DNA of 53,851 bases, filler included, from Bipalium vagum (taxonomy: Eukaryota), in NCBI GenBank assembly GCA_037834085.1. It is 3 parts of 3 records of this genome, joined end to end, with 100 filler letters (N's around TTAATTAATTAA, not from the genome) between each part and the next. Parts side by side here need not be neighbours in the genome. Positions count along the whole stretch, not along the records: positions 1 to 18,657 come from JBBMKC010023131.1; 2 more parts are not named here. One strand, written 5' to 3'. A program made the translations under genes and the position numbers. The stretch's first letter is position 1. Each line of letters starts with the position of its first letter. The notes beneath the pieces were generated by a model. The model made no database searches. It worked only from the letters and a program-made list of their open reading frames with translations, and had not been told where the DNA came from. Below are positions 1 through 53,851 of the stretch, piece after piece.

Positions 1-542
1 CTATTAAACATTGTCATATTTCTACTTCAGTGATAGTTAACATGATTGTGCTCTTTCCAATTTTATTTTAATCAAAAAACTTTTTTGTGCTAATTTGTGT
101 ACCTTATTTTTCACCAACCACCACAACCCAACCCTTTGAAAATATCAAAAATCTGATTTCATAGATCGATTCAGCATAGTCGAAAACATCAAAGTTTCAA
201 CTAAACCTTCATCAGAGACTTTTAAGGGTTTAAAAAGGTTTTATACAATGAGAAATATTATCCAACATTCAATCTGCAATATCTTTTGAACCAATTATTC
301 ATTTTTAATGGTTTATACATCAAATTAAACCTTTTATCTTCCACTATTTTTTAAACAGATATAGTTCTTTCTTGTAAATGTCTAAGACCTTTCAAGATAT
401 TCAACCCTTTATAACTTTTGATCTAATTAACCGATTTTGATGTTCTATATATCAAATTAAAGATAATCTAATTCTCTATCATATTACACATGTTTTAAGG
501 AAAATAAATATAAAAATAAAATTTTAATTTTTTCTTTAAAAA

Positions 543-1093
543 ATGACTGATATAACCGAAGAAAAATTACAAAACATTATTGAAATAGGAAAATCAAAAT
601 ACATTACTTTAAATGGAGAAAATTATTGTATCCAAAAAAATAAAAAAATGAATTAAATAAAAAGGTTGAAGAGAAAAGAGAATGTGGAGTACTTCCATTA
701 ATTCCAATTTTAGGTGCAATATTTGCAGGATTAGGTGCTGCTGATGGTGTAGCCGGAGGAGTTGCAACTGCAGTGCAAAAAGCAAAAGAAGCACAAAACA
801 CGGATTTAGAAAAAAAGAAGTTAGAAATCGAAAATGAAAAACTTAAATCAAAAGAAGTAACATCTGGCGTGGGATTATATTATGACCCACCTAAAGGTGG
901 TGGACTTATGTACGACCCTTATTTTTGAAAGGGGTTAAGAGATTCAATTTTAAATAGTTTAGAATATAGAAATTTAAGTAAATCAGATAGAAAAGAATTA
1001 AAAGAGTTATTACAAAAGATGTCTAAAAATAAAATTAAAATAATTAAGTAAGGGAGTGGTTTATATTTTGACCCTTACGAAAAAAATAAATAA
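543..1093 (+). pseudogene. Polinton/adintovirus membrane-active core protein (cupiennin-like / adenovirus pX-pVI-like), disrupted
   Basis: Manual translation: MTDITEEK...[frameshift ~640]...EKRECGVLPLIPILGAIFAGLGAADGVAGGVATAVQKAKE...SGVGLYYDPPKGGGLMYDPYF*KGL...K*GSGLYFDPYEKNK*. In-frame stops at 926-928 and 1049-1051. An (x)G-VLPLIP amphipathic helix plus GxGLY.P repeats is typical of Polinton proteins encoded next to the protease. Confidence 0.7.
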
Positions 1094-1210
1094 ACGCAGT
1101 GAAGGTGTTAGAGCCGAAGACTCGCTTTCCCAACTCAAAAATACTTCTAACATTTTTTTTCCTAATATAAAAATTTCTAAAAATTATTTTTCCAATTTTA
1201 TTTTAAGAAA

Positions 1211-1705
1211 ATGATAGAAGAAATAATGGAATTCTTTTGTAAATATGGTATAAATACAACTACAAAAATTGATTTAATTAATATTGCAAAAGATTTAGAT
1301 ATGCCTTTAAAACTTTTCATGAAAGATGAGGAAATTACATTAAAACATATTAATTCTGATATTCCTTTAATAATTGAACTTCAAAATTTGAAAGAAGAAG
1401 AAATCCATTGGCTTGGATATTATAGTTGTGTTTATTTTGACTCTTATGGTTTACTGCCTTCAAGTATGTTACTTGAAAGTATAAAAGTATATGAACGAAC
1501 TATAGTATTTAATAAATTAGATTTTCAAAGTGAAATGGATTTGTTGTATAGTGAACAACTAACTTTATATGTTTTATATCAAATTTATAAAGAAGTTCCA
1601 TTTAATAATTATTGTTCGTGTAAGCAAAATGAGAGCTTTATAGAAATTTTAGAAGCATTACAACATGTTACTTTAGAAAAAATTTTAAAAATTAAATTTT
1701 ATTAA
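1211..1705 (+). CDS. Adenain-like (clan CE) cysteine protease homolog, predicted inactive (catalytic Cys replaced by Ser)
   Basis: Intact 164-aa ORF with IHW (His codon 1406-1408), YFDSYG and FQ motifs. The nucleophile position reads YSEQ (AGT at 1550-1552), where the neighbouring paralog reads YCGQ. Confidence 0.8.
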   Translation: MIEEIMEFFCKYGINTTTKIDLINIAKDLDMPLKLFMKDEEITLKHINSDIPLIIELQNLKEEEIHWLGYYSCVYFDSYGLLPSSMLLESIKVYERTIVFNKLDFQSEMDLLYSEQLTLYVLYQIYKEVPFNNYCSCKQNESFIEILEALQHVTLEKILKIKFY

Positions 1706-1709
1706 AAAA

Positions 1710-2201
1710 ATGAGTTGATTTCAGATTGTAAAAACAAATACATTACTGTACATTACTAGAGTTTTTATGTAAATATATAATTAACTCAACTTCAAATTTT
1801 GATTTAATTGATATTGCTGAAGACTTAGAAATGCCCTTAAAAGTTTTCATGAAAGATGTAACAGAAAAAAGAATAAAATCTGAAGTTCCATTAATTATTA
1901 ATTATCAAAATAAAAATCAAAAAGGAATTCATTGGGTTGGTTATTATAATGAATACTATTTTGATTCTTACGGTTTACCACCACTTGAAGATTAAGAAAA
2001 CATGTAAAAGAGTATAATAAAATTGACTATCAATCGAATATTGATATACAATATTGTGGACAATTAACTTTATATGTCTTGTACCGGTTTTTTAATAAAA
2101 AGAAGATTGAGGATAATGAAGTAAAACGTCATGAGAGCTTTGCTCACATTTTTAATGAGTTAAAATATGTTCTTCTAGAAAAATTTAAACTACAAAAATG
2201 A
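1710..2201 (+). pseudogene. Second adenain-like cysteine protease with intact catalytic motifs, frameshifted
   Basis: LLEFLCKY...KGIHWVGYYNEYYFDSYGLPPLED / 1-nt frameshift at ~1992 / RKHVKEYNKIDYQSNIDIQYCGQLTLYVL...KFKLQK*. His codon 1930-1932, Cys codon 2055-2057. The 5' end is also disrupted. About 60% identical to the upstream copy over the N-terminal ~78 aa (hand count). Confidence 0.85.
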
Positions 2202-2548
2202 GTAATAATTTTACATATTTTAAAACTCCCTATTTTTATAATGATTATAAAAATAAAAATAATAAAATAAAAGAAGAAATAACTTTTATTCAAACTGAAT
2301 CAGAAAATAAATTTTTAAATGTTACTGGTGATGCTATGATAGGAGGTATAAATATGAATAATAACAAAATAATAAATGTAACAGATCCAATAAATTATAA
2401 TGACGTTGTAAATTTAAAATATGTGAAACAAATTAGAAAAGATTTATTAAATGAAATTAGTGTAAATAGAATGTTAATTAGAACAAATAATTCTCTTTTA
2501 TTTAATATTAAAAGTCAATTAAAATCATATGAAGAAGAAAAAAAATAA
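2198..2548 (+). CDS. Putative viral fibre/spike-like protein (G-D-x-M-x-G...I-x-N-V...P...D-V-V-N-x-x-Y-V motif plus coiled coil)
   Basis: FLNVTGDAMIGGINMNNNKIINVTDPINYNDVVNLKYV resembles the trimeric neck/stalk motif of phage tail fibres and YadA-type adhesins. Its ATG overlaps the protease stop (ATGA). Confidence 0.55.
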   Translation: MSNNFTYFKTPYFYNDYKNKNNKIKEEITFIQTESENKFLNVTGDAMIGGINMNNNKIINVTDPINYNDVVNLKYVKQIRKDLLNEISVNRMLIRTNNSLLFNIKSQLKSYEEEKK

Positions 2549-2874
2549 AATAAAAAAATAAAAATAAAAATTGAAATAGAAATTACATAATATAATTCTA
2601 AAGAAGGTCCAAAAATTTTGAAAGAATTAGAAAGTAATCCTGAATTAAAATTTTCTAAATTTAACAAATATTTTATAACATTTCTCGAGTCTCTAAAAAT
2701 GGCAACTTGATTTAAAAAAATCAAATTCAAAAGATTTTAAAACCATTGAAAGTAATAACAAATTTTTAAATGATACTATCACAAAAATAACACATGATAA
2801 TGAAGACCTTCATAAATTAATAAATAATATTAAAATAAAATTTTAAAATATTTTAAATAATTATTACAAGAAGT

Positions 2875-3123
2875 TGTCAAATAACTATTCACTGACCGCT
2901 GACAATGAGTACCGGGGCCATTTGGTATACCTTACCGGTTTGCCTAAAACAACCCAGCAGGACAACACCCAGCTTAAAATCCTGACCCATTATAAATATC
3001 ATCAGTAAAAAAATCAGCAAAAAATAAATGAGCTTCTGATATTTTTGTTCAAAACCAATAATCGAATAATAAGAATCAATAACTCAATGATTAGAACCAA
3101 TAATTAGACAATCTATTCTGACA
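2875..3123 (+). mobile_element. Possible solo LTR or small TIR element
   Basis: Bounded by TGTCA...TGACA, with internal TATAAATA (~2991) and AATAAA (~3023). No target-site duplication found. Confidence 0.3.
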
Positions 3124-3944
3124 CTCTTGTTCATAAATAATAATTAAATTTTCAAATATTCTGGGATAATTCATAAAGGAATCTATTCGATATTTATATT
3201 GACAAGCTTATATTTGAAAATTTATTCCCCTTTAAACTCTAAATTGCGGACTTCGTGTAAATAAAGATATGATTTATTAATTTTCTTGATATTATTGATA
3301 ATATTATTATTTATTATAAAAAATATTTTGTTATTTCTCTCTAGTATTATTAACATGCGTGATGTAGTGCGAATTCTAAAAGTTAAGAATAATCGGTTCC
3401 TCATTTTTAATATGCACACATTATAATTGTTAAAGTAACTGATTTAATTCAAATTTTAACTATTAATAATTTAAGGATTAAAACAAAAAAATTTTATGAT
3501 AATAAAGTCTAAATGAAAGACAAAATGCCACTAATGAAAGAATTGTTAACATGTATCCAGATATCTCGAGTTGGTTACTTCCTGTTCCACTAAGATTTCA
3601 GCATGAACTTACAAAAGTGAGTCTTAATACACACTATGTGAAATCTTCTGGTGACGGAACTAATATGCGCAGACCAGGAACACTCTGACTCAGAAGAGAC
3701 CTTAGCCCTGCGGACACTCTAATAAAGTGACCGTCCGCTTTAAAGGAGAGTTCATGATCCCAACCTCAGCAGCCAGCATCGCGTCACTAAATCAATGTCA
3801 TCATCAACAACAACTTAGGACTAGGTCTCAAAATTCAATATAATAAAAAAATTGAAAAAATATTGTTCTACCATTTCATAAATTTATTTATGATTTCATA
3901 TTTAATAAATTTTAAGAACCAGCGTACACAATTTCGTATATATA

Positions 3945-4980
3945 CAGTTGTGAAAAAATAATTATAATTGTAAACTGTTGCTGAAATATATATTCATCGG
4001 TTTATTTTAAGCATAATAGTGAAAATATTTTTATAAAACCGAATGATATTAAATACTTCAAAATGATATTCATTAATAAGAAAATAACTAATATTTAGTT
4101 TTACCACCAGACACAGAACAGAAGGTGGTAACACGATCAATCATGGAAAAGTCTATATATCAAGTCTATTTGATATTGCGCATTGTTCATTTGCTCATTC
4201 CATGATTTTTTCAAGATTTGTAAGTAATTAATCACTGTCAGTTGGAATTTAATCATTTTTTCTTCAGACGTCAAGACATGCAAATGGTTTTCATATTTGG
4301 GCTCGTAGTAGACCATGGTAAAGCATTCAAGCCATTTTGTTAAAGAAATTCTTTGGTTGATCTAGGAAAATGCGGAAAAACGCTGTCTTGTTGAAAGAAT
4401 CTTTCAGTTCGTAGTAGAATATGACGAAGGATCAGGTCATTTTTAGCCGTATTGAATAGCCCATTGCACGCTGTACAGTTCATTAATGGATAAAGCACCC
4501 TAAATCACACAGTTGGTTTGACTTCGATTTTACTGCGCGGCAAGATATTTCTCAGCATATCCTTTTCCCACATGTCGACGAACACACTGTTCGTGACGGA
4601 TATTCATGGAAAAAGAACTCTCCTCACTAAATGCTACGCGTGACCAATCATCTATAATTCAGTGTTTATGTTTGGTCGCTCATTGATTTCCGTATTTTGT
4701 ATTTCAATTTTGCTTTTACAGATGATGTATAAGTTAGCAGTTCACTTGACATTAGTCTTCATTGAAATGTATTGGTTGAAGCATTATATAGAACAACCCT
4801 CGTATTTGTTCAGAGGTTGTGAAGCTGTCACTTTCACCAAGTTTCACAATGTGCACCTCATCACGAGAACTTTTTTTTCTTAGACTACGTTCAGGATAAT
4901 CATTGTCTGTCATCCGTTGACAGCATCTTGCAACTGTAATTCAGCTGTAAATAGTTTACGATTCTCTTGTAACATTTATT
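3945..4980 (-). mobile_element. Tc1-family DNA transposon remnant
   Basis: TA|CAGTTGTGAAAAAATA terminus at 3945. Minus-strand translation gives *ATKHKH*IIDDWSRVAFSEESSF...VRRHVG...VI*GA...FFQQDSVFPH...LPWSTTSPNM, which are degenerate Tc1 DDE motifs. Many stops; second TIR not found. Confidence 0.8.
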
Positions 4981-5858
4981 AATATAATTAATACAATAAT
5001 GCTAAAACAAAAATATCTCTATTAAAATATGTCATATAGCGAAGAAGTTTAGTGAAGATAGTATTTTAACAAAGGGAATCGTTGCATAATCTGCAACATT
5101 GAAATTCGAATCGATGAAATGACCAAGTTATAACGCTACCCGTCATATTGATAAAATCGAGTACTTTAAAAATAATGAATTTCAGTTGATTGCAAATCGA
5201 TAAAAATCTATTGGCAATTGTCTTCGTAATTCCAATTTAATAAATATTAAAAATGAAATTACCGATAAATAAAAAAGAAATGAATTAAATATTTTAGTGA
5301 GGCCCATGTTCTAACTTTAAATTTTTAAAAAATTTATATATAACCAAACTTTTTGAATTTAATTTAGGTAACTTAAAATTTCTTAAATGAGACTAAAACA
5401 TTATTATTTAGTTTAATTTTTAGATATATCATTATTGTTCTTACAATGATATTATAAATACATTGGTTTAATTATGTTAAAATTTCATGTAGTAATTAAA
5501 GCAATTTTAAGAGTACATCAACAGAGATTTTATTAAATTCGTTTAATTTTAATTTTCATTAGTAGATATAACAATTTTGTTTTAATTAAATAAAATTTTA
5601 AGTTAATTTTTCATTAATACAATTTTAGGTATGTTGTTAAAGTACAAATATATATTTATAACATATTAAATAATTGAAAATTTTGATACAATTTTGAATC
5701 AAATATTTGCTTTTTTAATAATTATAAGATATCTTAACAATGCAATTAAGTCGACACTAATGAAACAAAGATTCTTTTTTTTAATACTTTTAATTTAAAA
5801 CGTAAAGATACAAAGTAATAAATATCCTTAATTTTAGGTCATATTTTGTTGAGTTCTT

Positions 5859-8800
5859 ATGAACAATATTAATGTAAGTATTTTTCATTATATATTAACA
5901 GGGACATGTCTTCATTTATGTTAGAGATATTCTACTGGATATTCTAATTATTGTGATAATCAAACTCCAGGTCTATATAAAAAATTTACATATCCTCAAA
6001 GTACCTATAGCGATTATTATGATGTATATAATTCCAATCAAAGTCCGTGCGCTTCATCAACAAGCTCATCGAAGGTTTTGATTTTTAGATTGATTCATAG
6101 ATTTTAAAAACTACCGAAATCAGAAAAGAAAGAAAGAAAAACGCACATATTATCATTCAGATGATAATTCTGATGTTGAAGTCAGGAAAAAACCGAGAAA
6201 TGGAATATTAAACGAATCATTAAAACCAGAAATGTGAGTATTTCTTACGTTTATCTAAACATTTTCTCACAATGAATTGTAATTTTACCAAACTATTTGG
6301 TTTCAGTACAGAGGAATTCGATACCATAGAAGATGTGCTCGACACCCGCCTTGGTCATCCTGGTGAAACGGGAGATGAGACGACAATATACAATTCAATT
6401 TACAATACTAATTTGTCAGAAACAACTAAGGGTACTGAACAGCAGTATTTAATTAAGTGGAAAAATTGGAGTTATGTTCACGCTACTTGGGAATCAGAAG
6501 CAAGTCTCAAAGCTCGCGGGCGAGTCGAAGGAAAGAAGAAGCTTGACAAATACATACAGTCTTTCCGAGAGATGGAGCGTTACAAGAATTCTTGCAGCCC
6601 CGACGAACTTGAACGACGATTGTTTGCTGAGGAACAAATTCGCGAAATGAACTATCAGAAAATGCAAATAGACAGAGTTATTCACCACCAGTACGACAAG
6701 GTGGGTAACCTGGAATATTTCATCAAATGGAAATCGTTGGACTACAAATACGTAACTGCTGAATCAGCCGAAAGTGTGGTGGAACCATTGTTCAAAAATG
6801 CAATTATTGAATACAAACACAATTTGCAGAGTGACAAAGTACCAAACAATGATAATCCATATTTGAGGCGTCGACCGGTTTTTACTCCATTATCGAAAAA
6901 TTTCACGTTTGGTTTACCGACAAGTCGTTTATGTTTAAGGGATTATCAGGAGATTGGTGTCAATTGGATGTTGAAACTGTGGACAATTGGACACAATGGT
7001 ATTTTGGCCGATGAAATGGGATTGGGGAAAACAGTCCAAATCGTCGCGTTCATCAGTTCTCTCTTTCGAAGATACGAAATATTCGGGCCATATTTATTGA
7101 TTGTGCCATTGAGTACTATTGACAATTGGAAAAAAGAATTCGAAACTTGGGCTCCAGAAATATATACTGTCGTATATACAGGTGATATTGCATCTCGGGA
7201 AATTATTCGAAAGTATGAATGGTTTCAACCAAATAGCAAGCAATTGAAATTCAATACACTCCTAACAACTTACGAGATCGCAATGAACGACAAATCGTTA
7301 CTAAGTAACATTTACTGGACTTTCCTTGGTGTTGATGAAGCTCATCGGTTAAAAAGTGCTGATTCTAAATTATATAAGACAATTTATCCGTTTCGCACGA
7401 ATTGTCGGTTTCTTATCACCGGAACACCTTTGCAAAACAATATTAAAGAATTGTGGTCTTTGTTACATTTTATAATGCCCACAACGTTTGCGTCTTTTGA
7501 ATTTTTTGAAGAACAATTCGGTAACACAGGAAACGAAACTTTGTGCAATGAAAAACTCGCCAACCTGCGAGAAGCGATCGCTCCATATATTATTCGAAGG
7601 GAGAAAAAGGACGTAGAAAAATCATTGCCAGCAAAATCTGAGCAGATTTTGCGAATCAATATGTCCCATAAACAGAAAGAACTGTATCGATTGATTTTAG
7701 CGAAAAATTTCGATTCCCTTCTTGCAGAAACCAACAAAAGGACCATTTTTAAAAATGTGATCGTTGAACTGAAAAAGTGCTGCAATCACGTTGAATTGAT
7801 CAGCGAGAAATTGAAAACATTGCACACTCCTCTGGAACGACAGGATTATCTCACCAAATCCAGCGGAAAAATGATTGTGCTGGACAAGTTGTTGACCCAC
7901 TTGAAATCGGAAAACCACCGAGTTCTGATTTTCAGTCAAATGGTTCGCATGTTGGACATTTTGGATGATTACTTGTGTCTGAAAGGTTGGGGATTCCAAC
8001 GATTGGATGGCAGTCGTTCGTCTGTGATGCGCAATGAAGCAATAAAGAATTTCAACGCTCCAAATTCAACGGATTTCTGTTTCCTGTTGTCCACTCGTGC
8101 CGGTGGCTTGGGCATCAATTTGACAACGGCTGACACAGTCATCATATTCGACAGCGATTGGAATCCTCATGCTGATATACAGGCAATGGCTCGAGCACAC
8201 AGAATTGGACAGACCAAACAGGTTTCTATATATCGATTTGTGATCAAGAATTCTGTAGAGGAAAAAATCATAGAACGGGCCAAAAGAAAAATGGTTTTGG
8301 ATCATTTGATTATCCAACGAATGGAAGCCAATGGAATCAGCTCGAAGAACACCAAGTCGAAATTGGAAGCCGATGATTTTGAGGCAATTCTGAGATTCAG
8401 TGCTCAAGAAATTTTCAAAGAGTGCGACGACAGTGATGATACAGATTTCAATTTGCAGACCATTCTCAAACAAGCAGAAGTTCGCGACCAAGACACGTCA
8501 AGTAGTGCCACGAACGCTTTTTTATCGTCTTTCAAAGTCATATCATTGGACACGGATAACATGGAAATGCCAGCGGAAATCGCTACAGAAGCTGAAGCCA
8601 AAACGTGGTCAGAGTTGATTCCCAAAAAGTATATCGATACCATAAATAAAAACCGAGGTGACATTAACGCCATTATTGATATGATGCCGAAAAAACAGCA
8701 ACATTTCGAAGCGAACAATGTGAAAAACCATTTGATCAAATCCAATTCCATTCCATTGATTAGTGGACGATTGAACAAAATCGAAACAAGAAAACTGGTG

Positions 8801-11509
8801 ACAACAATTCAAAAGTTTGGCTGTCCTCAGAAGCGAATTGAAAAAATTCAGTCCGAAACCCAATTATTCAAGTTGACTGAAAATCAATTGTGTACCACTA
8901 TCATGGAAATAATCGACGGCTGTCGAAAAGTGGTTGCGGAAAACAATGATTCCGATGAACTAAGTAATTTGACTTATGAATATAATGGCCACGCGATAGC
9001 CGCAAAAACCCTTCTCACAAAAATCGATTCGCTCAATGAATTGCATATGATAATAACCCAATATTCGGAAGAGGAACGGTTCAGTCATCAGTTTATTACC
9101 AAAACCAAACCGACAAGCTGGAACTGCGAATGGACATGCGAAGATGATAATCGATTATTGGTTGGCGTTTTCGAGCACGGAATGTGCAGCTGGAAAGAAA
9201 TTAAATACGATCCAAGATTGAAATTGAAAAACAAAATTCTCAAGTCAGACAAATCAATTCTTCCCCAAGAGAAACATTTGAGTACTCGCGTACACTATCT
9301 TCTCGACGTGTTGACAAAGTGTAAACAGCCAATAAAACTGAAATTTAAGCTCGGTATTAACCTGAAAAAGTCGTCTTCGAACGCTGCCAGTGATATTGAA
9401 ACTGACAGTTACAAAAAAGAATCTGTAAAAGTTGCCAAATCGTTGAGTCCAAAAACGTCTTCAGATACCGAGAGCAGTTTGTCGTCTATATCACATAAAT
9501 CATCGAGTTCAGAATCTCAGATTAATGAATCTGTTGATTTGGACGATTTCAGAGACCATGAATTCACATCTTGTTACGGTACCATGTTCTTGGAAGTATG
9601 GTTTTTTGTTTGATCATCAATTTTTTATTTTTAAATTGGAATGTAATTGATTGGAATTTCCTGATCAAAATTGCTACATTTGATAACACAAACTATTGCT
9701 TTCAATGTGCTAAAATTAAACTTTAAAAATAAAATTTGTAATGATTTTCCAAAGGAAATCAAAAGGTATTTGGATTAGTTCCAAATCAATAAGATTTTGC
9801 TGATGGACCAATGAAAATAGCTTCAACCCACGTTTAATATTTCTGAAGCGTCATTTTATTCATTCAATCAAATAAAAAAACCCCAAAAGGGAAATTTTCT
9901 GTTATGTGAATTTAAATACGCTAAAAGATATTTTTCAGCTATGACCTTTTAAATCGTCTTTTAACATTTGTACCTTTGTTTATACATTTGTAAATTTTTT
10001 TTAACGTAAACTTATTATTTAAATTAAAATTCGTATTATTGATTGTTAAAGCTGTATTCTGGATATTTTGGATATATTTCTTATTAGATCGGAATTGTCC
10101 TCATAGATATTTTAATGAAAGTAGTGAAAAATAATATTTCCAATAATTTAAAAGAATTGTTTTCTTCACCAAAAATCTCTGTACCTTGGTTTCTTGAAAT
10201 GCAACATGTGTTTCCTTGGATTCTTTTTAATTTAATAATTTCTCCATACAAGAAAATCAATAAAAATTGTCATTTTTCGTTGATTTTTAGCATATTATAG
10301 TCAATTAAACATTAGAATGACGTTAGTGTTCTATTATTGTGGTAGAACAATTTCCGTGACGTATTAATTTCGGATACAGATAATGTTTGATTTCTAAATT
10401 GAATACTCTAAATTAAGTCCAAATCAAATATTTATTTTATTTATCAAATCAGTTACAAATTTCCATGTTAGCGTTATTAATGAAAAATAACAGTTTTTGT
10501 TTGGAAAGAAGACAAGTTTCGATTTATTATTGATCACTTTACAATATTATTTCTTTATTATTAATTAGAATTATTTTAATTGTTATTATTGACTTGTTCA
10601 TTTTGTAGTGTAAGTCATATTTGAAAGAATGTCGAAAGGAATTGGCAGCCGTGCAAAAAATTCTCACCAATAATCAGAAATCAGATGAGTATCAATACCT
10701 TGATTATAATATTATTAGAGTGGGCGATCGGATCAAATCAGTTGTGAATGATATCAAATCTGTTCAAAGATCACATTATTTTAGGTAAGGTTTACAAATT
10801 GAAATTTCAATATCTTTACCAAATTAAACTCAAATATTCGATAAAACTTGATTTTAACTTCTTGGAGCAATAGAGAAAAATATTGTATCACCACAACTAT
10901 TTCATTATATTTTTATCGGTTTTTCAAAAAGTATTGATTCATTAAAAAATCTGACAATTTGAATCAAGTGTGGAATAAATTGATAATCAGTATCTCCGTG
11001 CGTTCATAATATTTAAAGAGAAATGGACAGTGAAGTTGGAATGACTATTTTCAGATAATTAAATTGGAAATCTAACAGATGAAACTGTGTTTGTATGCCT
11101 GTTTAGAGGAAGGGAAGCAGTGACAATCGCAAAATCTGAACACTGGAGCAGTTCAAAATTTTCGATTGAACTCTGTGATCATAGAAAAATGCTTTTGCAT
11201 GACCGGCCACGCTCTGCAATCTAGAGAGTTCAGTGCATGTTTTGATTGACAGAAGATTGGAAATACGCAGAGCCTTTATTGTCACTATTATAGATTAAAT
11301 GTTAACACAATTGTGTTTAATTCACTCTTAAAATTATTGATTTATTATTTATTAAACATGTTTTTTAAATAAAACAAAGTATCGATATTATCATATTTCT
11401 TTTTTATTTTAGGTACTTATGGCATTTTGTAAAAATATTCTGTCCAAATTATTCGGCAACGGATCTGTTCAATATGTACAAAAAGGCCGCATCAAAAAAA
11501 GATTATTAA
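5859..11509 (+). CDS. CHD1: Chromodomain-helicase-DNA-binding protein 1/2 (CHD1-type SNF2 remodeler), spliced
   Basis: Exons 6101-6233, 6307-9595, 10609-10784, 11413-11509 (GT-AG, phases consistent). The 5' exons 5859-5873 and 5925-5970 are tentative. Tandem chromodomains (YLIKWKNWSYVHATWE, YFIKWKSL), ILADEMGLGKT, VDEAH, LLSTRAGGLGINL, QAMARAHRIGQ, a SANT-SLIDE-like DNA-binding region (WTCEDDNRLLVGVFEHG) and a C-terminal CHCT/DUF4208 domain (CKSYL...VGDRI...YLWHFV...MYKK). Confidence 0.95.
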
Positions 11510-11535
11510 ACAAGTTGGTGACAAGATGTGTTTTT

Positions 11536-11541
11536 AATAAA
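11536..11541 (+). terminator. Candidate polyadenylation signal of CHD1
   Basis: AATAAA starting 27 nt after the end of the CHD1 stop codon. Weak evidence in AT-rich DNA. Confidence 0.35.
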
Positions 11542-14500
11542 TAAATGACCGCTTAATCAAAAAATTTAGTTTGTCGCCCTCTTCTAGCCGAGGAAGAGTT
11601 TCTTATGAGCGACCCTCAGTTTTCATTTTCGGTGATACAATTCATATTTTCTGAATCTATTTTCTTGAGCTATTCTATCTTTTCTAACCCTTTCAAATGT
11701 TGAATTCAATCAATATTTGGACCCACTGTCAACCCGTACCTTAATTTATCTTTCAGTGTTTTGCAATGACAGAGAGAGGATTGAACTATTGTAGTGTTTG
11801 AGATGATATTGATCTGTATCGCGTTTGTAAGTATGTTTTTAGACTATTTCCCAACCATGTTGAATAAGAACTCACCTTCAAAGCAGGTCGATAAACTTCA
11901 TACATTGACCGATGTTGGAATCATCATCCACTGGACAGATTTAAAAAAAATCACGTTATACTTTAAAAAAATTGTAAATTATAAAAAATCATTAATAAAT
12001 TCTGTGATTTTTTCATTGTCAATTTTTATTTTCTTTGATTAAAATTCAATATTATTATTCAATACAGATTTCAATAAATAATAATGTGAAAAAAACATCT
12101 TTCTTTTTTGTCGATGTCTAACAAATAATTTATTGAATTTAATCAAAGTCATATTTCTGTTATTATTATTATTATTATTATTATTATAACTATTATGGTA
12201 TGGTCAATCATATTTATTTTTTATTGTTATTGTTTAAAACAATTTAAAGCAAAAACTGAACTAGTTTAAAGAAAAATCGATTTTTTATACATAAATATGT
12301 ATTAATACAAAAAATTGAAGTTCAGAAATTTGCACAAAATATTTTAAATACAAGGTAAACAAATTGTCTTTTTCTTTTATTATTAATATTTCGTTAAAAT
12401 ATTTAAAACTTTTTTTCTTTCAGTTATTAAGTGAATTTCTCTTGAACTATGTATCCTTTGCGAAATAACGAATTTTGTATTTTTCGGGTATTTATAGGTC
12501 TTTTATGTAACGAGTCAAACGTGAATTGAATTAAAATAGTTTTATTCACAAATATTTTTTAATACAAAATTTATTCACAAAATTATTTAGAATGTTATTG
12601 ATGAGATAAAATAAACATTATTTAAAAATGATAGTGAAGTTTTTATATTAATAGTAATGATAAGTTTACAGTTAGGTTTATTGTACAAGAGTATAATAAT
12701 TTCCTATATTAAAATAACAATTTTAATTTTAAAAAGAGGAGAATTGAATAAAAGTATAACGTTTTGGATATTTAGAGAATATAATAAGCGATGGAAATTT
12801 ATAATAGTTCTTTATATTTCTTTAATAGATTTTCTTACATAGATCCAGTTGGTATTATTTCCAAGTCGGAGACAACTGTTTAGAGAGATTTAAGTTAAAA
12901 TGAAGTGTATATTAGGCCTATTAGAATATTAAAATCCTCATTTTTATCAATGTAATTGTTGTGTAATTATTTTTGAATAATTTGCAATATCAATGGTTTA
13001 TCTAAGAATTAAGGCTTTAATGGTTATAAGGATTAAATATACGGATATGAGTTTAATAATGTTAAGTTAATAATCCTCACAACCCATAAAAAACTTATTT
13101 ATATAAAAGAGTAGCGATAACAATTATAGTTTACAAATAAATATGAAATATATTAGAGAATTTTACCAGTAAAAATCAATTGCTGATCTCAGTAAAACAA
13201 ATTGATTTTTTTTCTTAGAAATGTTTAAAATTTTCCTGTTTTTTAAATGTAATATGATTTCATTTTGAAATTTATAATATTATAAATTTGAAGTATCGTT
13301 TTCATAAGTAAACTTCAATAATTAAAGACTAATTAATATTAACTAAATGGAATGAGTACATATTACTATAACATGATTTTCTATAAAATCTGATATCCTT
13401 ATGATAGTATCTGAACTTAAAATTGTAAAATATTTATTGAAAAATTTTTATTTTGAAAATTTCAGATATCTTTTCAAAAATGTAGTAAAATTAACATTAT
13501 GAAATTTTTATATAATACCGAACTAAATAGTTTCCATTACCAATTTTTACATTGTTATATCTTATTATGGTCTATTTTTAAAATAATAAAATGATTGATA
13601 AACTAAATTAAAATGAATATAATGTAAAACACAATTAATGGTAAATAATAAAACAGAAGTTATGTATTATTAATGTAAATTGAATCATTACTATTTTAAG
13701 AGCATGATTTTTATTAAAAAAAAGTACTCTAAAATTTCCTTTAGAAAGTTTCTGTATTATTATTTAAACAACTTAAAATTTATAGTATATCTGTACTATT
13801 ATCAAGACTATTTTATTAAAATATCTGTCATCAATATTTCTTTGTTAATTGTTTTCAGTAATCATCTTTCAATTAACTGATCATGATATTGATCTTTTAA
13901 ATAATGTTTTAAATACATTAAATTTAAAAATTTAAATAAAATATTGTAACTAATTTTAAACTTTGTTTAGGATTTATTGAATAAAAATGTGCTAATGGCT
14001 GCTGTAACATTGCAAAAAAGTCTGCATTTCTTATTGATATGTATTTATTGTTAATAATAAAGATAAAAATCTGCCAGCTCGTCGTGAAATCCACCTATAG
14101 CAGCATGTGTAAATGTGTTCAGTCAAACCAAATTCTGTTTGTGATGGCATTGGCCTATTATTCCGTATTTTGATATGATCAATATTTGCTTTTGATAAAT
14201 GGAGTTATTATTAAATAATTCAAATATTTTTAGTGAAAATAAATATTTTGTTAAAACTTATTTATAATTTAATTCCATAATTATTTAAAAATTTAAAATG
14301 AACGTGAATTTTTATTGATTTGTAAAATTGTGTTAATTACATAAAATATTTTGTAATATCAACTTCGTTGTCAATCCAAAAAGAACTAGGTAATATTATT
14401 GAATCATATGTGTCGTTTTCAACTTTTTCCATTTGTTTTAACCCAAAGAATCTTAAAAATATAATTATTTGATAATATTTTAAGCAAACATACTTACAGT

Positions 14501-15075
14501 TTTCTGTAGATTCCAAAAGATTCACTTACTTTTTCTTTCTGGTAAGTTGATGTCAGTACTGTTTCTATATAATCATCAATTTAAAAGTATTATGTTTAAT
14601 TGACTTAAAAACAAAAAATTGAAATTTCATTAAACTTCTGATTGAAATAATTATTATCTTGAGATTTTTCAAAGTTGATTAATCAGAATTAGATTAATCT
14701 GTGATCTCTTTGCTCTGTTTTTTAATTTTGATCGAATAATACAGATTTTTTATGCTTTTCCTTCGATTTAGAAAAATTCATATTTTTAAAATGTCTGATT
14801 TTCAAAATTTTTCTAATTTTACTATATTTGCTTATTTTATTATTTTTTCAAACAAAAGTGAAGCTTAAAAATTATCACATTAAATATTAGTTTTTTTAGA
14901 CATTTTAATATTTTGAATTATGTCTTGAGTAATAAATCTTAAAATCAATTTATAGAAATGTCTTGGAATGATTTTATGTTTAAACTGAATATATGATTAT
15001 AAAATTTTGAAGTTGAGGATATTTAAAAAGGTTTTTTGATTTGATTGTAGGTTCTGCATATTAAAAAATTTTTAA

Positions 15076-16299
15076 TGTTAGATCTTCCCTTCTTTCACAT
15101 TAATAAAACGGATTCCAGTTCAAAAAGTATTATCTAATCTCTAACTTTGCTGAAGAGTGCTTATTTTTAGTCATTTATTCTTCTTTTCTTTCTTTCTGAA
15201 CCTATCAATCTGATTTGATGTGGAGAATAAAAATTGGAATTTGGAAGGGAATTCTTTCAATTCTGAGTTCTTTCCTGACTGATACTCTAATTTCAATCTT
15301 TTTTGTCCTTCTCGAACTAACTCATTCTCTCTGCCACCATCATTAAGTTCTTTTTGACAAACCTGACAATTTCAGTATCCTGATACTTGTGATCCTAATC
15401 CTCTACACTGGTATGTAGACCTAATTTGTAACCCAATACGATTTCAAGGAGAAAACTTTGTTGGGTGATATTAATACTTAATTCGATTCTTGGTAAAAGT
15501 TTGTTACAGTTTATTTCTTCACATCCTCCCTCTAACCATGTAGTCATCGTCTCCTAGATCGCTCTTATGAGTGAAGATCCATCTGATTGATGTTGATAAG
15601 GTGAAGTAAACTAGCTTAATTTTAAGCTCCTTCCATTTTTGCTGTAATTATAAAAATTCAAAATTTTTCCCTTTATATATCAGAATACTTTTTGGTCTAG
15701 CGAATTTCTAGATCCAATAATTTATTACGATCTTGAAGATGGAACTACCGCTTCTTCAATACAGTCAAACTCACCAGTTTTCTGAAATGGTCGATTATTA
15801 CAATTAAGTATTTATAATATGATTTATCCTTATGCAACCACATCAATTATAATCTTTTCCTCTAAACGTGAAATTTTTCTGGGAATCAGATTCTCTCATG
15901 ATTTTCACTTATTTACACAATCAGATATGCTCTGCATTCCTTTCCGTCCCAGGTAATTTTCGTTTTAAAACTTCCGAATGGCCTTTATTTCCTATTAAGA
16001 CACGACAATAACAGTTTACTCTGACTTCCTATCATCTTCCAGCATTCCTCAGGGTAACCTTTTTTTTCTTCTCGTAACGAAATTAATATTTTCAGTGTGG
16101 TCGCCAGTTAGATCTTCGTTTATATAAATTAATAAACGGATCCAAAAAGTATTTATTATCTACTCTCTATAAAAGAAACTGGTGATTTTGCAAGTATCAT
16201 TTTTATTTCACTTGATATTAAATTAATTTTTTATAAATAAAATTAAATAAAAAATAAGGCACATATTATACATTGTCTACTGTATGAATTTAACTAACA
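15076..16299 (-). mobile_element. Internally deleted Ty3/gypsy element: LTR - PBS - integrase remnant - LTR
   Basis: Diverged direct repeats starting GTTAGATCTTC...ATTAATAAA(A)CGGAT at 15077 and 16107. The 5' LTR is bounded by TGTTAG...CTAAC, followed by PBS TGGCGACCACAC (16106-16095). Integrase motifs at ~15430-15900: KIIIDV, YLIVIIDHF, RPKSIL, TSPYQHQSDG, LLPRIELSIN, KFSP. Confidence 0.7.
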
Positions 16300-16353
16300 T
16301 TGTATAATAGTATTAGTGGTAAGCTTTTTTTACTTTATTGTACGTTGTTTTGT

Positions 16354-18450
16354 TTAAGGAAACGTCCAACAGTAAATAGTGAAACTGGTATTATCTTTGT
16401 TTGTTCGCCGGGATCCACGTTTTTTACCATCCATGGGGTTTATCTTTGAGCTGTCATTATAATTATTTGAAACATATTCATCATGGTTGTTCAACATTTG
16501 GTTCAGCATATTGATTGATCTTACTGGATTTTGAAATGTCTTTGCGTCCTCATGTCTCATTTGACATTGAATGCATTGATCAAATCTTGTTCTCGACATT
16601 GAATTTGCATTGTTGTGTTCACTACCACGTTTGTATTCGAATTTTATGTCCAATCCACTCAAAAAGTTTTCATTCTGAAATTGTGGAGTTATCGGTTTTA
16701 CCAGATGTGTGCACCCGATATCCCAATTATCTGCAATGAACACATTCTCATATTTCTTCACTAACCTTGCGAGTTTCTTGTTTTTGTCAATCTTAGATGA
16801 AAACGTTCCTCACTGTTTATAATTCTTCAAAATCTAGCTTCAATTGTACACAGGTTGTTTCTTTCATTGTCTTCTTCTTTCATAGTCTTCTACCACTGCA
16901 ACTCAAAACCAAATTTTGAAAAAAGAATAATACCTCCATTCACGTCAGGAATAATTGTATCTGCAACTATGAAACGATTTTTTTCTATTTTTCATATATC
17001 TGTACAGTCGTCATGATGCTCCCTAAGATATCTAATCTGCTATTATTTGCGCACCGAAGATGTTCACCTGTTTGTTCTAATTTGACGTCTCTAAGGGATT
17101 CATAAACTCTTCGGCTCAAGACATTTACTCTCGCTTCCTTATCCAACAAACATTCATATTTTTGGCCATTAATTCTTATAGACATGCCTGGTCTTCCATC
17201 CATTTTGTCAAATGTTATTTCTGATTTCCTTACTCCAATTGCACCAATACCCTGTGTTTTAAAACTTTGCCCTGGACCTTTTTGTCCTCACTAGCTACGG
17301 TTTGGAAATGGTATTCAGACGTCAACACATGGCTCCAACCATCTCCCCATTTGATGGAGCCCGAACGTTTGGGTCTTCATCTTCAATATCTCTACGTTCA
17401 CTCATGTTTTTTCAGTAATCGTCCAAAATCTGGTGTTCCCAAATTTCTTCTCCTAAGCTGTTGATAAATTTTCCATTTCTGCTAACTCCATAAGCTCTTT
17501 CTTTTCTAGCATACCCAACATTTCTTCCTGATTCTGTACAGCAGTATGTTGAGACATGACCAAAACTCCCAATTTGAAACATTTTGTGTTTGGGCAATTT
17601 CTTCGGATGTGACCTATTCTTCCGCATCCATAGCATATCCGTTCTTTTCTTTCTGGGCATAATCTAGCTTTGTGTCCAGCCATATTGCATGCATAGCAAA
17701 TCATTGGTCTTCTTTCTGGAAGAGCTGTTGATGATATATTTCGGTTATTGGTTTAGGTTTTTGTGTTTCTAATTTTTGAATTATTAGCAAATCTTTTATC
17801 CATGACAGCATCCCTGTATGATCTGATTGTGCTTATCTTCTCTTCTTCTCTATGCATTTCGGAAACAACATTAATAGTTTCCTTGATGGTCCGCACGTCT
17901 GATTTCTTCTTTAACCTTTTTGTGAATCGTCCAACTTTGTTACAATTCGACGAGAAGGGATTCCTTATCAAACTTCAGTGTTAATATCTTCTCCACCAAT
18001 TCTTTGGCCTTGTTGAAAAATACTTCGACATCTTCTTCTACTTGAGTAAAATTCACTATTTCTTCAAAAATGGATAGTGATTTATTTGGATGTGCGAAAC
18101 CAAACGAATTTCTTCTTCAAACTTTGAGGCTTTCTCTTATGTGCTAATTTATGATTCTTCTAGGTCTGGATGAATCATCTTCTTAATCCATGTTCTCTGT
18201 CTTTCTTCTTAATTTGCACAATGTCAAAATAGCGATTGCATGATCTGATGAACTTCTCTAAATCACCAGTCCTCTCTGGAATGAATCTTTCCAGTAATGA
18301 TGTAGGTGTGGTCGCCATGATAGGTTTGAGGGGTCTGCAGGATCCACCAATATCTTTAAGCAACAGAGCACAGGATCTACCAACAGTGATCAACCTCAGC
18401 AGACTCAAACCAATGATGACCATTTTTGTGATCTGTGATCCATTAACAAT
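16354..18450 (-). mobile_element. Ty3/gypsy LTR retrotransposon remnant (gag with CCHC knuckles, aspartic protease, RT/RNaseH core deleted)
   Basis: PBS TGGCGACCACAC at 18317-18306; gag MATTPTSLLERF...; CYACNMAGHKARLC and CYGCGRIGHIRRNC knuckles; protease region ECLLDKEARVNVLS (degenerate DTGA); RNaseH tail FEYKRGSEHNNANSMSR. Multiple frameshifts. Confidence 0.9.
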
Positions 18451-18657
18451 ATAATTGTTCTATACATTAACATTGTTTTATTATTGACATTGTGTCATTT
18501 GTTATTCTTTTATAATTATTTAGTTGTTGATAATATTAAATATGTTAAGATCCTAGAGAATGATGGATAAAAAGGATGTCAAAGGTCGGAGCTTAAATGT
18601 CTCTCAGGTCTCAACGGTTGAAGGTTGCGTTTGTGCGTGTTCGATTTTAATTAAAAT

Positions 18658-18757
18658 NNNNNNNNNNNNNNNNNNNNNNNNNNNNNNNNNNNNNNNNNNN
18701 NTTAATTAATTAANNNNNNNNNNNNNNNNNNNNNNNNNNNNNNNNNNNNNNNNNNNN
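18658..18757. other. Assembly gap with artificial TTAATTAATTAA linker
   Basis: 44 N + TTAATTAATTAA (18702-18713) + 44 N = exactly 100 nt; identical to the second gap. Confidence 0.95.

Positions 18758-18828
<71 letters not shown>
18758..18828. repeat. (AAT)n microsatellite
   Basis: Perfect trinucleotide run abutting the gap. Confidence 0.95.
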
Positions 18829-18830
<2 letters not shown>

Positions 18831-19559
18831 CAAAGTAATAAAATATTTTATATTCACATGTGATTTACTTTTTAAAAAACGGTTTTATTATCTCACAAAA
18901 GCTGAAGAATTAAAATAATTATAATTATAATGAATTAAATAAAAAAATTCAAATAAATCTTCAGTACATCAATTAAAAAGAGACCACAGTTGTGATAAAT
19001 TGATTAAATTATCTCATTAATGATAAAAAAATCATTACTTCACAAAATGTGATATTTTTTTGCGTAAATAAAGACAAATTGTATTGTTTTAAGAAGCACT
19101 CAGCACTGTTTCAGAAGTCATAATAATAAAGTATTTCATCTGGTAATCTTCAACGAATCAAATTCGTTCCAGAAAATCCATTTATTCATTTTTCAGGCAA
19201 AAAGAAATTTAGCCTCTTCCAAAAAAGATAATTATATTTTTCTCTAACCATTTCTCTTAATTATTTCATTGATCTATTTTTGACTATTTTTCGTTTTTCC
19301 TCTTCTTTCATTGGTTCTTTATTTAAAAATATTTCTTTCATCTATTTTTCAATTAATATCAATTTTTTTCTTTTTTCTCTTAATCTTTAGGTTTATCATT
19401 TCTCCCAATCTCGATTCCTTTTTAATTTTATTTTACAGTTTTTTTCAAGCACGGTCAAGTTGTTATCTTTGTCCCCCTGACTATCCAGTCATCATTATAA
19501 AAGAACCCTTCATTGAAATTTTAACAAGTTCAAAATTCAATTAAAGGAGATCCACGAAC

Positions 19560-21768
19560 CTGATGGGGAGATCCTGCGGGAATGAAAATAGCATCACCAC
19601 GAAACTGAACAATGGCGCACCCTTCAACATCATACTCCGCCTTCAATCGATTGAGCATTGTTTGATCCAAATAAAACTGCTGGTCGTGAATGGGATCGTG
19701 GTCGGAACAAATTATTTCACCTTGCTCTGTGATTAAGTCGTAGAGAAAATGTCTTAATTTCGGCACATCCTTCGGTAAAAATATGTGCCACAAAGCTCCC
19801 GGTAATTCCGTTTGCGCTCGTCTGATCACTGTCTCATCAACGATTGCTTCCTTGATACTTTGCATAACGTTATCCTTTTCCACACTCTTCATGTCCTGCG
19901 GCACACCAACATAAAGCATAACGTTAACGGCATCAGCAATGTCCAAATGAAGATTTGTGGTGCCCAGCTGAAAGCGTTTAAAGAATGTTAATATTTCTCA
20001 AACGATTTCCGTTTTATACTTTACACTCCCGAGGCATTCCGTAGGCATTGTACAATTTCGGTCCCAGATCAGGTCTGACGAAAAAATCCGGCAAATGTGC
20101 TGCCAAATTGAATTCTCCTTGTCGACTAGTGTAGGGTTTGATTGGTAAATTGTTGAGAATGTCTTTACATCGTTGGGGTAAAATTTCGTTGAAATCGTCA
20201 GAGGGTGGCCAGTCTTTAAGTTTGAGGCAGGCGGGCCTCGACCCATTTGGAGTAGATGATGAGATTCGTTCTTTATTGATAAAATCATGTGAATTTTTCG
20301 TTTCACAAAGAGAAGAAAAAAATCAATAACTTACTTGCAACACACTCAAAGCCTTCCCAGAATGCCTTCATTGATCCTTTTGGAACTGGAAGTTCCGTTT
20401 CACAATCCACAAGTGTAACTGGTTCAGAAGCTTCGAAGTCTTCAAGAAACTTTTCTGGTGTCCATAATGTTAAATCCATACTTTTGTGACAACCCGAAAC
20501 TATGACAGGGTGTGCCAACAGTAATTCTCTCTGAAAACAATACCTTACGCTGAGCTCTTTTCGTTAAATTTCATAGAATCATTGGAAAATGAGATAAGAT
20601 GCAACCAATATTCTTTTCGTTTATACTAGACACTTGCAATAATCCGAGCTTTATTGATTATTTTGAATGAAAGCAGAAATGGACACAATTTTTGTATAGC
20701 CTTGGTATTAATTGTTATCTAGTCATTTTGAGTAATAATTTTTAATAGTGAACGCATCATTATTTTCCTTAGAATTATAAGGCATCAGACCTCTACAAGA
20801 AAAAAACAAGCACCGCCCTGACTAGTACAGATCTTCACAAAAACGTTGGATCACAATAAAATTAAACCTTATAATATATTGAATGGCCGAAAACATGTGA
20901 TGTGGTATCGGGAGGGTGAAGCAATATTTGTTTAATGGTTTAATTAGATATCAAGTCTCGCTCTGACAAACCTTCATTCAATAAGCTGATGACATCTTTA
21001 CAGAAATAAAAAAAGATCGACATAATAAGCAGTTACCAGGTTCCTTACCCAATAGATAAAACGTGGACCCCAAAATCTGTTTTAAAGCAAAGGCATGATT
21101 TTCATTTTTCCAAAGGACCTTTTTCTTCACAGAATTGATTACGGCTTATATACTTTAAAAAGAATTATTCAGATTCCTTTCTTAATTGTTTGGAATTGGT
21201 GTCATTTGGATATCACACTAATTATTCTTTGCACAGTTGGGATTTTATCAACATGATAACATTGAGTTGTTTCCAATCCACAATTCTCCACAAATCGGAA
21301 TTGTTAGTCAAATTTAACTATTTGCAAATTAAATGTTTTTTAATTTATTGATTTAATTTAATTATAAAATTTAATTATTTAATTATTGATTTAATTAAAA
21401 TTCTCTATTATAATCGATATTATATAAATGTGGTAAATAAAAGATTTGTATGACATTAAAATTCAACATTGAAACTGTGCAGCGCAACAGTATGCCAACG
21501 ATAAAAGAAAGAGGAATTCTATACAGAGGACTTCATTGAGTTTTCAAGGTTTAAGACAATGCAGGCTTGTTAAGAATAAAACACACGTGTCAGTGACCCC
21601 GTGAATTAGAATAATTCTGATTAATTAAACAATTTCTGCAAAAAATTATTTAATTTAAATATTACCACAACTAAAAATTATTTTAATTTTTCTATATTAC
21701 AAAAAATAATAATATTCAACCTCGATGAATATCAAATGGAATTATACTAAACAAATTAGAGAAAAACC

Positions 21769-21825
<57 letters not shown>

Positions 21826-24800
21826 TAACCTGAAAAATTTGTAGATTTTCGTGATCGTTAGCATTGTGGAGTCGAATTATTTTAAAATGCGGTGATACTG
21901 TGACCCAGGAGAAAAGGTTTTCAGAATTTGAATCTTTCAGTGTAGAATCCGAAATCTGTCCATTGACTGTCGAAGCCAGTCTTGGAACTGGTTGTGATAT
22001 TAATGAACCAGCACTGGATTCTACTTTTCTATCAAATTCATTAAAATGAATAGAGCCTTTATTTTCTCCATTGACCCCTTCTTTCAGGACTAAATCAGCC
22101 AACAAATGAAGATCATTTTCACAACTGAAATCGTAAAATAATTCATAATCACTTCCGTGAAGTAGAGAGAAAGGTTTTTTCGTTTCTGTCTGTTATTTTA
22201 TTTAAGTTAACATGATTCGTCAGCGAAAACGACCAAGGTTCACTATGATTATTATTAATTTTCGTAAAAGAGCATTTCAGGAACTCTTATTTGAATATAA
22301 ATACATATATAAATAGATACAGATGATTCCTGGAATTTTGCTGTAAAAAAATTAATATTTAAGTGCTAAGTTTTGAGTCAGTTCTGTACCAGAAATTTTA
22401 ATGTCCTCAGGTGTTTTCATTAGTAAAAGTCAAGTAAACGGATGGCTAAGTTGTTTCTGAAGGAAAATGAAAATTTGAATGATGATGCATTCGGAAAACA
22501 GTCTGGACATCGAAGATCAGCCATACCAAGTTCTAGACAATGATAACTTCAAATATACAAGAAGATGACATATTTTGACCGAATCTAACGAAAACATGAT
22601 AAGATTGAATTTAGTGCTTGGAATACTATAGGAATATAATCAGGGTACAATTCTAAAACCAAGCGACGTGTTCACTACAATTTATTTGGCAATATAATAA
22701 TTCTTGGCTTAATAAAATGTTGCCTTTTGCAATATATATTGATATTTTGAATTGATATATTATTTAAACATAAATTGTAATCAATAAAGATTTTAATCAA
22801 TGATGTTTATTTTTTAATTGATTCCAAGAATGTATACAATATTCAAATCGAATTTTTAATAGCATCTTTGTAAAATCTTAACTTTTAAATCCAATAGAAA
22901 AATATAAACATAAATTAAATATAAAAAGTACCCCAAAGAATTAGATTCAAAGCCTGCCACACTATCTGGAGTCAGTTCGTCGAGTTTTGACGAGAGCTCT
23001 TCAGATTTGGGTTTTGAGAAGCAATTGCATCTGAGTTTCAAATTAAACAGTTTCGCTACAGTATGCATGCGATTTTGTAATTCACTTATTACTTTGATGG
23101 GGATCAGTTCGACTTTTAACAATTGATCCGGACTATGAGGTTGACGATTTGATGTGCAAACCGCCCATGGATGATCACAGGGACTTTGGCGACTTCTACT
23201 AGCCCCGCGAGTATTTTGGTGAATGGATTCTAAAGCAGTAAAATGGGGTGTTGTCAATTGATTACCATTTACTGATTATTTTTAACATTTTTGAAACTTG
23301 GAGAATATTTTTTAAAAATTTTCACTTTAATTTTATATTGATCTAAAGTCATTTAAAACAGGAAACAATGAAAGTTCCATACCCCCATGACTTTCAAATC
23401 CATTTTTTGTAAGAGAAAATTATTTATTTATTGATCTTTGATAAAAATTTGGTTTTATTTATCAATTTTATTAATAGTTTTACATATGAAAATTGTTTCC
23501 TTTTCGGATTGACAATGTCGTTACAGTGGGTCCCGTTCGTTTTCATTAGCATATTTTCAAGCTTAAAATAATCAGCAATGAAAAGAGTGATGACAATTGC
23601 AAGACATTTACGCACTTGATGCGCAGCCTCCCTCCTTTCCATTAAAATTATTGATTAATTACTAATTAAAAATTCCTGAGTGATAGACACGGGCTATTGC
23701 AAATCATTAATTATTAATGATTTGTTACCATAATATTACCAATTTTATGTTATTAATATTATTACATAAACTTAAAATATTCACTTGAAGAAAAGGTAAT
23801 CTATCGAAAATATTAATAATAATAATAATAATAATTAATAATAATATAGTAATAATTGAATAAAACTAAATTAAAACAGAAACTCTTTCAAATGTTTTAC
23901 ATTTATTCCATATAAATATATCTTTGTTTTAATGTATTACATTAATCGTTAATATTTTTAAAAGATTCAATTATCAAATTTTAATGACTGAGCAGCTATC
24001 GTATCAACCTATAGAAGGTTACACAGGAATATGTTTGTAATATGAGAGATGTTTGTCTTTTTCGTTGAAAAAAATAAAACAAGTAAGGTTGGAACCAGAC
24101 TTCTAAAATGTAGAAACTTCACCAAATAAAAGCCACTCGTTAATTTTGATTTTCCCTTTCTTTATTTTTTGTGAAATCCACAGTTTAATCCAAAACTTTG
24201 CTTGCTATGTATTTTTGCCGTGCCCATTAATTCCAATTTACAGGTGACGTTGTGTACAACCCATATAAAATGATCACACCCATAACCTTGGAATTTGAAA
24301 ACGTTATTAACTTGCATTATTTTGAGAGTCGGGTTTTTGATTTGTAAAGAATTCTTCGGTTTTGTGGTTACTGAGATTATCATTAGGTCTGCCTTGTTCA
24401 TTTATGGTCTATAGGGTCATGTTTCGGAGCCTTTGGAATCTGTTTGAATAGGAATCCTAATTATGTTCTTGTATTCTTTTCTTTATCTTTCTCTACCTCT
24501 AGGATTGTAAATTACTCATCATAAACAACTTATCCATTTTTAATTGTCTGTTTTACTATTCCTTACTGCAAATAACCAAACCTTTTAAACTTTTATAATT
24601 TCTTCCAATTCTACTTAGTCTGAGATGTTAATCTTTCGATGTGTCTTTTCGATTTTGCACACTCTTACCAGTAATCCGAATTATTGGTTCCGCTCGTACT
24701 AAAACAATGACCATTGTGATGAGTCTTCAAGTAGTGGAGCAAAACATGTTCATGACCCAAAATATGTTCAGTAACCATTCCAATCAGTTGATGAACACCT

Positions 24801-24976
24801 AACACTGCAAATTCCAGTTCCCAATGATAGAAAGATTCAACACTAAGTTTTCTCTTATACAGTTTGCATATTTCTCTTCACACTAACTATTATGTTATGT
24901 ACATAATATATAAAGTATAATGATAATTTTAATTATTATTATCGACTGATATTATTATTATCGATTATTATTATTA

Positions 24977-25046
<70 letters not shown>

Positions 25047-38639: not shown

Positions 38640-41600
38640 TCATGCCACAGCAGTTTCTAACCTTACAACTGTTGCTCTTTGATTGTTGTCCTTCAAATAG
38701 AAAATGAAAAAATATTGGATTTTATTTTCTCCGATGTCAAATTAATAAGTTATAATAGAAATACTACACTATAAATAAATATAATAATGATAATTATTAT
38801 ATAATAGATATTTAAAAATTAATCAAATGGTACTAACTCTATGATTCAAAGATTTCAAAGTATCTGATCCAGAAGTATTTTCGACGTAAATATTTGAAAC
38901 TTTCCGTGACCTAGGCTCAGTCAGTGGACCTAGACTTTCATAAGACTTCTGACTGTGACCATTAGTTTTTGAAAAATTTCCGTTAGAGTAAGGGAATAAA
39001 CAACCCTCTGAATTAGACCTTACACTATTTTGAAGATATAATTCATGAGCGTGTTCTTCTTCGAGGACTTGTAATCGTTTTGTAAAAATGCTTATCTGTT
39101 ACAAATAATCAATTGAATTTTTGTTCATCTCCAAATTTCAAGTGAAGGAATCATACCTGGTTGTTTTTCTGCTTAATTTCTGATTTATGCTTTTTTTCGT
39201 TCTCTTTTAATTTGCCTATAATATTCTGTAAAGTTTCAATTTCTTCCATTAAGCTATTCTTTTGACTTTGATAAGAAGACTACAAAAAGCAGCAAAATTT
39301 TTCAAATATTGGGAATAAAAAATTGTAACTTACAATTTCTTCATTTGTAACATGAGTTCTGATTGAAAATTTGGTTAGTTTTATCTGACTTTTTGGATCT
39401 AGTTTTGCATAATCCTTGGGCATTGATCGAGTTATATTCTGCATGCATCAAAGTTAACATTATATAATTGTTATAGAATATAAACTTTCATTCAATAAAT
39501 TTTAAATCAATAAACATCAGTTTTAAGAAACAATTATTTTTTTTTATTCTAAAAAAAATTTATACGGGGTGTCCCAAAAATTCGGTTGGTATGTTTCAAA
39601 TACAAAACGAGTTCATTTATACAAGACAAATCTTTACAGATAATAACATCCAATGTTAAATATTTTTCGTATATTTCCTTTAAATTATCTATTTTTGTTT
39701 ACATTTCAATTAAAAATCATATTGGTTTTCACGAGTTTTTAAAAATTATAATTCAAGTTCTACTTTAGTGTTAAATGGAATTCCTTGAATATTTTTATAA
39801 CGTTCCAAATGAGTCTCAAGAATTTTTATTTCTTGGATACATAGTTTTCATTAAAATGGTTTCTATATTATCTATACTATTCCATAAATAGATTTTGAAG
39901 GTGGTCTGAACCTTACTTTCTGTCAACTTCATGACTAGCACTAATCCTGTATTCCTTAAATATTTGTTTAATTCATAAATTTTTTAGTTCACAGCATGTA
40001 TTTTAAGTAGGAATGAGTTTCTGTTTTCGTTAAAATCATTTTCGGATAACACACAATGAAATTATATTGTCGTAATTACGTAAATTTTAATTAATCGATA
40101 TGTCAATATTGATTTATTAAAGACTTATTACATTTAAGATGTTTAAAATATTTTAAAAATTTTGACTTTAAGCAACATATTTTTTGGGACACCCGTAATA
40201 AAATTTTGAAAAGAAATAATATGGTAAAATATTCTTTAAAATAAAAATATTAAAATTCCAGAAGATAGTGAAAAGTTGACAATTTAAAATTTTTTTAGCA
40301 GTAATTATCATCTTTATTGATACTCTAAAATATCCATATTTTCATAAAAACAGTTAATTCCTGTTATATTTCATTTTTACCCTATGAATTTTTATGTTCG
40401 TATCGGTGAAATTTATTGAAAATAAATAAAAATAATTATCTAAAAAATTGAAATTATTTTTAAACATTTTTTTAGCACAATCAATATTATCATTTACGAT
40501 AAACCATAAATCGGGTTGAAATTCTGCACTGTGATGTGTAAAAAATAGTAAGAACAAGGTGAAAAATAAACATGTTATTTACGAACAAAATGTGAGGCCA
40601 TTACATATATTATTATTTATTAAAATTCTTAGGAATACGTAAATGTTACACAGTAATTATTTTTCTAAAACAACAACACGGTTGATAATATTTTAAATTT
40701 ACCTTTTCTAAAATACAATTTTGTACTGCCTCTTTGACCTTTTCGTTCAAAAGGCTCACAATACTTTTCCGCCTCTCATTTAGAATCAGAAATAGCTTTT
40801 GTTTCTCTGGGACATTGACTGGGATATTTAATAATTCATCATCCATAATCAAGGAACCGCTGTCATTCGTTATTCCGCCTTTTTACAGATTGTTAACACA
40901 AACATTCAAAATGATGATCAGACTAACTTCCAGCGTAATTTGATGATGTAAGACTAATTCGAGAAGATGATCTTGATATCATTACGTCATTTTCTGATAT
41001 GAAAGTATTTTGTGCAGATGGACGATATTTTTCCTGTTTGGCACAATACGTGTTGTTCTGAATCTTTTTAATATTGTTTGGGTTTCTTCGAGTGTTTGTA
41101 CTTATCATTTTTATGGGCTATAATATTATTTTTATAATTAGAATATAAAAAGTTTATTAAAAATATTTATTAGAACAGTGAAAAAGAATGTGCAATATTA
41201 TAAACATTAAATTGTTATTAAACGGAATATCTTGAAATGATTTTAAAAAGAACATATTTTATCTGCTAATTCATTTAACATCTTGAGAAAATTGTATTAG
41301 CTCAGATAGACTGATTTCAATAATATGGATTATAATATACTGATAAGTTACATTTAAGGACAGATACAAATCATTAAGGATGATGAACATATCCTTGATA
41401 GATTTTGTCAGATTTTCCTGAAGTAATAAGATATTGTCAAAGAAAAATTACATTTTTGTATCTTAATATATTTTAAAAGAGGTCTGCAATAAACACAGAT
41501 TACATACAGTGTAAGTTAAACATGGGGCAAAAAAATAAGGGATGATTCCTTGCTTTATTATATAAATAATTATATAGTAACACATTTTAGGTCGTACCAC

Positions 41601-44600
41601 TTCTAAGACACATACATTTAAAAATTTTGAAAACACAAACAATTTCAATACACAATATTTATTTACAGGAACTGTTGAAAATGACCTCTTCAGCTAATAT
41701 GCAGGAATCCAAACTTCTCATTGGATCCCGCATTCTTTCGAAAACACCAGGAAGGTTTCTTATGGAATTGCATCCATTGACTATCCGATTCCTTAAATTA
41801 TCTTCATTTTCGACTAGCGTCTTATAAACTAACGACTTTAAATGGCCCCATAAAAAATAATCGTTGGGGTTTAAGTCTTGAGACTGGGTATACCATGAAT
41901 AAAGTCCGCCTATACCAATTCAGCGATCATGATATATTGCATTTAGTGACCCACAGACAACTCCACTAAAATTCACCGGCGCTCTGTCATACATAAACCA
42001 CATGACTTTTCTCATTCCCAATGGTATATCCTCAAGCAAGTTAGGTAACATATCATCCAAAAATTAAATTGATTAAGCAATTTGTATAGGGAAAAACAAA
42101 AAAATCCATATAAAAGAAATGTATTCAGTTTTAAGACAGGCTCTTAAAATTTCATTAAAATGTACGTGTATCTTGATTTACTTGTTAAACACCAGATAAA
42201 ATGGATAATAATTTTAAAATTACAGAGTTTAGAATTATTTCACAATAGCTGAGAAAAGATTTCAAGGTCGGGACAGCTTTCGGTGAAAAAATATATTTAA
42301 GTTAAAATGAAGAGAATAACAATAATTTTAATATTAGTCTGCTAATGAAAAATGTCTCATTGTAATATCTTTAATTATAACAATCATAATCAAAATTACT
42401 TAAATCAATAAAATTAATAATTCAGACGATCCACATATTACCGAGAGAATATTTAGAGCTGTACGTATGTTTTTAATAATTTTCTTGAAAAATCAATAAA
42501 TAATATCTGCCTTCGTTTTATATAAAGAAATAATCTTCTTTTTTTCAAATATATTTGTAACAAATAAACTACTACTTATTCAACATTGATCTAAGAAACA
42601 GAATTTAAACACTGAATGTAATATTCAGAAGATAAGATCTGTATGTAATATTGATTGAATAACTTCTATAAACTGTTTCCATAAAAAAAGCGATTTATCA
42701 TTAATAAATAAAAAAACACCAATGATTACTTCGAATCTTTGATTGATGAAATTGATCGTATCCTTTGCTAAATATACAAAAGATTTAGCCAAACAAGGGT
42801 TTGGTAGATCGTATGAGACACTCAATGCACTACTCTTACGGCGAATTGATGATCTAAATAATTCATTTCATAATATTTTCTTTAGGAAAAAGTCCTTACC
42901 TGTGAGTTAAATCTTGAATATTTATACTCACTTTTGATTTACGATAGGAAAGGTTACTTATTTCAGACCACACGTAGCTCTGTCGAGAAAATACACTTAA
43001 ATCACGATATTTTTAAGATATTAATAAAACGATGATTTATTTGTTTTATTGAATTTATCTCCATCTCATTGGCTCCTATCATTATGGAAACTTAAAATTT
43101 TCAAGTTTATTATATAATGAAATTTCATTTAATTTCACAGCTCTTTATAAAACTTGTCTGATCAATAATTAAATAACATTATTAACATTATTAAATCAGT
43201 CAGAATTTAAGATTTTTCCCAACATTTTCACTCATCTATGATGGAAAATTTTTATTAATAATGTGTATAGATCTCTATTGTTTTCTGGCAGCTTCACATA
43301 ATACAATGAGTATGAAAGTAAATTTTTCTACTTCTAAAATATTATTTCTTAGCAGACAAATATTATTTCTATTTCAGAAGAATAGATTTAGTAAGCAATT
43401 TTATACAACTTGATGACATGATGGACACAATACTAATATAATAATGAAGAATGTTTAATATTTTACTTTTAATCCCACTGATATCTGATTTTTTGTACTT
43501 AGGATAATAAATTAAATAATAAATCAAAATCCACAATTCTTGTTGCAAAGTCTTATTTAATTTTTATTCGAGGTAGAGATTTTTTTATCACTTAAATATT
43601 ATCATTGACTATCACTTAATGTTTTATAATTTAAAATTTAAGTCTTAACTTTTTGAAATTTGAAACTGTGCTGATAAATAAATGTAATACACATTTTATA
43701 TTATGGCCCGGAAAAATATTAAAGTTATAATCAAAATAAATCGCTTAATTATAAAATAATTAAATAATATAGGAAAATTTTATTACTGTTTTACTTCAAT
43801 TATTTTCAAAGAAATATAATTCAAAAGGAAAGATAATTATGGGAAATAAAATGATTTTATTCATTTAATAAATTTACACCAATCGGATTAGTTCTTTTTT
43901 CGGCATAAATTACGCTAACATTAAACTAGGAAATTGAAAAAAGATTTTGATACTTTTTGACATAACCTCAAAATCAAGAACATAAATTAATTGACATAAT
44001 TTCTTAAAAAAAATAAAAATTTTTTGATTTATTATACATAATTTTTATTTACTTTGCATTAATAATTATTATAATTTTTCAGGAAATTCTTACACTTTAA
44101 AAAAACCAATTTGTAATATTACCCAATACTCTAGAGTGTTTCGTTAAATTAATTATTTACTTTAACTTATCGACAAGAGAATATTATAAGTAAAATATCT
44201 TTATCTATATCTAAATTATTTTAAAGATATTATAATTGATATTTATGAATTAATTTAATAACGTTTCATAATTTTTGTTAATATAAATATCGACACTTAA
44301 TGTAGATTATTATGTAGATGATGATGATTTCATGCCGAAAAATAGGAACTACATGACAGTAAGTAGATCACGATTTTACACAAAACGAAAAAAAATTTAA
44401 ATGACTAAATAAATAATATTAACAATAATTACAATAATAATTATCTAGGATTTCAGTAGTACAAAAGAAGTATGTGATTTTATACTCAAATCATAATTAT
44501 TTATTCAATTTTTTAAAAATGTTTACATGAATATGTTTTGCTAACCAGTACAATTAAAACTGTAACTGTCAAACTAAAAGACGATGAAAAAAACAAGATG

Positions 44601-47600
44601 TCTACTATTTTCAATCAATAAATATAACATCATCAGCACTGGTCAGTCTTATAATAACAGGCTTACTTAAAACAGATAAATCTAACACGTACAAAAATGT
44701 ATTGCATTTACTCATTTCTAATGTCAATTATCGACCTGAAATAATTAATAAATGGAAATTATCTATTTGTAAACAGAATCACCATTTCCTTTCAATTTTT
44801 AAAATTTTGCCAAAAATTAGCTATCGTAGAAACAAAATGTCACATTCGTGTAAGCATTTTAACTGTATGAAAGTAAACTATAAGATTAATTGATTTTTCA
44901 TGAACTTCACAAAAATAAGATTATAGACTTACGCGATTCAATCACAAAGCTGAAAAAAGACTTGACAAAAACGAATTATATTTTAAAGAATTGATAAAAC
45001 TAATAGAAAACACGATCACTTTTATTAAAAATAATCGTCTTGACAGGACTGTTTTCCATAGGAAAATGTCATTATTTTATTCAGTTTTCAAAATAAAAAT
45101 CTATAATTAAATGAGAAATAAGATTTTTAAAAACATGTGTATAATAAGATATTATTTCAATTAAATAATGATTAAAATTTGATTTAAAAACATAATAATC
45201 AATTTGAAAATAACTTTAAAAATACACTTACCAATTTTATTATGGATTTGTTCCAATTTTCGCATTCATAAAATCCAGCTTTAGTAATGCCAATGGTGAT
45301 TGTAGAATTATTAAAGTTCTGTGATAGTTATAATAAAACGATCAAAGTAACGAAAAGAATTGACAATGATAATACTAATTACAATCAATGATTTAAATGA
45401 ACTGCTGCTATTATTGAAAATCACTGGTTACAAATACAAAAACTCATTGTCAAATATCACGACACACTCTACACACACGCATACTGATTACATCAAAAAA
45501 CAAAGATTAAAAATGATCATTTTTATTTATTTAGAAGTTGCTCAATTAAAACAATAACGCATAGATTGAAATAAAATTATCAAAATAACGAGTCCTGATT
45601 TAATATTTCCCATTTTCCAAATAATTATAACTATTTTTAAAATTCAATATTTCAAGAAAATAGAAACACTTAAAAATTAACAGAAATAATTTTATTTGAA
45701 ACTTTTAAAAGAACAAGAAAAAAATTGCAAGCAGTAAAAAATCAAAAAATAAAAGAATCAAATTCTAAAAATTATTTTAAATATTCTCAATATAAATATT
45801 CTCAAAATGATAATATTCTCAATAAATATTCTACATTCTAAAAATAAATCAATCAATAAAAAGTAACTAGATCGATCTTTAAAAATAACTATTTAACATT
45901 AATAATATTAATTTGTCAAGAAATTAATGCCGTTTTAAAACTTTTAAAAGATCAATTTATCTTAAGTAATTAATTGTTGATTAAAGTAATTTTAGATTAT
46001 TTCAAAACACGAAAAGATGTCATTACAACCTAGTATATATGGATAGTTTAAGAAATAAATGACAAGGAAATAATAAAAATACACGATGCATACAATTCGC
46101 GAATAAAAAACCTTAAACATAAAAAATGATAATTCAAAAAAGTTTCTCCAATTTTAATTTATTGGGAAATTACCAACAAAAATTATTTTTCCAACCAATT
46201 TTTTAAATTGAGAAAAACTTTAAAATTTTAATTCTTGATATTCACAAAATGATGCTAGAAATCCAAAGGGTACATAAAAAATATTTGGAAATACTTATAA
46301 TTATTTAAATAATTTTCTTTCGTATATATTTTATCAATCTTTCAAAAAGGTTTAATAAATGTTAGAAGTTAAGAAATGAAAATTAAGAAGAGATTAACAA
46401 ATATGACAATAAGATAGTTTGCTTTTTGCTTAATAATTTCCGTCATCTTTATTTCTTATTAAATATAAATTATTTTTCACTTTTGTTTAGATTATATATA
46501 TATAGGTAATACGATGCATAATTATAATTTTATTATTTTACAACCTTAAAAGCATCAGATTAATTCTAATCATCCTTTAAAACTTATTAAGAGGCTTTCC
46601 TCATATTATTTCAAAAATATTTTCAGATACATTTAGTCAATTTTATTTAAGCAAGATTGTCTAATAACTTTATTTAATTGAAAGTTAAGAAAGATTTCAA
46701 ATTCCATTTTTAAATCCCTCAAGAAAGAAATATTATGTAAGACTACTTCGGAAAAAATATTCAATGTAGCAATGTTTATATGCTGAAGTTCTAATAATTT
46801 TTATGTATCATCTATTATTTTGTTTTAATAATGAGATAGATCTTATCTAAGAACTACAATTCAATTTAAAGTAACTTAATAAAACCTATTCAAATTTGCA
46901 GTTCATTTATTTTACACTTATCAATGTATTTTCTCTTTTTTCATCCTAAAACGACACCTGTTTAATTAAATTAGAGATAACAGACTTAATTTTTCGTTTG
47001 GAATAAAAATTATATCTTGCCTATATACTATTGCATAGTCAAGAAAAGTAAATAATGACATTAAATAGAGGCTTTTAAAATTTTAATTTTGTATACTTTA
47101 TTTAACGAAAAGGAAAAAAATGATTTTTGTGGAATTTTTTTAATGTTCTTGAAAACCATATTAACAAATTTATTTTTTCAAAATAATTCTTTATATTATT
47201 TGTCAACATAATTCAGTTTTCTCAAAATTTATTCGATTTATTTCTTATCACCACTCAAAAGGTATATTGATGGTCGAAAAGATTATTAAATAAAATTTCT
47301 TGATTTTTTCAAAATTTTTTTCGTATATACGACAATTTTTATTGGGGGAACACTGTCTTGCATATTATTCCATAGACCGGAAAAAATTTTAAATTAAATA
47401 GTATTTTGGTCATGTTTAGTTTTCAAAATTTTCGAATGTATTTTGGATAGATTTCTATCTATATAAATATTACTATTACTATCTAGTACCAATTGTAGAT
47501 CGAGTTTAAGTACTATTTATAATTAAGTACTAAAATTTCAAATCATATCATTTCATGTTTGATTAAGATATTTTTAAATATGCCAAAACAAAATATTACG

Positions 47601-50600
47601 ATTTCTAATAATAAAATAAATGTTAAAACTTTAACAAGAAATTAATTTTAATTTTTAATAACATGGTAAGGATTAAATTTTAATTAATATTAAATAATAA
47701 ATAATAAATATTTTTAAAATAAATTTTAAAGTAACATATTAAAATATAATCGTTAATGTAAAGTAAATTTTTAAAATAATTTTCATAAATTTAAAGGTTT
47801 TTTAAAAATTAATAATTAAATTAATTTTAATAAAATTATCAGATAATAAATTTGATTAAGTAAAGGATAAAAAGGGGACACTTATTAAAACCATAACATT
47901 ATTTTCTTCGAATAAAAATGTTACCAAATCTTGAGTTTATGAATTCAGAAACTGTTGATAACGTTGCAGTAACTAACAAATATCAAATATTAACAAGATT
48001 TGAAATTTAAAGAAAATTTCAATTGCGTAAAGTATGATCAAATTTTCTTCGAAATATAGTTTAATATAACAAAAAATTATGAAATTCATGAAAATATCTC
48101 CAACAAATTAAGAGAAAAATTTTAAAAATGTAAAACCTAATGACATAAATCTATAAAAATTTCTCTAGATAGATAAATAATAATTTATTACAAATAGTAG
48201 AACTTAAAATAAAATTAAGTCCTGCAAATAATGTATTCTTGATATTTTTAAATATACTAAATTATATAGGATTATAGAGAAATATTAAAATTGGTTTTTA
48301 TAAAAATTTTAAAAATGAGTTGGAAATTTATGAAAAATTGATATTTTGCATCATCAATTTAGACAGACCCCAACTTAGTGCTAGATATATTCTAATTAAA
48401 ATTGCTACTAGTGTCAAATATCAACGAGATCAAGATAGATCATTAAGTGATATTCTACTTATGACCATAGTAATCACGATCAAATGACATCAATACTCAT
48501 TACTAATTAGATTACATTACCATGTACACAGTATCATAGTTGGAATATATTGAAATGTAATTAGAATGACGGCCCATAAAATATTCAAGAGAATCAAGTA
48601 TTAATATGTGTTAACTCAAAGCCTTAAACATTTTCTTTCTATTTTATCCGTTATTTACAAACTGCTTATATTTTAATACTTTTCAATAATTCCGTTGTTT
48701 TTCCATTTATTTTGAAATCGATAGTTAAAAATAATATTTTATGTTAAAAATTTTTGAAGTGTTTGATATAAATTAGAATTTTAAAAATAAAATTAAGATA
48801 AAACAAAATATATTATATATAATCAATTTATTCTCCATATTATTCTTTTCTTTCTTATTTGCATAAATTTTTAATTCTTTCTCGAGTTTTAAGATTATCA
48901 AATATTGATTTTAATCGATAAAAATCATAATTGTCTTAAATCAGTAATTTTGTTCCATTTATAACAGAAAATTAATTTCAGATAATAGATTTTAAAATAA
49001 AAATAATCAAAATTTGTTATCACAAATGGGAATTTCAAAAAGAATACATAAAAATATAATAAAAATGAGACAATTTTATTTGTGAAAATAATATTAATGT
49101 CAACAACAATAAAAATAATTATAAATCAAGTACTTTTGCCATAAAATAATGAGTCATTTGGTATGGCAGCTCCAAGATTTTGATTACAAATCTGGAAAAT
49201 AAAGACAAATGACGACTCTCTTTTTTTAACAGAAGCTTGCCTTTTTTCTATTTCTTCTTTTGAGATTGATTCGTAATCCTCATACTTATTTATGATTTGT
49301 TGAATGCTTAATTTTATTTAAAAGAATTCATATTTTATGTTATATATAAAGTAATTCACCAAAAATTTATAGATGGGTGCTTTGAAAATAAGTGAGCGGG
49401 TATTATATTCATTTTCTCTATATCTTCAAAACTGCAAATGTAAAAATCAATCGAATAAGTTATTAATCAAAATAAATAAATAGATATTTAAAATAATAAA
49501 TTATATTTTAACCAATAATTACAAAATACACAATTTGAATTCTAAAAATCAATTGACGTATTAGTTCGTCTAGGAAACATAAACAATAATTGTCAGTTCC
49601 AGCTATTTATTAGCAAATAACCCGAGGCTAATTATATAAGTTAATAAATGTCACCATAATAATGTCTGTGAAAATATTTGTTTATTAATTATCACATATG
49701 TGATAACCTTCACGAAAAATTCGAAGCGATCAATGATTGAATCAGTTTGTTACATATAAATTTTTTGTGGAAGTGACACAATTGCAGTTATTAATAATGA
49801 AAACCATTGCAAAATTCAATGTAATTTTATTTTTTTAAAAATATTTAGACAAAAAATCAATATATAAAACTAATTTAATTTCATTTCATAATAGCAGACC
49901 TAAAGTAGAAGTGAGATTTTGGTTCAACTCAGATTTAATATTCTTTAACTGAAAAAATGATTATAAAATATTTTCCTAATCATTATTTTTAAAATTAAGA
50001 ATAAAATATATTTACTTATAAAAAATTATTTTTTAATTTGTCATTTCTTGTTTTGACTGTAACACGAAGACGACTAATAACTATTTTTTAGGAATATTTT
50101 TAATCAAAATTTATTAATACAATAAAAGCCTGCTTTATTAAATGACTTATGTGCTTATAAAATCGATTTACTGTTAATTAAATATTTGTTTGTTAGATTT
50201 ATGTTAGATCTAGTTCAACAAAAAAGTGTATTTGGTTATTCGTCATTAAATATCAATTTCAGTGTAAACAACCAATCAGGGAACATCTTGAAACACATGG
50301 TCATTGAGAGGTTTTGGAAAGTTTGTTAGATCAGTAAGATGTATGATATCGTATTTGTCATCTTAATTAATTTTCTCGACTCACTAATAGAAAATTGTGA
50401 GCTTTTTATTTAATAAAATACAAAGCTATAATTTTTTTAGAAAATGTTTAATATTTAATTTAACTCAAATTCAAAACTAATTGAATCAATTTATGGTAAA
50501 AAAATTCATTTTTCACTAATTGATAACTGGAAATGAAAAATGGGTGACACAATATACTCAAGTACATTAGTTTATTCAATTAACAAATTACATGTTTTTT

Positions 50601-53600
50601 CTTTTGTTTTTTAGATATCCATTGTTTACCAGAAACATGAATTTAGAAGATTATGAAAATAACATTTTTGATTAATCACAAAATTTGGAAAAAAATATAT
50701 ATCACAAAGAACCGATTTTAACTTAATCCAAATCATGATAAGACGTAATGAAAATGGCATGATTGGAGTTTTTGTTTAGGTTGTCTTCCTTGACATTTTT
50801 TAACAATAAATTTAAAACAATATATAAGAAAACAGAACAGAAAATTAATAAAAGTTAATTAACACGAGACATAGACAAATATCGTGTTATTTATTTAGTT
50901 GTAAGATTTAAAAAGCATTTTCGTCAAAATAAATGTCAAATCAAATTTTTAACAGAATTTCATTATATATTCAAAATTTCCTAAAAATAATATAAAATTC
51001 ATTATCGTAAGTATTTTTAAATGTTCGCCAAATATAAAACAATATCTGACACCATGCGATTAAAGTTCTTAAAACCGCCATACAAATATTTAAGTGGTGG
51101 TACACAGTGTTGGCGACTTGAATGATTTTTCAGAATTTTTCAAACTTTATTTTCTAAACTGAATTTTTTAAATAGAAAGGAATCCTACATTTGATATTAA
51201 TAAAAGTAAAATTATTTCATTAAAATCTAATTTCATTTAAAACTAAAATTTCCGTTAATTTACAGAAAAGAATAAATTGAAGTATAATTAATTTATCCAA
51301 TATAGGTTTTAGGTCCTAATTCAATTACTGCTTTTATAGTTTTCTCATTCGATCATTTTTTATTTTATCCAGAAAGGGCAATTTATCAACTAAAATTATT
51401 TTATGTTGTGAATTACAGCCTATCATTATTTGTCTAATTCTAAGGATTTCTACTAAAATAATAAAGTAATAAATAATCAATAAAGTTATACAATAAAGTA
51501 TATAAAATTAATTTAATTATGAGAATAATATTAGAAATTAAATATTAAACAATATTTTATAAATAAATAAATTTTTCTAAGCTGTCAGAAAAACTGGGTG
51601 TCGGAAAAGTCATTAGCAATATATATGACAAAATTTCATAATTTAGAAAAAAAATCATGACATTTTTTTTATGAAGAACTAGTAAACTATTCTAAATTTT
51701 AATTTACTCAACTTTTTTGCCACCAAGCTCAATAAATTAAACAAAACGATAAAAGACGGTCATAGCATTTTGACACATAATAATGGGTATTTTCGAAAAT
51801 TATTTATTCGAAATAAATAAAATTAACGTGTTAAAATGTATCCACCCGAATTAAAGCAAAAATTATAATCTTTATTCAAAAGAAATATACACAAAGCAAA
51901 CATCATATGCTAGGTGATGAAAACTTAAAAATCACCCTGGTAATAAGAAAATAAAGTTTTTTGTGAAATTCAATTTTTTTAAACTTTAACTTAATAACAA
52001 GGAGCACGAGGTGGCAATAGAAATGACAATATACAATATATAACTTTAATTACAAGGTCGTTAAGATAAATCCGGAACATTTTCAAAATTATATTAAAAT
52101 AAGATTATTTGGGTAATCACTATAATTATTTTTGTTTAACTAAGCTAATTTATCAATTAAATAGATTAATCAAATTCCAATTATTTAATATTAGTCATGG
52201 GTTCAGAATATGAACACTGGTGGAATCACATAGCTCCGGAAGAAACCCAAAAGAAATAATTGAATGGTTTGTCTACAACAAAACCAAAGTTTGTGAATTG
52301 GAAAAAAGATATATCGAGACAAAGGCCACAGATACATATATCCACGTATATTCAATACCAAAAGAGAAAACCACAATAAGCGATCTGATCGCAAATAAGA
52401 ATGATGGTGCCATAATAGGAATAATGACTAAATGAGACAGAGAAGAGGTCAAGGAAGCATAAATTAAAAATTATCTACTAAAAATTTTCTTAAATCTAAT
52501 TCTTTAAAATTTTTAAATCTTTTCAAAAATTTACCTTCATATTTTAAAATTAATTATAATATTATTTAATTATTTAATATTAATGCTCTCAAACTTATCA
52601 AGACTCATGATAATTCTGCCCCGAGAACTCTATTTGTCACGAGTAGTTTAACATCTCAAGGCTCATGGAACAAGAACAAAAATGATAAATAGTATTTCTC
52701 TACACACCTACAATAAGGATACACTCCAATATCTGCTGCTCACGACATATTTGACAATATACTAGTTGGCTTGAATATTTATCCCTGCTCCTTATTTTCG
52801 AATTAGCCTAAAAAACTAATGATCAATAGTATGAGGGTGAAAAGATAACGAAGACGCAGGGTTTTTGTTTACTAATTTTTAGATGTATGTATTTTTATGG
52901 TGTAATGTATAAACGATTTTTCTGAAAGGGCAATTCCTGAGAACCTTATTCATTCTCAAACACCCACCGATTATTCCGAGAAACAATTAATAAGGCTCTC
53001 TTTTTTCTGGAATCTGTGATATAATTTTGACGTAGGTCATAGGGTTTTTTTCTGGTATAGTCGAATGGGTGATGTGTGAGGCGAATTTGGAATTGAACTT
53101 TCTAGACTCAGATAAGATATTTTTTGCTGTTGTTGGATTTTGTCTGTTTGTTTGGTAAGTTGAGTAATTTCCTATGCCGAGGAATAAAAAATGTTGATGG
53201 TAGTAAAGAAGAAAATAAATGAAATGATGCAAGCCAAAAATTACAAACGAAGATGACAGAAAAGAGTTTAATAAATAAAGTGTTGATTTTTTTAGTGCAT
53301 TCCGAGTCCGACTTGAAGTTGTTGTGACCACTAATGGTGATCCCATCGAATAATTCAAAAATTTACACTTTCATTCAGTTATGTGAAAAATTATTATAAT
53401 TAATTTCTATTGTAATAAAGTAAAAAAGTAATAAAGTTTTGTCTAGTTACATCTTTTTATTAAGATTATTGACTTTTCGAATTTATCTAATTGAGAGATC
53501 ATTCTGAAAAATTTTGAACAATGAATAAATCAATCAGATCATTTAAAATAAAAATATAGATTTAAACCTTCTTATTTTTGCATCATCCAAGTGCAGAGTC

Positions 53601-53647
53601 ATCGCTAACAATTGAAAACAAAGGTCACTGTCACATTCAATATCGCC
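38640..53647 (-). CDS. FRMD4: FERM domain-containing protein 4-like (FERM + CUPID/DUF3338 coiled coil), spliced, 5' end outside window
   Basis: Exons 5'->3': 53647-53568, 49431-49360, 49306-49241, 49191-49134, 45318-45232, 42979-42900, 42853-42730, 41117-40928, 40878-40703, 39438-39334, 39279-39157, 39095-38838, 38690-38640; phases consistent. Colinear with human FRMD4A as recalled: IIPAHLFSKHPSINFC ~ ALPTQALKEHPSLAYC; LPYQMTHYFMAK ~ LPTYGVHYYAVK; YVWSEISNLSYRKSKVSINIQD ~ FQWRQLENLYFREKKFSVEVHD; PCLAKS ~ PALIKS; CILEKNITRSMPKDYAKLDP ~ CLREAELTGKLPVEYPLDP. Confidence 0.85.
39565..40195. mobile_element. Non-autonomous Tc1/mariner element (MITE-like, 631 bp) in a FRMD4 intron
   Basis: TA|CGGGGTGTCCCAAAAA ... 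TTTTTGGGACACCCG|TA terminal inverted repeats with a TA target duplication. Confidence 0.85.
41507..42060 (-). mobile_element. DD41D (rosa-type) transposase 3' remnant
   Basis: LPNLLEDIPL...WFMYDRAP...DR*IGIGG...QSQDLNPNDYFLWGHLKSLVY, with 41 residues between the second and third Asp. Probable TA|CAG terminus at 41507. Confidence 0.85.
52053..52460 (+). mobile_element. Tc1/mariner-superfamily (maT/DD37D-like) 5' fragment
   Basis: TA|CAAGGTCG terminus followed by VESHSSGRNPKEIIEWFVYNKTKVCELEKRY, which resembles the N-terminal HTH of maT transposases. Confidence 0.5.
52930..53350 (-). mobile_element. Penelope-like RT fragment
   Basis: MGSPL motif followed by degenerate FLFL, TY...NPT and HITHSTIP segments, in the order expected for the PLE RT thumb region. 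Confidence 0.4.
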
Positions 53648-53851
53648 CTGAATGTAAATCAAAGAAAGTTAATGAAATGACAATATTTAGATCGGAGAAC
53701 TAAGTATAAAAAAACCCCATTGTATTTGTAAACGTTGACATTTAAATATTATAATATTGATTTGATGTACAAAACGACAAAAATGTAAAACATACTTTCA
53801 AATGTTTGAATTAATTGGGACAAGGACTAAGTATTAAATTTTATAGATATA

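Follow-up and report, generated by a model that had tools for sequence, protein, structure and literature searches.

Mavericks (Polintons) and their relatives carry an adenovirus-like protease as a core gene, with one per element (PMC8097293, PMC8502044, PMC11161782), and one such protease also stands among the core genes in further accounts (PMC9683012, 10.1101/2023.08.22.554363, 10.1101/2022.07.12.499685). The literature excerpts available to us present the maturation protease as a core gene that occurs once and is strongly conserved in Mavericks, adenoviruses and related viruses, and the Maverick protease is described as under strong purifying selection (PMC8097293). A locus in Bipalium vagum raises the question of why two such genes should stand in tandem, and why the one that is still open has lost its catalytic Cys. 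We analyzed the 53,851-nucleotide stretch that holds the locus (the window, along which all positions count); it is AT-rich eukaryotic DNA containing host genes and decayed transposons. We see about an even chance that selection in the active element maintained the open gene, copy 1, as a pseudo-protease, as judged from the sequence of the single decayed copy known.

Two adenain-type genes in a virion module

Copy 1 (1211..1705, + strand) is an open adenain-fold gene without the catalytic Cys, a candidate pseudo-protease of 164 aa that starts at ATG 1211 and is uninterrupted, as the first-pass annotation had reported. It retains His 1406, Asp 1439 and Gln 1526, and its active-site set (His, acid and Cys triad plus oxyanion Gln) is incomplete because Ser occupies the Cys column. 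The alignment places its retained catalytic residues and four departures from family-invariant residues within 1376..1555 (+), the departures being Glu 1376-1378, Glu 1400-1402, Ser 1550-1552 and Glu 1553-1555. All three motif changes described in the first-pass annotation are present (Glu 1400-1402, Leu 1454-1456 and Ser-Glu 1550-1555); Glu 1376-1378, which replaces the Asn of the adenain "IVN" motif, is a fourth invariant-site change beyond those motifs. With 26 acidic and 15 basic residues, copy 1 has the most acidic balance of ten proteins compared, slightly past P0005. Its indels are all in frame. Six extra residues stem from an old, diverged in-frame 18-nt tandem duplication at 1475..1510 (+), whose halves have since diverged at 6/18 bases; the 12/18 matches compare with a background mean of 6.3, a count that just one of the 317 in-frame windows attains.

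Copy 2 (1710..2201, +), read by translation and alignment, is an adenain gene with the full catalytic set, at His 1930, Asp 1963, Gln 2031 and Cys 2055, as had been claimed for it, with the codons split across two frames (frame 1 over 1732-1995, then frame 3 over 1989-2201). The frameshift and damaged 5' end ascribed to it are both there, and the lesions number three rather than one: a stop at 1716 in frame with ATG 1710, a frame-shifting tandem duplication at about 1739-1757 and a frameshift within 1984-2000, between which positions copy 2 has one base fewer than five intact relatives. DNA alignment gave no support for deriving its 5' end from the start of the downstream gene. Copy 2 keeps 11/11 family-invariant sites, defined as columns in which at least 90% of 154 homologs agree, and it matches the relative P0001 at 97/127 residues, with conservative changes.

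Upstream of the pair, translation of 543..1093 (+) reveals a broken pX-like or core-precursor gene with Gly-x-Gly-Leu repeats, a candidate protease substrate, whose reading frame changes once near 645 and is interrupted by stops at 926 and 1049. Its atlas matches (0.90-0.91, one cluster being 20% Adeno_PX) fall below the recognition threshold and serve as a lead only. At a related locus, L068, a pX-like homolog lies immediately upstream of the protease (E 8e-10). Motifs of the pX-like kind are also fused to a protease in P0062, with a pairwise E of only 0.08. P0062 is a 434-aa natural protein, a single NCBI record, that combines an intact adenain-type protease with a pX-like Gly-x-Gly-Leu part; it probably joins the enzyme and its substrate in one chain and could be a gene-calling artefact. 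A candidate TATA-like hexamer (1166..1171, +) occupies the short gap 5' of copy 1. Downstream lies a gene with a short repeat (2198..2548, +) whose ATG overlaps the copy 2 stop; it matched nothing above the Pfam cutoff, and we take it to be "fibre-like". By tblastn, its repeat occurs near the protease in 5/121 related loci (best E 4e-5, in L042).

From the pX-like gene upstream, the adenain pair and the occurrence of the downstream-gene repeat near related proteases, we conclude that the tandem pair is part of the virion module of a Maverick/adintovirus-type element. An adenovirus-like protease with virion-gene neighbors is one feature of a Polinton/Maverick, and it is what we find here, with weak support for the pX-like neighbor. 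A tblastn search of the window with the open reading frames (ORFs) of 121 related loci recovered no other Polinton/Maverick genes; the fragment may extend past the left end. Polymerase, integrase and capsid genes and termini lie outside the view of the window, so the element is left without formal placement. The search for a terminal inverted repeat or target-site duplication returned one distant motif match at chance level, both element ends being outside the view.

Copy 1 has a predicted adenain fold

Copy 1 alone had no Pfam match and no PDB sequence match, and its assignment to adenain therefore comes from the family profile and the fold. Homologs were collected by a profile search (150 listed of 720 representatives) and a second profile search (120 listed of 550), and four close relatives are at 50 to 56% identity. 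A 99-row family profile matched the adenovirus protease 1AVP (E 1.9e-8) in an alignment that covers the Asn, Gly-x-His-Trp, Gln and Cys-Gly motifs, and Peptidase_C5 (PF00770) was matched by 31/99 family members, copy 1 alone not being among those matched.

The predicted model of copy 1 had a pLDDT of 87.6, a confidence that reflects the 99-row alignment behind it and says nothing about the stability of copy 1. A Foldseek search with this model placed adenain in the top three rows (E 1e-3 to 2e-3, none below 0.001; probability 1.00). Structural alignment to adenain gave Z scores of 10.0 to 10.1 and an rmsd of 3.1 to 4.2 over 129 to 137 aligned residues, tied with other clan CE enzymes. The clan CE/adenain fold that had been proposed at the outset withstood Foldseek, structure alignment (Z of about 10) and the profile, and copy 1 is predicted to belong to the adenain family with a clan CE fold.

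The copies are old sisters that diverged unequally

The two copies share 47/77 aligned residues (61%) in the N-terminal part, in agreement with the roughly 60% first described for these adjacent homologs, and 25/57 in the C-terminal part; at the DNA level they are 73% identical over 226 nt (E 7e-33). The description of their differences as mostly conservative was overstated, since of the 30 N-terminal differences 15 have a BLOSUM62 score above 0 and 22 a score of at least 0. A C-terminal tail is common to both (1629..1684 in copy 1 and 2131-2186 in copy 2, +; 71% over 56 nt). The score between these tails is 48, the best of 260 homolog tails reached 35, and 0/2000 shuffles reached 48. This common tail argues that the two are sister copies. 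In the tree, both nest among the close relatives, but the topology does not settle whether they are sisters (p-AU 0.41).

Pairwise omega, an average over both branches, was 0.16 to 0.27 by codon ML, with a dS of 1.25 to 1.68; an omega of 1, which would have pointed to neutrality, was rejected by the LRT (p<1e-4). The NG86 estimates were a dS of 0.74 and an omega of 0.45 (bootstrap 0.25 to 0.75). A hand split with dS equal and dN divided 30:8, which is arithmetic rather than a branch model, assigns copy 1 an omega of about 0.25 to 0.3 (ML core) or 0.7 (NG86) and copy 2 an omega of about 0.07 or 0.2. The pairwise dS and omega are beyond the reach of decay after integration, so the pair diverged in an active lineage; this bears out the earlier proposal of an old duplication that evolved under selection before decay.

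Most of the change fell on copy 1. When 112 columns were polarized against eight relatives, 30 changes were assigned to copy 1, 8 to copy 2 and 10 were ambiguous; of 75 columns that do not vary among the four closest relatives, 22 are altered in copy 1 and 5 in copy 2 (p 0.0005), and the tree branches measure 1.11 for copy 1 versus 0.32 for copy 2. Four of the 11 invariant sites changed in copy 1 (Asn, Gly, Cys and Gly) and 0/11 in copy 2 (Fisher p 0.09). The probability of 4/11 at copy 2's rate is 0.0035 to 0.0045, and the invariant sites of copy 1 were not spared relative to other conserved sites (4/11 versus 18/64, p 0.72). Among homologs, Cys is present in 230/230 rows that reach its column (262 aligned rows, 260 homologs), and at seven key sites none of 227 complete rows departs more than twice, whereas copy 1 departs four times, both counts being inflated because homolog searches favor typical members. 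The other changed sites hold Asn in 252/258, Gly in 254/257 and Gly in 226/230 homologs. Since four changes are improbable at copy 2's rate and invariant sites were unspared, most of the copy 1 branch seems to have passed without catalytic constraint. The comparison supports an early loss of this constraint on copy 1, before the decay of the element.

Selection on copy 1 and alternative explanations

We compared copy 1 with a neutral model of nucleotide change, adjusted to match the amino-acid changes it carries. The model expects 3.3 to 7.0 stops in copy 1, and none is present (P of none, 0.0007 to 0.033). In a control family of 49 decaying copies, 18 stops accompany 158 private missense changes, near the modeled 0.12 to 0.14. 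The 34 hydrophobic columns include a single change to a polar residue in copy 1, at the Cys, against a neutral expectation of 1.8 to 4.0; alone, this test is weak (P 0.014 to 0.16). The mean BLOSUM score of copy 1's changes is 0.17 (sd 1.66, n=30), compared with -0.4 to -0.57 under neutrality and 1.12 for copy 2. At columns conserved in near relatives, the 24 copy 1 departures average -0.17, a value that neutral single-base change would also give (-0.14 to -0.27). The stop, core and BLOSUM statistics favor purifying selection on copy 1 after its loss of catalysis, and the neutral-looking -0.17 is partly against it.

Selection may instead have acted on copy 1 only as a passage. A jobless copy 1 could have been kept open and roughly foldable because copy 2 depends on ribosomes or transcript passing through, whether by translational coupling, avoidance of nonsense decay or avoidance of misfolded product. 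The layout fits such dependence: the copy 2 ATG (1710) lies four bases past the copy 1 stop (1703-1705), the next gene's ATG overlaps the copy 2 stop, and the one TATA-like hexamer sought and found precedes copy 1. The unspared invariant sites and the neutral spectrum of departures at conserved columns fit as well. However, selection on the frame alone fails to predict the kept hydrophobic core or a BLOSUM mean of 0.17 versus -0.4 to -0.57, and over a dS of about 1 one would expect a compact element to have lost such a copy by deletion. We regard this explanation as unlikely, if far from negligible.

Luck is the heart of another account, in which both genes worked through most of their history and copy 1 only afterwards turned into a neutral pseudogene, one that happened to stay unbroken. 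The most cautious, excess-only stop estimate leaves room for it (P of no stop, 0.05 to 0.07), several changes are of the Gly-to-Glu and Pro-to-Leu kinds that AT-biased drift would favor, and no such pair occurs at any related locus (0/121, comprising 41 viral loci and the best 80 of 393 metagenome loci). The modeled P of no stop speaks against it, as do the indels, which in copy 1 are in frame with one of them old, whereas the three counted indel lesions of the neighbors are all frame-shifting. The copy 1 side also shows no net GC loss (11 versus 9). We consider late neutrality improbable.

Copy 1 could also have been an active protease of altered specificity until integration, its Ser being a later decay mutation. 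His, Asp and Gln are kept, and Cys to Ser takes one base change, but three more invariant residues of near-universal occurrence are replaced (the Asn and the two Gly above), and four changes are hardly expected at copy 2's rate (P 0.0035 to 0.0045), so there is little chance that this is correct.

Co-option of copy 1 by the host after integration, raised in the first-pass annotation, is very improbable and was left unsupported: copy 1 is the sole unbroken full gene beside neighbors in which a hand count finds about 6 lesions over 1040 nt, but the probability of no lesion in 495 nt is 0.058 to 0.118 across assumed rates before any correction for post hoc choice, 2198-2548 and 644-925 are likewise unbroken, and the closeness of copy 2 to P0001 indicates a decay phase that is short against the far larger excess divergence of copy 1, most of which thus predates decay and leaves co-option unneeded.

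A possible role for the retained copy

For a pseudo-protease held by selection, the following history would account for the observations. In an ancestral active Maverick/Polinton-type element, the maturation protease gene was duplicated in tandem, and copy 2 stayed under catalytic constraint. By analogy with adenain biology, copy 2 most likely continued to process virion precursors, the upstream pX-like protein for example, at Gly-rich sites. Sequence statistics suggest that catalytic constraint on copy 1 was lost early and that this copy diverged about 4 times faster while remaining open and foldable. The integrated copy would have decayed later, copy 1 having so far escaped a stop or frameshift by chance.

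Adenain activation needs a basic peptide and DNA. The changed positions of copy 1, we presume, line the channel for the Gly-rich site. These cleft-lining residues have been replaced, three of four by Glu, which makes a simple substrate trap less likely. Its cleft so remodeled and acidic, copy 1 might instead have bound basic core precursors or the protease's activating partners without catalysis, which on speculative grounds is the likelier role; such binding could have damped or timed maturation. Nothing here points to a ubiquitin or SUMO decoy role, itself a speculative idea.

Comparison with known systems

The Polinton/Maverick (adintovirus) PRO resembles this pair in fold, in the His-Asp-Gln-Cys order and in having a pX-like gene upstream, as at L068. 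It differs in being a single gene, whereas here two stand in tandem, one without its nucleophile, and 0/121 related loci (metagenome loci being the best 80 of 393) are paired. In the literature available to us, we found no report of a Polinton maturation protease that is duplicated or inactive, and the accounts of the core genes cited at the outset make no mention, in the passages available, of a second or inactive protease. Maverick particles are so far unobserved according to the passages available (PMC8097293, 10.1101/2023.08.22.554363).

In vaccinia, too, a working viral enzyme, the B1 kinase, has an inactive paralog, the B12 pseudokinase, whose origin is attributed to duplication (PMC7605207; see also PMC6395007). 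Unlike the present pair, these are kinases, and in the excerpts available B12 has a demonstrated function and is itself conserved across a genus, whereas ours is one decayed copy known from sequence. The available passages on viral pseudoenzymes name a dismutase, a kinase and an amidotransferase, and no protease (PMC7605207). The inactivated vOTU of adenovirid and bidnavirid polymerases, from the same phylum, is a cysteine-protease domain retained without catalysis and proposed, in the text available, to be structural (PMC11161782); it differs in belonging to the OTU family and in being internal to a polymerase, whereas copy 1 is a stand-alone paralog of a maturation protease. Engineered Cys-to-Ser SENP traps, SUMO-bound in the entries as described (PDB 2g4d, 5aek), are clan CE proteins that, like copy 1, have Ser at the nucleophile position. 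The traps keep the cleft intact, but copy 1 has Glu at two conserved glycines and at the conserved Asn, so that a trapping role is not to be taken for granted.

If copy 1 was retained as proposed, a dead twin would represent an extra layer of maturation control or reuse of the protease as a binding module. The two copies would then form a natural pair for asking what the adenain fold binds besides what it cuts.

Related loci and a His-less group

We examined 121 related loci, all distant relatives (41 viral and the best 80 of 393 metagenome loci), and found a second protease in 0/121, of which 81 had at least 600 nt on both sides. Where two profile matches fell at one locus, they proved to be a single gene interrupted by a stop (8/80 metagenome loci, of the best 80 of 393) or two parts of one gene (3/41 viral loci). 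One decaying multi-copy protease family was seen, L055 with 49 related metagenome loci, in which 17/49 copies have a stop or frame change; it served as the neutral-decay control above.

Protein searches returned no copy-1-type sequence, including among the 150 listed of 720 and the 120 listed of 550, and a pattern scan of viral and metagenome contigs yielded no close relatives. A short-fragment search found one ordinary family member, P0155. A word search of sequencing runs found 2 that contain some of the words (fractions of 0.30 and 0.11), no RNA run being among them; this result bears neither way.

Six relatives (P0026, P0261, P0033, P0045, P0056 and P0146; alignment A7) have His-to-Asp and Asp-to-Ser changes and keep Gln and Cys-Gly. 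Five representatives share 43 to 55% mutual identity, and the group as one clade has a support of only 51%; a pattern scan of viral contigs recovered no gene context for it. From its sequences, this set is either an old pseudo-protease subfamily or one with a rearranged active site. The presence of this group in the same family suggests that triad-deficient members can persist, and it makes the pseudo-protease question testable beyond one decayed locus. We tentatively raise the possibility, which we hold to be somewhat doubtful, that Maverick/Polinton viruses turned the maturation protease into a dedicated noncatalytic partner more than once, to regulate maturation or bind host ubiquitin-like proteins. 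Two routes would then have been taken, one by Cys loss and an acidic cleft beside an active twin, and the other by His and Asp loss in an old subfamily; such pseudo-proteases would form a class of viral pseudoenzyme that we did not find described in the accessible literature.

Other genes in the window

Several other features were recorded in the window. A fragment at 41662-41919 (-) is without a Pfam match and resembles what we take to be a Tc1/mariner transposase motif. Decayed LTR-retrotransposon-like pieces with a zinc knuckle, presumably Gypsy-like, lie at 16357-18459 (-), and a fragmented JmjC-domain gene that includes a Cys-rich finger, which we assume to be KDM3-like, at 19533-26387 (-). 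A CHD1-like chromatin remodeler at 6224-9613 (+) is a single intronless frame of 1129 codons, and another host gene is in many pieces. An alternative genetic code was ruled out for the lesions of the element, since the stops are both TGA and TAA, frameshifts are present and the 1129-codon host gene is open under the standard code. Assembly error was likewise ruled out as their main cause: the lesions include in-frame stops, and the 1129-codon host frame is unbroken over 8 homopolymers of at least 6.
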